A DNA stretch of 64,000 nucleotides, from IMG/VR virus record IMGVR_UViG_3300020187_001966, one strand, 5' to 3'. How positions within the stretch are numbered: the stretch's first letter is position 1; each line of letters begins with the position of its first letter. Shown piece by piece: positions 1 through 64,000 of the stretch. The position numbers and the translations under genes are program-made. The stretch comes from a virus. Lineage: Duplodnaviria; Caudoviricetes. Under the pieces are notes generated by a model. It saw only the letters and a list, made by a program, of their open reading frames with translations, was not told the DNA's origin and made no database searches.

Positions 1-1
1 C

Positions 2-475
2 ACAGTTCATTTCAAATAGTATTCTTGTAACATCAGCATTTGTATCTTGTGGTACTACAAACTCAGGAGTATGATCTTTATCAGGATTATAATTTTGCCA
101 GTGATTCCATTTACTATCAATAATAGATTCTAGACTAGCATTAGGTAATTCCCAATTAGTTTTAGTAAACGCACCATGTGTTATCCACATGTGTAATTGA
201 TTTAATCGTTGTTGCGATACTACACTTGATCCCATTTTACCAGGAAAGTTTATATTGTATTTCAGTTTAAGCTCGTCAACATGCGCATCAAATTTTGCGC
301 TATACTTGTTTCTAATCTGGTCAACTTCTGCTTGTGGCATTGTAACTTCAGGGAATACATTTTCATTCCAGGTAGATATAGGATCAAGATTACTCACAGT
401 GTCAAGCCAACTATCCACAAATTTGTTTCGAATAAGTTCAATCTCAACAACACCACTTTTAAAATGTATTTTCAT
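2..475 (-). CDS. Hypothetical phage protein, runs off the left window edge (C-terminus missing); probable paralog of 1077..1901
   Basis: Not in the ORF track because it has no stop in the window. ATG at 475 overlaps the TGA of the DegT gene (ATGA). Reads MKIHFKSGVVEIELIRNKFVDSWLD...LNQLHMW, open to the edge. Confidence 0.7.
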   Translation of the reverse strand, partial: MKIHFKSGVVEIELIRNKFVDSWLDTVSNLDPISTWNENVFPEVTMPQAEVDQIRNKYSAKFDAHVDELKLKYNINFPGKMGSSVVSQQRLNQLHMWITHGAFTKTNWELPNASLESIIDSKWNHWQNYNPDKDHTPEFVVPQDTNADVTRILFEMNC

Positions 476-1080
476 TTAAAGTCCTTTACATAACTAATGT
501 CAGGATATGTATGACTTCCAGCGCAATCTGCGTTGTTGTCTGATAGTACTTGTAGTCTACTTAATCCAAGTTCAGCAGTTTCTGGTGTCATAAAATAATG
601 CCACCCAGCGAACGTTATATTATCATCTTCATAAGGCACACTCATATCTCTACCATCATGTACTGCCCGTTGGCACCAATCATAAAAGTTTTTATCATCA
701 GTTAGTATCATTCCACCACGTATTGTACTTAATATCTTCTTAAACTGGAAACTTAAACACTGACTGTTACCAGACTGGTAACAATTACGGTAAAGTCTAG
801 CTGCGCTATCCACAACATTAGTATTACCGATATTATAGCACCCACTCCACACTTTGTCAATAAAATTTACGTCTAGATCTAAATGAAGTGCTTGCATTGC
901 TACACTAACATATGTGTTTTTAGGTAGAGATATATAGTTTAGATCTGGGTTTTGCTGTTTATAGTAATACAGACTTAGATAAATTGCGTGTGAACAACAA
1001 TCAGTTGCTGTGGCATACGGCGCACCTGTATACTCTGCAATCTGAGATTCAAACTCATGTACTAAATCAAACGGATTCAT
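472..1080 (-). CDS. DegT/DnrJ/EryC1/StrS-family PLP-dependent sugar aminotransferase, short form
   Basis: Motifs DCCSHAIYLSL, VVDSAARL, LSFQFKKILSTIRGGMILTDD (PLP-lysine region). Only 202 aa. Confidence 0.8.
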   Translation of the reverse strand: MNPFDLVHEFESQIAEYTGAPYATATDCCSHAIYLSLYYYKQQNPDLNYISLPKNTYVSVAMQALHLDLDVNFIDKVWSGCYNIGNTNVVDSAARLYRNCYQSGNSQCLSFQFKKILSTIRGGMILTDDKNFYDWCQRAVHDGRDMSVPYEDDNITFAGWHYFMTPETAELGLSRLQVLSDNNADCAGSHTYPDISYVKDFK

Positions 1081-1901
1081 ATGCTTACTCTTTGTATAAC
1101 TTTATTACGTAATATTTGTTCCATATGGTCAGGTTTATTTCTAATATTGCCAATTGGTATTCTTCCTATATTATTTGCTGTAGGCTCTACTGGCAAATGA
1201 TGTATGAAATCTGGTAGTTGCCACAAATCTTTCCATTGATTTAGTGGATCTATTTCCATTGCTAATGGGATGCGATTGCCAATTGGTTTCATTTCACTGT
1301 GATTAGGATTATCATTGTCCCTGTAAGTCTCTCTATAATCTTTACCAAGTATACGTTTAGCAAGATATACATCGTGTTTTTCTAATGTCATTAATTGTAA
1401 CCATTCATCTGTCATCTTAAGAGCATACTGCCCTGCATTTTTAACTTGTTGATCCCAGTAAATGTTACTACAACTATCAGGTAATTTTCTAGTACCACCT
1501 ATAAGTAATGCTTCACACTGATGGCACAGGCTGTTAAGTTTTCCTATGTACTGAACATCTTTAGCATAATCAGGATAATTTTGATTAGCATGTTTACTTT
1601 CTACTAGCTCTACACACCAATGATGTAAGTTATTCATAAGTTGCTGTAAAATATCAGGTTTATTATAGTCTGACACTTGTATTTCTGTACCATTATAATA
1701 ACGTATACCTTCCATCAATTCAGCATATAGTGTAGTAAATTTTTGTTGATCAAACTCAGTGCTTCTATTTTCTATTGAACTTATTTCTGTTACATTTAAC
1801 TCATGCTTAGAAAATTCAGTTGCCCAATTATGTATAAGTGGACTATCAATTAGCTCTATAACAAGTTGTGTATCATCGTTAAGATGTAATATCATTTCCA
1901 T
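1077..1901 (-). CDS. Hypothetical protein in the glycan operon
   Basis: 274-aa ORF overlapping both neighbours; no recognisable catalytic motif. Confidence 0.7.
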   Translation of the reverse strand: MEMILHLNDDTQLVIELIDSPLIHNWATEFSKHELNVTEISSIENRSTEFDQQKFTTLYAELMEGIRYYNGTEIQVSDYNKPDILQQLMNNLHHWCVELVESKHANQNYPDYAKDVQYIGKLNSLCHQCEALLIGGTRKLPDSCSNIYWDQQVKNAGQYALKMTDEWLQLMTLEKHDVYLAKRILGKDYRETYRDNDNPNHSEMKPIGNRIPLAMEIDPLNQWKDLWQLPDFIHHLPVEPTANNIGRIPIGNIRNKPDHMEQILRNKVIQRVSI

Positions 1902-2259
1902 CTTTATCTACCTTTACAATTGGCGGGTTGCTATCGTGCCATCTTTTTGTAAGCATACTAACAAACTTAAAGTCAGTCAGTGCTATAAATGTGTGTGCTG
2001 TTCCAATTGGTATACGTATACTATCACCAGTTGTTAATACTATTTCATGTATAGTGTCACTATACTCTTTAAATAAACACTCGCCGTCTACAATAACCAT
2101 ATACTCATCAAAATGAGGATGGTAATGATAACCACGAGCATCTCCCTGTTTTGTAATCATTAAGTTGTATTCTACTATGTTGTCATCTGGATAGAAACTA
2201 CGAATAGTACCTCTGTGATCTTCAAACAGTTCTGCTTCAAGTACTTTACACTTATCCAT
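1879..2259 (-). CDS. Cupin-fold sugar isomerase/epimerase (RmlC/FdtA/WxcM-like)
   Basis: FEDHRGTI, RGYHYHPHFDEYM and IPIGTAHTF cupin His/Glu motifs; TAATG coupling with the upstream gene. Confidence 0.75.
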   Translation of the reverse strand: MDKCKVLEAELFEDHRGTIRSFYPDDNIVEYNLMITKQGDARGYHYHPHFDEYMVIVDGECLFKEYSDTIHEIVLTTGDSIRIPIGTAHTFIALTDFKFVSMLTKRWHDSNPPIVKVDKDGNDITS

Positions 2260-3050
2260 TATAATCGCATGCCTTTAAATACAGTTTTCTTAAATAGTTT
2301 ATTTTCTTTATCAATATACTCAAACAGTTTACTTGGTATTCCTAGTTTCTTACATGCGTTGTTCATTGCTAATACATCCTTGGGTAAACAAGCACCGCCA
2401 TATCCTCTGAGTTCTGGCTTAACATCTAAATATTCATCTGGTAAATCACTATTACGCAGAAATGCTGACTTAACATTGTCATAGTTAGCGCCTAAACTGT
2501 TACTTATTTCAAACATAACATTAGAAAATACTACCCGCAACGCATTGAATGTATTGTGATAATATTTCATTAGTTCTGCTTCCGTGGGAGTAACTCTCAT
2601 TATATCTTCTGGCAGTTTTCCATGCGATCGTTGAACAAGATAATAGTGATTAACATTTTCAGTACCCACTAATAATAATCTATGGTCAAACACAAAGTCA
2701 TATTCCGCACTGCGTTCCTTTAGAAACTCTGGTACAAACACAATTCTATCATCATACTGCGCAATTAATCTTTGAGTTGTTCCAGGTGATACTGTTGACT
2801 TGATACCGATAACACCTTCGTAATTTGCTTGTTGTAATTCAGCAATAACACTTTCTACGATACGTGTGTCGCACTCTCCTTGATCGTTAGTAGGTGTAGG
2901 CACACACAGATACACAATCTCTGCTTCTAACAAATCTTCTATCTTTGTGCCGAGTGTAATGTCATGTGGTATAACTGTGTACCCACAATGTTCAAAGCCT
3001 GTCTTACATGCTTTGCCTACTACTCCTAAACCTACTATTCCTATTTTCAT
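2259..3050 (-). CDS. UDP-glucose/GDP-mannose dehydrogenase family, short form
   Basis: KIGIVGLGVVG Rossmann motif, LCVPTP, IKSTVSPGTT, PEFLKE, EAELMKYYHNTF, GYGGACLPKD with catalytic Cys. Confidence 0.88.
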   Translation of the reverse strand: MKIGIVGLGVVGKACKTGFEHCGYTVIPHDITLGTKIEDLLEAEIVYLCVPTPTNDQGECDTRIVESVIAELQQANYEGVIGIKSTVSPGTTQRLIAQYDDRIVFVPEFLKERSAEYDFVFDHRLLLVGTENVNHYYLVQRSHGKLPEDIMRVTPTEAELMKYYHNTFNALRVVFSNVMFEISNSLGANYDNVKSAFLRNSDLPDEYLDVKPELRGYGGACLPKDVLAMNNACKKLGIPSKLFEYIDKENKLFKKTVFKGMRL

Positions 3051-3784
3051 TTTATCATGTGCCTAACTGTATAATTTATTTCTGCTAATTTAATTGAATC
3101 ATTCTTGAAATAATCATCAACTGTTGCCTTTACCATTGGGAAGTGTCCATAATCATCTAAAATCAGATGTCCGTTTTTTACTAGTTTTGGATAAAAGTGA
3201 TTTAATACATGTCTAGTTGGTTTAGCTAAATCTACATCTATACGTAAAAGAGCAATACTAACAGGAGAATTAGCAGGAATAGTATCTTCTACTATACCTT
3301 CTATAAATCTGACTTGGCCTAGATAGTTACATTCAGCAAAGTTTTGCTTAACATCTTGTAATGAACTATAGCACCAGTTACTGTTACCAAAGCTATCTAC
3401 TTTTTGTTCCACATACCAATCTCTTAAATTTTCGTTCTCTTTTGTAAGTTCGTTGGCTTCAGGAATAGGCACACCACTAAACGTATCATACATCCATATA
3501 TCACGCTCTTGCTTGTAGTGTTTTAAAACTTCAGCCATAATCATACAACTGCCGCCCATAAAGACTCCGCATTCTACAAAATCTCCTGGTATATCATTCA
3601 AAATAATATTTTCAACTGTATCTATTAAATCTAAAACTACTGACAACTTCGTAACAGTAAATGGGCTACACTGGTAAGCAATTTCTTTCTTCCACTGTTC
3701 AATACTTAAAGGTGTTAGCTCGTCTTGCCAACGGTAACTTACATCTCTATAATCATTTTTATACTTACGACTTTGTCTTTCCAT
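3047..3784 (-). CDS. TylF/MycF/NovP-family O-methyltransferase
   Basis: IPGDFVECGVFMGGS, MYDTFSG, ALLRIDVD, LILDDY. Start placed at the second Met (3784), which gives a TAATG overlap; the track start is 3796. Confidence 0.85.
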   Translation of the reverse strand: MERQSRKYKNDYRDVSYRWQDELTPLSIEQWKKEIAYQCSPFTVTKLSVVLDLIDTVENIILNDIPGDFVECGVFMGGSCMIMAEVLKHYKQERDIWMYDTFSGVPIPEANELTKENENLRDWYVEQKVDSFGNSNWCYSSLQDVKQNFAECNYLGQVRFIEGIVEDTIPANSPVSIALLRIDVDLAKPTRHVLNHFYPKLVKNGHLILDDYGHFPMVKATVDDYFKNDSIKLAEINYTVRHMIK

Positions 3785-4335
3785 TATGATTTCCATTTTA
3801 CACTACATCCAAAACTAGGGTTAGGTTCCCATGTAATAGGTTTATCTATTAATGTCAAGTCTAATGCGTGTCGTAAACTACTGCCAGTTGGCATTAAATC
3901 ATTACTAGTATGACTAGGATCTAATTCGCCATGATAAACAACTATGCTTTTTTTGTCTAATATGTAAAACTCAGGAGTACATACTGCGCCGTAAGCACGA
4001 GCAATACTTTGATCTTCATCAAATATATAATCGCACTGTAGGTCATACTTTTCACTAAACGCTGGCATGTATTCAGGCGCATCTTGTAAATTGCTATCAT
4101 CGGTTGTTGGACTTGCGTCATTACTATTAACTGCTACAATGTTTACACGATCCCGATAGTCTTTAACAAGCTGACTAATAGCTGGCATTCTGAATAGCAC
4201 ATAAGGACAATGATTACATATAATCATAATTAAATTAATCTCGTCAGGCTCGCAAAGTGTGCTAATGCGATGCCCCATCATACTGTCGCTAATTTCTAAA
4301 GACATGTCTTTAATCCTGTTCTCAAATCTGTCCAT
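3784..4335 (-). CDS. Thioredoxin-fold redoxin (AhpC/TSA-like)
   Basis: ICNHCPYV CxxC motif, AVNSNDA, FDEDQSIARAYGAVCTPEFY, C-terminal SFGCSVKW. Confidence 0.85.
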   Translation of the reverse strand: MDRFENRIKDMSLEISDSMMGHRISTLCEPDEINLIMIICNHCPYVLFRMPAISQLVKDYRDRVNIVAVNSNDASPTTDDSNLQDAPEYMPAFSEKYDLQCDYIFDEDQSIARAYGAVCTPEFYILDKKSIVVYHGELDPSHTSNDLMPTGSSLRHALDLTLIDKPITWEPNPSFGCSVKWKS

Positions 4336-5138
4336 TCAAAGTCGGGAACAAATTTGTGTAGTTTAGTTAAGTCGGGTGCTCTGCGTGGAGTGCTTCCTGG
4401 AGGACTATCGAGTAATTCAAACTGGTTGCTTAACTCTAATAGATCTACAATAATGTTAGCAACATCTACAATTTTACTCTCTGTTGGAGATCCAATATTT
4501 ACAATTTGATTTTTTTGTTCTAGCATTTCAATTGTAAGTTTTACCGCATCGTCTATATAACAAAAGCTTCTAGTATCGTCCCATCCATATAGACGGTTAT
4601 CGCCTTGTTGTATACGTTCAATAAACTCTGGAATAAAATGATTCTCTTGTCCAGGCCCATATATATTATGAAAGCGTAATATAGTATATGTATTACTATA
4701 CTGTGCGCTATGACTAATAACAGCACTCTCCATGGCAATTTTGCCACTGGCATAACACCAACGTGGATTTGTAATATCGTCTATTGACAGCGCAACATCT
4801 TCAGGAGTAGGTACACTAGCCCATCCACGATTAACTGTTCCAGCATACTCTTCACTGCTACCAGCATATACAAAATGTGCGTGTGGGTAACGTTTGAGTA
4901 AGTTCATTGTGGGTGTAACAATACTGTCAATAACACTAAATGGTGTGCTATAAAAGTTCTTTGTGCTGTTAAATGCCGCTAAGTGTATTACTGTATCTAC
5001 ATCTGGTAACGAGTTTACAAATGTAGGGTCACTTAGATCGCCATTGTAATCACATCCATTATAGTCTACAGTAATACACTTAATGTTTTTTTGCAAATGC
5101 TTGCCGATAAAGCCATTTGCTCCAGTGAGTAATATCAT
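4296..5138 (-). CDS. NAD-dependent epimerase/dehydratase (extended SDR)
   Basis: LLTGANGFIG, VIHLAA, YASGK (YxxxK), RFHNIYGPG, RSFCYIDD. Confidence 0.9.
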   Translation of the reverse strand: MILLTGANGFIGKHLQKNIKCITVDYNGCDYNGDLSDPTFVNSLPDVDTVIHLAAFNSTKNFYSTPFSVIDSIVTPTMNLLKRYPHAHFVYAGSSEEYAGTVNRGWASVPTPEDVALSIDDITNPRWCYASGKIAMESAVISHSAQYSNTYTILRFHNIYGPGQENHFIPEFIERIQQGDNRLYGWDDTRSFCYIDDAVKLTIEMLEQKNQIVNIGSPTESKIVDVANIIVDLLELSNQFELLDSPPGSTPRRAPDLTKLHKFVPDFEWTDLRTGLKTCL

Positions 5139-5165
5139 GGTAACCTCTTTAATTAAGTACTATGT

Positions 5166-6386
5166 TTATTTATTAACAATATCATTCAGCATTTCCATAA
5201 ACCTTTGCTGTTGTCCAATTTTAAATTCACCTTGAAGGTGATTCCAATTGTAAATATTTTGTTGGTGTATACGTTCTAATAATTCTGGAGTTCGAGGTAT
5301 ATTGATTAAATCCTCTAAACTATCTTTACACTTGTGTAGTCTATCAATCATATAAGGTTCATTATCATAATCTTCACTAATTAACCAATCCCAAGTTTTA
5401 AATCCCCATTCGTTTAATTGTTTGACTATACCTTGCTGACCAATCCATATACACGGCTGTTGATATACAAATGATCTAAACGTAGCCTCACTAATAAAAA
5501 GTCCGCCACTTTGTATATCTGTTTCCGTAATTACACTGGCAAAACTAGTATTATACCATGGTAAACTACTAACAGTTGTATCAGATCCAGCGCACCAATT
5601 ACTATTATGATCAGGTACATCAAGTATGCGTGGTGTATTTAATCCAATGTCTGCCAAATCATGCCAGATTTTTTTTATTTCTGATGCTGTAATATTTTTA
5701 CTAGATATGTGCTTACCATATTGATCTAAGATATATATAAATGCTCGAGCTTTATCTAAAAACCCCCAGCCATGTATTCTGTCTGCGATACTAACAAAGT
5801 TAGAATCTAACAATTGGTTACTGTGTAGTAACCAAGTCCAAAATATTCGACCTGGTTTCATATAGCGTTGTAAACAAATAAAGTTAGCATCAAAACTACG
5901 TTGTGTTATTGGTAAAAGATCCCATTGATCCTTCATTTCATGTACATGTCGTAATATATCATGTCCATAACAAGTAAACCCAAACGATCTTATTTTTTTG
6001 CTTTTCTGTCGTTGTTGTACACGTAAATCACCACTAACCCATACTACATTACTATAAGGTATTTGTGCTTGTTCACAAAATGTTTCTAATGTTAAATCAA
6101 AGTCATGACAGTGTTCAATTGGATACTCGCCTATTGGATTTGTACTTTCTTGGAATGTACTAAAAACAATACAAGCATCACCAACTTGCGCATCACGTAT
6201 TACGTTTTCTGGTATATATGGTATAATATCACCCAGTGTTGCTGGATGTGAATCTGGATCACAATTTATTTCACACCAATGAATATACACACCAGTATTA
6301 CGTTGGGGTAAGTTGTATAGTGTATCTATTAATTCTGGAACAAGAGGGCATCGCCAATCTTTGTTTCTATCAATTCGTGGTATCAT
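5166..6386 (-). CDS. Hypothetical protein, possibly glycosyltransferase-related
   Basis: 406-aa ORF. The C-terminal SVITET...SEATFR...GFKTWDW..EDYD segment resembles phage glycan-cluster proteins; function not established. Confidence 0.6.
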   Translation of the reverse strand: MIPRIDRNKDWRCPLVPELIDTLYNLPQRNTGVYIHWCEINCDPDSHPATLGDIIPYIPENVIRDAQVGDACIVFSTFQESTNPIGEYPIEHCHDFDLTLETFCEQAQIPYSNVVWVSGDLRVQQRQKSKKIRSFGFTCYGHDILRHVHEMKDQWDLLPITQRSFDANFICLQRYMKPGRIFWTWLLHSNQLLDSNFVSIADRIHGWGFLDKARAFIYILDQYGKHISSKNITASEIKKIWHDLADIGLNTPRILDVPDHNSNWCAGSDTTVSSLPWYNTSFASVITETDIQSGGLFISEATFRSFVYQQPCIWIGQQGIVKQLNEWGFKTWDWLISEDYDNEPYMIDRLHKCKDSLEDLINIPRTPELLERIHQQNIYNWNHLQGEFKIGQQQRFMEMLNDIVNK

Positions 6387-7671
6387 CCCAATAGTTCTCC
6401 CAAATGTAGCTTAATTCTGGAAACACGGAACGAGTATCTTCTCCGTGTAGATCGTCTAAAATTTTATTATGTTTACACATTTCTCGTAAACTATCCTCAT
6501 TACATGACACACTATTCATCCATTTAATGGAAGCATGTATTGTGCTGTACACTTTACTATGTGGTTTAACATTAAGATGCTTTAAATGATCTATCCAAAT
6601 TTGTTCTACTTCCTGTTTCATATGATCTGGGAAATTTTGAACATTATAAAAGTCTGGGTTATTTAATATATTCCAGAACATATTGTGGGGCTCAACCCAT
6701 CCATTTTCTATCCATTGTCGATTAAGTTCGCACACTGTATACGCATTAAGTATTTGTATAGTTGGACTTATGCCAACTTTAACATGCGGTGTTTCACTTT
6801 TTATAAGTGCCATATGATCCTGTATATCGCTCCATACAGTATCTTTGCGTATGTTTTCTGCTCGAGTTCCGAATGTATCAATACTACCTGCGCAATATAC
6901 ATTACTAAAATGCTTCCATATGTCAACAATTTTTGTTTTCTTAAATTTCATAATACTTAGGTTAGTACTATATCTAATATGTACGTCAGTTAGTTTTAAT
7001 TCAATCAACTTATTTAAAAGTTTGTAATGCTCTTCCATAAACAATGGTTCACCACCAGCAAAATAAATCTCTTTCATATGTGGCAAATATTCCTCTAGTC
7101 TATCAAGTAGGGTATCACTGTCTTCTACCCCTTTGATGATAGCTATATTCGAATCTGTACCATAATTATAGATACCTTTTTCTTTTAGTTTTTTACTATC
7201 CCCAAACCATTTACTACTACTAAAATGTCCACACATCTTGCATCGCATATTACAAATATTGCTAAATCTTATATCTAAATATACTGGCTTTGCGTTTGGT
7301 GATGTTCCATCCTCTTGTGTAGTTATAACCATGTCTTTTGCTGTCTCATGAAACTTGGCAATTGCATCATGTCGCAAACTAAACCCACTTTGTTGTTCTT
7401 TAACATAGCACGTTCTACAATGCGGTACCTTTTTATCTTGAATTAGTGCTTTTCTTAACTTTTTAAATTCTGGGCCTGCCCATATATCATCAAAACTTTG
7501 CTTATTAATGTTTCCCATTGGGCGTTCCCAATCGCCGATACAACATGGTAATACTTTGCCATCTGCAGCAACATGTAAATGATTCCATAACAATGGGCAA
7601 TAGCTGTCTGTTTTTTCAATTATATCGCTAGCAGACGCATTGTTTTGTATTAAGTCTATAATCTTATTCAT
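6370..7671 (-). CDS. Radical SAM protein with N-terminal SPASM/twitch-like domain
   Basis: CNMRCKMC (CxxxCxxC), YFAGGEP; N-terminal CPLLW...GKVLPCC...CRTC. Start set at MNKII (ATGAATAA overlap); the track start is 7695. Confidence 0.9.
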   Translation of the reverse strand: MNKIIDLIQNNASASDIIEKTDSYCPLLWNHLHVAADGKVLPCCIGDWERPMGNINKQSFDDIWAGPEFKKLRKALIQDKKVPHCRTCYVKEQQSGFSLRHDAIAKFHETAKDMVITTQEDGTSPNAKPVYLDIRFSNICNMRCKMCGHFSSSKWFGDSKKLKEKGIYNYGTDSNIAIIKGVEDSDTLLDRLEEYLPHMKEIYFAGGEPLFMEEHYKLLNKLIELKLTDVHIRYSTNLSIMKFKKTKIVDIWKHFSNVYCAGSIDTFGTRAENIRKDTVWSDIQDHMALIKSETPHVKVGISPTIQILNAYTVCELNRQWIENGWVEPHNMFWNILNNPDFYNVQNFPDHMKQEVEQIWIDHLKHLNVKPHSKVYSTIHASIKWMNSVSCNEDSLREMCKHNKILDDLHGEDTRSVFPELSYIWENYWDDTTN

Positions 7672-9133
7672 AACATTTCCTATAATATTCTTCAAGTTCA
7701 GGAAACACGTCTACAAATTTCGTGTTTCGCCTGGCATCTATTGTGTCAATAAATTTTCTAAAGTTGGCCCGGTGTACTTTATTATCTTCATCTGAGCTAT
7801 AGTAACAAGAATCGACAACTCTTCCCATCTTCTCTGCTTCGTAATCATAAAACGCTCGGTTGTCTTGACCTGACGTAAGATTTTCCATCATAAAATTATA
7901 TTGGTCCCAGGCATATGGCATAACTAATTCCTTTGGGGGAGTTGCTAAACTTAAAAACGGAGGAAACGTGATAGGGCTAATATCCACGTGAACAGCACAC
8001 GGCTTATCGCCTCGTACAAAATTGTCTATTAAATTATTTTTCAAGAAAAACTCTGAGTACTGTGTGAATCTACCGTTATATCTGTTTTTAGATTTTTTAA
8101 CTTCTAATATTTTTTCTAGGAACTGACCATAGCTAGGTACACTTAATACACTATACGCTGACATTATTGTATTGTCAACTGTTGGATGTGTTTCTATTAG
8201 ATACATTAACCTATCCCACAACATATTAAAGTCTAGTCCACTACGAATGTATTCTGCTTGTTCGCCCCAACCGTCTAAACTAGTGTATAGTGTAATTTTC
8301 TTTACTAGGTTCTCTTGCTCATTCTTCTTGATAAATTCAATCAGTTTTTGCCATGCTTGCTCTGGAGCGTTTAAGTTAGTGTTAATACCTAGCTCAAGAT
8401 CTGGCATTGGGTGTTTTTCAATTTCATTTAGCAGTTTAAAAGTGTCTTTACTCATTAGCGGTTCACCGCCAGTAACTCTAAGAGTTTTTAAAGTTGTCCT
8501 GAGATCAGGCCACCATTTCCAAAATGCTTCAACATATGGATTATTTTGGTTGTGTGGTATTGGCAATTCGTTTATTGACTCTAAATATCCTAGACTATGG
8601 TAGTCCCAAGTAGGTTCTTTAGATTGAGCGTCAGTAAGCATAATAGATTCATTTTGTTGTTGTTCCTGTTGCCATTTACTGCTAAAGTGTGGACCACAGT
8701 ATGTACATTTTAAATTACATGCGTTACTAAAACTAACTTCTACGTATTGTGGAGTATGGTCATCTCCTGTACCGCTTTGTACAATTGTATCAAAACGATC
8801 TTCAAACAAGTTAGCACTTTTTAAATATCGATCGCTAACTGCTTCTTTATTACTATCTTCCATTTTATAACAAAAGTTACATGGGCTAGGACGTTCACCA
8901 TTTAACATAGCCTTACGTTGAGCTATTTTTTCACGACTATTATGAATTGCTTTATAATTTTGTGATATTTCTTCTAATGAAATTTTATGAGGCGCTGGAT
9001 GGTGACAACTGTGTGTCATACCGTTATGCAAATGCATAGTTACTTGATCCCATTTAGCTAAACAAAATCCACTTCCAACCTTGTTTAACTTGTCCTTCAT
9101 ATCTAATGCTCGTTGTAATTCATTTTCATTCAT
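7664..9133 (-). CDS. Radical SAM protein with N-terminal twitch-like domain
   Basis: CNLKCTYC, RVTGGEP, INTNL; N-terminal CLAKW...HSCHH...CNFC. Confidence 0.9.
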   Translation of the reverse strand: MNENELQRALDMKDKLNKVGSGFCLAKWDQVTMHLHNGMTHSCHHPAPHKISLEEISQNYKAIHNSREKIAQRKAMLNGERPSPCNFCYKMEDSNKEAVSDRYLKSANLFEDRFDTIVQSGTGDDHTPQYVEVSFSNACNLKCTYCGPHFSSKWQQEQQQNESIMLTDAQSKEPTWDYHSLGYLESINELPIPHNQNNPYVEAFWKWWPDLRTTLKTLRVTGGEPLMSKDTFKLLNEIEKHPMPDLELGINTNLNAPEQAWQKLIEFIKKNEQENLVKKITLYTSLDGWGEQAEYIRSGLDFNMLWDRLMYLIETHPTVDNTIMSAYSVLSVPSYGQFLEKILEVKKSKNRYNGRFTQYSEFFLKNNLIDNFVRGDKPCAVHVDISPITFPPFLSLATPPKELVMPYAWDQYNFMMENLTSGQDNRAFYDYEAEKMGRVVDSCYYSSDEDNKVHRANFRKFIDTIDARRNTKFVDVFPELEEYYRKCYE

Positions 9134-10341
9134 TGTTGTAAGGCTTTCTGCCGCATAGACGAAAGGTTACCGAGACTAACATTTGGTCTATCAAAAATAG
9201 GATCTTTAAGATGATCTAAAAATGTTTGATGATCTGGATGCATGTCTTTCCAAATACATTTTTCATTATACTCTTCAGGGTTCCACGTTCCCCAATCACT
9301 AACCATGCTAAAACAAATTTGATGATGGTTCGGATACATTTCTGTCACTAATTCAATATACTGTTTCATTTCTTTATAGTTGTCATATTGTACAACAAAA
9401 TCATATATAATCCTAAAGTTTGGAAACTCTGCTCTTTTTCCATCTAAAAAAGTACAGTTACTAAGTAGAAGATCCCAGTCGCCATTTAACCGAGTTTTAT
9501 TTTCATACGTGTCTTTAGTGGCTGCATCAAAACTAATTCTACAGTCAGTTAAATTATTATGTATATTACTAATACGATTCCATAATTTAGGAGTATACAT
9601 AACACCATTTGTTTGCATAGAGATAGATAAGTTTGGAAAATCTTTGCCGTTTAAATTGTAAAGCATATCCCTATAAATCTTACTAGCCCATGGATCACCA
9701 CTACCAGTTACAAATATGCCAAAGTGTCTATCTGTAGGAGTAGTTAAAAACATCTCAACCATTTTATCATTGATTGCTTTTCTTTTTTCATACAGTGGTC
9801 CACTAGTGTATAGTAATTTAGTAGTTCTACAGCTTGGACATTTTAAATTACAACTTTCATCATTACTAAAATTAATATACGTTGGCATTGCTGTACTTTT
9901 TAAGTCTTTTGTTTTAAGAGCAACTAATTCATGCTGATGTACTGTATGTTTTTCATCTAGAATATCTTGAATGTTTGGTAGATTGTTACTTTGTATTACA
10001 GGACAAAAACTAGCTTGACAATAGTTCCATTCGCCGTTAAATATTTGCTTACGTAACTCTTGAGCTCTAGGCCCATTCCATATTTCTTCTAAAGTATCTT
10101 CTAATACATTACCAATTGGATAAGGTAACCAACTTGGACAACACATCCAGCATCTACCATGCATATCTACTTCTAGCCATGTATATAGTTTATTACAGTA
10201 TTTTCCTTTTAGATTATGTTTGCCATAATCTAAACCTTGAGTATCTTTAATCCACACATTTCCAAATAGTGGATGATGCATATGTCCAGACGCTTTAGAC
10301 GACCATGGTTGATGATGTGGTGATGTCATTTTTTGTTCCAA
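9130..10341 (-). CDS. Radical SAM protein with N-terminal SPASM/twitch-like domain
   Basis: CNLKCPSC, VTGSGDP, QTNG; N-terminal CNKLY...CWMCC...CQASFC. Confidence 0.9.
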   Translation of the reverse strand: MEQKMTSPHHQPWSSKASGHMHHPLFGNVWIKDTQGLDYGKHNLKGKYCNKLYTWLEVDMHGRCWMCCPSWLPYPIGNVLEDTLEEIWNGPRAQELRKQIFNGEWNYCQASFCPVIQSNNLPNIQDILDEKHTVHQHELVALKTKDLKSTAMPTYINFSNDESCNLKCPSCRTTKLLYTSGPLYEKRKAINDKMVEMFLTTPTDRHFGIFVTGSGDPWASKIYRDMLYNLNGKDFPNLSISMQTNGVMYTPKLWNRISNIHNNLTDCRISFDAATKDTYENKTRLNGDWDLLLSNCTFLDGKRAEFPNFRIIYDFVVQYDNYKEMKQYIELVTEMYPNHHQICFSMVSDWGTWNPEEYNEKCIWKDMHPDHQTFLDHLKDPIFDRPNVSLGNLSSMRQKALQQ

Positions 10342-10344
10342 ATA

Positions 10345-11325
10345 TTATTCTATAGTATCTTGTACTTGATCTTCACGTACTTGTGGTCCTAGTCTACTAG
10401 GATTGCGATATACTGTTTTCCAAAAACGTGATCCTGGTACACCAATGTCTGCTAGTTCAAGATCAAGTGTGCTACGTAACTGATCACCTAGCTCAACTGT
10501 TTTTGCTTTTAGTTTATCCATATCCCAACTATAGCCAGTACGTGGACATAGCTCATCACCGTCAGCAAACTGTGGTGCTAGTTCATCTTCAAAGTATTTT
10601 GTTAACCAATCAAAGTCACGTACATTTTTCCAATCCCATTCTTTTCTAGTAACATTAGTCATGTATGCGCCTAGTCTAGCACCATATATTGCCCAAAGTC
10701 CGTTGGTAGTATCCTCACCAACAGTCATCCATACCATAAGACGTCTATAATTTTCTCTATGAATACGTTTTATTGCGCTAGGATCAACAACGTCACCATT
10801 TTCTAATCCCATCTTAACACCTTCACGAAAGCCAGCACGCCATGCTTGTAGTGGAGATCCATTATTGTGTACCCAACTATACCAGTTATTCATTTGGATG
10901 TATTGAATGTTCCAACAAAAGTCTACTTGCGCTCTTTTGTCTGTGGCAGGTGCCGCTTCATGTGTACGCATACGATTAACAACGTCAACTGGCCACATTT
11001 TAATACCACCGTTGCCGTACACTAATCCGTTAATTTTATTTTTAGCAGCAAAACTAATAACATGTTTCTCTCCAATTTTATCCATGTCTAACTCGACATT
11101 GAAAAAATCTTCAGTAACAATATTATCAGCATCTACTGTAATAAAACGTTCTGTTTCGCTCATTGCGGCGGCGGCTTTGTGTGCGGCATCACTACCCCAC
11201 ACACCATGGCTTCGTTTGGCCCATGGACATTTGTCTAACAGGTCTGCATAGTTTTCATCAGCATTTGGTTCGTCGTAGCTAATGTAAACTATGTCAAAAT
11301 CGTTAATACTTACCAGGTTTGACAT
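10345..11325 (-). CDS. GT-A fold glycosyltransferase-like protein
   Basis: FDIVYISYDEP N-terminus, GVWGSDAAHKAAA, FITVDADN (DxD). Confidence 0.65.
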   Translation of the reverse strand: MSNLVSINDFDIVYISYDEPNADENYADLLDKCPWAKRSHGVWGSDAAHKAAAAMSETERFITVDADNIVTEDFFNVELDMDKIGEKHVISFAAKNKINGLVYGNGGIKMWPVDVVNRMRTHEAAPATDKRAQVDFCWNIQYIQMNNWYSWVHNNGSPLQAWRAGFREGVKMGLENGDVVDPSAIKRIHRENYRRLMVWMTVGEDTTNGLWAIYGARLGAYMTNVTRKEWDWKNVRDFDWLTKYFEDELAPQFADGDELCPRTGYSWDMDKLKAKTVELGDQLRSTLDLELADIGVPGSRFWKTVYRNPSRLGPQVREDQVQDTIE

Positions 11326-12307
11326 ATTCTAATTCCTCATATTTGAATGACACATTTTTTCCTTCTTCACCAATTAGTAACTTGGACGTTAAGAGTTCAG
11401 CATCTGTGTGTATATTAAACTCTTTGTACTCGCCCATTTCACTAAATGGTATTACGATACTTTCTTTTAAATCAAAAGGCGTATCTCCAGTAATATAAAT
11501 TTTCATATCGCTGTAGATTTTTGCCTCATGTGGGTCTTTAAAATTACTTTTAAATATCCAACCATTAGTACTATTGCTGATAGTAAATGTTGCTTCATCA
11601 TCAGTACTATAAATTTCTTTGTGATTTCGTCGGCTATTCTTTCTTTTAATATACTCTACTGTAGTATACTTAGTCTTAGTTTTTAACCCATAACTTTTAA
11701 AAATTCTACGAGTTAGTATATCAATATTGTTCAATCCAATAACGTTTGTGTATTCACTAAGATCATAAAGCATATATCCTTTGTTGATAAGATCAATAGG
11801 ATCAAGTTTAATAGTATGTATAAGGCGTAACGGGTTATTCTTTTCAGTGATGTAAAAGTATAGTACACTGTTATTTGTGTTTAGCGCCTTACTAAATTTT
11901 TGATTGAATCTTTTGCCTGTCATACGATATAGTGTATCACCACTAATGTTAATTTCTAACTTCATACTTTCAATATAGCGTATAATGTTAATTTCCATAT
12001 CAACTGATAAAGATGTTTCAGCAATTTTACTAAGCTGGTCTTCATGACTTTTTATCACTAATGCTTCAGATTTAGACATAATAAAAGTACCATTACTAGT
12101 ATCATTTACTACATATTTCTTTGGATTTAAATGTCCAATAAGAATTTCTGCAGCGGTGTTATCCTCTGTTAGTAAGTATGGATTCTTCGATTCCCTGTAC
12201 TTGCTTGATACATTTATGATCTCTCCAGACCATTCATCGTAATAAACATAGTACTTAGGAAGCGGTTTTTCTCCGACTACTGATATCAATATTGGTTCTG
12301 TATTCAT
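11303..12307 (-). CDS. Hypothetical protein
   Basis: 334-aa ORF coupled within the operon; no motif recognised. Confidence 0.7.
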   Translation of the reverse strand: MNTEPILISVVGEKPLPKYYVYYDEWSGEIINVSSKYRESKNPYLLTEDNTAAEILIGHLNPKKYVVNDTSNGTFIMSKSEALVIKSHEDQLSKIAETSLSVDMEINIIRYIESMKLEINISGDTLYRMTGKRFNQKFSKALNTNNSVLYFYITEKNNPLRLIHTIKLDPIDLINKGYMLYDLSEYTNVIGLNNIDILTRRIFKSYGLKTKTKYTTVEYIKRKNSRRNHKEIYSTDDEATFTISNSTNGWIFKSNFKDPHEAKIYSDMKIYITGDTPFDLKESIVIPFSEMGEYKEFNIHTDAELLTSKLLIGEEGKNVSFKYEELEYVKPGKY

Positions 12308-13130
12308 TAATTATTTCTTCTGTGATAAAATTTTCGTCTCTGTAGTGTACTATTCCTGATGAAATAATACTATTTTCAATTATTAGTCGGTTGTTTTCTG
12401 GAAACCAATAATTAAGTATGACAGTCCAATTGTCTGGAATGTCGTTGTTCCATAGGTGTTGACTGTGAGCGTGTAAATCATATAGATTGTTAAGCGACAT
12501 ACTAACTTCATGTTTAACATCAAGTAAGTGAGTAACAATATTACACAACACATTTTTGTTAAACGATTGTGGTTTTTTATCGTTCATTAGTTGTGTATAA
12601 ACATCACGCCAGTTTTGAAACACTGGATCTGCCATCTTAAACCATTCGATTGCTAATTTGCTATCTTTCTTAAAGTAGATAAAATTACTGTAAAGTGTGG
12701 GAAATTTATAATGATTCTCAAACTCAAAAAGTTGTCTTCTATTCAACGGTTGATTTCTAAATGATCTTGATATATTAGGCATAGCAATATCATAGACTTC
12801 AAGATTTTCCCATAGTTGATTAATATCTGTGTTTAAGAATAATGTATCATAATCTACGTAAATTGTTTCGTCATATGGTGTTGCTTCTCGTAGTTGCCAA
12901 ATATTTGATCCGTGGAACCCGTCTTTGTATGCTGTATTACCAAATGGTAACTCAATAATGTAATCAAATACGTTTTCATATCCACTGATTAAATCTTTTT
13001 CTATGTCGGCAACAATCAAACAAATACTTGCTTCTGGATCACATGTTTTAATACTTAACGCAGTGGTGTACGCATATTTAATTTGATCTTGATCAGTATC
13101 AATACCAAGTAGTAGAAATCCTTTACTCAT
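12255..13130 (-). CDS. GT-A fold (GT8-like) glycosyltransferase
   Basis: YAYTTALSIK, TPYDETIYVDYD (DxD). Confidence 0.7.
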   Translation of the reverse strand: MSKGFLLLGIDTDQDQIKYAYTTALSIKTCDPEASICLIVADIEKDLISGYENVFDYIIELPFGNTAYKDGFHGSNIWQLREATPYDETIYVDYDTLFLNTDINQLWENLEVYDIAMPNISRSFRNQPLNRRQLFEFENHYKFPTLYSNFIYFKKDSKLAIEWFKMADPVFQNWRDVYTQLMNDKKPQSFNKNVLCNIVTHLLDVKHEVSMSLNNLYDLHAHSQHLWNNDIPDNWTVILNYWFPENNRLIIENSIISSGIVHYRDENFITEEIINEYRTNIDISSRRKTAS

Positions 13131-14038
13131 TGATATTCTCCATCAGTCAGTTTACTAATAATAGTATTAGTGTGTCTAGCTATCGACATCTTGTTCATCA
13201 AGTGTAAGTTGGTATCAGTTTGTCGAGTTAAAATATTCTTCCAGGCTTCATTTCTGTTATGACTTAACATAACGTAGTCATTAACATCTTTAACTTCAAT
13301 GATATCGTCTTTTTGGTCCATGTTAATTAATGGCATGCCACCAAAATCATTCATAAAGTTATTTTCATTAAAGCCATTCATCACATGGTTTGCTATACTC
13401 ACGCAAAAGTCTGTTCTAAATAGACCTGGTGGGAATTGGTATAGTAAGTGATAATAATCCCAGTTGTCTTTAACATGTTCCCATGTATCAAAAAATATGC
13501 GGCTCTCTTCACTTTGGTCAAAGTATACTACTGTACTCCACCAGTGATGAATTCCTGCTTCATTAAGTGTTTGTTCATTTAGGTATGGTGGTTGATGCTC
13601 CATATAACGAGCATATTTGTGCATTGCTATTGGCACGTCAGTTTCAAAGATATGATCATAAAAGTCGTTCATTATAAAGTAATCAGTATCAATTAGCATT
13701 GTTTTTTCAAACGGTGTTAAATTAATAACATTATGCTTGTTACTATTACTAAACTGTGTGCTAAACTCTGTCCACGGACTATCAAAATGTCTACGTGGGT
13801 TTGATTGGTGTTCTACATCTTGTATCACAACATGGTCAAAACAACTCTCGTGAAACTCTACAGGTATAGAATCTTTAAGATACCCATACGACCCATTATC
13901 AGTGATGAGACAAGTTTTGTTATTTTTCATATTACGCTTTACATATGCGGCTGCAATATGCGCAAACTTAATATAATCCATCTTTTCGTTGTTGTATGCG
14001 AACATACAAATACCAGATTCTTCTTTATTTTCTGTCAT
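13127..14038 (-). CDS. GT-A fold (GT8-like) glycosyltransferase
   Basis: TPFEKTMLIDTDY (DxD), WWSTVVYF, HLMNK; architecture similar to the adjacent gene. Confidence 0.7.
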   Translation of the reverse strand: MTENKEESGICMFAYNNEKMDYIKFAHIAAAYVKRNMKNNKTCLITDNGSYGYLKDSIPVEFHESCFDHVVIQDVEHQSNPRRHFDSPWTEFSTQFSNSNKHNVINLTPFEKTMLIDTDYFIMNDFYDHIFETDVPIAMHKYARYMEHQPPYLNEQTLNEAGIHHWWSTVVYFDQSEESRIFFDTWEHVKDNWDYYHLLYQFPPGLFRTDFCVSIANHVMNGFNENNFMNDFGGMPLINMDQKDDIIEVKDVNDYVMLSHNRNEAWKNILTRQTDTNLHLMNKMSIARHTNTIISKLTDGEYQ

Positions 14039-14385
14039 TACCAGTCCATAATTTTCTTAATATTTCTAGACTTCTTAAGTTTATCCATTTGTACTTTGTA
14101 CTCGTTAACACCTTCAGTATACGCACCAACTAACAGATCTAAAAAGTCTGATAGGTTAGCGATTTCAATTGGGTTTTCTTTAGTGTCTAGTATAACACTA
14201 CTAGTTTTCCCTACTGAAATAAGGGCTTGTACAAAGCTAATTGTTTGTGGATTTGCTGTAAATGAACCACTATTATGATGAACTAGCTGTAATGTTTGCA
14301 TACGTGCGATTACATTTTTCTTTTGATTACTAAGTGTTGTGCGGTAATTACCGAACTCCAGCGCCTTTTCAAGCCTATCATCCAT
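14038..14385 (-). CDS. Small hypothetical phage protein heading the glycan operon
   Basis: 115 aa, good RBS (AGGAG), TAATG coupling to the next gene. Confidence 0.75.
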   Translation of the reverse strand: MDDRLEKALEFGNYRTTLSNQKKNVIARMQTLQLVHHNSGSFTANPQTISFVQALISVGKTSSVILDTKENPIEIANLSDFLDLLVGAYTEGVNEYKVQMDKLKKSRNIKKIMDW

Positions 14386-14412
14386 ATGATGTTCTCCTAT
14401 AAGTTAACTACT

Positions 14413-14440
14413 ATTATAATTATTTATGAGGGAATGTCAA
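14413..14440 (-). promoter_or_regulatory. Sigma70-like promoter overlapping a late-promoter-like CATAAATA (14421-14428)
   Basis: TTGACA (14440-14435), 16 nt, TATAAT (14418-14413) on the minus strand, upstream of 14385. Confidence 0.6.
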
Positions 14441-14450
14441 GTGTTTATTT

Positions 14451-15548
14451 TTAGCTGTCGTCAACTGTATCAAAATTATTGGTTATTGCGAATACTGGGT
14501 CTGGATTAACATCAAAGGTAGCATCATTGAGTGTTATAATATCTGGCATTAGATAACTTACATTTGTTTCAAACGTTCCATCAGTAAATTGAGCAAATGC
14601 GGTATCATCTAATTCAATTTTAAGATCAACGTCTTTGCCGTTATCTGCCCATTTTCCATAAAGTTTCATGTAACGGTTAGCATAACTACTATAGCCATAA
14701 CCGTACCCGTATCCACTAGCATCGCCTAATGGGTAAGCACTTTCAAAAGCATTCTCATGTATATACAACCCTGCGGCTGCATAACCATACCCATAACCAC
14801 TAGGTGGTGCGGTAACACCACTACTAGTAAACAGTAGTTGATATGAATTTGTTAAGTCATAAAATCCTTTACCTTCACTAGTACCTTGTGTAATACTACT
14901 ACTTTGTACTACGTTGTCCCAAGTTAAACTTAGCACACCAATTTCATTAATGATATCTGCCCAGTTGTTGTATCCAGCAGTACTACCGCCAGTCATTTCC
15001 ATATTTAGACGCAGTTGTCCACCACTGTTAAAGAAATAACGAGCATGATTATAACTACCAAATGTCCATTTATGCTCACCAACTAACTTGTTATTCCAAG
15101 GAGTTGCTCTAGTATATGCTGTACTTGGAGTAATTACAAAAGAACTAGCGTTTGTTGGGTCTATTGATAAGTGAGCATTACTTGAAAGTATACTGTTGTT
15201 AACTTTAGTTTCAACTACATTTAAATCTTCAGCACGTATAGGTGTTCTAGCAAGTATGTCTGTACGGCTTGATGGAATACTAAACACCAAGATAGTATCA
15301 TTGATGTTAACGTGATCTATCATAATATTAGTACGATTAACCATACCTTGTAGTCGTTCAGCAGTAATTAGTGTACCAATAGCTAGCGCATCTTCAACGT
15401 TAACAGCCCCCCAACCAAACTTATGATTGGATCTGTCAGCATCAGTAACAAGTACAGCACTGTATTTGTCACCAAAAATTTTGTTGACAAGTTCAGCTAC
15501 CGCATTGTACTCTGAAGCTAATACTGTTGTACCTGCTGATGCTGGCAT
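14451..15548 (-). CDS. Putative virion structural protein (baseplate/tail associated)
   Basis: Lies in the baseplate operon; T/S/G-rich; contains GYGYGY tracts. Confidence 0.6.
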   Translation of the reverse strand: MPASAGTTVLASEYNAVAELVNKIFGDKYSAVLVTDADRSNHKFGWGAVNVEDALAIGTLITAERLQGMVNRTNIMIDHVNINDTILVFSIPSSRTDILARTPIRAEDLNVVETKVNNSILSSNAHLSIDPTNASSFVITPSTAYTRATPWNNKLVGEHKWTFGSYNHARYFFNSGGQLRLNMEMTGGSTAGYNNWADIINEIGVLSLTWDNVVQSSSITQGTSEGKGFYDLTNSYQLLFTSSGVTAPPSGYGYGYAAAGLYIHENAFESAYPLGDASGYGYGYGYSSYANRYMKLYGKWADNGKDVDLKIELDDTAFAQFTDGTFETNVSYLMPDIITLNDATFDVNPDPVFAITNNFDTVDDS

Positions 15549-15549
15549 A

Positions 15550-16467
15550 TTACTTCACTCCTACCACTACTTCAATTAGACCTTCGCCATCGTCGGTCTT
15601 ATCAGCAAGAGCTCTCCCTATAATAATTCTATAATCTAATATATCTGTCATATGCGCAATTCTAGCATGACCTGGTATACTACTAGACACTAGTCTGTCG
15701 CCTTTGTTTATTTTTCCTGTAACTTTACAAGGTACACGCCCAGCTAATGCTACAAACGGATGTGTCTCGTCTGTACCTGCTGCGCTGTTCATTTCAAATC
15801 CTGGAGCGGTGGATATAATGCCAAATACATTTTCATCACATTCTGTAAGTGTTTGTGTTATCTCATTATCTCCGCCAATTTTTACTATAGTGCCTGGTTG
15901 ATATACTTCGTCTGCGTGATATCGTTCTGCAAGGTCAGCATACTCAGCACTTGTAGCAAGGCCTCTAAATTTAAAATTAGTTGTTGTGTTCATGTTAACA
16001 CCAGCTTGTATAACTGGAAACTGTGATGTTAGTACTGTGACGCCGTCTTCTAAATATTCCGTTGCCGCAGGTGTCCACGCAACAGTATCATCTACAAGTA
16101 TGGTAACAATAACACTATCAACAATATTTTCTATAGTATAGTGTGAAACTCCATTGGTGTCAAGCCTTGTTCTTACTTCCATTCTAGTATTACCAGCTGG
16201 TGAGCCAATTGTATACCATTCAGGAGCTTCATATATCTTTAAATAGCTGTCACTTGTATCATACCAAAGTTGTCCTTCAGTTGGGTTGTCTGGTGCTACA
16301 GGTCCAGCAAAGTTTTCTAATAAGTGTAGCAAGTCTTCGTTAAGATACTCGCCAAACCTGTTATAGTTCTTACCAATTAGTTTTAAACTGGTACTAGTAT
16401 CGACGGTACCGTCGTTTACTACTATTGGCGTCTTGCCGCTTTCTGAATAATCTATTGTATATGGCAT
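15550..16467 (-). CDS. Baseplate/fibre protein with C-terminal intramolecular-chaperone (peptidase G2-like) domain
   Basis: N-terminal LIGKNY...NEDLLHLLENFA...P.EGQLWYD module; C-terminal YADLAERY...GRVPCKV...KGDRLVSS...IIGRAL. Confidence 0.7.
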   Translation of the reverse strand: MPYTIDYSESGKTPIVVNDGTVDTSTSLKLIGKNYNRFGEYLNEDLLHLLENFAGPVAPDNPTEGQLWYDTSDSYLKIYEAPEWYTIGSPAGNTRMEVRTRLDTNGVSHYTIENIVDSVIVTILVDDTVAWTPAATEYLEDGVTVLTSQFPVIQAGVNMNTTTNFKFRGLATSAEYADLAERYHADEVYQPGTIVKIGGDNEITQTLTECDENVFGIISTAPGFEMNSAAGTDETHPFVALAGRVPCKVTGKINKGDRLVSSSIPGHARIAHMTDILDYRIIIGRALADKTDDGEGLIEVVVGVK

Positions 16468-16476
16468 ATTTGTTCC

Positions 16477-17076
16477 TTAAACATCACTATACGATGTGCG
16501 TAGTCTGAGTGTGTATATTACTTGTATTTTTCTGTTGGCGCTTTTTTGTACTGGATGGAAAATTACATGTGTTAGCAAATCATCATTAGCTGAAAAAAGT
16601 GCTAGCTCGTCAAATACATATGTTCCATCCATGTTTGTGGCTGTATCAGTAGCATCTTGTCCTGCTGGCTCTCCGTAGTCTAGTGTACATGTAACAACAA
16701 CATCACTGTATAGGTTTGTACTTGTATGTACTGCTTCTACACTATTTAATGCCGATCCACTAACTGCTTCATCTACTACCTTACTAAACGTTTGGTTGTA
16801 TAGTACACCACTTGACAAACTTGTATTAGTTGCTTTATATGTTACAGCACCTAGTCCGTCAATTGTTGTACCAGCATTACCAAATCTCATTGTACCAATG
16901 TGATGTGATCCAGTTGACCCTGCTTCATTTGCTAATAAGTTAGCAAGAGCAACACTCATGTTCTCAAAGTTAACGGCGTTGCGGCGCTTTGTTAATATTT
17001 CACCACTTTCAGGATCCCATATTGTAATGTGACCTTCTACACCTATCATTGTTTTTTCAGTTTTATTTACACTCAT
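16477..17076 (-). CDS. Putative baseplate/tail structural protein
   Basis: GHITIWD...RNAVNFEN...FDELALF...HVIFHPVQKS. Start moved to MSVNK (17076) because a late promoter lies at 17096-17103. Confidence 0.7.
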   Translation of the reverse strand: MSVNKTEKTMIGVEGHITIWDPESGEILTKRRNAVNFENMSVALANLLANEAGSTGSHHIGTMRFGNAGTTIDGLGAVTYKATNTSLSSGVLYNQTFSKVVDEAVSGSALNSVEAVHTSTNLYSDVVVTCTLDYGEPAGQDATDTATNMDGTYVFDELALFSANDDLLTHVIFHPVQKSANRKIQVIYTLRLRTSYSDV

Positions 17077-17095
17077 AATTTTTTTCCATTTATAA

Positions 17096-17103
17096 TATTT
17101 ATA
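17096..17103 (-). promoter_or_regulatory. T4-type late promoter
   Basis: Exact TATAAATA on the minus strand, 20 nt upstream of ATG 17076. Confidence 0.7.
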
Positions 17104-20100
17104 TAGATCCAGAACCCGCATTTCTAATGAAAGTGTGTTCGGGTGTTATTCCTGCTGAAGCAAGGCTTACACCACTATCGTTATAGGCTAATCTTAGATT
17201 GTCACCGTAATGTCCAAAGTTTTCTAACACTGGTATTGTTGGTTCATATCTTACTGTAGTACCAACTGGTGTATTAGTTAATACTGGTGTTCCGTATGTG
17301 CCTCGAGTACAGTAAAATAATGTTGTACCAAGTTTAGCACCGTATTCTACTCTTTCGTTGCCTACCCAAACTACACCGCTATCAGGGAAGCCAGTAGCAT
17401 TATCTACTATAATAGTATTATCATCACTAGCAATAACTGATGTTGCTGTTACAGTTGATGTTGCGTCAACAACGGCTGTGCTTTCTTGTATGCGATATTG
17501 TTCCCAAATATTCATACGGAACGAACGTGTATCAGTAGTTTCTGTAGATCCACTAGCATTAGTTTGTACTAGTATACTAACATTCTCATGTACATCCATT
17601 GGATAAAGTTCGTTACCCCAACCTTCTGTTACAGCCTGTTGGAATACATTAGCGTCATAAATGTATTCTATGTCACCATCTACTGTTGTAAATGTTATAG
17701 CATCCACATTATCAGGTGCTGTAGTAAACGTACCACCAGTTAGTATAGTATCTCCAGCCCAAGTTCTTTCAGTGTGATCTTCATACTTCATTGTGATAAC
17801 ACTATTGCGACTTAGTTCACTAATTTCATTTTCCCATGAATCAGTATGTGTATTGCGATCTGTTATACTATGTAATTTAGTATGGAACGGTTTAATTGTG
17901 TTAAAGAATTCTTCAACAACATTTACATTAAAGTTTCCATATCTTTCTTTATTCGTTAGTAATGGATGATCAACATTTAGTTTTACAAACGTAGTTTTAA
18001 ACGCAAAGTCATCTGCTGTATTATCAGCAATTGCTTGATACAAACACTTAAACCAAAGTTTGTTATATTTAACTTGATGTCTACCAACAAATATATGGCT
18101 ACGTAAACCATCAAATATAGTGCTTAGTATTCCATCAACTGAATTGTCAAATCCGTCTATATCAAATCCACTAATATCATAACCTAATCCAAACTTCTGA
18201 GAATTCCAAAGTTCTTCGCTTAATTGTATTGTGCCTTTTACTTTGTGTTCAAGAACCCATTCGTCATTTATACGACTGTAAGTTTCAGGTCTATTAATGT
18301 CATCACTGTGCATCACTGTTGTAATTTTCAGTGTATCACCATTTACATAAGGGAAAGGCACACCTAGTTCACCATATAGTTCATCTTTACTATCTGCTGT
18401 ATATTTTGGAGAAATACTAGTATTGTACTCGTATACCAAACTATCATTGTTGTCATAAGTTTTTCTAGTATAATCAACATAACTCCAATATGGTGATATG
18501 TCATATGACACCACGCCTTCAATACTAATCTTATTCATGACAGTTTCCCATGAATCACCACCATCAATTAGCGGAATGTCTGCTAGTAAATTATTAGCAG
18601 TTTCAATAAAGTTCTGTCTTGCTATTGGAAGTTCTCTTACCAAACTCTGTCTTGGACGTACTAAGTGTCCATAACGGTTGTATGGATGTAAGTTTAAATC
18701 TGGCAATGCGTGAGGACGAGCAACATCTATATCAGATTCTGGTGTTCCATCTGGTAAGTTATAATCATAAATTCTAACCCATTTTTCCATAGCAGTATCT
18801 AAACTTGGTTGATTGCCTGTGTTGTCTGCTAGTAAGTTAATATAAAAGTTATCACCATCTTGTACAACAGCATCCACCGCATATACTGTACCAGTACTCC
18901 AGGTTGTGTATGTATATCTTTCAGTATGTCTATTGTATCCAGTTAAACTGTCACGCATTTTAATATGTAACTGTTCTGGAATAATACTAGCAGAATCGTT
19001 TTCTGATAACAATGTCCACTCATTTAATGGTAGTGCGTTACTATCTACTCTTTGATTAACTTGTACAACTGTATTGTTTGTAATATATAATTCAACATTT
19101 GATAATAATAATTCACTACTGCCAGCAGCCGCTGCCCAGCTAATATTAAACGCACTTGGATTTTCTAATAGTCTGGCTAATTGGTATGTATTGTAGTTTC
19201 GTTTACTAGTATTATTTTGTTTTCCTTTAACCCAGAAGAAGTAATTTTTTTCTGTACGTTTGGATTGACTATTGTAAAACTTTTCCTCTGTCCAGTTGTA
19301 CACAGTTTCATTATCAATGTCAACACTTAGTGGAGTTCCACTTGCTGGGCTTCCATCAATATATCCACCTCGGTCAACTAATGTTTTCCATTCTTCAGGA
19401 GGAACACTACTGCGAGTCCATTCATATACATCAATGCTTGCGCCGTCAAATAATCTACCCCAGTATGCTTGCTTGTAGTCAATACTACTTTGTTCATAGT
19501 CTACATAAATTGCCGTGTTAATATCCCACCAACGCATGCCAATTTGTTCAGTTGCCCATGATTTAGTGTTTTCATTAAATCCATCAACTGTATTATAGTT
19601 ATAACTTGCTATATCAGCAGTTAGTATAAGGTCAATTTCTTCATCAATAAATCCAGGGATAATACCTTTAGCTGGATCAAATATCTCAAGTTGTGTAATA
19701 GTACTTTTTGTATAAGCATCATAAAGTTTTACACTTTCAATAAGGTCATTACGTGCTTGTGTGGCACTTTCTCTAACTTTAGTCCAACCAGTACCAGTAT
19801 GCCCAGTACTATTGGTGTAGTTTCCTACCCATTTATAAACTGCTGGACTACCATTTCCATCATCGTCAACAAACGCATACTTTGGTGTTTGTTGATTATT
19901 TTGTCTAAGTCCATTAAAATTATATTTGAAAACGCCATTTACTGTAGCATTAGTATTATTATCAAGTGTATTAAAGTCTGAGAATCTAACATTACGTAAC
20001 GGGTAAATATTTCCAACTGTTCCTTCTTCTTGAATATATTCATCAATATAAAATACAAGTGTATTATCTGGATTAACTGCAGTAACACGATGTATTCCAT

Positions 20101-23100
20101 CAATATTAGGTACTGTATTACTACCCACAATGAATACATAATCATCAGTAACAAGGTTGTGTGCTTGTGTATTTCCATCACTAAGATTAACTGAAATCAG
20201 CGCATCGTCTGCGTCATTGTTACCAGCACAGGCTTTACTAATGCTCATACCAAAGTCCATTGTTTGATACACCGCATACCCACTGTTACTGTCGTTATCA
20301 CCAACATTGTCAGCAAGCCAAATACTAAAAATATGTGGATCATTAGTCATTTCTTGGAAAACTTGATTACCATCACTACCAACAAACGCATTAAAGACGT
20401 TACTTATTTGTGTTTGTACAGCACTGAGTGTTCCTGCTGTTAACCCTAGTGTAGTATTAGCAGTACCTGCTCCTATAACTAATGTAGAGTTAGTACTTGT
20501 TAATTTAAGTCTGTTGCTACTATTAGTAGCACCAATGCCACTAAGTGATGCGCTGTTAATAATGTTAATTATTGAGTTAAGATCAACTGTAGTTGAAACT
20601 GATGTAGTTGATATTGGTGCGTTTGTAATACCAGAACTTATCCCAACTATAGTATTAGCTGATCCTGCTCCAATAAAAAGTGTTTCCAAATTACTATTAA
20701 TTTGTAATACGTTACTACTTGCTCCACCTGCTAGGGCAGTAATACCAGTAATATTTGCGTTGTTAATTTGTTGAACTACTTGAGCAATAGTTAAGTTTGG
20801 ACTATCTGATATAATTGATCCACTACTTGTTTCAGTAGTTGGCCCAACATCACTAAACCCAACCTCGAGATTTGCTGTACCAACACCTACTGTTAATGTA
20901 AACTCAGTATTTGGTGTAGTAGTTGTTTTTGTGATAACAAGTCTATTACTACTACTGCTTGCTGTTACATTTGCGATACTTTCATCGTTAATTTTATCAA
21001 TAATCTCTGCTAAGTTATATGTTTTATATCCTGTAACAGTAGTTGTACTAACAATTTGGCTTGTTGTAAATGTTGTACCACTGTTGCTTTGTAGCCAATC
21101 TCGAATAGCTTCTGGCAAAGAACTATCATCTAAGTCAGCTTGGGCACTACTAATATTTGCTTGTGTTACTGTTTCAGTACCAGCAATTACATTTAACGCA
21201 TTATAAGTTGTTCCAATACTGTTGTTTACTAAGTCAACATCATTTGTAATAAGTGCGTGTAACTCTGATTGGTATGCTGGTGTTCCAGCATCTAATGCTA
21301 ATAACACACTAAATTCTAAACCAACTGGTGAGTTAGCAAAATAATTAGATAACAGTGTATCCCAAGCAGCTTGGCTCGAAGCAGCAATGTATGCTGTCCT
21401 AAGTGCTTCAATACGTTGTACTCTAGCTGTAGCAACATTCGCTCTTATTGTTGGTGTATTAACTCCAGATTCAAATGCGTCAAAGAACATTTGTTCAAAT
21501 GCTGTTTGCGCAGTAATATTATTACTTAAATTTTCTGTTTCATTAAAGTTAATAGTAGTGCTTTCAATGATTAAAGTACTAGTTGCACTGCCTTCAATTT
21601 GTGGACTTATAGTATTACCAACAATACTAACATCATTAAATACTGTACTTGTGGATGTACTGTCAAATGTAATTGTTCTAGCATTTGCGCTAGTTGAGCC
21701 TATCACAAGCGTTGAATTATCAACAACAACATCAGTAGTACCAATGTCTTGCGTACCTGTTAAATTAATAATACTAAAAGTAGTTGTGTTAGTTGATTGT
21801 ACTAAATTAATAGTTGTTCCATCAATAATAAGAGTTTGTCCTGAATTAGGAATAACTGGAAGTGTAACTGAAGCAGTTGTTTCAATAGGATCATTTGGTT
21901 TTGTAAGACCACTTGTTCCGTCAGGGTCTAACACTTCCCATACTCTACCAGCATATATTACACGATCTTTATATTTGTATGCTGTCTTGTTATCCCATTG
22001 TTCAATATCTTTCCAATTACCATCAAAGTTGTATGCTTCTTTTACTTCTGTTGGAAATTGTACAAAATCATTTTTGTTTAACACACGATAATCTGTTTCC
22101 GTTAACAAAGGAAGTCCTGCTGTAACAAAATCATTTGCATAAGTATTTTCTTGTTCTATAGTTGTGTAGTTAAATGTTTTTGCTAGTCTAGTTGTAAAGT
22201 TATTTCCTGGTGTTCCATTAACTAGCAGTGGACTATTGAAGTCTACATCAATAACAATATCACTCAAGACATCGTTTAGCTCCGTGGAGCTAAAGCGAAC
22301 TGGCTGTGGATTTGTTTTTATTAAATCTGTTGTTAGTTCAAATTCTAGTGTATTTCTACTACGTGTGTCACCATAATCTGCTGTACGTATTGCCCATTCT
22401 TCATGTACTTTTGCTGTTGATAGTGTACCAAATAATGCTGTGTTACGCATAAATGCGTTTAATGCGTGACGTGTACCTCTATACTTACGAGTACCCTTAA
22501 CAAAGTTAAACAGGGTATCATCATCTAGTCCAACAATATCATTCCATGCTGGCTTGTTGTATCCAGTATTAAATCTTGCGGCATCTACTTGCTGTTGGTT
22601 ACTTAATGTATTACCAGGACCATAGTACTGATCAATTTCATTAGCTACTGTGTCAAAGTTAGGTGTAACACCATCTCTATTTACAATATAGCCTGGAGCA
22701 AATAATTTACCATTCCAGTTTTTACTGCGGCTACCTCTCCAGATAACTCTTTTATGACGTACACCAAGTGCTGGGTTGTAAATCAAATCATCAAAGTTTG
22801 ATTCATTATCAATAACCATTATATGTTCTATTTCAACACGATACAAACGAATACCATATATTTCTGTACCAGCGTTGGCTTCAATTATAGTAACAGCATC
22901 GTCTTCACCAATTACATCACGAGTAATGATAAGTTTGTTGTTTAGTATTTGAAGTCCAGCTTTGCTTACTACATTGTGTTGTCCATCAAATTTGTTATTA
23001 ATATTGCTAAAGTATCCATTTGAGCTTTCTTTAACTTCTATCTTTGTAGTGCTTGGTGTAGCATAATGTATATCAGCTAATTCTGCTGTTTCAGACCAAA

Positions 23101-26100
23101 TTACAGTGTTACTGCCAGTACTTGCCCAAGTTGCAGTCCAGCCTTGGCTCTCTAAGTATTCACCATACCCAAGTATAAATTCATATAAGTCTTGTAAACT
23201 ACTTAATACTGTATTGTAATCTAATGAACTACTAGCACTTTCATAATATTTGTATTTGTCAACTGTTGTATTACCAGCGTTAACCATTACTCTTCCAGCA
23301 TCTTTATTTGGTTTAAAGTATGTAAAGTTTTGATTGGTAGTATCATAACCCGCTACCTGATATCCATCAGCTACTTTTGTTATCTTAATAGCACTGAAAA
23401 ACAATTCTTCTTTTGGTTGACTAGTGTATAGTAATGTGTTAATATTTTCTTCTGGGATATTAACACGGCCTTTGTCTTGGCTACTCTCAAGAATGACTTC
23501 TTGATTACTACTAATGAACCCACCAGCTTTAATAATTGGATTAGTCATATAATTTTTAAAGCGATCTTCAACTGTTGAAACTGTAGTGTTATTATATTGT
23601 GCGAAGTTAACTAGTGCGTTGTTTAATCCAGCAGTATAACGCCTAGCACCAGAAGATAATAATACACTAAACGTTGCTGATCCAGTAACTGGCACTACTG
23701 AAGGTACTGTTTGGTAATTTCCACCTGGATTAGTAACCGCAACTGCTGTAATCACTCCACCATCTACTATTGCTTGTAGTGATGCGCCACTGCCAAAGTT
23801 ACTAAACACACTAAGCGGCGGCGCACTTGTGTATCCACTGCCACCATTTTTAATATTAACTAATTCTACAATGTTATCTTCATAATCTTTATTTGACAGT
23901 TGTACTAACTTATTGTTACCTAACATTTGAGTATCAGTAAACAATGTTTGTACTGTATTAAAGTTTGCTTGAGATCTTGTATTACTACGGAAATAATCAT
24001 TTGTTACTTTTAGTGGACGTAATTTTAGTAGCGCATAAAATAACGCAACTTTATATTCACTTGACTGACGCCAGTTGTTCTCAATACTACCCCAATCACC
24101 AAATACTATTTCAGCCATTGCTTGTGCTGATGTTGGCGATGTAACAACATTTGCTGTTACTGGATCATTTAATACCATAGCGTTAGTTACAAGTGTGTCT
24201 GTTTGCCAGTCATAAGCACTATAAGAATATGTTAGATTATATTTTTTTGGACTCAATGCTGGATCGTTATAATGTCCAGTTTCTAACGCAGTAATTAATG
24301 CTGTGCGTTTACTAACATCTATCCAACTATAATTTGTATCCCACCAACTTGGTTTTGTATTGTAACCAAACATTTCCCAAGGATGTGTATGTGGTCTATC
24401 TGTATTAAAGTAGTAAGTATAGATACCTCTCCATCCACCAATTTTAGGACCAACACTACTGTAATTCCAAGTAAACTTGTCACCAACACTGTATTCTGTT
24501 GAATCGTGTGTGCTAGTAATTTTGTTTCTAGTTTTCCACTTAGTAAAGCTACTACGTAATGCGGTTGTTAAGTCATTCCAATTGTATAAATTTGGACGAC
24601 TTGCTAGTGGCATAATATGTTTATAATCAGTAGTTGTTGTATTATCTAGGTTATTATATATACGAGTTTCTAGTTCAAATAATACAGCGTCTTCAATATT
24701 AAATGCGGCGGCAGATCGTGTATAAAGATCGCTACCTTTACGGGCTGTTACACTACCGTCGTGTCCGTATATATTATTTGCGTCTATTTCTAAACTATAC
24801 TTGTCTAATAATCCTAGTTTAACTGCGCTTGGTGGCACAAAACTAGGACTTGTTAATGGATACCATTTAGCATTAACTAATACTTTACCAGTACTATCAT
24901 ACATAACACTAGCAGTAATAGTTAGTTTATTTTGTGTAATAGTATAGTCTTGATCTTTAACAAGAGAACGCCAAACAAGCCCAGTATATCCATCGCCTTC
25001 ACGTATACTTACTTGTATGTGATTACTAGTGTCATCATATGTATTAATAGTTTGTGGTAAATTAAATACAGGTGAATCACTTGCTGTCCAACTACTGTTA
25101 ATTTCTTCGTACTCTTTATATTTTACCATTTCGCTATTAGCATATAAATCGTTACGTGTTTTACCAATATTCATACTAGTTAATGCTTGCTCAACTAACT
25201 CTATAACACTGACTGTAATATCAAGTGTTTTGTGTAGTTGAACACATTTTTGTATGAATTGTTGTTTAAAGTTGCTGTAACTATTCATAGCAAACTTAAT
25301 ACTACTAAACATATTTGTATCAGTAAACATTGATGTTTGGTTTACAAGTTCTGTTGAGTATGGTTGCTGACGAATAGTACCGCCAAATTCGTGTACATGT
25401 GGCAAATGTCTATAGTTGTTAACGCCAAAGAAACTACCAGTAAATCCAGGTATACTTTGTATTTGTTGCTTCATGTGTGTTAGTATATCACCAAAACTAA
25501 CATCAGTTAACACTTCATTCTGTGGGTTTAATACATGCGTATCAGCTGGCATGTTAGTACCTTGTGTGATATTATCGTTAGTGTGCCAAACTACATCAAA
25601 AAGATCATCAATAGGAAATCCACCTGGAATAGTTATCTTATTATCAGCTAATGTATATACAGTATACGGTTCACCATTTTTTGTAACTACTAAGTTGTCT
25701 GGTATTGAATATGCTTCGTTTACATATATTAATCCGCTTACACTATTATCACTAATAAGTCGATATAGGATTGCTGCGTCAAAAAAGGCATTAGTTACAG
25801 TTAATGTACGAGTATTACCAACAGGTGCGCCAAGGGTTACATTAGTTAACGCTGAGCCGTTTATGTTTAAAAACTCCAAGTCGTTAATGTCAAAGATTGT
25901 TGATATATTATATGTGTTTGTTCTATCAACAAATAGTGCTGGGTTCAATCCATTTATAAGATTTGGTTCTGCTGTAGTATGTGTACTGTTCCACTGGAAT
26001 ACTTCTAGCTTGTCGTTACGCTTTGATATTTTAAATGTATCTGGAGCTTCAATATCAGTTGTTCCAATATCAATTACAATTGGGTTCGTATCTGTTACAA

Positions 26101-27868
26101 CTTTTTGTATATGTTTTTTAACAGGCTGTTGTCCACGTACTGTTACCCAACCATTATGATAAGAACTGTCACTAAGTTTTTTATAGTAGTAATAGCCTAG
26201 TACTTCTGAAGTATTAGCGGCATCACTGTTTGCTGTTGTGTCTGTTGAATTTAGAGTAATATAATTATAGCGTTTACTTCCAAGTTCAATATCAAAACTT
26301 AGCCCTGGCTCATTACCATAATCTACATATCTTGGACTAAATCCAAGAGCAGTGTCAATAGTTGTAGTACTAGTACCATAATTAAAAATATGATCACCAG
26401 CAAAGTCATTGTTTGGATATACTGTAGTATTAGTTAAAGGAATACTATTACTGTCATATAAGTTAAACTTAATACCTTGACTGCGACCTGTTTTTTGTTG
26501 TGAGTAAATCCAAGCACTCCCATTCCAATGCCATTCACTACCGCTATAATTTTCAGTTACACTAATACGAATGTTTACGCCATTGTCAGCAACTATTGGC
26601 GTTGAGCTAGGTCCATAAATTTGAGTAAGAGCAGTAACTACATTACTTCCATTTACAGATGCTCTATAGATATTATTGTTATATGGTGATGTGGCATTTA
26701 AAAATAAAACAGTATCATTGTCTTGTAAGTTAAAGTCATTGGATTGTCCAATTATCCCACTAGAAGGATCAGTAACAGTATCAATTAATTGTGTTACACT
26801 ACCTAAACTACTTTTAGCAAAGTTGTATTTCTCAATACCAGCTCTAAATGCTATGATTGGTCGAATACCACGAAACTTATCTAAAGTATAATCACTTGCT
26901 GTTACACCGTTAAATGTACAAATAGTAGTTACAGTTTCTTCGTGTATCCATAAGTTACGTCTACTCCAAACACTTTGGTCTGGAGAGTGGCGTTCTTCAA
27001 CTACATAATCTCTACTCAATACTTCGTATTCAGTGAGGTCATAATTTGGATAAACAAAATTAGTTTCACTGCCATCCCATTGACTTGGTTCTTGTACACC
27101 ATATATAGTATCGTTAAACCATACTCTTTTTCCATAACCAGTGCCGGTGTTTTCAAACTGTCGAGTAAGTTGAATACTAGTACCAACACCATCTACAATG
27201 TAGATATCATCAACAGTGTAATCACTATTTCCTGTTGCATTAGCACCAGTAAACTTAACTCTCATACCATTTAATAAAGGTAGTTGTTCATTATTTGCTA
27301 ATGTTGGTGTCTTATAATATGGCTGTCCAACAATACTAGTAATATCAATTGGATCGCTAGCTGTTGGTTCAGCTACACAAACTGGAAGGAAATCTACTAA
27401 CCAAAAGTAATGATGATAGTTAATAAACATATCATAGTCAATTGGCAAATCTAATGTATAACCAGGCTCGTTAAAAATACGGTTTGTATTAGCAGTATCT
27501 ACTTCATTGTATTTTAATATATCAATCAAGTCGTCATATGTCATTGCTTCAGTAATATTTTGATCTTGATCACGAACTACTCCGCCAGGAACAAATTGAT
27601 AGTCAGTTGCCGCTCTATTGTCAGATATAAATCTGTCAGCAGCTACATTTTTATTTTGTGTGTCACCTAAATAGTAGTTAACAGCTTCCATACTACCACT
27701 TGACATTAACTGCTCAAGAGTGCTATTTAAAAACTTCTTGTTAACAGTTGTTTGAAAAATTGCTGGAAGTAAATCTACAGTATTGCGTGTTCCCACATAC
27801 TCTAAACTTTCTCCAGGCCTAGTAGCATGTGCTGCTATAATTGGATTGGCGTGATACTTTTGGCTCAT
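17099..27868 (-). CDS. Giant baseplate-associated structural protein (gp7-like wedge position), 3589 aa
   Basis: Uninterrupted ORF directly after gp6 (ATGA overlap); W/Y/D/N/T-rich beta composition; GSGYTSAP module. Confidence 0.75.
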   Translation of the reverse strand: MSQKYHANPIIAAHATRPGESLEYVGTRNTVDLLPAIFQTTVNKKFLNSTLEQLMSSGSMEAVNYYLGDTQNKNVAADRFISDNRAATDYQFVPGGVVRDQDQNITEAMTYDDLIDILKYNEVDTANTNRIFNEPGYTLDLPIDYDMFINYHHYFWLVDFLPVCVAEPTASDPIDITSIVGQPYYKTPTLANNEQLPLLNGMRVKFTGANATGNSDYTVDDIYIVDGVGTSIQLTRQFENTGTGYGKRVWFNDTIYGVQEPSQWDGSETNFVYPNYDLTEYEVLSRDYVVEERHSPDQSVWSRRNLWIHEETVTTICTFNGVTASDYTLDKFRGIRPIIAFRAGIEKYNFAKSSLGSVTQLIDTVTDPSSGIIGQSNDFNLQDNDTVLFLNATSPYNNNIYRASVNGSNVVTALTQIYGPSSTPIVADNGVNIRISVTENYSGSEWHWNGSAWIYSQQKTGRSQGIKFNLYDSNSIPLTNTTVYPNNDFAGDHIFNYGTSTTTIDTALGFSPRYVDYGNEPGLSFDIELGSKRYNYITLNSTDTTANSDAANTSEVLGYYYYKKLSDSSYHNGWVTVRGQQPVKKHIQKVVTDTNPIVIDIGTTDIEAPDTFKISKRNDKLEVFQWNSTHTTAEPNLINGLNPALFVDRTNTYNISTIFDINDLEFLNINGSALTNVTLGAPVGNTRTLTVTNAFFDAAILYRLISDNSVSGLIYVNEAYSIPDNLVVTKNGEPYTVYTLADNKITIPGGFPIDDLFDVVWHTNDNITQGTNMPADTHVLNPQNEVLTDVSFGDILTHMKQQIQSIPGFTGSFFGVNNYRHLPHVHEFGGTIRQQPYSTELVNQTSMFTDTNMFSSIKFAMNSYSNFKQQFIQKCVQLHKTLDITVSVIELVEQALTSMNIGKTRNDLYANSEMVKYKEYEEINSSWTASDSPVFNLPQTINTYDDTSNHIQVSIREGDGYTGLVWRSLVKDQDYTITQNKLTITASVMYDSTGKVLVNAKWYPLTSPSFVPPSAVKLGLLDKYSLEIDANNIYGHDGSVTARKGSDLYTRSAAAFNIEDAVLFELETRIYNNLDNTTTTDYKHIMPLASRPNLYNWNDLTTALRSSFTKWKTRNKITSTHDSTEYSVGDKFTWNYSSVGPKIGGWRGIYTYYFNTDRPHTHPWEMFGYNTKPSWWDTNYSWIDVSKRTALITALETGHYNDPALSPKKYNLTYSYSAYDWQTDTLVTNAMVLNDPVTANVVTSPTSAQAMAEIVFGDWGSIENNWRQSSEYKVALFYALLKLRPLKVTNDYFRSNTRSQANFNTVQTLFTDTQMLGNNKLVQLSNKDYEDNIVELVNIKNGGSGYTSAPPLSVFSNFGSGASLQAIVDGGVITAVAVTNPGGNYQTVPSVVPVTGSATFSVLLSSGARRYTAGLNNALVNFAQYNNTTVSTVEDRFKNYMTNPIIKAGGFISSNQEVILESSQDKGRVNIPEENINTLLYTSQPKEELFFSAIKITKVADGYQVAGYDTTNQNFTYFKPNKDAGRVMVNAGNTTVDKYKYYESASSSLDYNTVLSSLQDLYEFILGYGEYLESQGWTATWASTGSNTVIWSETAELADIHYATPSTTKIEVKESSNGYFSNINNKFDGQHNVVSKAGLQILNNKLIITRDVIGEDDAVTIIEANAGTEIYGIRLYRVEIEHIMVIDNESNFDDLIYNPALGVRHKRVIWRGSRSKNWNGKLFAPGYIVNRDGVTPNFDTVANEIDQYYGPGNTLSNQQQVDAARFNTGYNKPAWNDIVGLDDDTLFNFVKGTRKYRGTRHALNAFMRNTALFGTLSTAKVHEEWAIRTADYGDTRSRNTLEFELTTDLIKTNPQPVRFSSTELNDVLSDIVIDVDFNSPLLVNGTPGNNFTTRLAKTFNYTTIEQENTYANDFVTAGLPLLTETDYRVLNKNDFVQFPTEVKEAYNFDGNWKDIEQWDNKTAYKYKDRVIYAGRVWEVLDPDGTSGLTKPNDPIETTASVTLPVIPNSGQTLIIDGTTINLVQSTNTTTFSIINLTGTQDIGTTDVVVDNSTLVIGSTSANARTITFDSTSTSTVFNDVSIVGNTISPQIEGSATSTLIIESTTINFNETENLSNNITAQTAFEQMFFDAFESGVNTPTIRANVATARVQRIEALRTAYIAASSQAAWDTLLSNYFANSPVGLEFSVLLALDAGTPAYQSELHALITNDVDLVNNSIGTTYNALNVIAGTETVTQANISSAQADLDDSSLPEAIRDWLQSNSGTTFTTSQIVSTTTVTGYKTYNLAEIIDKINDESIANVTASSSSNRLVITKTTTTPNTEFTLTVGVGTANLEVGFSDVGPTTETSSGSIISDSPNLTIAQVVQQINNANITGITALAGGASSNVLQINSNLETLFIGAGSANTIVGISSGITNAPISTTSVSTTVDLNSIINIINSASLSGIGATNSSNRLKLTSTNSTLVIGAGTANTTLGLTAGTLSAVQTQISNVFNAFVGSDGNQVFQEMTNDPHIFSIWLADNVGDNDSNSGYAVYQTMDFGMSISKACAGNNDADDALISVNLSDGNTQAHNLVTDDYVFIVGSNTVPNIDGIHRVTAVNPDNTLVFYIDEYIQEEGTVGNIYPLRNVRFSDFNTLDNNTNATVNGVFKYNFNGLRQNNQQTPKYAFVDDDGNGSPAVYKWVGNYTNSTGHTGTGWTKVRESATQARNDLIESVKLYDAYTKSTITQLEIFDPAKGIIPGFIDEEIDLILTADIASYNYNTVDGFNENTKSWATEQIGMRWWDINTAIYVDYEQSSIDYKQAYWGRLFDGASIDVYEWTRSSVPPEEWKTLVDRGGYIDGSPASGTPLSVDIDNETVYNWTEEKFYNSQSKRTEKNYFFWVKGKQNNTSKRNYNTYQLARLLENPSAFNISWAAAAGSSELLLSNVELYITNNTVVQVNQRVDSNALPLNEWTLLSENDSASIIPEQLHIKMRDSLTGYNRHTERYTYTTWSTGTVYAVDAVVQDGDNFYINLLADNTGNQPSLDTAMEKWVRIYDYNLPDGTPESDIDVARPHALPDLNLHPYNRYGHLVRPRQSLVRELPIARQNFIETANNLLADIPLIDGGDSWETVMNKISIEGVVSYDISPYWSYVDYTRKTYDNNDSLVYEYNTSISPKYTADSKDELYGELGVPFPYVNGDTLKITTVMHSDDINRPETYSRINDEWVLEHKVKGTIQLSEELWNSQKFGLGYDISGFDIDGFDNSVDGILSTIFDGLRSHIFVGRHQVKYNKLWFKCLYQAIADNTADDFAFKTTFVKLNVDHPLLTNKERYGNFNVNVVEEFFNTIKPFHTKLHSITDRNTHTDSWENEISELSRNSVITMKYEDHTERTWAGDTILTGGTFTTAPDNVDAITFTTVDGDIEYIYDANVFQQAVTEGWGNELYPMDVHENVSILVQTNASGSTETTDTRSFRMNIWEQYRIQESTAVVDATSTVTATSVIASDDNTIIVDNATGFPDSGVVWVGNERVEYGAKLGTTLFYCTRGTYGTPVLTNTPVGTTVRYEPTIPVLENFGHYGDNLRLAYNDSGVSLASAGITPEHTFIRNAGSGSI

Positions 27869-30800
27869 GTAATGCTAACTCCGCTGTTTGCTGCTATTGA
27901 TGTAGGATTATAAACTGTACTCTTACTTACAGTAATGTTACTGGTTGTTATAACTGGTAAAAATAATTCGTCACTGTCACTAATTATTTCAAATAATGCG
28001 TTTGGTTTTGCTTGGTTGTCCACTGATTCGATATTAATCTGCGCTACTTGACCAACTGTATTATTGTGAATAAACGCTGCTAGTTCAGTAAAATAAAATG
28101 TTTCTCCAAAGTCCCAATTATCAATACCAAAGTATGCGTTAACTAAGCGTATTACTTCTTGCTTAATTTCAGTATCACTTAGTGTACAGTTAGCAGTTTT
28201 TGTTACGTTAAATTTAGCTTGTAATTCACTACTTGCCAAATCACCAAAAAGTATTTTGTACTTAACTGGGCGATATATAACTTGATCACTGATTGATTTT
28301 TTATTGTCTAAACTTTTAAATAAGTCGTTTAGTGATGAGATAGTAGGTGGGTTTGGTTTAGTATATCCTCTGCCATCATATCTTGCCCATGTTCTAAAAC
28401 TATTTTCGTATGTTGACAACAATACATATGTATCAATAATGTTAGTTGTTGCTGGATCAATAACTTGATTAACGTCAGCAATTCTTGTATACTTGCTTGC
28501 CAAGCCACTACGTCCAGTTACAGATGTTCCACTACTAGCATCATGTACTGTGTAAGTAAATCCATCAATAACTTTTGTATTAAGTGTGATTGTTTCATCT
28601 CCAACAATGTCATGGAAAGCACTTGGATTTACTGGAAATCCATCATTAGTAGGACTTGATAATGTTAATCTAATCTTATTAGGATCAGTATATCCATCTG
28701 GGTATGTAAAGTATCCAGATGCGTTCATGGTGTAATCTGATCCAATTGGTAAACTGTTTGATTTACTTTTACTATTAATGCCTAGTACTTTAATATTATC
28801 CATACTTGGCTTTAGTGTTTCACTACTAAATGTTTCAGCAAAGTTTAAGTTAGCAAATTTAATTTGTTCATCACTACCAAATATATAACGTGTCTTACGT
28901 GTTACAATTTCCCACTGTGATGACGTATAGTTTAGTCTAATAATCCAACTGTTGTCAAGACCTGTACCGTTTGTGTCGCCTTCATACGTTCTATTCCAAC
29001 TACTTGGATTGTTATTTGTAAGTGAACTAGTAACTAAGTTACTACCAGTAACTACTACCCAAGCCTGTGTTGTGGCATCATAACGTAAGCCAAAACTGTT
29101 ATTGTTTGTAATAAGATTAAGTACGTCTGTTTTGACAGTGCTAGTTAAGTCGTTAGCCCAACTTGGTATAATACGCTTAATACGTGCACCACTTGGAATA
29201 ACTTCACTAAGTGTAACACTACCTCGACCAATTTGGTCAATACCAGTTTGTGTTCCAGCACTGTTATCAATTCCTAGTCCGTCATTATAAATTCCTGTTA
29301 CTCTTACCCATTTTGTGTCAGCACTTGATACTACGGCTGTTGCTGTAGCACCTGACCCGCCACCGCCAGTAATTGTAACACTAGTAGCACTATCATAACT
29401 TAGTCCAGAGTCTGTAATAGTAATACTGACTAAAGCACCACTACCATCAATATTTGCTGTACCAGTTGCTCCTGTTCCAGCACCAGTAATTGATACTGTT
29501 GGATCTGATGTATATCCACTACCAGCAGAAGTTATCTTAATACTGCTGATGTATCCAATTTTATAAGGAGGAGTTACAAACTCAATGATTGAGTTTATAT
29601 CAATTTTATTCATTGGAGCAATGCCATTAGCCTTAACACGTTGTATAATACTAGCATCGTTAGTTAAGTATCCTGTACTTGTGTTTCCGCCTTTGGTAAC
29701 TTGGTTCCAACGGAATGTATTTGTTTCTGTGCCATCTGCGTTGTGATAAACAATGTTAGCAGTTGTATCAGTATATTGGCTAGCTGGTGTATACGAACCA
29801 TCTGGTCCATAATACTGTCTATCATAAAAGAAGTTTTTAACTTCTGGGTTGTCCAACAGCGGCTTAATAAATCTACTGTATGTTTGCTCACTGTTTAAAT
29901 TTGTTGGCAAACTAACTACACTGCGGGCTGCTACGTCTTCTCTATATAGATAACCATCATCTAAAAATTGTATAGCATCGCTGTAACTACCAGTTGGGTC
30001 ATTAAAATCTCTAAAGCGGCTGTGTCCACTGTGTACACGGTTGACACTTTTAATCTTGCGAATGTTTTCGCTTACTGTTAATGGGAAAATACTATAATCT
30101 TCTGCTGTAACAAGTCTATCTTGTGTGCTATGGAATCTACCAGCATTGTCTTTAATACTTTGTAGACTTTCACGTTGACTAGCATTACTTACTCTAGATT
30201 TTAAACTTGCTGTAAATGTAGCACGATATGTATTCCCATCACTGCCTAGATAGTTAAATGAATATGATGTTGTACCAAAACTTTCAGGGTTTAGTGTATA
30301 ACTAAGGTTCAATCCAGTTCTATACCAAACACGAATAATACCACGTGGGATATTACCAAAATCTCCATCACCAAACACAATACTAATTTTGTCATCTTCT
30401 CTGCTTGACACAGTATAAATGTTTCTAAAGTTGTTGTCAAGATTATTGTATATTGCGTTTAGACCAAATATACGATCTACTGACATCCAGTCTGTTAATA
30501 CTTGTCCAACTTCGTCAACAGTTTGTACCCAAATGTTTCCGTTTGCTACGTTAATATCGTCTATATCAAGTACAAGGTTTGGTAATCCATCAGCAATACC
30601 AAAGTCTTTAAACTGTAGTGTACCTTGTTTAAATCCAAAAAAGAATCCTGTGTCAGGACTACTAAATCCGCCATTGTCATTTCTATATATTATGTCAAGT
30701 GCGCCGAATGGATCAGGAGTTTTTTCTTGAATGCGGTTTAAACTACTATTAAGATATACACTATGTGCGCCAAATACTGCTCGGCTTCCACTAACATTTG

Positions 30801-31404
30801 CGTTAAACTCAGATGATGGTTCAGCTCCTATACTAGATGTTCTATAAATTTCATTTGTAATACCATCACGTACACCTCTACTAAATGGTGTGCCAAATTG
30901 ATTACTACTATTAAACGTACTATTCATTACAGTAATAAAATTTTGGTATGCTGTTGGATCAGTAACATCTTCAAACTGTAAGTCAACATTCGCAAGACTG
31001 TTTCCGTCTACATCGTATACTGTTTCAGTTGTTTTGATACTGTCAATTTTTAAATATCCACTAGCTACTACATTACGTGTTGGGTTATAACCTAAAAATT
31101 CAGCAATGCGGAGGGCGCTATCTCTGCGTTCTGCTGTACTTAGATAATTTTCACGTGAGTTAAGATCGTTTCTAAATGCTAAGTTGTGTCCTAAGAATGC
31201 CATTAATTCTAGTAAACTTGTAAACTCACTTGAGCTAATCCAGTCATTAAAATTTTCTGGGTAGTTGGTATCTATATACTCTACCATTGCGTTCTTGATA
31301 GTGTCAAAGTCGTATGCTTGGAAGTTTGCTTGAGCAAAACTTTCGTATACTACACTAAAATCTTCAGCAGCAAATAAACTGCTCTGTCTTGCGCCTTGTG
31401 CCAT
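27865..31404 (-). CDS. gp6: Baseplate wedge protein gp6-like
   Basis: YDFDTIKNAMVEY...LLELMAFLG...RENYLSTAERRDS...LGY; ESLQSIKDNA...QDRLVTAEDY. Confidence 0.88.
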   Translation of the reverse strand: MAQGARQSSLFAAEDFSVVYESFAQANFQAYDFDTIKNAMVEYIDTNYPENFNDWISSSEFTSLLELMAFLGHNLAFRNDLNSRENYLSTAERRDSALRIAEFLGYNPTRNVVASGYLKIDSIKTTETVYDVDGNSLANVDLQFEDVTDPTAYQNFITVMNSTFNSSNQFGTPFSRGVRDGITNEIYRTSSIGAEPSSEFNANVSGSRAVFGAHSVYLNSSLNRIQEKTPDPFGALDIIYRNDNGGFSSPDTGFFFGFKQGTLQFKDFGIADGLPNLVLDIDDINVANGNIWVQTVDEVGQVLTDWMSVDRIFGLNAIYNNLDNNFRNIYTVSSREDDKISIVFGDGDFGNIPRGIIRVWYRTGLNLSYTLNPESFGTTSYSFNYLGSDGNTYRATFTASLKSRVSNASQRESLQSIKDNAGRFHSTQDRLVTAEDYSIFPLTVSENIRKIKSVNRVHSGHSRFRDFNDPTGSYSDAIQFLDDGYLYREDVAARSVVSLPTNLNSEQTYSRFIKPLLDNPEVKNFFYDRQYYGPDGSYTPASQYTDTTANIVYHNADGTETNTFRWNQVTKGGNTSTGYLTNDASIIQRVKANGIAPMNKIDINSIIEFVTPPYKIGYISSIKITSAGSGYTSDPTVSITGAGTGATGTANIDGSGALVSITITDSGLSYDSATSVTITGGGGSGATATAVVSSADTKWVRVTGIYNDGLGIDNSAGTQTGIDQIGRGSVTLSEVIPSGARIKRIIPSWANDLTSTVKTDVLNLITNNNSFGLRYDATTQAWVVVTGSNLVTSSLTNNNPSSWNRTYEGDTNGTGLDNSWIIRLNYTSSQWEIVTRKTRYIFGSDEQIKFANLNFAETFSSETLKPSMDNIKVLGINSKSKSNSLPIGSDYTMNASGYFTYPDGYTDPNKIRLTLSSPTNDGFPVNPSAFHDIVGDETITLNTKVIDGFTYTVHDASSGTSVTGRSGLASKYTRIADVNQVIDPATTNIIDTYVLLSTYENSFRTWARYDGRGYTKPNPPTISSLNDLFKSLDNKKSISDQVIYRPVKYKILFGDLASSELQAKFNVTKTANCTLSDTEIKQEVIRLVNAYFGIDNWDFGETFYFTELAAFIHNNTVGQVAQINIESVDNQAKPNALFEIISDSDELFLPVITTSNITVSKSTVYNPTSIAANSGVSIT

Positions 31405-31769
31405 TATGTTATCTCACTTGTGTATGTTAAATATAGTTCTTCAGCTAATCCAGTATCATCGTAAACAACACGTACTCGTATATCAAGTTGATGATCTGTT
31501 GGCTTACTTAGATTTACTTCACTAAAAATCCATCTCGGGTCGCTATCAATAATATTTTGTACATCATCTCTTGCGGCCTGTTCTGTAATATCGTCCAAAG
31601 GTTCAAAAACTAAATCTGGTAGTATTGATCCAAAATTTGGGTTCATAACTCTTTCGCCTTTACGTGTGTAAAAGTGATTCATTAAGTCGCGAACAGCTAA
31701 GTCCTTGTCTACAAGGACTGTATTAATGTCTGTTCTATCAATTGTGCTATATCCAACGTATGTAACCAT
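31404..31769 (-). CDS. gp25: Baseplate wedge subunit gp25-like
   Basis: TRKGERVMNPNFGS.L..LVFEP, IIDSDPR. Confidence 0.9.
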   Translation of the reverse strand: MVTYVGYSTIDRTDINTVLVDKDLAVRDLMNHFYTRKGERVMNPNFGSILPDLVFEPLDDITEQAARDDVQNIIDSDPRWIFSEVNLSKPTDHQLDIRVRVVYDDTGLAEELYLTYTSEIT

Positions 31770-31774
31770 ACTGA

Positions 31775-31782
31775 TATTTATA
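31775..31782 (-). promoter_or_regulatory. T4-type late promoter
   Basis: Exact TATAAATA immediately upstream of gp25. Confidence 0.7.
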
Positions 31783-31802
31783 GCAAAATTAACTGCTATG
31801 TT

Positions 31803-32687
31803 TTAAATTTTAGTGGTAAATCGAACAATATCACCAGTTTTTAATGATTTAGTTATAGTAATAACGTTATTAAGTAATGTAAAGTCAAAATAATGCTGGA
31901 TTGCTTCACCATTTACTTCTACTCTAAGTTTTTCCATTGGTTCCATACTTGGACTATCTGTTATTGTAAATACATTGGTGTCACTATACGTAAAGTTTTC
32001 AACAACCAATGTGTTAGTATATGATTTAGCAATAGTCCTTTTAATACCTTCTGGGGTATTAGGAAGGAATTTTAAAGTCTCTGCGTAGTACGCAAATCTT
32101 GCTCTTTCTAAATCATTTTCGTCTAGTGCGCCAATTTCATTCTTGTCACGCATCTCAAATATACCAGTTTGTCTCATCCAACTACGTGATTTTGATTTAC
32201 CGTAATCACTTAGTCGTATTATACTAGCGGCTTGTACACAAAACAGTTTATTAAAATTGCTACGCTTAATCATACTAGCTACTGTTGTCCAATCACCGTT
32301 AGCGATATAATCTCGTATTTCATATATGTCTTCATCTGCGGTAACAGTTAATACATCACCATTAATAATATAGTATAATAATAGTCCATCAAATACACAC
32401 TGTGGTATACTTGTTAATCCAAATGACTTTAACTGACGGAGTAACACTCGTTGATTATTTTGAAAATCTTTAATCCAAATATCATATGCTTGTTGTTCAG
32501 TAATGCCTTGGTTAGCACCAGCAATACTATATCCAGTTTGATTATAACCAACATAACGTGCCATATTCAGTGTTACTAGAATTATTTTATCACTAGCATA
32601 TATATCATCAATGAATATAGATGTGTCCCAGTCAGCATCTTTAAGGGTAAACTCAGTCCAATTAGTATTGTATTTTTGTAAAATCAT
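31803..32687 (-). CDS. GH24 lysozyme-like baseplate protein, probably catalytically degenerate
   Basis: GITEQQAYDIWIKD...IPQCVFDGL...IANGDWTTVA follows the GH24 helical pattern; no Glu at the expected catalytic position (LNMARYVGY). Confidence 0.5.
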   Translation of the reverse strand: MILQKYNTNWTEFTLKDADWDTSIFIDDIYASDKIILVTLNMARYVGYNQTGYSIAGANQGITEQQAYDIWIKDFQNNQRVLLRQLKSFGLTSIPQCVFDGLLLYYIINGDVLTVTADEDIYEIRDYIANGDWTTVASMIKRSNFNKLFCVQAASIIRLSDYGKSKSRSWMRQTGIFEMRDKNEIGALDENDLERARFAYYAETLKFLPNTPEGIKRTIAKSYTNTLVVENFTYSDTNVFTITDSPSMEPMEKLRVEVNGEAIQHYFDFTLLNNVITITKSLKTGDIVRFTTKI

Positions 32688-34048
32688 TGTGGACCTGTCC
32701 TTCTTCCAGTATTAACATCATCACTTGTGCGTCTTTCCTTTGGACTTTTAGGATATTCTAATTTAGATACATCATAATCTTTTGCGGTTGTTTGTGTACT
32801 ACTTGGTGCTTGCGCAGCTATTTTAGTTCCTTGTGCGCTGTGTCCACCCCAAGGCTCATGTTCTGGCACTCTTGGATTGATGCTTTCTGTTATATCACGG
32901 TTTACACTTAGACTTCCACTTGTTGGTCCAACAGCTGCGGTTGCTGGCGGGCCGTTTAAGTCTAACATGCCTGCGGTACTAATTCTACCAAAGCCAGCAG
33001 CTTTGAGTTGTAAGTTTAGGTCAGTAGTTAATCGTATATCTTTATTTGATTTAAATTCAATTGGTCCAGTAGTAGTTTCTACTTTTAATCCGTCTGCGGC
33101 GGTTGCTCTAATATTAACTGAATCAGCATCCATATTAATATCACCTTTGGCATAAAAGTTAAAATCTTTTTCTGCATGATAACTCATACTGCCTGCCGCA
33201 TATACATCAACATTGCCGTCACTGTCCATTTGCATCCAACTAGTACCTTTTTGGTTTGTTATATAAACAATACCAGCACTGTCATTGAACAGCATTTGTG
33301 CGCCACCAGCACTTCGTAATCTTACTAAGTTATTTTCACCTTCTTCACGAGCTTGATCTGGAACATAGTTCTCACCTTCTTTATGCGCAACAGTACCATC
33401 GTCCATTACAAAACTGTGTCCTGCGGGTGTTAAGAATCCTGCTACATTACTTGGTGATTCTCTTCTACTGCCACTGCTACCAATACCACGTATTGGATCC
33501 AATCCTGTGCCTTGTTCAGCAACAGCATTTGCGACTGGATGTCGTGGTCTGACATTTTTCTGTTGATTTGATCCTGGGTCAATACTAGGGCCAATAGTGT
33601 TATCTTGTTCTGATACTTGACTCACTGGTAATCCTGGTACTGATCCATTACGTCCAACTGTTGGTAATACACCAAGTAAAAATCCAATTGGGTCATCTCC
33701 AGTGAACGCAACTAAAACTTCAGATCCACGACCTGGCGGTGGGAAACTTGCTCCATATGAAATTGTATTATCAGTATTAAATATTGAACCACCAAATGGA
33801 GACACAGTTCTAACTTTAGTGAACTTATGTCTATCTTCACGATTGGTGGTTCCTCCATTATTTCGATTATTAACTAAATTAACATATATAGCACCACCGT
33901 AGTCACCATCAGATTCATCAACAACTTTACCTACATACACACCATTTGGCATTACAAAACCCTGACGATTACCACTAGTAAATCTTGACGGTATACCTAT
34001 TGAGTCTCGGTTAGTGTTTGTGTGTTTGTGTTGTTCTTTATTTGACAT
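32684..34048 (-). CDS. gp5: Baseplate hub/spike protein gp5-like (OB-fold plus beta-helix)
   Basis: GVYVGKV...SPFGG...GASFPPP.RGSEVLVAF; TPAGHSFVMDD; LRSAGGAQMLFND; RVPEHEPW. Confidence 0.8.
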   Translation of the reverse strand: MSNKEQHKHTNTNRDSIGIPSRFTSGNRQGFVMPNGVYVGKVVDESDGDYGGAIYVNLVNNRNNGGTTNREDRHKFTKVRTVSPFGGSIFNTDNTISYGASFPPPGRGSEVLVAFTGDDPIGFLLGVLPTVGRNGSVPGLPVSQVSEQDNTIGPSIDPGSNQQKNVRPRHPVANAVAEQGTGLDPIRGIGSSGSRRESPSNVAGFLTPAGHSFVMDDGTVAHKEGENYVPDQAREEGENNLVRLRSAGGAQMLFNDSAGIVYITNQKGTSWMQMDSDGNVDVYAAGSMSYHAEKDFNFYAKGDINMDADSVNIRATAADGLKVETTTGPIEFKSNKDIRLTTDLNLQLKAAGFGRISTAGMLDLNGPPATAAVGPTSGSLSVNRDITESINPRVPEHEPWGGHSAQGTKIAAQAPSSTQTTAKDYDVSKLEYPKSPKERRTSDDVNTGRRTGPQ

Positions 34049-34056
34049 TTTATTCC

Positions 34057-37047
34057 TTAATATGCTGCGTTATGCATGTTTACAAGCCAGGTTGGTGCTT
34101 TGTGATGTTTTGTACGTGTAGATCCACCCCAATATGGTGCTGCGTTACTGCTTAGATTAGATCCAATACCAGGCGTCATAGCAATATCAAAGTGATGTGA
34201 TGTTCCACCCATATACAGTTCGCTTCCAGACCCGTAAGCTGGGTTAGCTATACCAACACTTGGTGTTAAGCCTTGCGCACGAGTTTCATTTAAAAAGGCC
34301 TGTGTATAGTTTTGTATAAGTGCTAAGTCTGCTGGATTTTCAACACTCAATACTCTACCATCACTAGTTCGCAGTTGTGAGTCAGCAGCAAATCCATCAT
34401 GTCTACCACTGCCTCCTGGGCCACGATTGCCACTTGTTACAACCATATCTAATCCGGTTTCTGCTCCGGCTGCTTGCATTGCTGTTAGTAGTCTGTTGTC
34501 AACACCTGTTATATCACCACTAATATTACCTGTTGCACTTCCTGATACATTTGGATCAAGTCGAGTACTGTTGTCGTTAAGTCCACCGCCAGGTTCATTT
34601 GGCAGTACATCATCAACTGGACTACTATAGTTTGATTTTAAGTTTAAATTTTTACGTGTTCCAGTAATTTTGCCTTCTGTTAATTGCGTAATTAACATTT
34701 CATTGTTTGTGTTTGTGTCTCTTATTGAGTCAAGAGTTTGTTTAAATTCACCCATCATGTATTGTGACGTTACAGTACTAACACGATATAATGCTGTTAT
34801 TCCAAAATTTTGTTCAGTCATTAATCCAGTTTCTTCGTCCTCATAAGTAGGCAACCGCATATTAAAAAAGTATCCAACTCCACCAATTTCATAATTAGCA
34901 TTATTGCTATTAGTTGCAGCGACACCTTTTGGTTTACCTAACCAATATGGGTCTCCTCTAATAGTCAGTCTCTGTTCAACTAATTCACCTGTAGAATTAA
35001 GATTAATTTCTAATGCGCCAAGGAATGCGGCACCAGGGTCATCTAGTGTATCAACACTACTGGCTGCTAAACTATCATTAACATCTTTATAATCAAATTG
35101 CATTGATGTATTAAGTGTTTCATGTGTTACTCGACTGGCAAGGGAACCTTTATAAAGTTCAGATTGTGTTATATACCGTTCTGCTTTAGGAATCGATTTA
35201 AATGTAAGTTCTTCCGCTTCTTTGTCAACATGGTTTTTTTGTGCTTGCTCAGCGGCTGTTAGTTTTATAGCTAAATTTTTCTTTGCGGCCTCTACATTTT
35301 GTTCTTTTACCTTCATATCTGATAAAGCACTTTCTACTTTCTCTTCTCCAAGGGCCCACCAAGGTATACTGTTTTTGAACTTTAATAATTCATTTTGTTG
35401 TTTATCAAGTTCACTTTCTGCTTTGACAAACTCCGCAGTGGCGTTTATTTTGGCACTTTCAGTTGACGCCAGGTTAGCTAATTGATTATTTGACCCCCTA
35501 TGGTGGTTTAGTGGTTGAGCTACAAAATACATACTGTTTAAAGATAGATCAAAATCAATTATTTCACTGTTAAGACCAGTAAAAGTATAATCATATCGTT
35601 TCCTCAGTAACCCATATGTGAGATAATTATTTAATCGTTGCTTTTGAGCGTCTGGGTCTTCTGATAACCTGCCGTAACTGTCAGGATCATGAATACCATG
35701 TGGTATAACGTATTCAGAAATATTATATGTAATTTTTCTTGGGTATCGTCTCTGAACTATATCGTACTTATTAATATATTCTATATTTGTTTTAAACATA
35801 AACCACTTCATCATTTCTGATAATTTTGCATGATTTTTAATTGTTGTGTCATCAACTTGCTCTTTAGCAAATTGATTTTTTCCTACGAGTGGTATCTTCT
35901 TAAATTCTTTAGTTTGTAATACAGCAGCAGCAATTGCAGCTGTCATACTTGTACCTTTATGAAATACAAATGAAAGCAGGCCATTTGACCCAGAGACACT
36001 AACATTACTTGATTTTCCTAAATTATCTCCAGTCACTGCGTCAAAATTCCACTTACGCCAATCTTTAGCTTCGCCATGTGTGCCAAACACGTACTCATTT
36101 GGTTGTAACTTTGTGCTATCTACCGCAGCTTGTCTATTTAATTCATTGTTAACTTCAAGAGTAAACTTATCTAAAAAATCTCCAAAGTTACTAGCGATAA
36201 CTGTGATATCAGCATTTAAGTGAAAGTCCACTCGACGGTATGCTGCGTATTCAATTTCATTAAATTCAACTTGGTAGTTAGTTGCACCTTCATTATGTTT
36301 AATTTGAAAATCTGTTATATTTACTACATAATAATACGGTCCAATTTCTTTTTCGCCCATTGGAGTATCATTTTCATTCCATCCTCGAAATTGAAGTTCA
36401 AGTAAATAAACTGCGTCAAGATGATTTTTAGTATCAAGTTCTTTAGCGGCAATCATAATTCGATTAAGAAATGTCATACCGTTTGCTTCAATAAAAGAAA
36501 TATCAAAACTATTAGAAACTGCGTTTCTGTTCTCTCGTACAAACCCCAGTGTTGTTTGTTGTATTACTGTTTCAATACTAATTTCATTTTCAACACCAGA
36601 TTTAGCTAATGTAATATATGTACCGTCGTTAAGGCTCTCTTCAAACTCTTGAGAGCGCATTGGGTTAATCATATGTAATGCCCAATTATACGTATAAGTT
36701 TCATAATCATTTAATATATTAGGTTTATAAAAACTTGCGTCTTTATTATTTCTAACATCCATATTTGCTCGTAGTTTTATATCTGTATCATTAGCACCAG
36801 CTTGTCCTGCGGCAAGTGGTGATGCAATGACGGATCTATGGCGATTAGCACCAGCTTGTCCTGCGGCAAGTGGTGATGCAATGACGGATCTATGGCGATT
36901 AGCACCAGCTTGTCCTGCGGCAAGTGGTGATGCGGGGCTAGGATTAGAATTGGGTGGATTGTTCAATATGTCTGATAATCGTGGGCTATCTGGTACACCA
37001 CGCAGAGAGGGTATATTCCTAAATCGTGGGTCTGGATGAACTGGCAT
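34057..37047 (-). CDS. Baseplate hub (gp27-like) with C-terminal M15-type zinc peptidase-like domain and N-terminal tandem repeat
   Basis: NILNDYETYTY...YLLELQFRG hub-type N-terminal region, LTIRGDPYWL; C-terminal VTSGNR...RHDGFAAD...HHFD. TAATG coupling supports the start. Confidence 0.7.
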   Translation of the reverse strand: MPVHPDPRFRNIPSLRGVPDSPRLSDILNNPPNSNPSPASPLAAGQAGANRHRSVIASPLAAGQAGANRHRSVIASPLAAGQAGANDTDIKLRANMDVRNNKDASFYKPNILNDYETYTYNWALHMINPMRSQEFEESLNDGTYITLAKSGVENEISIETVIQQTTLGFVRENRNAVSNSFDISFIEANGMTFLNRIMIAAKELDTKNHLDAVYLLELQFRGWNENDTPMGEKEIGPYYYVVNITDFQIKHNEGATNYQVEFNEIEYAAYRRVDFHLNADITVIASNFGDFLDKFTLEVNNELNRQAAVDSTKLQPNEYVFGTHGEAKDWRKWNFDAVTGDNLGKSSNVSVSGSNGLLSFVFHKGTSMTAAIAAAVLQTKEFKKIPLVGKNQFAKEQVDDTTIKNHAKLSEMMKWFMFKTNIEYINKYDIVQRRYPRKITYNISEYVIPHGIHDPDSYGRLSEDPDAQKQRLNNYLTYGLLRKRYDYTFTGLNSEIIDFDLSLNSMYFVAQPLNHHRGSNNQLANLASTESAKINATAEFVKAESELDKQQNELLKFKNSIPWWALGEEKVESALSDMKVKEQNVEAAKKNLAIKLTAAEQAQKNHVDKEAEELTFKSIPKAERYITQSELYKGSLASRVTHETLNTSMQFDYKDVNDSLAASSVDTLDDPGAAFLGALEINLNSTGELVEQRLTIRGDPYWLGKPKGVAATNSNNANYEIGGVGYFFNMRLPTYEDEETGLMTEQNFGITALYRVSTVTSQYMMGEFKQTLDSIRDTNTNNEMLITQLTEGKITGTRKNLNLKSNYSSPVDDVLPNEPGGGLNDNSTRLDPNVSGSATGNISGDITGVDNRLLTAMQAAGAETGLDMVVTSGNRGPGGSGRHDGFAADSQLRTSDGRVLSVENPADLALIQNYTQAFLNETRAQGLTPSVGIANPAYGSGSELYMGGTSHHFDIAMTPGIGSNLSSNAAPYWGGSTRTKHHKAPTWLVNMHNAAY
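36790..36933. repeat. Perfect 54-bp tandem repeat (2.67 copies) inside the hub gene
   Basis: The unit starting ATTAGCACCAGCTTG recurs at 36790, 36844 and 36898; it encodes ASPLAAGQAGANRHRSVI. Confidence 0.95.
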
Positions 37048-37346
37048 TAACTAACTCCAAATGCTGCTGACGTTGATGGTACTTTAATTTCAAGCCCTGC
37101 CACAAAATCATTAATTGGATCCCGAAGTTTGTCACGATTGTAGTGTACAAATATCCACCAATAACTACTGCTACCATACATATCAAAAGCAAGTAAATCT
37201 GGTCGGCGATTGTATCTATTATCAATACGCATAAGTTTTGCTTCCTGTGATAGTGAAGCATTAGTTAGTTTTGGTTGATATATATCCAAGTACTTTAAAT
37301 TTTTCGGAGTTGCTGCATAGCTGCTGGAATTAGAATAATTTGCCAT
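37047..37346 (-). CDS. gp53: Baseplate wedge gp53-like (LysM-like) protein
   Basis: YNRRPDLLAFDMYGSSSYWWIF...DPINDFVAGLEIKVP. Confidence 0.8.
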   Translation of the reverse strand: MANYSNSSSYAATPKNLKYLDIYQPKLTNASLSQEAKLMRIDNRYNRRPDLLAFDMYGSSSYWWIFVHYNRDKLRDPINDFVAGLEIKVPSTSAAFGVS

Positions 37347-37963
37347 TAAATAAATCCTTTACTATATAAACTTCCATTAAGAAAGTTATGTTTACTGAAA
37401 TCTCTTTTTTGTTTAGCTGGATTAACACTAACAAGTAAATCTAGCGAAATAGTTTGTATTGCTGGTAATGTTTGAGGTTGCCCAGCTTGGTCAATTACTT
37501 CAACTAAGTCAGTGTCACTTTGATATGGGATACTTACACTGCTAACTAACACTGGCACTTTATTAAACTGGTTTGATCCAAAGCTAGAAAACCTTAATTT
37601 AGGAGGCGGAGTGCCTGCTGCAGGAGTTTTTTCTGCATCAGCAAACCCATAAAACATTTTTGTTACACTGCGTAAGAAGTGTATTACGCCCTGCGTGTAT
37701 TCATGTTCTTCTCGAGTAACATTACTGAACTGTGCTGTTATTTGTATTGACGGACTAGGTGTTCCAGAGTAACTATGTGAGTGATAGTTAGTATGTGTTA
37801 ATCCATATGTTGCGTAGTTAACTGATTGTTGATACACAATATCTGGTTGTATAGGAAAAACTAATCCACCAGTTCGGCTTAATACTTTAGCAGGTCCTTT
37901 AAAATAAAAATTATTGCCTTTGAACAGTTCCAGTCTTGCTCTTGATGTATTACTGATTGCCAT
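37346..37963 (-). CDS. Baseplate/tail-tube initiator-like protein (gp48/gp54-like)
   Basis: LVFPIQPDI...THTNY...HFLRSVTKMFYG...GTPPPKL; adjacent to gp53. Confidence 0.55.
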   Translation of the reverse strand: MAISNTSRARLELFKGNNFYFKGPAKVLSRTGGLVFPIQPDIVYQQSVNYATYGLTHTNYHSHSYSGTPSPSIQITAQFSNVTREEHEYTQGVIHFLRSVTKMFYGFADAEKTPAAGTPPPKLRFSSFGSNQFNKVPVLVSSVSIPYQSDTDLVEVIDQAGQPQTLPAIQTISLDLLVSVNPAKQKRDFSKHNFLNGSLYSKGFI

Positions 37964-38540
37964 TTAATTTTCCTTTTACAAACTCGTACACTTTAGGATT
38001 AAATGAGCCAAAGAAGTCTTCAAATGCTTCACGCTTCTTTTTATCTTCAATGCCATCCATACGCATTACATTTCTAAACGTAGTAGCACTACGCCCATCA
38101 TCTTTTACTGGCACAGTGTATATATAACCTGCCTCATCACTTGATGTTAATTGTTCACTGTCTTTATACATACGTAAATAGCCACCTGTTTTTAAACGTC
38201 CAGCATCTTTTTCACTGAATACCAACAGTACCGCAGTGTTGTTTGGATCTTTACCAGTTGCGCTAACGTCAGGCTGATACGGACTAGTACGTATAATCTT
38301 ATCAGCTGGCACACCAAACATGTCAGTCATAATGCCAGTTTTCTCTTCGTAACTAAACGGATCCTTTTCTGGCTGAGCATTCTTGGCTATCGTAGTAGCG
38401 ATAAATACATTAGAAGAACCAAACTTACGAACTAAGTCCATATAAACTTTATGGTGCCCACTATGCATAGGTTGAAACCTTCCGCCATAGAACACAGCAA
38501 TGTCAGTTGCTTTAGCTTCATTAAGTTGTGAGTATCTCAT
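37950..38540 (-). CDS. Cytidylyltransferase-like (HIGH-motif) nucleotidyltransferase
   Basis: FYGGRFQPMHSGH, KDPFSYEEK, RSATTFR. Confidence 0.8.
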   Translation of the reverse strand: MRYSQLNEAKATDIAVFYGGRFQPMHSGHHKVYMDLVRKFGSSNVFIATTIAKNAQPEKDPFSYEEKTGIMTDMFGVPADKIIRTSPYQPDVSATGKDPNNTAVLLVFSEKDAGRLKTGGYLRMYKDSEQLTSSDEAGYIYTVPVKDDGRSATTFRNVMRMDGIEDKKKREAFEDFFGSFNPKVYEFVKGKLNGNQ

Positions 38541-38558
38541 GTCGTTCTCCTATAATAC

Positions 38559-38566
38559 TATTTATA
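38559..38566 (-). promoter_or_regulatory. T4-type late promoter
   Basis: Exact TATAAATA 19 nt upstream of ATG 38540. Confidence 0.7.
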
Positions 38567-38598
38567 GCATCAATAAGTGCTAGTATAATTAGAAGGAC

Positions 38599-38626
38599 TT
38601 GACAAAGGTAGAATATGTGTTATATT
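38599..38626 (+). promoter_or_regulatory. Sigma70-like promoter for gp55
   Basis: TTGACA (38599), 16 nt, TATATT (38621). Confidence 0.55.
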
Positions 38627-38649
38627 CGTAGTAATTTAAGGAAAGATTT

Positions 38650-39528
38650 ATGAGAAAACAAAATTATCTTAACAACAAGGATATGTTAAAAGAAATTCAC
38701 AAAAGTAAACTAACATATTGCCACTTAGTGGATGACGAGTATTCTAGATTTGATATCATTGTAAACAGTTATGAAGATATTTTTGATCCAGATGTTATCC
38801 AACAAGCAAGAGAAAATAGAGCTAGCGTACTAAGTTCACAAGGGTACGAAGAATCTTATAGAAAATGGCAAGCAAGTGGTAAACGTGTTAAAGACAAACC
38901 AAAGCAAGCTGAAACAAGAGTAAATCCAGAAGATATTGATCCAGATGAGCTAATCTTTCGATTAATGACCTTTGAACATGTACCAGGTGATGACAAACGT
39001 AAAACTAATCCAAAAACTATTGCGGATCGTCACGTTAAGGTTAACTTTCCACCATTCAAACACTATGCTAAACGCAATGGAGAAGTACAAGAAGTTGTAC
39101 GAAGCCACTGGGAAGGTGGTATTGATAATGGAGCATTTAGTACAACACATGGTCATACAACAAACGAATTAGCAAAGATGTATATCAAACTATGTGAACG
39201 CTACAGTATGCGTAGTAACTGGCGTGGATACACTTATGTAGACGAAATGCGTAGTCATGCTCTTATGCAACTATCTCAGATAGGCTTAAAGTTTAATGAG
39301 GATAAGAGTCAAAATCCGTTTGCGTATTATACGGCAGTGGTTACAAATAGCTTTACAAGAGTACTAAACCTTGAGAAACGAAACCAAAATATACGTGATG
39401 ACCTACTTCAAGAGAACGGATTCAACCCTAGCTTTAGTAGACAACTTGACCATGAAGCGGCTGAAAAGGCAAAATGGGACGAAAAAAGCGAGAAAGATCG
39501 CAAAGAAGCTACTGGAACAAATTTCTAG
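38650..39528 (+). CDS. gp55: Late-transcription sigma factor gp55-like
   Basis: NYLNNKDML N-terminus; NWRGYTYVDEM; KFNEDKSQNPFAYYT. Confidence 0.8.
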   Translation: MRKQNYLNNKDMLKEIHKSKLTYCHLVDDEYSRFDIIVNSYEDIFDPDVIQQARENRASVLSSQGYEESYRKWQASGKRVKDKPKQAETRVNPEDIDPDELIFRLMTFEHVPGDDKRKTNPKTIADRHVKVNFPPFKHYAKRNGEVQEVVRSHWEGGIDNGAFSTTHGHTTNELAKMYIKLCERYSMRSNWRGYTYVDEMRSHALMQLSQIGLKFNEDKSQNPFAYYTAVVTNSFTRVLNLEKRNQNIRDDLLQENGFNPSFSRQLDHEAAEKAKWDEKSEKDRKEATGTNF

Positions 39529-39557
39529 TTGACAATCATACAATAACGTTGTAAATT
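39529..39557 (+). promoter_or_regulatory. Sigma70-like promoter for gp47-gp46
   Basis: TTGACA (39529), 17 nt, TAAATT (39552). Confidence 0.5.
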
Positions 39558-39585
39558 AACATTATACAATAATGGAAAGTATTCT

Positions 39586-47569: not shown

Positions 47570-49258
47570 ATGAGCTGGAAAAAACACTTTACTGTCTATC
47601 AAGGACAAGGCCAAGAAATGAAACCTAGTAGTTCTAGTCGTTTCCAAAGTTGGCTACCTGAAGTATACAGTGGACAACCTAATCGTGTTGAGAGATATTC
47701 ACAATACGATCAAATGGATATGGATAGTGAAGTTAACGCTGCACTTGACATTATCAGCGAGTTTAGTACACAAAAAGATAAAACAACACAGCTACCTTTT
47801 AGCTTAGAGTATGTTGGTGATGTTACTGAAAGCGAAACAAAGATACTAGAGCAGACACTACGTCAGTGGTGTAAGCTACAAGACTGGGACACACGTATTT
47901 TTAAAACATTCCGTAATGCTGTTAAGTATGGCGATCAGTTTTTTATCCGTGATCCAGAAACTTGGGAAATGTATTATGTAAATCCAGTTGATGTTACTAA
48001 GGTTATTGTTAACGAGTCCAAAGGTAAAGAGCCTGAGCAATATGTTCTAAAGAACATTGACTTAAACATGCAAAACAAAACTGTAAGTGAACCAATTAAA
48101 CACAGTGACTCACATGCTAGTGTAAACAGTATGATGCGTGGCCAAACAATGGACCGCAATGGTTATGGCGCAACTGGCGCAGAATACAACAACAGTTTAG
48201 GTAACATTCAAGAATATAATGTTGATGCTACACACATAGTACATGCGGCATTAACAGAAGGCATGGACAGTAACTTCCCATTTGGTGCTAGTATACTTGA
48301 TCCAATCTTTAAAACATATAAACAAAAAGAACTATTAGAAGATAGTATTATTATCTATCGTGTACAAAGAGCTCCAGAACGTAGAGTGTTTTATGTTGAC
48401 GTAGGTAATATGCCAGCTAACAAAGCTATGGGTTTTGTTGAGCGTGTTAAAAATGAAATACACCAAAAGCGTATTCCAAGTAAAACAGGCGGCGGTAATA
48501 GTATTATGGATTCAGCATACAATCCACTGTCAATTATGGAAGATTACTTTTTTGCTCAAACTGCTGAAGGCAGAGGAAGTAAAGTTGAAGTACTACCAGG
48601 CGGTGAGAACCTAGGTCAAATTGATGACCTTAGATACTTTACAAACAAAATGCTTAGAGCATTGCGTGTACCTAGCAGTTACTTACCAACAGGACCAGAT
48701 GATGGAACAGCAAGTTATGTAGATGGCAGAGTAGGCACAGCATTTATTCAAGAGTACAGATTTAACCAGTACTGTCAGAGATTACAAAATATTATTGCTC
48801 CAGTATTTGATAACGAGTTTAAACTGTTTATGAAGAACAAAGGCATTAATATTGATAGTAGTATTTTTGACCTACAGTTTGTAGAACCACAGAGCTTTAG
48901 TGAATACAAAGAAATCGAAGTACATGCCGCAAGAGCAAACGTATTTGGGTCACTTGAGGGTGTAGATTATCTAAGTAGACGCTTTATGTTAAGCAAGTAC
49001 CTTGGACTTTCAGAAGATGAAATCCTCAAGAATGAAGAAATGTGGATGGAAGAAAACAAATCAGGTGTAACACCACCATCAGATAGTACACCAGGTCTTG
49101 GCGGCGTAGGTGTGCGTGGATTTGAAGGTGGCGGAAATGATCTAGGTGGTTTAGATGATTTAGATGCCGGCGAAGGTGGCGGAGACGACTCGCCAATTAG
49201 CGGTGCTGAAAATGCGACAACACCAGCACCAGCAGGAGGAGAAGACAATGCGCAGTAA
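47570..49258 (+). CDS. gp20: Portal vertex protein gp20
   Basis: KQKELLEDSIIIYRVQRAPERRVFYVDVGNMP, MEDYFF, GSKVEVLPGGENLGQIDDLRYF. Confidence 0.95.
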   Translation: MSWKKHFTVYQGQGQEMKPSSSSRFQSWLPEVYSGQPNRVERYSQYDQMDMDSEVNAALDIISEFSTQKDKTTQLPFSLEYVGDVTESETKILEQTLRQWCKLQDWDTRIFKTFRNAVKYGDQFFIRDPETWEMYYVNPVDVTKVIVNESKGKEPEQYVLKNIDLNMQNKTVSEPIKHSDSHASVNSMMRGQTMDRNGYGATGAEYNNSLGNIQEYNVDATHIVHAALTEGMDSNFPFGASILDPIFKTYKQKELLEDSIIIYRVQRAPERRVFYVDVGNMPANKAMGFVERVKNEIHQKRIPSKTGGGNSIMDSAYNPLSIMEDYFFAQTAEGRGSKVEVLPGGENLGQIDDLRYFTNKMLRALRVPSSYLPTGPDDGTASYVDGRVGTAFIQEYRFNQYCQRLQNIIAPVFDNEFKLFMKNKGINIDSSIFDLQFVEPQSFSEYKEIEVHAARANVFGSLEGVDYLSRRFMLSKYLGLSEDEILKNEEMWMEENKSGVTPPSDSTPGLGGVGVRGFEGGGNDLGGLDDLDAGEGGGDDSPISGAENATTPAPAGGEDNAQ

Positions 49259-49451
49259 TGAATTTTTAGTTGAGTATTATGAAGATGAAGATAACGAGTA
49301 CTCAAATCGTAAAATTGATGATGTTCGACGCAGTAGGTTAACACTAAAACATATTAATAGACTGCGTAAACAACGTGAAATTCACAAGACAGAACATGCT
49401 ACACGTACTGAACGTGTACAACAAATATACCGCAGATCATCTGGGGAATAA
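49248..49451 (+). CDS. Small prohead core-type protein
   Basis: AGGAGG RBS then MRSNEFLVE...RSRLTLKHINRLRK. True start 49248, not the track start 49164. Confidence 0.7.
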   Translation: MRSNEFLVEYYEDEDNEYSNRKIDDVRRSRLTLKHINRLRKQREIHKTEHATRTERVQQIYRRSSGE

Positions 49452-49469
49452 TACAAACTACAACAAATT

Positions 49470-49532
49470 AAGGCATGAAAACTTACTTATCTTGACGTTC
49501 TTGTCAAAAAGTACAGTTTTTATGCCTTTTTT
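49470..49532 (+). terminator. Long 24-bp hairpin followed by a T-run (terminator or processing site)
   Basis: AAGGCAT/ATGCCTT, GAAAACT/AGTTTTT, TACTT/AAGTA, TTGAC/GTCAA with a GTTCTT loop, then TTTT. Confidence 0.6.
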
Positions 49533-49552
49533 CTATGGTAAAACGTATTGGT

Positions 49553-49560
49553 AATAAATA
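49553..49560 (+). promoter_or_regulatory. Late-promoter variant
   Basis: AATAAATA upstream of the prohead core-protease-capsid operon. Confidence 0.5.
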
Positions 49561-49609
49561 ATACTTGTAAACCAGTAATGGTAAGCCTGAATTTTTAAGG
49601 AGATATAAA

Positions 49610-50383
49610 ATGAGTAATCATAAGGATTCATTAGTTAAAGTCCTAGAATATCTTGTCAACGAAGATCGTGAAAAAGCGTCAGACCTTTTACATGATGTAT
49701 TTGTTGAGAAAGCAAAAAATCATTGGGCGTCACTTTCAGAGAGTGATGAGTCAGTGGAAGAAGATATTCAAGACGAAGACTTAGACGAAACATACGAAGT
49801 TGAAGAAGGCATCAATAACTTTGATGCAGAGGAAGACTTTTTAGACGACATCGAAACAGCTGAAAACGAAATCGAAGCTGAAGAAGTGTACGGCGAAGAC
49901 GATGACCAAGAAGGTGAAGAAGAAGCACCTGAAATGGGCATGGACATGGAAGTAGACATGGACAGTGGCGAAGAAGAAGATGCTGCTGAACCAGAAGAAG
50001 CACTAGCTAATGTAGAAGATGCAATCGCAGAACTACGTGCAGCGTTTGCTGACATGATGGATGATGAACCAGCTGAAGAACCAGAAATGGAAGAAGAAGT
50101 TGCTTTTGAATCAGACGACAGTGACGACGAAGAAGTTGAAGCAGTTGAAGAAGGCGCAACAATGTCAGCAGTAAGTGTATCACACACTGATGGCAGTGAC
50201 AACAGTAAGTCACCAGTTGGTCCAGGAGACAGTTCAATGTCACCATCAAAGCCAGTCGATATTGCAGGCGGTACAGTTGAAGCAGGTGGCAAAGCGCCAG
50301 CAGCTAAAGACATGGGTGTAACAGGTCCACAAGAAGCAGGATCACCAACACCAGCACCGGCTCCAAAAAGAGAGATGAAGTAA
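49610..50383 (+). CDS. Acidic prohead core/scaffold protein
   Basis: Extremely D/E-rich, between portal and protease, L-x-E sites; strong RBS. Confidence 0.75.
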   Translation: MSNHKDSLVKVLEYLVNEDREKASDLLHDVFVEKAKNHWASLSESDESVEEDIQDEDLDETYEVEEGINNFDAEEDFLDDIETAENEIEAEEVYGEDDDQEGEEEAPEMGMDMEVDMDSGEEEDAAEPEEALANVEDAIAELRAAFADMMDDEPAEEPEMEEEVAFESDDSDDEEVEAVEEGATMSAVSVSHTDGSDNSKSPVGPGDSSMSPSKPVDIAGGTVEAGGKAPAAKDMGVTGPQEAGSPTPAPAPKREMK

Positions 50384-50384
50384 T

Positions 50385-51026
50385 ATGTCAACATCATTAC
50401 AAGAACACTTAACATTTAGTCAGGCAAATATTGTTACCGAGAGCATTGAAGAAGCTAACGGTGGTAAAAGCCTGTATATGAAAGGTATCTTTATTGAAGG
50501 CGATGTACGAAATCAGAACAACCGTATCTATACAAAAGAAGAAATTCATAATGCTGTTAAGGCAATTACTGAAAAAATCAAAAATGGATACAGTGTATTA
50601 GGCGAAGCTGATCACCCGGATGATCTAAATATTAATCTAGATCGTGTATCACACATTATCACAGAAATGGATACTGATGGTGCGAACGGTATTGGTAAGC
50701 TGAAATTATTACCTACTCCAATGGGAAATATATGTAAAACCCTTATAGAGAGTGGATGTAATTTAGGCGTGTCAAGCAGAGGCAGTGGCAATGTTAACGA
50801 TAAAGGAATAGTCAAAGATTTTGAGATTATTACTGTTGATATTGTTGCCAATCCAAGTGCTCCAAATGCTTACCCCGATCCAATTTATGAAAGAATTATG
50901 AATCATAAACGTGGTAATGTATTAATGGATGTAGCTTCTGCTGTTAAGCACGACGAACGGGCACAGCGTTATTTAAAAGATGAAGTAACGCACTTTATAG
51001 AGAACCTAAGGTATAGGAGAGATTAA
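50385..51026 (+). CDS. gp21: Prohead core protease gp21
   Basis: LYMKGIFIEG..RNQNNRIY, GEADHP, LGVSSRGSG, DIVANPSAPNAY. Confidence 0.95.
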   Translation: MSTSLQEHLTFSQANIVTESIEEANGGKSLYMKGIFIEGDVRNQNNRIYTKEEIHNAVKAITEKIKNGYSVLGEADHPDDLNINLDRVSHIITEMDTDGANGIGKLKLLPTPMGNICKTLIESGCNLGVSSRGSGNVNDKGIVKDFEIITVDIVANPSAPNAYPDPIYERIMNHKRGNVLMDVASAVKHDERAQRYLKDEVTHFIENLRYRRD

Positions 51027-51027
51027 T

Positions 51028-52125
51028 ATGGCTCACTCAATAGATGAACTATTAGGCTCCGGAACGCTCTCGGAAGAGGTTAGATCTTCAATCAGCGAAG
51101 CATGGGAAACTAAGCAAGCTGAACTACGTGAAGAAGTTGCGTCAGAACTACGTGAAGAATTTGCAGGACGTTATGAAAATGACAAAGCGCAAATTGTAGA
51201 AGCAATGGACACAATGATTGGTGAAGTTATTGCGAAAGAACTCGAAGAGTTCCAAGCAGACAAAGCCAAAGTAGCTGAAGATCGTGTTGCATATCGCAAG
51301 CATATGTCAGAACATGCAAATGTACTGAATGATTTTGTGATGGAAACATTACGCAAGGAAATTAACGAATTGCGTGAAGACCGTGAAGTAGCAGATAAGA
51401 ACATGGCACAGTTAGAAGGCTTTGTTCTTGAGCAACTTACAAAAGAGCTAAACGAGTTTCATGATGACAAACGCTCACTAGTTGAAGCAAAAGTTAAAAT
51501 GATAAAAGAAGGCAAAAAAGTTATCGAGCAAACAAAACGTAAGTTTATCGAAACTGCAGCAAACAAGGTGGAAAACATTCTTGAATCAACAATCAAGACT
51601 GAACTTACATCACTTAAAGAAGACATTCAAGTGGCTAAAGAAAACACATTTGGACGTAAGATTTTTGAAACATTTGCTGGAGAGTTTATGGGCAGCTACC
51701 TCAATGAAGGTACTGAAGTTGCTAAAATGAACAAATCGATAGATGCGCTAAATGCTAAACTCGATGAAGCAAACGAAATTGTTGCGCAAAAAGAAGTTCA
51801 ACTTGCAGAATCAACACGTAAGTCACGTATTGCTACTGACAATGCTGAGCGTAAGCTAATCATGAATGAAATGATGGCACCGCTTTCGAAACAACATAAA
51901 GAAGTAATGAATGCATTATTGGAGTCTACTAAGACTACTAATTTACAAAACGCATTTAACAAGTATCTTCCTTCAGTATTGAACGAAGACACAAAAACTA
52001 AAACTAAAAATACGAAGGTACTTAGTGAATCCTCAAAAGAGATCACTGGTGGAAAAACAACGGTAGCAGAAGCTAATGTTGATGCTAACATTGTGAACCT
52101 TCGCAAATTAGCCGGTATACAATAA
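51028..52125 (+). CDS. gp22: Prohead scaffolding protein gp22
   Basis: Coiled-coil, E/K-rich; FGRKIFETF; position between gp21 and gp23. Confidence 0.85.
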   Translation: MAHSIDELLGSGTLSEEVRSSISEAWETKQAELREEVASELREEFAGRYENDKAQIVEAMDTMIGEVIAKELEEFQADKAKVAEDRVAYRKHMSEHANVLNDFVMETLRKEINELREDREVADKNMAQLEGFVLEQLTKELNEFHDDKRSLVEAKVKMIKEGKKVIEQTKRKFIETAANKVENILESTIKTELTSLKEDIQVAKENTFGRKIFETFAGEFMGSYLNEGTEVAKMNKSIDALNAKLDEANEIVAQKEVQLAESTRKSRIATDNAERKLIMNEMMAPLSKQHKEVMNALLESTKTTNLQNAFNKYLPSVLNEDTKTKTKNTKVLSESSKEITGGKTTVAEANVDANIVNLRKLAGIQ

Positions 52126-52141
52126 GTTAAGGAGACCGAAA

Positions 52142-53302
52142 ATGGCAGACAACCTAATGGAAAATTGGGGCGCTACAAAAGACGCCCTCACAGATGGTTT
52201 ATCTGGAACAAAGAAGCAAGTAATGGAATCAGTACTTGAGAACACAAAACGCTACATCGCAGAATCTGCAACAGCGGGTGCTACTCAAGCAGGTAACATT
52301 GCTACACTAAACAAAGTGATTCTTCCAGTAATCAGACGTGTTATGCCAACTGTTATTGCTAACGAAATCGTTGGTGTACAGCCTATGACAGGCCCAGTTG
52401 GACAAATTCATACTCTACGTGTGAGATATGCAGAAACTTTTGACTCAGCAACAGCTGGTGACGAAGCTCTAAGCCCATTTGCAATCGCAACTGGATACTC
52501 AGGTAATGGAACTACAAACCGTGCAGATGCTACAGCATCGCAAGAAGGTTTACCTGGTAAGAAAATGTCAATTCAAGTGTTAAAACAAACAGTTGAAGCG
52601 AAAACACGTAAACTATCAGCACGTTGGACATTCGAAGCGGCACAAGACGCCAATTCAATGCACGGCCTAGACGTTGAAGCAGAAATCATGCAAGCACTTG
52701 CTCAAGAGATTACTGCTGAGATCGACCAAGAGATCATTACATCTCTTACATCACTAGCTGGTACAGCTACTGACACATACGACCAAAGTGGCGTAAGTGG
52801 TACAGCAACATTTGTAGGTGACGAGCATGCAGCACTAGCAGTTCTAATCAACAAAAATGCTAACACAATTGCAGCACGTACACGTCGTGGCGCAGGTAAC
52901 TGGGCAGTTGTTTCTCCAACAGTACTAACAGTACTACAGAGTGCGACTACATCAGCATTTGCACGTACAACAGAAGGTCCTTTTGAAGCACCTACAAACA
53001 CAAAATTCGTTGGTACACTAAACGGTACTATGAGAATTTATGTAAACCAGTACGCAGCAAACGACAACGTACTAGTAGGATACAAAGGCGCAACAGAGAC
53101 AGACGCAGCAGCGTTCTATTGCCCATACATCCCGCTAATGTCAAGTGGCACAGTGCTTGATCCAGACTCATTCGAGCCAGTGGTATCATTCATGACACGT
53201 TACGGATATGTAGAACTAAGCAACCAAGCATCATCGCTTGGTAACGCAGCAGACTACCTATCAGCAATCGCAGTTACATCAAACAAACTAGCATTTGCTT
53301 AA
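52142..53302 (+). CDS. gp23: Major capsid protein gp23
   Basis: VILPVIRRVMPTVIANEIVGVQPMTGP, EAKTRKLSARWTFEAAQD, FYCPYIPL, FMTRYG. Confidence 0.97.
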   Translation: MADNLMENWGATKDALTDGLSGTKKQVMESVLENTKRYIAESATAGATQAGNIATLNKVILPVIRRVMPTVIANEIVGVQPMTGPVGQIHTLRVRYAETFDSATAGDEALSPFAIATGYSGNGTTNRADATASQEGLPGKKMSIQVLKQTVEAKTRKLSARWTFEAAQDANSMHGLDVEAEIMQALAQEITAEIDQEIITSLTSLAGTATDTYDQSGVSGTATFVGDEHAALAVLINKNANTIAARTRRGAGNWAVVSPTVLTVLQSATTSAFARTTEGPFEAPTNTKFVGTLNGTMRIYVNQYAANDNVLVGYKGATETDAAAFYCPYIPLMSSGTVLDPDSFEPVVSFMTRYGYVELSNQASSLGNAADYLSAIAVTSNKLAFA

Positions 53303-53328
53303 TAGCAATTTTAGTTGATAAAATAAAG

Positions 53329-53354
53329 ATAGGCGCTACGGCGCCTATTTTTTT
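53329..53354 (+). terminator. Intrinsic terminator after gp23
   Basis: ATAGGCGC-TACG-GCGCCTAT (cUACGg tetraloop) plus a T-tract. Confidence 0.9.
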
Positions 53355-53375
53355 GACTTTTTTTTTAAAAAAGTG

Positions 53376-53404
53376 TTGACATTGGTGTCTACATATGCTA
53401 TATT
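53376..53404 (+). promoter_or_regulatory. Sigma70-like promoter
   Basis: TTGACA, 17 nt, TATATT; no substantial ORF follows. Confidence 0.75.
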
Positions 53405-53410
53405 ATATAC

Positions 53411-53615
53411 ATAGCTTGGGAGATATCCCAGAGTTAGATAGTGCAAGGAATGGCGGTCCGTAGAGGTCGTAACTTGGTTCATAGCTGTAGTGGCAATGCA
53501 AGAGCGTAGAGATACGAAGTTGTATTTTTAGACATAACTGTTTAATATGAAGTTCCCGGATTTGAGCGTGGCTCTACACAAGGGTTGTTGGTATTCACAG
53601 AGTCCAACCTATCAC
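53411..53615 (+). ncRNA. Candidate ~200-nt structured ncRNA of unknown family
   Basis: Own promoter; about 44% GC by hand count; nested helices GATAG/CTATC, GGA/TCC, TAGAG/CTCTA, AAC..TTCATA/TATGAAGTT; GNRA hairpin CGTA-GAGA-TACG. Confidence 0.6.
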
Positions 53616-53619
53616 TTTA

Positions 53620-53627
53620 TATAAATA
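53620..53627 (+). promoter_or_regulatory. T4-type late promoter
   Basis: Exact TATAAATA. Confidence 0.7.
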
Positions 53628-53654
53628 ATAACGTAAGAAATAAGGAATTTTAAC

Positions 53655-53714
53655 ATGTCAAAAACTACAGTACATATTACTTACTGGCCACCATGCGAAT
53701 GGGGAATGTTTTGA
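53655..53714 (+). CDS. 19-aa micro-ORF (MSKTTVHITYWPPCEWGMF), possible leader peptide
   Basis: TAAGGA RBS at proper spacing, late promoter upstream, terminator downstream. Confidence 0.5.
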   Translation: MSKTTVHITYWPPCEWGMF

Positions 53715-53741
53715 TGTGACTTTTTAAAAGTTATTTTATAC

Positions 53742-53776
53742 AAGCCCTTAGCATTAATTTGTTGGGGGCTTTTTTT
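53742..53776 (+). terminator. Intrinsic terminator
   Basis: AAGCCCTTAGCA-loop-TGTTGGGGGCTT followed by a T-tract. Confidence 0.8.
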
Positions 53777-53779
53777 ATG

Positions 53780-53851
53780 AACACACTATGTCCTACTGCA
53801 ATAGGAAGCGTTGCAGCGCATAGATCCCGAAAGGGTCGAAGTTAGTGTGTT
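53780..53851 (+). ncRNA. Compact structured RNA with complementary (kissing) loops
   Basis: 9-bp closing stem AACACACTA/TAGTGTGTT; TCCTA-CTGCAA-TAGGA; GCG-TTGCAG-CGC; GATCCC-GAAA-GGGTC. Confidence 0.65.
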
Positions 53852-53862
53852 TTTAAAAAAAT

Positions 53863-53936
53863 GAGGGTGTAGTGAAATGGTATCACGCTGGTCTCCAAAA
53901 CCAGAAGCAGGAGTTCGATTCTCCTCACCTTTGCCA
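53863..53936 (+). tRNA. trnW: tRNA-Trp (CCA)
   Basis: Full cloverleaf; anticodon CCA at 53895-97; GTTCGATT T-loop; encoded 3' CCA. Confidence 0.95.
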
Positions 53937-53942
53937 AATAAT

Positions 53943-54019
53943 TCTACCTTAGCTCAGTAGGTTAGAGCGCCTGATTGTGGATCAGGAGGTCTCTGGTTCG
54001 ATTCCAGAAGGTAGGACCA
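53943..54019 (+). tRNA. trnH: tRNA-His (GTG), lacking G-1 and carrying A73
   Basis: Cloverleaf with CCTGA-TTGTGGA-TCAGG anticodon arm, TTCGATT T-loop, encoded CCA. Confidence 0.95.
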
Positions 54020-54035
54020 ATTTTATCTTTACTGC

Positions 54036-54043
54036 TATAAATA
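54036..54043 (+). promoter_or_regulatory. T4-type late promoter
   Basis: Exact TATAAATA 22 nt upstream of ATG 54065. Confidence 0.75.
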
Positions 54044-54064
54044 GTATTAACATGGAGATAAGAT

Positions 54065-55234
54065 ATGAGCACCACAAAATATAAACAGGATTTAGACGTT
54101 ACTGGAAACATAACCTTATCCGGAAATGTAACAGCAGACGGAAACGTAATATTAGGTGATGCTGATACAGATAGCATTACACTAAATGCTGACATAACAA
54201 GTAACATAGTACCAGATGTCACTAACACATATGATTTAGGTGCTACTGGTAAAAACTGGAAAGACTTGTTTATAGCTAATGATATTACTGTTGGTAACAA
54301 TATCGTTGCTCTACAAGTAGCTACTCTTAGTGATGTAACAGTCGGAGCTGATTTAAGTGTTGCAGGTGATGCTGACATTACTGGAAACTTAGATGTTACA
54401 GGTAATATCACAAGTGCCGCATCAGGAACACCAACAGTAACTAGTTCAACAGATATTAATTTACAAGCAGGCACAGGTGCCGCTGATCGTGTTGAAGTTA
54501 CACAATCTCCTTTCAAAGTTGCTAGTTTTACTACAGCACAACGTGATGCGAAAACTAGTGAAAATGGCGACGTGATTTACAATACTACAACTGCTCAACT
54601 AGAATGTTATCAGGACAGTAGCTGGTCAGCTTTGAGAATAAATGAATCAGAGATTGCACTTGGTAAAGACGCAGGTAAAACAAGTCAAGGCGCAGGCTCA
54701 GTAGCAGTTGGGTATGAAGCAGGCAATACAGGTCAAGGCGCAAATGCAATAGCAATTGGTGAAAAAGCAGGTTATGCAAACCAAGCCGCAAACTCGATTG
54801 TAATAAACGCAACTGGTACAGAAGTATACAGCTTTGGAAGTGGTCTAGTAATTACACCAATTAGAAGTGCAAGTGGTACAACTACGTTGATGTATGATGC
54901 TTCGACAGGAGAAATTACACATACAGCAACACCAGCACAACAAACTATGATAGGAAGTGTGCAACAAATTAGTGGCCCTGGAGCAATTGACGTAACATCA
55001 TACATTACTGAAATTACAACAACTGGCGCAGATGCCTACACACTTGCAGATGGTGTAGCAGGACAAATAAAAATAATTAGTATGATAGTAGATGGCGGTG
55101 ACGCAACAATTACTCCGACTACATTTGCTACTGGAACGACAATTACAATGGCTGATGTAAACGATAACATAACATTATTATATGGTGCCAATGGTTGGGT
55201 GAATACCGCAAACCAAGGCTCAATTATAGCATAA
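54065..55234 (+). CDS. Putative fibre/virion appendage protein
   Basis: V.G.L.V.G fibre-shaft repeats; LGDADTD...TYDLG..GKNW module; adhesin-like AIGxxAG repeats. Confidence 0.7.
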   Translation: MSTTKYKQDLDVTGNITLSGNVTADGNVILGDADTDSITLNADITSNIVPDVTNTYDLGATGKNWKDLFIANDITVGNNIVALQVATLSDVTVGADLSVAGDADITGNLDVTGNITSAASGTPTVTSSTDINLQAGTGAADRVEVTQSPFKVASFTTAQRDAKTSENGDVIYNTTTAQLECYQDSSWSALRINESEIALGKDAGKTSQGAGSVAVGYEAGNTGQGANAIAIGEKAGYANQAANSIVINATGTEVYSFGSGLVITPIRSASGTTTLMYDASTGEITHTATPAQQTMIGSVQQISGPGAIDVTSYITEITTTGADAYTLADGVAGQIKIISMIVDGGDATITPTTFATGTTITMADVNDNITLLYGANGWVNTANQGSIIA

Positions 55235-55250
55235 TAACTTAGGAAATAAC

Positions 55251-57662
55251 ATGAGTGAAAAATATTACACATTAGGAACACATACTACTGAGCAATGGAC
55301 TGAATTGCATGCCGAACTTATTGCAGACGGAAACACATATGAAAGTGTGCCAGCTAGAGAAGTTACAGTAGAAGATGATAAATTACACAGTCCAACACGT
55401 GGTAGTTACTTACTTACACTAGAAGAAGCAACTGCATTACAAGGCGATGGACGTGTAAAATTTATCAATGAAAGTCCTGAAAAGTATCCTGAAACATATA
55501 TGCCATCGTGGGAAGATTTACATTGTGCAACTAACAATACACTAACTGACAGATGGGCAGATCCATATAACAATTATCAAATGTGGACTGTTGGTAGTAG
55601 TAGTGTACAAAGCAACTTTCTAAATGCAGAACCATCGCTAAACCGTACAACAGCATTATACAGAATGCAAACAAAACAAAATCCTTGGAAAACAAGTAGT
55701 ACCGCAGAAAATGTTGCTATCAATGCTACAGTAGCACAAGTTGGCGCAGGAGAAAACGTTGATATTATTTGTGCTGATAATGCTAGTTGGATTGGACATA
55801 CAGAATTTATCAACAGTGGTGTTACAAACGCAGTGAATCCGAGTGACTATGAAGGTGGCAATGTGCTTCCTGGAAATGGTATTTGTGATTGTTTAGATTT
55901 AGTATTAGACGCTCCGTATTATATTGACCCAGATTGGTTTAATGAAACCCCTACAACTTTTACTAGAGTATTATATGCGACTCCAATTCAAACTAGTGAT
56001 TATACAGTATATAGTGGACAAGATCGTGATGGTGCTAATGGTGGCGGACCTGATTATCCTATTACTATATATGTAGGCGATACATTAAGACTAACTAATA
56101 CAAGTCCATCTGGATCTCATCCTTTATATATTAAAACTGCCCAAACTACTGGTACAGGCGACCAAGCACCAAATACTACTGGGCAAGGAGCCATAAACGG
56201 ACAAACTGTTACTTTTTCACCAACTGAAGCAGGAACATATTATTATCAGTGTAGTTCTCATGGACCAATGGGCGGAACTATTACTGTTGAGCAAGGTGCC
56301 AAAATTGAAAAACGTTGGGACGGAACTATTGTTCCAAAAGAGGCAGATGCAAGACTATGGTGGCAAAGTACTGGTTTCCGAAGCGCAGAATTTGCACCTT
56401 TTGGCAATATTCCAGTTAGTAGCAGTTATACTAGAAATGCGTCTAATGGTAGTAATACGACATTTCCTACTAGTGGCACACACGGAACACAGTGCGCCAG
56501 TTTAATATTTGGACGTACACATGGTTGGGCATATAATGCTAACAAGTGGATCTTAAATTTATACGGCACAGGTAACCCAGGTAGTATGGAAATTGGTTTT
56601 GATTTACAAAAAGTATTTCATCAGTATAAACCAGTAAACCCAACATACGGAACAAAAGATCCAACAATGAGTTCAAACAGTTGGGGATATAGATCAAGTA
56701 CTAAAGGTGGTAGCCATTACTATTGGAGAACAGACTCACCAGTTGCGTATAGCGGAACAGCTTTTGAGCCAGGATTTATTAGTTGGTTAGGCGCAACTGG
56801 AGATAGTGGTCGTTGGAAAAGTGAAATGTATGACAATAGTATGACAGCGGCTGGCGACGAACTTACACAAGCAGGTGTAATTATGGTTTGTGCCGCAGGA
56901 AATAGTAACCAACCACAATATAATCCAGATCATCCAAATTATGATAACCGTATTAGTAACAACGATACCAATACATTCTATCAAGATACATTTGATGAGT
57001 TTGGATTTAACGTAACAGGATCAACAAACAGACGAGGCTTTCCTCAACATATTGGTAAAACAGAAAGCCAAACTTTACAAGGTAATACTACAGTTAAGTT
57101 TCCAGCAATTAATATTGGCGCACTAGATGACGATATGACTGGAAGTTACACTCAAGATAGAAAAGTAAATTACAGCGACATGGGTAACGCAATTGATTTG
57201 TATGCTCCAGCAGACGGAACATTAGCCGCAACAGAAGGCACATATGGAGTTGATGTTTTTAGAACTGATGATAGTTATTCTGGGTTAACAGCTATTTCTA
57301 GGTGTAGAGATACACGCTTTAGTGGTACTAGTGCCGCATGTCCTGTCGCATGTGGATTCTTAGCACTTGTAATGCAGTATAATAGAGGCTGGACATATGA
57401 CGATCTTCGAAATTGGATACAAAATAATCTAGAAGAACAGCCAACAGCAGATATGTACGAAGGTGTCGAAGTTACAAGTCCTACAGCGAGTTGGAGTAGT
57501 GATTATAATGCCCTACAAGGTAGTCCACGTAGAATATTATATCAAGCAACCATTCCAGTAAGTACTGCATACCCAAGTGGTGGTGGAGGCGCTGCAGCAG
57601 CGCCAACTGTTGGGTTGTCAGGGCCAATAGTACTATCTGGTATTTCAATAATTAGAACTTGA
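55251..57662 (+). CDS. S8 subtilisin-like serine peptidase with an inserted cupredoxin-like domain
   Basis: Catalytic D (VDIICAD), H (THGTQCAS), oxyanion N (AAGNS), S (GTSAACP); insert SHPL...YYQCSSHGPMGG. Confidence 0.85.
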   Translation: MSEKYYTLGTHTTEQWTELHAELIADGNTYESVPAREVTVEDDKLHSPTRGSYLLTLEEATALQGDGRVKFINESPEKYPETYMPSWEDLHCATNNTLTDRWADPYNNYQMWTVGSSSVQSNFLNAEPSLNRTTALYRMQTKQNPWKTSSTAENVAINATVAQVGAGENVDIICADNASWIGHTEFINSGVTNAVNPSDYEGGNVLPGNGICDCLDLVLDAPYYIDPDWFNETPTTFTRVLYATPIQTSDYTVYSGQDRDGANGGGPDYPITIYVGDTLRLTNTSPSGSHPLYIKTAQTTGTGDQAPNTTGQGAINGQTVTFSPTEAGTYYYQCSSHGPMGGTITVEQGAKIEKRWDGTIVPKEADARLWWQSTGFRSAEFAPFGNIPVSSSYTRNASNGSNTTFPTSGTHGTQCASLIFGRTHGWAYNANKWILNLYGTGNPGSMEIGFDLQKVFHQYKPVNPTYGTKDPTMSSNSWGYRSSTKGGSHYYWRTDSPVAYSGTAFEPGFISWLGATGDSGRWKSEMYDNSMTAAGDELTQAGVIMVCAAGNSNQPQYNPDHPNYDNRISNNDTNTFYQDTFDEFGFNVTGSTNRRGFPQHIGKTESQTLQGNTTVKFPAINIGALDDDMTGSYTQDRKVNYSDMGNAIDLYAPADGTLAATEGTYGVDVFRTDDSYSGLTAISRCRDTRFSGTSAACPVACGFLALVMQYNRGWTYDDLRNWIQNNLEEQPTADMYEGVEVTSPTASWSSDYNALQGSPRRILYQATIPVSTAYPSGGGGAAAAPTVGLSGPIVLSGISIIRT

Positions 57663-57687
57663 CGCAGAACTTAACTTATGTTAGAAT
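57659..57687 (+). promoter_or_regulatory. Sigma70-like promoter for heme oxygenase
   Basis: TTGACG, 17 nt, TG-n-TAGAAT, 7 nt before the ATG. Confidence 0.65.
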
Positions 57688-57693
57688 TATATT

Positions 57694-58227
57694 ATGAGCA
57701 ACCTTAAACAACTAACAATGGATCATCACAGGTCTGCGGAACGATGTGGATTCGTTAAAGTTCTGATGAGTGGAAGTATAAATCCAGTCGTGTACGGAAC
57801 ATTTTTATTAAATCAATATCACAAGTATAGCGCACTAGAATCTCTTGCTCTCGACCGTGGACTTCTTGAAGGTATTGAGTCAATACAACGTGCTGAAAAA
57901 ATATTAGCAGACGCAACTGAACTGCTATTACATAATAATATTGATCTATTAGAAAGCACATCTGAGTATGTTACCCATATTCAAACACTGAACGATCATG
58001 ATCTTTTTGCACACATTTATGTACACCATATGGGAGATCTAAGTGGTGGACAAATGATTAGAAAACGTGTACCAGGTGCTTGTACAATGTACGACTTTGA
58101 TGGAGATGTAAGCGAAATCAAAGATCAAATACGTAGTCGATGTAAAGACTCTATGGCACAAGAAGCTAAAATGTGCTTTGATTTTGCTATAAAACAGTTT
58201 AACGAAATGACTCAACTCACCGCATAA
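57694..58227 (+). CDS. ho1: Heme oxygenase (biliverdin-producing family)
   Basis: LKQLTMDHHRSAE (proximal His helix) and AHIYVHHMGDLSGGQ (distal helix signature). Confidence 0.88.
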   Translation: MSNLKQLTMDHHRSAERCGFVKVLMSGSINPVVYGTFLLNQYHKYSALESLALDRGLLEGIESIQRAEKILADATELLLHNNIDLLESTSEYVTHIQTLNDHDLFAHIYVHHMGDLSGGQMIRKRVPGACTMYDFDGDVSEIKDQIRSRCKDSMAQEAKMCFDFAIKQFNEMTQLTA

Positions 58228-58230
58228 ATA
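58223..58230 (+). promoter_or_regulatory. Late-promoter variant
   Basis: CATAAATA 26 nt upstream of ATG 58256. Confidence 0.55.
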
Positions 58231-58255
58231 CATTAAAGTATTGTGAGAGAGTTAC

Positions 58256-61200
58256 ATGGCCATAAATTTTGATCATCAACGGGATAGAATTAGCTCTAGT
58301 AGTCAGAGCATAACAGTAAATACAACTGGCGCATTTACGATCCCAGTTGGTAATACAGCGCAACGACCGACAGCTGCAAGCGGTCAAATTAGATTTAACA
58401 GTCAACAACAAAGTTTTGAAGGGTACAACGGCGCAGGCTGGAGTACACTTGGTGGCGTGCGTGATGTTGACGGAAATACATATGTTATTGCTGAAACTGG
58501 ACCAGGTGTTAATAATAACGAACTAGATTTTTATACTGATGGTACACAACGTTTTCAAATTGGTGCTACTGGTGATTTTAAATTTGGTGATACGCTTGCT
58601 GAAGTAACCATTTCGGGTGCTACTGGTAATACAAGTATTGGCGGTACGCTTAGTGTTACTGGTATAGCAAACTTAAACGATACAACTGATTCAACAACTA
58701 CTACAGACGGTGCTCTTATTGTAGCCGGTGGTGTTGGCATTGCTAAGAAACTTTTTGTTGGTACTGATTTAGATGTTGCGGGTAATGTACAAATTGATGG
58801 TACATTAACAGTTGATGGGATTGCTACACTAAAAGCAGGTTCAAGCGGAACTATTGCTGTTGGTGATGATGCCACAGATAATGTTGTGTTTAATGCTGAT
58901 ATTAATAGTGACTTTGTACCAGAAGGAAACGGCACATACAGTTTAGGTTCATTAACACAAAATTGGAACAAAGCATTTTTAAGAACACTTGATAGTGATA
59001 CTGATATTATTACTGTTGATATTAATGGTGCTCTTGTACTTCCAGTTGGCACAATATTAGAACGTCCAGCTACAGCGGCGCAAGGTATGATCCGCTACAA
59101 CAGTGAAGATACTACCTTTGAAGGTTATGATGGCACAGCATGGGGTTCACTTGGTGGAGTTAAAGATGTTGATCAAGACACTTACATTAGTGCCGAGACA
59201 GCACCAGGCGACGACAACGATGAACTAGATTTTTATACTGGTGGTGTAGAGCGTATGTCTATTGGCGCTACTGGACAAATTACAGCGGCTGCAGGATACA
59301 CACCAACTAACCCACAAGACTTAATTACAAAAGACTTTGCTGAAAATAATATACAAGCAACAGCAGGTACGCCAACAGATAGTAGTTGGCAGGACGGAGC
59401 ATACTTGGGATTCACAGACGCAGACAAAGTAGCAGACGTATTAGACGAACTTAATGAATCATTAGAAAATGTACGTAACAATACATTTGTGCGTAGTGTA
59501 ACATTTACCGGAACACCAACAAGTGGCGGTGCTGGAACGTCAGTAACACTTAACTTAGTAGTTGACGGAACCGCAAATCGTTATGATATTGATTGGGGAG
59601 ACGGTAGTACAACTACAGCAACTTCAGATAATACACCAAGTCATACATATACAAGTAATACTGGAAGTCCTTACACTGTGGTTGTTAGAGCATACAATAA
59701 CGGTGCTATTGTTGGCAGTGCTGGTAGCGAAGCAAGTTCAACAAGAACAGATTATATTATTATATACACAGCAAACCCAGTTGCGGCATTTGAATTGTAT
59801 AGAGCATCGTCAGGCGGAAATGCGTTAATTGCTACTGATTTATATGTTATAGAAGGTAATGATTTACACATGCGTAATATTACTACTAATACTACTATGG
59901 CAGATGTAACTTATACTATGAATTGGGGAGACGGAACTGCTGCTGATAACATAGCAAGTGATTCAGCAGCCGGTGGTGTTTCTGGAGCTAGACTAGCACA
60001 TACTTGGGGAGCAGGTACAGCATCTGGTACAGGTAGAGATACGGTAACATTAACATTAGCAACACATACAACTGCTGATCCAGCAGAAATACCAGTTAAT
60101 GATACACTAAACTTAAAAGTATATGATCCTAATATTGCTACACCAAATGGATTGAATACAAAAACTATTGCGTTTGCTAACGATGAAGGACTTAGTCCAA
60201 AACTAGCAAGTGGAGCCACAGATGAAACTGGCAGTAGTTCATTAACAGCTGGTAACGATGTTGACTTAACAAACAATACAACTGGGCAACTTGAAACAAC
60301 AGTAATTAGTACATATGCTTATAACGCAAATAGCGGAACACTTGACGCTAAAATAAACGGTTCCGTAGCTGGATCAAGAGTACTTACTGGTGGTAATGAT
60401 AGTGGAACATATTTCGATCTTGTAATTACAGATGAAGAAGATTATAACTTATTAAACGCAGGCGGTAGTGCTACTAGCTTTAACAGTAGTATATACCATC
60501 CTGGATTGTATTGGGGATTTAAAGCAAAACTTAGTGTTGCTGCTGGTGCGATTCTTAAAGGTATTAACAGTTTCCAACTTAGCCACAGTACAACAGGTGA
60601 CACTAACACTGTTGAATTTGTAAAAGATGATATTACAAGTGTACCTACAGTTACAGCAGGTACAGTATCAGAAAATAACGCAGGAACATACAGATATATT
60701 TCAGGCATACCTTACTATAACAGTGGTAGCCCATCACTTACGCTAAGTGGTGTTACTGTAGACAGCTTTATTGGACAAGCATATAGAAATACAACAAGTG
60801 TTGTCAATGTTACTAGTGGTACTAATTTAGAAGGTACATCACAAAGTTCAATTGGTAATCAACATTATACATATGCGCAAATTAACGGAACTTCATCGTT
60901 CTTAACAGGCGGAATTCCAAATGCTGATACTGGTAACGGTGTTCCTTATACACTTGGTGATTTGACTGTATACATTACTAATAGCAATGTTAGAACTGTT
61001 GAAAACATTAGACATAGAACAAACAATATCTATGGCGCAAGTTCATATCAAACACCATCAGAAATAATTCAAGTACATACAGCAGGTCAATCTAATATTA
61101 GTGAACAAGCAATTGATGTTAGTAGTAGTTTAGGATCAACGTACACTGATGACGCAGTACGTGTATTTGACTTTAGTGCTGATACAACAAATAATCCTAC

Positions 61201-61756
61201 AATTCCAGCGGCAACAAATTTTTATACAAACAGTGTTTACTCTGAAGCATCAGATCCTGGTGTAGTAGGCACAAAAGAAGCAACAATAAGACTAGGTGTA
61301 TTAGAACACAACGTTAACGACTACAGTACTGGTCATCTTCCAGTAGGTCCAGACAGAAGTGGAGATACTGGAACACAGTACATTACTATTGCGTTCCGTA
61401 GAACAGTTGTTGCTAACTTTAATATCAATATAACAAGTAGTACTGGTGTAAGCGGCGTTTGGATAGCCGCTCCTGGTACAACTATAGATAACACAAGTAC
61501 AATTAACGGATGGTTAGAATGTGGAACACAGTATGGAGGTGCTGGTGTTCCAGGTGCTAATACAGGAAACGGTGGTAACGGCAGTAACGGGTGCGCAAGC
61601 ACTGGTGGGGATATTATTGCTAGTAACACTGCTTTAAGTGGATCTTACACAATGACATTGGGTACAGAAAACTTAACTAATGCGACAAATAATGTAGCAT
61701 TGGTACGTTTTGCTCTAGCAGCTAATCAAAACGTAACAGCATTGAGTATAACATAA
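58256..61756 (+). CDS. Large virion structural/fibre protein with PKD-like domains
   Basis: Two PVG..RP...G.IR+N...FEGY+G..W modules; YDIDWGDGS and YTMNWGDGT PKD-type motifs. Confidence 0.75.
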   Translation: MAINFDHQRDRISSSSQSITVNTTGAFTIPVGNTAQRPTAASGQIRFNSQQQSFEGYNGAGWSTLGGVRDVDGNTYVIAETGPGVNNNELDFYTDGTQRFQIGATGDFKFGDTLAEVTISGATGNTSIGGTLSVTGIANLNDTTDSTTTTDGALIVAGGVGIAKKLFVGTDLDVAGNVQIDGTLTVDGIATLKAGSSGTIAVGDDATDNVVFNADINSDFVPEGNGTYSLGSLTQNWNKAFLRTLDSDTDIITVDINGALVLPVGTILERPATAAQGMIRYNSEDTTFEGYDGTAWGSLGGVKDVDQDTYISAETAPGDDNDELDFYTGGVERMSIGATGQITAAAGYTPTNPQDLITKDFAENNIQATAGTPTDSSWQDGAYLGFTDADKVADVLDELNESLENVRNNTFVRSVTFTGTPTSGGAGTSVTLNLVVDGTANRYDIDWGDGSTTTATSDNTPSHTYTSNTGSPYTVVVRAYNNGAIVGSAGSEASSTRTDYIIIYTANPVAAFELYRASSGGNALIATDLYVIEGNDLHMRNITTNTTMADVTYTMNWGDGTAADNIASDSAAGGVSGARLAHTWGAGTASGTGRDTVTLTLATHTTADPAEIPVNDTLNLKVYDPNIATPNGLNTKTIAFANDEGLSPKLASGATDETGSSSLTAGNDVDLTNNTTGQLETTVISTYAYNANSGTLDAKINGSVAGSRVLTGGNDSGTYFDLVITDEEDYNLLNAGGSATSFNSSIYHPGLYWGFKAKLSVAAGAILKGINSFQLSHSTTGDTNTVEFVKDDITSVPTVTAGTVSENNAGTYRYISGIPYYNSGSPSLTLSGVTVDSFIGQAYRNTTSVVNVTSGTNLEGTSQSSIGNQHYTYAQINGTSSFLTGGIPNADTGNGVPYTLGDLTVYITNSNVRTVENIRHRTNNIYGASSYQTPSEIIQVHTAGQSNISEQAIDVSSSLGSTYTDDAVRVFDFSADTTNNPTIPAATNFYTNSVYSEASDPGVVGTKEATIRLGVLEHNVNDYSTGHLPVGPDRSGDTGTQYITIAFRRTVVANFNINITSSTGVSGVWIAAPGTTIDNTSTINGWLECGTQYGGAGVPGANTGNGGNGSNGCASTGGDIIASNTALSGSYTMTLGTENLTNATNNVALVRFALAANQNVTALSIT

Positions 61757-61765
61757 GGGTGAGAG

Positions 61766-63541
61766 ATGGCTATTAACGAATCGCAAAAAGTAGACTGGCT
61801 TTGGAAGAAGCTAGGTTACGGCGTAGCAAAAACAGATGTAAACAGTGTCAAAGCAGCAACTAACGAAAGCATTGCCAGTCCTTTACTAATACGTGGCGAT
61901 AACATTTGGCAAGATGCTTCTCAAATTCCTGCAACTAAACCTTCATCCTCAAGTACAATTGTAGAACTTTATGACGATAGCGGTAACGGTACTTCAACTG
62001 TTACTACAGCACCAGATGCCACAGCTACTCCAAACCGTACATGGAAAACAAACTTAACAGATTGGATTCCAGTAGAATTTGGTTCAACTTATCTAGTAAA
62101 AGTTTATATGGATAACACAGGTGCCGCCGCCCCACAAACAACTGGTACACAACTATTTGCCGCTGGTAGTGGTAATAATGATGAATGGTATTTTGATTAC
62201 CAAAGTGGTGTGCTTAACTTTATTGGTGACAACTTACCAAGTGGCATCAGTGGAAAAACGATTTATGTTGTTGGCGCACGTTTTGTTGGTAACAAAGGTA
62301 CAAACTTATCAAGTGCCAACATTGGTAACCTTACATTTAATGGAAATACAATTGGTGTTAGTAATGCCAATGGCGACATTATACTAGATCCAGATGGAAC
62401 AGGTAAACTATCAGTACTAGCAGACAATGTAACTATTACAGGTGATGGCGCATTAACACTACCAGTTGGTACTACAGCAGAACGCCCAACACCAAACGCA
62501 CAAGGTATGATCCGTTATAATACAACAGACAGTACATTTGAAGGATACGATGGTGCTAACTGGGGATCACTAGGCGGTGTTAAAGACGTTGATCAAGACA
62601 CATATATTTTAGCAGAGTCAAGCGCAGGTGCTGATAATGACCAACTAGACTTTTATACTGCTGGCACACAACGTTTTCAAATTGGAGCAACTGGTGATTT
62701 TAAGTTTGGTGACACCCTCACTGAAGTAACTATTGCTGGGGCAACTGGTGATACTGTAATTGGTGGCACACTTAACGCTAGCGAAACAACACTAGCAAGT
62801 GCTACAGTAAGTGATTTGACTGCTACTCGAGTTGTCATTGCTGGCACTGCTGGTGCTGTTGAGGATAGTGCTAACCTAACATTTAATGGTTCAATATTAG
62901 CTGTTACAGGCGCCGCTACCATAAGCACAACATTAGGTGTAACTGGGATAGCAAGTTTAGATGGCGGCATTGAAGTAAGAAATACCGCTAATAACGGCGA
63001 AGCATTTACTGTTGCTGTTGGCACTGGCAATACTGTTATTGCTGGTACTGTTGCTGCAAATAGTACAGGCGACTCGTTAACTGTAGCAGATACATTACGC
63101 ATAGCACAAACTGGATCAGGTTTGCGCATGACAAATGTTGGCGGCTTTGACAATGACGGAAGCGACAACTTTAGAGTATTTGGTACAAACGATTTAATAT
63201 TAGCAGCTAATGGTGATAGCGGCACAGCAATTACAATCGACGCAGCTAATCAAAATGTCGAGATTACAAATGACCTAGTAGTAACTGGTGACTTAACAGT
63301 TAGTGGTACAACTACCTACATCAATACTACAACGTTAAACATTGGCGATAATATTATTACACTTAACGCTGATATTACTAATCTTACTGCTCCAACTGAG
63401 AACGCAGGCATTGAAGTTTTACGTGGGACTGGCATAAAGAAATCATTTATATGGGATGAAACAGCAGATAACTGGACTGCTGGTACTGATACTATTATTG
63501 CAGGAACCTTTGAAGGTTCAATAGACGGCGGAACTTTCTAA
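61766..63541 (+). CDS. Virion structural/fibre protein
   Basis: Shares the GMIRYN...LGGVKDVDQDTY module with 58256..61756; C-terminal IGDNIITLN...AGIEV..G...WDET motif. Confidence 0.75.
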   Translation: MAINESQKVDWLWKKLGYGVAKTDVNSVKAATNESIASPLLIRGDNIWQDASQIPATKPSSSSTIVELYDDSGNGTSTVTTAPDATATPNRTWKTNLTDWIPVEFGSTYLVKVYMDNTGAAAPQTTGTQLFAAGSGNNDEWYFDYQSGVLNFIGDNLPSGISGKTIYVVGARFVGNKGTNLSSANIGNLTFNGNTIGVSNANGDIILDPDGTGKLSVLADNVTITGDGALTLPVGTTAERPTPNAQGMIRYNTTDSTFEGYDGANWGSLGGVKDVDQDTYILAESSAGADNDQLDFYTAGTQRFQIGATGDFKFGDTLTEVTIAGATGDTVIGGTLNASETTLASATVSDLTATRVVIAGTAGAVEDSANLTFNGSILAVTGAATISTTLGVTGIASLDGGIEVRNTANNGEAFTVAVGTGNTVIAGTVAANSTGDSLTVADTLRIAQTGSGLRMTNVGGFDNDGSDNFRVFGTNDLILAANGDSGTAITIDAANQNVEITNDLVVTGDLTVSGTTTYINTTTLNIGDNIITLNADITNLTAPTENAGIEVLRGTGIKKSFIWDETADNWTAGTDTIIAGTFEGSIDGGTF

Positions 63542-63549
63542 CATAAATA
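63542..63549 (+). promoter_or_regulatory. Late-promoter variant
   Basis: CATAAATA in the intergenic gap before 63615. Confidence 0.5.
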
Positions 63550-63614
63550 TAAGTAGAACAGAGTTATATAACTCTTTATACCGGTTTTTATAACCAAGTT
63601 AGAAGGTGAGACAT

Positions 63615-64000
63615 ATGTCGACTATTAAGTTACGTAGAAGTGCGGTTGCTGGCCGGTTACCTACAACATCACAGTTAGACTTAGGTGAAGTAGCAATCAA
63701 CACCCACGATGGTGTTATGTACTTTAAAATGGATAATGGTACTGAAAGCATTGTTGAAGTTGGTCGTCCAGATTCAGCAGCAAATGTTTTATATGTTAAA
63801 AAAGATGGCGACGACACACTAGCCGGAGATACAATTAGCACAGCGTTTGCTACACTTGATGCCGCAGTACTTGTTGCTGGAGCAAGTGATACAATATTCC
63901 TTAAATCAGGTGATCACACTGTACAAAATCCACTAGAAATCCCCGCAGGTGTTACTATTATTGGTGACAACTTGCGTAGTACTACAATACGTGGCGCAAC
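63615..64000 (+). CDS. Tail fibre/spike protein, partial (runs off the right edge)
   Basis: Not in the track. MSTIKLRRSAVAGRLPTTSQLDLGEVAINTHDG (Mtd-N-like) then VLYVKKDGDD...TIFLKSG...IIGDNLRST (beta-helix cap). Confidence 0.75.
   Translation, partial: MSTIKLRRSAVAGRLPTTSQLDLGEVAINTHDGVMYFKMDNGTESIVEVGRPDSAANVLYVKKDGDDTLAGDTISTAFATLDAAVLVAGASDTIFLKSGDHTVQNPLEIPAGVTIIGDNLRSTTIRGA

Follow-up and report, generated by a model that had tools for sequence, protein, structure and literature searches.

The tract that follows the major capsid gene in the DNA analysed here (64,000 nucleotides of an uncultured marine giant phage, IMG/VR record IMGVR_UViG_3300020187_001966, called the window below) contains, with near certainty, a divergent member of the manA RNA family (Rfam RF01745). 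We propose that this element is a phage-encoded RNA with its own gene that would act in trans and self-associate, a reading drawn from sequence comparison to which we assign a probability of about 0.6. In marine giant phages manA appears usually to be a self-contained early gene, which argues against the riboswitch label that the family has long carried. Added here are counts of promoter and terminator anatomy, the covariation of a three-loop network in natural sequences, and the presence of consensus sigma70 promoters in front of canonical cyanophage copies as well.

Assignment of the RNA to the manA family

The RNA and the two canonical copies used for comparison are as follows.

53416-53618, + strand: manA-family RNA, 203 nt (RF01745, model positions 1-192)
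L223:1029-1215, equal to P-SSM4 164829-165014: canonical manA of P-SSM4
L224:1038-1235: canonical manA of P-SSM2

The Rfam model RF01745 aligned with 53416-53618 over its full length with a score of 40.6 bits (E 5.3e-9 in the local search and 5.2e-7 for the whole window). As this score is under the Rfam gathering threshold of 55.2 bits, a scan of the window at gathering thresholds returned two tRNAs and nothing else, and it was in a permissive scan of positions 53250 to 53900 (E up to 10) that manA came out as the sole significant addition among 34 matches. The Rfam search suggested in the original prediction thus led to a family, manA, but gave no match to the 6S, SRP and RNase P RNAs that had been named as candidates. 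ARAGORN found tRNA-Trp and tRNA-His downstream and nothing else, which rules out a tRNA or tmRNA identity for 53416-53618 itself.

Relatives were sampled from 80 IMG/VR contigs encoding relatives of the window's capsid protein, about 60 of which extend for 400 nt or more past the capsid gene. RF01745 matched 15 of the 80 contigs, and five of the matches exceeded the threshold (56.4-78.6 bits). A covariance model built from the window copy and these 15 relatives (R1) found 21 copies in the 80 capsid loci, all on the capsid strand and 110-1020 nt past the capsid stop codon. The core word ATAGTGCAAGGAA...AACTTG gave at least 120 further matches in IMG/VR, 57 of which were confirmed by R1, and at least 120 in metagenomes; the comparative set used below comprises 78 related copies. 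A second model (R2) was built from the five above-threshold relatives alone, leaving the window copy out. With filters off, R2 found 53420-53618 at 36.4 bits (E 3.7e-10), the runner-up scoring 9.3 bits. Conversely, R1 recovered the canonical manA RNAs at their Rfam coordinates (48.2 bits for P-SSM4 and 34.2 bits for P-SSM2, compare with 184 and 182 bits for the same RNAs scored with RF01745). Since both of these leave-out tests were positive, the window RNA can be placed in a divergent manA branch that straddles the Rfam cut-off; indeed, the subfamily sharing the core ATAGUGCAAGGAA...AACUUG spans 30-79 bits, on both sides of the 55.2-bit threshold. The idea that the tract might represent a new family was therefore abandoned, the manA motif having been described in 2010 (Weinberg et al. 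2010, PMC2864571). Altogether, a large manA branch is missed at default Rfam thresholds, and this poorly covered branch gains a member from a giant phage.

The window RNA shares with RF01745 the order of its helices (P1, the closing helix, P3, a four-way junction with three hairpins, P8 and P9), the AGUG that follows the closing helix, the GNRA loop on P6, the GGUA in P9 and an L5 loop of the GURGUG type facing ACY in L7. Further common points are the marine phage habitat and the consensus sigma70 promoter immediately in front of the RNA, the latter seen in P-SSM4 and P-SSM2. It differs from the canonical RNAs by its closing helix, GAUAG/CUAUC instead of GGGAG/CUCCC, and by its carrier, a giant phage whose capsid gene is of the PA5oct/Rak2 type, and not a cyanophage. 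A DNA similarity search with the RNA region gave no match among deposited phages, and RF01745 had no match in Vibrio phage 2.275.O or PA5oct with a first-look filter that also misses the true copies L024, L106 and L154. When metagenomes were searched for short transcript-like contigs, long DNA contigs alone were returned. We also noted that an annotated hypothetical protein of P-SSM4, PSSM4_169.1, overlaps the manA RNA and probably does not represent a genuine gene.

Fold and covariation

The helices of the window copy are listed below.

53416-53431: hairpin P1
53437-53441 with 53609-53613: closing helix P2, GATAG/CTATC
53444-53476: hairpin P3/P3b
53478-53483 with 53546-53551: P4, four-way junction, TTCATA/TATGAA, carrying P5, P6 and P7
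P5, on the four-way junction: loop UGUAGUG
53505-53516: P6/P6b, CGTA-GAGA-TACG, with a GAGA tetraloop (GNRA) at 53509-53512
P7, on the four-way junction: loop AUAACU
53555-53584: P8
53587-53608: P9

Every helix of the manA consensus forms in the window copy, which gives a fold of nine helices with 6 branch points. In a model-based alignment of 22 copies, 88.6% of the cells at paired positions could pair, compared with 66.2% after shuffling and 33-45% when the alignment was slid, and compensatory changes on both sides were found in 41 of the 54 pairs. RNAalifold run on a plain MAFFT alignment independently recovered 34 pairs, 25 of them compensatory. The weak element is P8b, with 62.5% of cells paired. 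As the stability of the single-sequence fold is not unusual (z = -1.07) and is uninformative in this respect, thermodynamic stability was dropped as evidence of structure, and the evidence is comparative: covariation among the aligned copies shows that the nine-helix fold is fixed.

These results bear on several points of the original prediction. The pairings that had been drawn by hand are real within 1 nt, GATAG/CTATC, TTCATA/TATGAA and CGTA-GAGA-TACG corresponding to P2, P4 and P6b; TAGAG (53461-53465) with CTCTA (53572-53576) is real too and represents the L3-L8 loop-loop contact described below. Covariation among the relatives downstream of the capsid gene, which had been proposed as a check, turned out to be strong. 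By contrast, the description of the RNA as a long hairpin or rod did not hold, the fold being multi-branched. The tract had been said to lack a credible ORF, and about 203 nt (53416-53618) are indeed ORF-free in this sense; a 19-codon ORF at 53450, inside a 22-codon ORF (53441-53509), does not account for the conservation, because its ATG is lost and the frame is stopped in most relatives. The coding explanation was rejected on these grounds.

Promoter and genome setting

The features that surround the RNA are the following.

52142-53302, + strand: major capsid gene
53325-53352, + strand: intrinsic terminator of the capsid gene, a 12-pair stem followed by a T run
53376-53404, + strand: sigma70-type promoter, TTGACA (53376-53381)-17-TATATT (53399-53404), 11/12 matches, with a TGn extended -10
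53620-53627, + strand: TATAAATA, T4-type late-promoter motif abutting the 3' end of the RNA
53655-53714, + strand: 19-codon sORF MSKTTVHITYWPPCEWGMF with a Shine-Dalgarno sequence
53742-53771, + strand: first intrinsic terminator past the manA promoter
53780-53851: 72-nt stem-closed RNA, AACACAC...GTGTGTT, between the terminator and tRNA-Trp

The capsid-gene terminator forms the upstream edge of an RNA island, and the near-consensus sigma70 promoter that had been noticed after it was confirmed. It is located about 11 nt 5' of the RNA start at 53416, with a predicted transcription start at about 53410-53412, so that some 5 nt would precede helix P1. Matches to TTGACA-N16-18-TATAWT number 4 across the window (0.31 expected); the other near-consensus sigma70 promoters are at 832-860 (-), 14413-14440 (-) and 38599-38626 (+). 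Of the 70 non-duplicate copies with enough upstream sequence, 64 have an equivalent promoter, which stops 9-17 nt short of the RNA, takes the form TTGACx-16/17-TAtAaT and mostly includes the TG. Both canonical RNAs, those of P-SSM4 and P-SSM2, lie directly behind a perfect TTGACA-16/17-TATAAT that overlaps the end of the upstream gene. Given that the canonical cyanophage copies are also consensus-promoted, independent promotion looks like a trait of the manA family, as judged from promoter motifs. Together, promoter and covariation bear out the view of this RNA as an independently promoted, non-coding and structured molecule of about 200 nt.

Complementary loops and possible RNA-only assembly

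An un-reviewed preprint by Ren et al. (July 2026; bioRxiv 10.64898/2026.07.01.735769), to whose text our loop numbering was matched, reports by cryo-EM that manA RNAs assemble without protein into octamers, decamers and an icosahedral-like cage in which 60 subunits are arranged as pentamers. The pentamer contacts are L5-L7' and L8-L9' kissing loops in one manA variant, and L5-L7', L3-L8' and an L6 GNRA-receptor contact in another; the oligomers are reported in vitro only, at 10 mM Mg and high RNA concentration (bioRxiv 10.64898/2026.07.01.735769). The corresponding loop segments of the window RNA, besides L5, L6 and L7, are as follows.

53460-53465, + strand: L3 loop GUAGAG, complementary to CUCUAC in L8
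53572-53577, + strand: CUCUAC in L8, partner of L3
53568-53571, + strand: GUGG in L8, directly 5' of CUCUAC, weak partner of UCAC in L9

In the relatives, the 3-bp L5-L7 contact pairs in 93.7% of the cells. One of its positions is occupied by GC (16), AU (13), UA (8) or GU (5), and misaligned variants, UGC:GCA and UAU:AUA, also fit. A crude longest-complement test of L5-L7 gave p = 0.046 with Watson-Crick pairs only and 0.40 when G-U was allowed, the position-specific count being clearer. For L3-L8 the Watson-Crick complementarity was 4.5 nt within the same molecule and 3.4-3.65 nt across molecules (permutation p <= 5e-5, a test that ignores relatedness); it was not robust to the inclusion of G-U pairs (p = 0.07), and at least 10 different complementary word pairs were found among the relatives. 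Similarly, L9-L8 complementarity was 4.57 nt within and 3.92 nt across molecules (permutation p < 5e-5, again ignoring relatedness), and the L9-complementary word of the relatives lies on L8 directly 5' of the L3-complementary word. Among the 72 unique copies that have an L6 loop, this loop is a GNRA in 51. In the window the contacts are AGU/ACU for L5-L7, GUAGAG/CUCUAC for L3-L8 and GAGA for L6, while the L9-L8 contact UCAC/GUGG is weak (3 Watson-Crick pairs and 1 G-U).

The relatives analysed here resemble the assemblies of Ren et al. in the complementarity of L5-L7, L3-L8 and L8-L9 and in the GNRA of L6; those assemblies were seen by cryo-EM in other family members, and covariation cannot separate intramolecular pseudoknots from intermolecular kissing loops. 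Since the loops used as contacts in vitro stay complementary, being kept so in natural sequences by compensatory change, the RNA most likely self-associates into a closed multimer. Multimerisation in vivo is plausible, and a structural role of the RNA, of the kind implied by the packaging-associated RNA named as an alternative in the original prediction, is possible in view of the capsid-like cages that the family is reported to form in vitro.

Stand-alone gene or leader

We then compared what lies downstream of the RNA in 63 copies. In 36 of them an intrinsic terminator comes next, its T run beginning 25-44 nt past the fold; the terminators, where present, are constitutive hairpins. The closest RNA relative of the window copy (L154, 94% identical) has such a terminator. 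Fourteen copies, including that of the window, have a late-promoter motif abutting the RNA and a gene next, two (L053 and L119) have a tRNA-Gly that begins 5 nt after the 3' end of manA (L053:4499-4573), and the other 11 show different arrangements. For L053 and L119 this spacing implies that manA and tRNA-Gly would be co-transcribed and the RNA released by tRNA-processing enzymes. With a terminator right after the RNA in 36 of 63, most copies form transcription units that are complete in themselves and have no target in cis, and, unlike in the Rfam placement of manA, they end at their own terminator outside any 5' UTR. A second context was found in T4-like contigs, with the order gp59, lysozyme, small ORF, manA, TATAAATA and gp32 (identified with Pfam; L106:298-2816, and also in L105, L107, L121, L129, L130, L139, L151, L171, L173, L175 and L176). 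The late promoter between the RNA and gp32 means that late messages are made without the RNA. From these sequence arrangements we consider it likely that the manA RNA has a stand-alone function.

Weinberg et al. (2010, PMC2864571) had proposed from 5'-UTR positions that the motif acts in cis, and Rfam labels manA 'Cis-reg' accordingly. As a leader or riboswitch, the fold would sense a metabolite or factor and control what follows on the same early transcript, which is the sORF and the terminator ahead of the tRNAs in the window, and gp32, purL and other genes elsewhere. The complex, junction-rich fold with its invariant unpaired bases is in line with this, and so are the 14 copies with a gene directly next and P-SSM2, where manA ends about 16 nt before the purL start codon. 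The window copy itself also fits a leader: there is no terminator between the fold and the sORF at 53655-53714, and as the late-promoter motif and this conserved sORF come directly next, the RNA could be a 5' leader here. The primary transcript of the window copy would probably run through the sORF to the terminator at 53742-53771, about 360 nt in all, unless it is processed. On the other side, the 36 copies cut off by a terminator and the two that precede a tRNA leave no gene to control, and the flanks examined showed no conserved pairing that would form an alternative terminator or an anti-terminator or sequester the Shine-Dalgarno sequence. The late promoter separates the RNA from the following gene, so that late mRNAs lack the RNA, the sORF-terminator module occurs without manA in L272 and L245, and 16 years have passed without a report of a ligand. 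We therefore hold a leader function to be rather unlikely.

Two further readings start from the promoter and from the neighbours of the RNA. The original prediction favoured a decoy of the 6S type, which would mimic open promoter DNA, sequester sigma70 RNA polymerase and so aid the switch to late transcription. The length of about 200 nt and the strong sigma70 promoter are shared with 6S RNA (RF00013 and relatives), and the adjoining late promoters fit circumstantially, but no 6S model matched with E up to 10, and in place of the long rod with a central bubble that binds polymerase the RNA has a nine-helix branched fold closed by a 5-bp helix. Being homologous to another family, manA, the RNA was rejected as a 6S RNA on both sequence and structure, and a decoy role of this kind is hardly tenable. 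The manA promoter could instead mainly drive tRNA-Trp and tRNA-His by read-through of the terminator at 53742, the fold being a by-product or an element for processing or stability. From 53404 to the tRNAs there is no further good sigma70 promoter, and the tRNA-Gly of L053 and L119 directly after the RNA is in keeping with this. The tRNA region of T4 encodes stable small RNAs, species 1 and 2 (rnaC/rnaD), which are processed from a tRNA precursor; by description, they resemble the window RNA as phage-encoded, non-coding, early and stable RNAs that adjoin tRNA genes. Most manA copies studied here differ from them in having their own promoter and terminator. Because most copies also have no tRNA within 300 nt, and because the fold and loop complementarities are conserved far past what a spacer or a processing signal would need, we regard a role restricted to the tRNA operon as improbable.

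In the self-associating, trans-acting RNA that we favour, host RNA polymerase would transcribe manA early in infection, as it does phage tRNAs, and the product would act as a folded particle rather than as a switch for the downstream gene. The L5-L7, L3-L8 and L8-L9 contacts could join the RNAs into decamers or 60-mer cages built on pentamers, and the particle might serve as a scaffold, a sponge or an enclosure. A bolder version, which we put forward tentatively and think doubtful, is that an RNA-only closed particle (decamer or 60-mer) is made early as an effector, an 'RNA capsid', from a mobile promoter-RNA-terminator cassette. If so, this RNA capsid could for example enclose or soak up a host factor, the cassette would move between marine giant phages and T4-like phages, and the geometry of the particle would be dictated by the three-loop network (L3, L9 and their neighbouring sites on L8).

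The RNA island downstream of the capsid gene

The fold had been predicted to end just before a late promoter at 53620, and the motif TATAAATA is found there, at 53620-53627; this motif is not enriched in the window (6 occurrences, 10.75 expected). The sORF that follows is conserved as a peptide in L227, L272, L245 and L304/L249 (for instance MIKTNTIGIIYWPSRKWGMS and MSQTNTIYITNWPPIGGMS), with the same length and a W-P-[PS] near the C-terminus, and a conserved spacer and an intrinsic terminator come after it. Some of these loci have manA in front of the sORF and others do not, so the sORF is a module distinct from manA. The sORF and its terminator resemble a leader-peptide attenuator preceding the tRNAs, and from its arrangement the module looks like one. 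The WPP motif is reminiscent of ribosome-arrest peptides. The 72-nt RNA at 53780-53851 had no Rfam match, and similar elements were observed after the manA or sORF terminator in L110/L162 and L304/L249.

Altogether, manA, the sORF, its terminator, the 72-nt RNA, tRNA-Trp and tRNA-His make up an RNA island of about 680 nt (window 53353-54035), bounded on one side by the capsid-gene terminator and on the other by the late promoter that serves the next structural gene. The closest capsid relatives for which the flanks are available (L002-L005, L007 and L009) do not contain this island; in these loci the capsid terminator leads directly to the late promoter of a tail-fibre-like gene homologous to window 54065-55234. 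The island is thus an accessory insertion. In other loci (L044, L020, L023, L045, L048, L141, L172 and others) the gene past the manA cassette, whose product begins with MGRPL, has the late-promoter motif GATAAATAC. The leader of this gene is the freshwater-2 RNA, a motif not found after the capsid gene of the window, which in L044:4556-4639 scores above threshold (RF02980, 66.1 bits).

Follow-up and report, generated by a model that had tools for sequence, protein, structure and literature searches.

A conserved folded RNA found before tRNA-Trp and as the spacer of permuted tmRNA genes in marine T4-like phages

What is a compact, hairpin-rich segment doing between a transcription terminator and a tRNA gene in a phage genome? 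The segment occupies positions 53780-53851, + strand, of the window, by which we mean the whole 64,000-nt stretch of viral DNA that was analysed (Duplodnaviria; Caudoviricetes; IMG/VR record IMGVR_UViG_3300020187_001966). A sequence-only reading had described it as a kissing-loop RNA and suggested a ribozyme, a processing element or an exonuclease-blocking RNA.

The outline of the fold proposed in that reading, a closing 9-bp stem and three hairpins, one GAAA-capped and two with complementary 6-nt loops, is confirmed by the sequence. In the closing stem, P1, 53780-53788 pairs perfectly over 9 bp with 53843-53851. Hairpin 1 (53791-53806) has a 5-bp stem and the loop CUGCAA (CTGCAA in the DNA, 53796-53801), hairpin 2 (53808-53819) has a 3-bp stem and the loop UUGCAG (TTGCAG, 53811-53816), and in the window the two loops are exact 6-nt complements. 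Hairpin 3 (53823-53837), which bears the GAAA cap, is variable in length, and the window carries the short form. The junction strands of the window copy, read from the sequence, are UG, A, AUA and GAAGU; the last (53838-53842) is purine-rich, with AAG in every copy and flanking bases that vary. The loops are 6, 6 and 4 nt long, 5 nt lie between hairpin 3 and P1, and the element measures 72-78 nt among copies. Its reported placement, 3 nt past a terminator T-tract and 11 nt before tRNA-Trp, also holds, with the terminator U-tract ending at 53776 and tRNA-Trp starting at 53863.

Energy minimisation gives the four-way junction as the MFE fold of the window element, at -23.2 kcal/mol (z = -2.76); 5 of 200 shuffles did as well. 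Taken by itself, the fold energy of the window copy is modest support. Since the minus strand folds about as well as the plus strand, the single window sequence decides little.

Comparative evidence for the fold

We compared 26 distinct sequences in a model-fitted alignment, which leans towards the structure used to fit it; with MAFFT, an alignment of 19 sequences led to the same view. Standard pairs filled 99.3% of the pair cells in the 26 sequences, compared to 31-50% when the partners were slid by 1-3 columns, and 13 of 30 pairs had changed on both sides. Compensatory pairs made up five of nine in P1, four of five in the hairpin 1 stem, two of three in the hairpin 2 stem and one of seven in hairpin 3. 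None of 500 shuffles reached any of five structure measures. On the opposite strand, the G-U pairs of P1 and of hairpin 3 would turn into C-A; the + strand is therefore the RNA. The strong compensatory evolution in four helices, together with near-invariant loops, indicates that selection acts on the RNA. Judged by these substitution patterns, the element is confirmed as a real, conserved, folded RNA. Its junction bases vary within the family: A is replaced by U, AUA by ACA, and GAAG by AAAG, GAGG or CAAG.

Loop 1, CUGCAA, is invariant apart from its last base, and loop 2, UUGCAG, is near-invariant. The hairpin 2 stem of the window and of locus L602 differs from that of the remaining copies. 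At pair 22/32 of the loop-loop helix, A-U has flipped to U-A independently in two lineages, L215, where the element lies between a terminator and tRNA-Trp, and L602, a diverged tmRNA copy; the L602 flip was read by hand, its 7-nt loop being aligned one column off. L215 differs from L119 at three positions only, two of which form pair 22/32. The loop complementarity seen in the window is therefore kept in homologues, with compensatory change in L215 and L602, and the evidence for pairing of the loop-loop helix, which as judged by covariation comes down to one variable position, is thin but real.

As hairpin 1, hairpin 2 and the loop-loop helix all covary, the loops may form a pseudoknot (a kiss), a loop-mediated dimer or a switch. 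With nearest-neighbour energies, hairpins 1 and 2 together and a nested loop-loop hairpin differed by -2.6 to +5.5 kcal/mol (mean +0.8). The nested hairpin is thus predicted to be about isoenergetic, and the fold may switch rather than kiss. By our own reasoning, a full 6-bp intramolecular kiss looks strained with one nucleotide between the hairpins.

Other structures and signals proposed for this segment fared less well. A further helix, CTATG/CATAG, offered by the sequence-only reading, falls away: its pair 10/44 is broken in 15 of the 26 sequences, and it does not beat shuffles. An 11-codon ORF that starts in the junction was rejected as coding, as its ATG becomes ACG or GCG in most tmRNA copies and the substitutions are compensatory for pairing. 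A minus-strand RNA or a DNA cruciform was discarded because the G-U pairs of the family fit the + strand only. Loop 1 looks like the anticodon loop of a tRNA-Cys, a resemblance that we set aside because the stem is not conserved. A scan for consensus promoters found none inside the element.

The element also stands apart from known families. At the gathering level of Rfam 15, only the two tRNAs were matched in the window and nothing overlapped the element. Searches at E ≤ 10 with the short form and the long form (L114) gave scattered chance-level matches only (best E 0.44), and none to hammerhead, HDV-like, twister, twister-sister, pistol or hatchet ribozymes, in line with the sequence-only reading, which saw no hammerhead, pistol, twister or HDV/theta topology. 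A hammerhead, which has the core strands CUGANGA and GAAA between three stems, was also rejected on its motif, as CUGANGA occurs neither in the junction strands nor elsewhere in the element. ARAGORN and RF00005 found tRNA-Trp and tRNA-His only, and the element has neither the D and T loops of a cloverleaf nor a 7-nt anticodon loop, so we set aside a tRNA or tRNA pseudogene. Our literature search found no description of the element, and its designation as an undescribed structured RNA stands on that search and on the Rfam search at E ≤ 10.

The glutamine riboswitch (glnA RNA, RF01739) resembles the element superficially, in that both combine a closing stem with a UCC...GGA hairpin and a GAAA-type hairpin and have GAAG ahead of the 3′ strand. 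However, the riboswitch is a three-way junction, whereas the element is four-way and lacks both the riboswitch's conserved CGGAAGUA strand and its P1 sequence. RF01739 (threshold 35 bits) did not match the element at E ≤ 10, while positive controls in L014 scored 61.4 and 65.7 bits. Real glutamine riboswitches are common in related phages, near tRNA-Trp in L014 and after the tmRNA of phage Melnitz. In L014 (6124-6233), they are two tandem aptamers of 61 and 66 bits that immediately follow a phage tRNA-Trp.

Two genomic contexts and an outer rod

The first, exact pattern for the element matched nothing in IMG/VR. The first homologue, L095, was one contig matched by a 19-mer from hairpin 3, and it lay inside a permuted tmRNA gene. 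Pattern scans that fixed part of the element, in IMG/VR and metagenomes, brought the family to at least 79 loci plus two diverged copies; these are loci, not independent phages, the two sources overlap partly in origin, and pattern-based scans under-sample both the breadth of the family and the loop covariation. In at least 35 loci (context A), the element lies between an intrinsic terminator and a tRNA. In at least 44 (context B), it is the spacer (IVS) of a permuted alpha-type phage tmRNA gene, between the CCA of the acceptor piece and the GGGG of the coding piece. The sequence-only reading had advised a homology search upstream of phage tRNAs; homologues do occur there, before tRNA-Trp, and in the tmRNA spacer as well. 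In all loci listed, the strand that carries the element is the transcribed one, and it runs in the sense of the tRNAs or tmRNA. The next gene in context A is tRNA-Trp in 34 of the 35 loci listed, and the second tRNA varies (Pro, Tyr, Lys, Met, His or Ser).

ARAGORN calls the context-B genes permuted tmRNAs, and both RF01849 (alpha_tmRNA) and RF04321 (tmRNA_permuted) match them, with the element as an insertion in the models' unstructured loop. The homologues occupy exactly the CCA-to-GGGG position of a permuted-tmRNA spacer. The window copy lies outside any tmRNA gene and has its closing stem and head in common with the tmRNA-borne copies. By sequence comparison, the element is homologous to the phage permuted-tmRNA spacer, a relationship that the sequence-only reading had missed.

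Covariance model R1 found one copy per locus; the two diverged copies, both in tmRNA genes, were also recovered with R1, at 57 bits for L564 and 42 bits for L602. Each of five incomplete records, 62-141 kb in length, carries a single copy; two copies per genome, by which the contexts could be homogenised, were not seen in these records. Most tmRNA copies have a long form of hairpin 3 (20-21 nt). Since short and long variants are each found in both contexts, spacers must have been swapped whole on more than one occasion. A MITE or other DNA repeat was rejected on the single copy per record, the restriction to two contexts, the constant sense orientation and the G-U pairs that fit one strand.

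Within what was searched, the element is confined to uncultivated marine T4-like phages. Among 50,697 isolate phage records, close DNA relatives gave tRNA matches only and no element. Neither the 80 IMG/VR loci fetched via the capsid protein nor the 14 fetched via the downstream protein carried it. A partial-pattern scan of 185,579 species genomes gave 0 matches, and an R1 search of 151 Pelagibacterales genomes found none, a search that ran without a positive control and so shows little. A conserved small RNA is followed directly by the same late promoter and gene in L087 and L085. Relative to such loci, the window lineage has therefore gained the leader ORF, terminator, element and tRNAs as an insertion.

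The pairing does not end with P1. In the window, an intrinsic terminator (53742-53776; 12-bp stem and U-tract), conserved in all context-A loci, ends the transcript of an upstream leader ORF. The U-tract of this terminator has a second role, as one strand of an outer rod, on its 5′ side: 53770-53779 (U-tract plus AUG) pairs with 53852-53861 (UUU plus an A-run), which ends 1 nt before tRNA-Trp and is an A- or purine run in all context-A loci. The tRNA-Trp gene (CCA; 53863-53936) is followed by tRNA-His. In the window, 9 of 10 outward positions pair, and the other context-A loci agree; the helix in this context is ~19 bp long and ends 1-2 nt before tRNA-Trp. In context B, 12 of 13 pair, via UGAU opposite ACCA and into the acceptor stem, giving ~22 bp with one A-C mismatch. 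The extended folds scored z = -5.2 (L114) and z = -6.3 (L155). This extension of the stem to ~20 bp, terminator U-tract included, is a feature that had been overlooked. The element always lies 6-11 nt upstream of an RNase P site, and its position 5′ of the tRNA operon, as originally noted, places it in the leader that is discarded from an RNase P substrate.

The order promoter, leader ORF, small hairpin, terminator, element and tRNA-Trp is a conserved cassette. The leader ORF of the window (53655-53714, + strand) has 19 codons with a W-P-P motif and ends ...YWPPCEWGMF; homologous ORFs of 19-20 aa with a W-(x)-P-P motif occupy the same place in L119, L163, L167, L215, L155, L266 and L319. From its sequence, the W-P-P region looks like a leader-peptide cassette for tRNA-Trp. 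A T4-late-type TATAAATA box and a Shine-Dalgarno site precede the 19-codon ORF (window 53620-53714).

The neighbourhood is a T4-like phage head-gene block with a prohead protease, a scaffold and a Gp23-family capsid protein (52142-53302), whose nearest cultured relative is the capsid of Pseudomonas jumbo phage PA5oct (70% identity). At 53376-53404, a sigma-70-type promoter (TTGACA, 17 nt, TATATT) drives a conserved RNA of ~200 nt (53416-53618). This RNA gave a sub-threshold match to the Rfam manA RNA (40.6 bits vs gathering 55.2, E 2.9e-9) and is kept downstream of the capsid gene in L024, L057, L044, L053, L085 and L087.

The tRNA-His of the window (53942-54019) has U at position -1, a U1-G72 pair, discriminator A73 and no G-1. 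Such a tRNA-His without G-1 is known from a clade of Alphaproteobacteria. Together with the alpha-type tmRNAs of related phages, these tRNA-His features point to an alphaproteobacterium as the probable host of the window phage.

The tmRNA spacer and its passengers

On the spacer of circularly permuted two-piece tmRNA genes, PMC9004378 cites Keiler, Shapiro and Williams (2000), and phage alpha-type two-piece tmRNAs are known in Melnitz and pelagimyophages (PMC9004378). The spacer concept, a tRNA-Ala inside a permuted tmRNA spacer and a repeat inside a spacer are described in PMC11915505. In bacteria, the spacer is short and treated as unstructured, whereas the element is a conserved four-way junction that is here relocated before tRNA-Trp. 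In at least 44 loci the element is exactly the tmRNA spacer, and the window copy keeps the spacer's closing-stem sequence.

A scan of IMG/VR for the 5′ ends of alpha-type tmRNAs showed phage spacers as short as 1 nt and as long as 247 nt or more, the majority closed by similar stems. Their inserts include unrelated hairpin RNAs, T-arm-like pieces and small ORFs with a Shine-Dalgarno site in the stem (L506-L625). The tmRNA (SsrA) of the cultured phage Melnitz (MZ577097; L505 1537-1675) has a spacer of 137 nt, which contains an ORF and gave no R1 match. Because spacer length varies and unrelated inserts occur, the four-way fold is not needed for tmRNA maturation. Spacers were 12 nt in five Pelagibacteraceae genomes and 12-45 nt in most alphaproteobacteria sampled. 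Phage tRNA-Trp genes also occur with no such leader, in L564 and L014.

G154 (L626, G154:C1:56900-58900) has a context-A element and, 0.8 kb downstream on the same strand, a tmRNA with an ORF-bearing spacer. The rods that close the element before tRNA-Trp and the ORF spacer of the tmRNA are nearly identical in sequence.

Two further features of these genes are recorded here. The Melnitz spacer has a GGAG Shine-Dalgarno site and an ATG, its frame runs into the coding piece, and a glutamine riboswitch follows the gene. L627 (G156:C1:50200-50500), on the same contig as L114, is a second, truncated tmRNA-like gene with the tRNA-like domain only (Rfam positions 85-169); it has its own, different spacer hairpin insert and is 3 kb away from the element-bearing full tmRNA.

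What the element may do

We propose that the element is a passenger RNA carried by a double-stranded processing stem of a generic kind and set free as the flanking stable RNAs mature. We give this reading an even chance of being right. The element is the entire spacer of a phage two-piece tmRNA gene, placed in the window in the 5′ leader of tRNA-Trp, and it has two layers. The outer layer is the rod, 19-22 bp of P1 plus its outward extension, abutting the mature 5′ end of the downstream RNA. As phage spacers with quite different inserts carry the same kind of rod, it can be read as a generic processing stem. RNase P would cut at its 3′ foot, and the rod itself would be cleaved by a nuclease specific for double strands, most probably RNase III of the host. 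We infer the RNase III step from helix length only: 19-22 bp would suit an RNase III substrate (~two turns), and Pelagibacter, a possible host, encodes RNase III. Since structure in the spacer would block 3′ exonucleases from the CCA after the RNase P cut, a cut in or near the rod would be needed.

The inner layer is the head, the four-way junction whose CUGCAA and UUGCAG loops may pair within one molecule or between two. Because the head is kept by selection yet is dispensable for tmRNA maturation, we read it as the passenger. It would be released as a discrete RNA of ~75-95 nt upon processing of the flanking stable RNAs and would then act in trans via its near-invariant loops. The constancy of the loops exceeds what mutual pairing would need, which suggests a further binding partner. 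We infer the excision, the identity of the nuclease, the stability of the released RNA and its action in trans from these arrangements.

Both layers have parallels. Stable RNAs C and D of phage T4, in its tRNA cluster, are passenger RNAs from stable-RNA precursors. Like them and like the tRNA-Ala found inside a tmRNA spacer, the element is small, structured and co-transcribed; those RNAs are freed by tRNA or tmRNA processing enzymes, and the release of the element is putative. Unlike theirs, its fold is not tRNA-like, a loop-loop pair replaces the D and T loops, and hairpin 3 is separated from P1 by a strand of 5 nt. RNase III processing stems are found in rRNA precursors and at the R sites of phage T7. 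They, too, are ~20-bp helices that flank RNAs to be released and are conserved by pairing rather than by sequence, but they have no counterpart to the element's head, and cleavage of the element is putative.

The position of the element could instead mean that it works in cis, with the compact head and rod keeping the leader off the tRNA-like domain or presenting it to RNase P and a 3′-end nuclease, and thereby helping the downstream RNA to fold and to be cleaved properly. The position of the element, always 6-11 nt upstream of an RNase P site, fits this view, as does a rod that enters the acceptor stem or stops 1 nt before tRNA-Trp. The near-constant link to tRNA-Trp does so too and could mean a cassette-specific cis role, which is a counterpoint to the passenger reading. 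However, phage tmRNAs of the same type carry spacers of 1-30 nt or unrelated inserts, the presumed hosts manage with 12 nt, the tRNA-Trp genes of L564 and L014 do without such a leader, and a spacer role leaves the near-invariant loops unexplained; we consider a cis module unlikely. Another possibility is that the element is a small self-cleaving ribozyme of a new class, which would release the CCA end of the tmRNA acceptor piece or shorten the leader of tRNA-Trp; against it, other spacer types manage without the element. The compact arrangement of several stems around a junction, the loop-loop tertiary pair and the conserved purines of the junction would suit such a ribozyme, as would a position at which an endonucleolytic cut near the CCA is required, and phage theta ribozymes, which occur next to tRNAs, provide a precedent. 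Yet no ribozyme model in Rfam 15 matched at E ≤ 10, the junction bases vary among members in a way that a catalytic core would not, and a 2′,3′-cyclic phosphate product would block aminoacylation unless removed. We regard this possibility as quite improbable.

We also give little credence to the view that the element does nothing for the phage and occupies a tolerant slot as a selfish or relic insert, either a mobile sequence of small size or a hitch-hiker that is neutral. The spacer is indeed an exchangeable slot that holds many inserts, and the presence of both hairpin 3 variants in both contexts implies repeated exchange. But such an insert sits poorly with one copy per record, two contexts only and a constant sense orientation, and with the compensatory evolution and near-invariant loops that mark the RNA as selected. 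Finally, the element could be a part of a regulatory cassette for tRNA-Trp, alongside the Trp-codon W-P-P leader peptide and the terminator, with the rod, for example, sequestering the U-tract in read-through transcripts. The conserved order from promoter to tRNA-Trp and the conserved pairing of the U-tract with the A-run speak for it, whereas the element is transcribed only after the termination decision, and the same RNA is present in tmRNA genes that have neither leader ORF nor terminator. This explanation strikes us as very improbable.

On a bolder reading, the head might represent a new functional class of phage RNA that piggy-backs on RNase P processing and has moved between tmRNA spacer and tRNA leader. 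It might be a self-cleaving ribozyme that frees tmRNA or tRNA ends, or a decoy or dimerising RNA that acts in trans via its UGCA-containing loops. We put this forward tentatively, as a possibility that we doubt more than we favour. The element is short and comes with a covariation-backed model, which makes it amenable to direct tests. In abundant marine phages, it is also a marker of exchange that links tRNA clusters with tmRNA genes. The spacer of two-piece tmRNAs, so far treated as throw-away, holds a strongly selected fold that is also used as a tRNA-Trp leader; phages thus appear to use the precursors of stable RNAs as launch pads for small RNAs.
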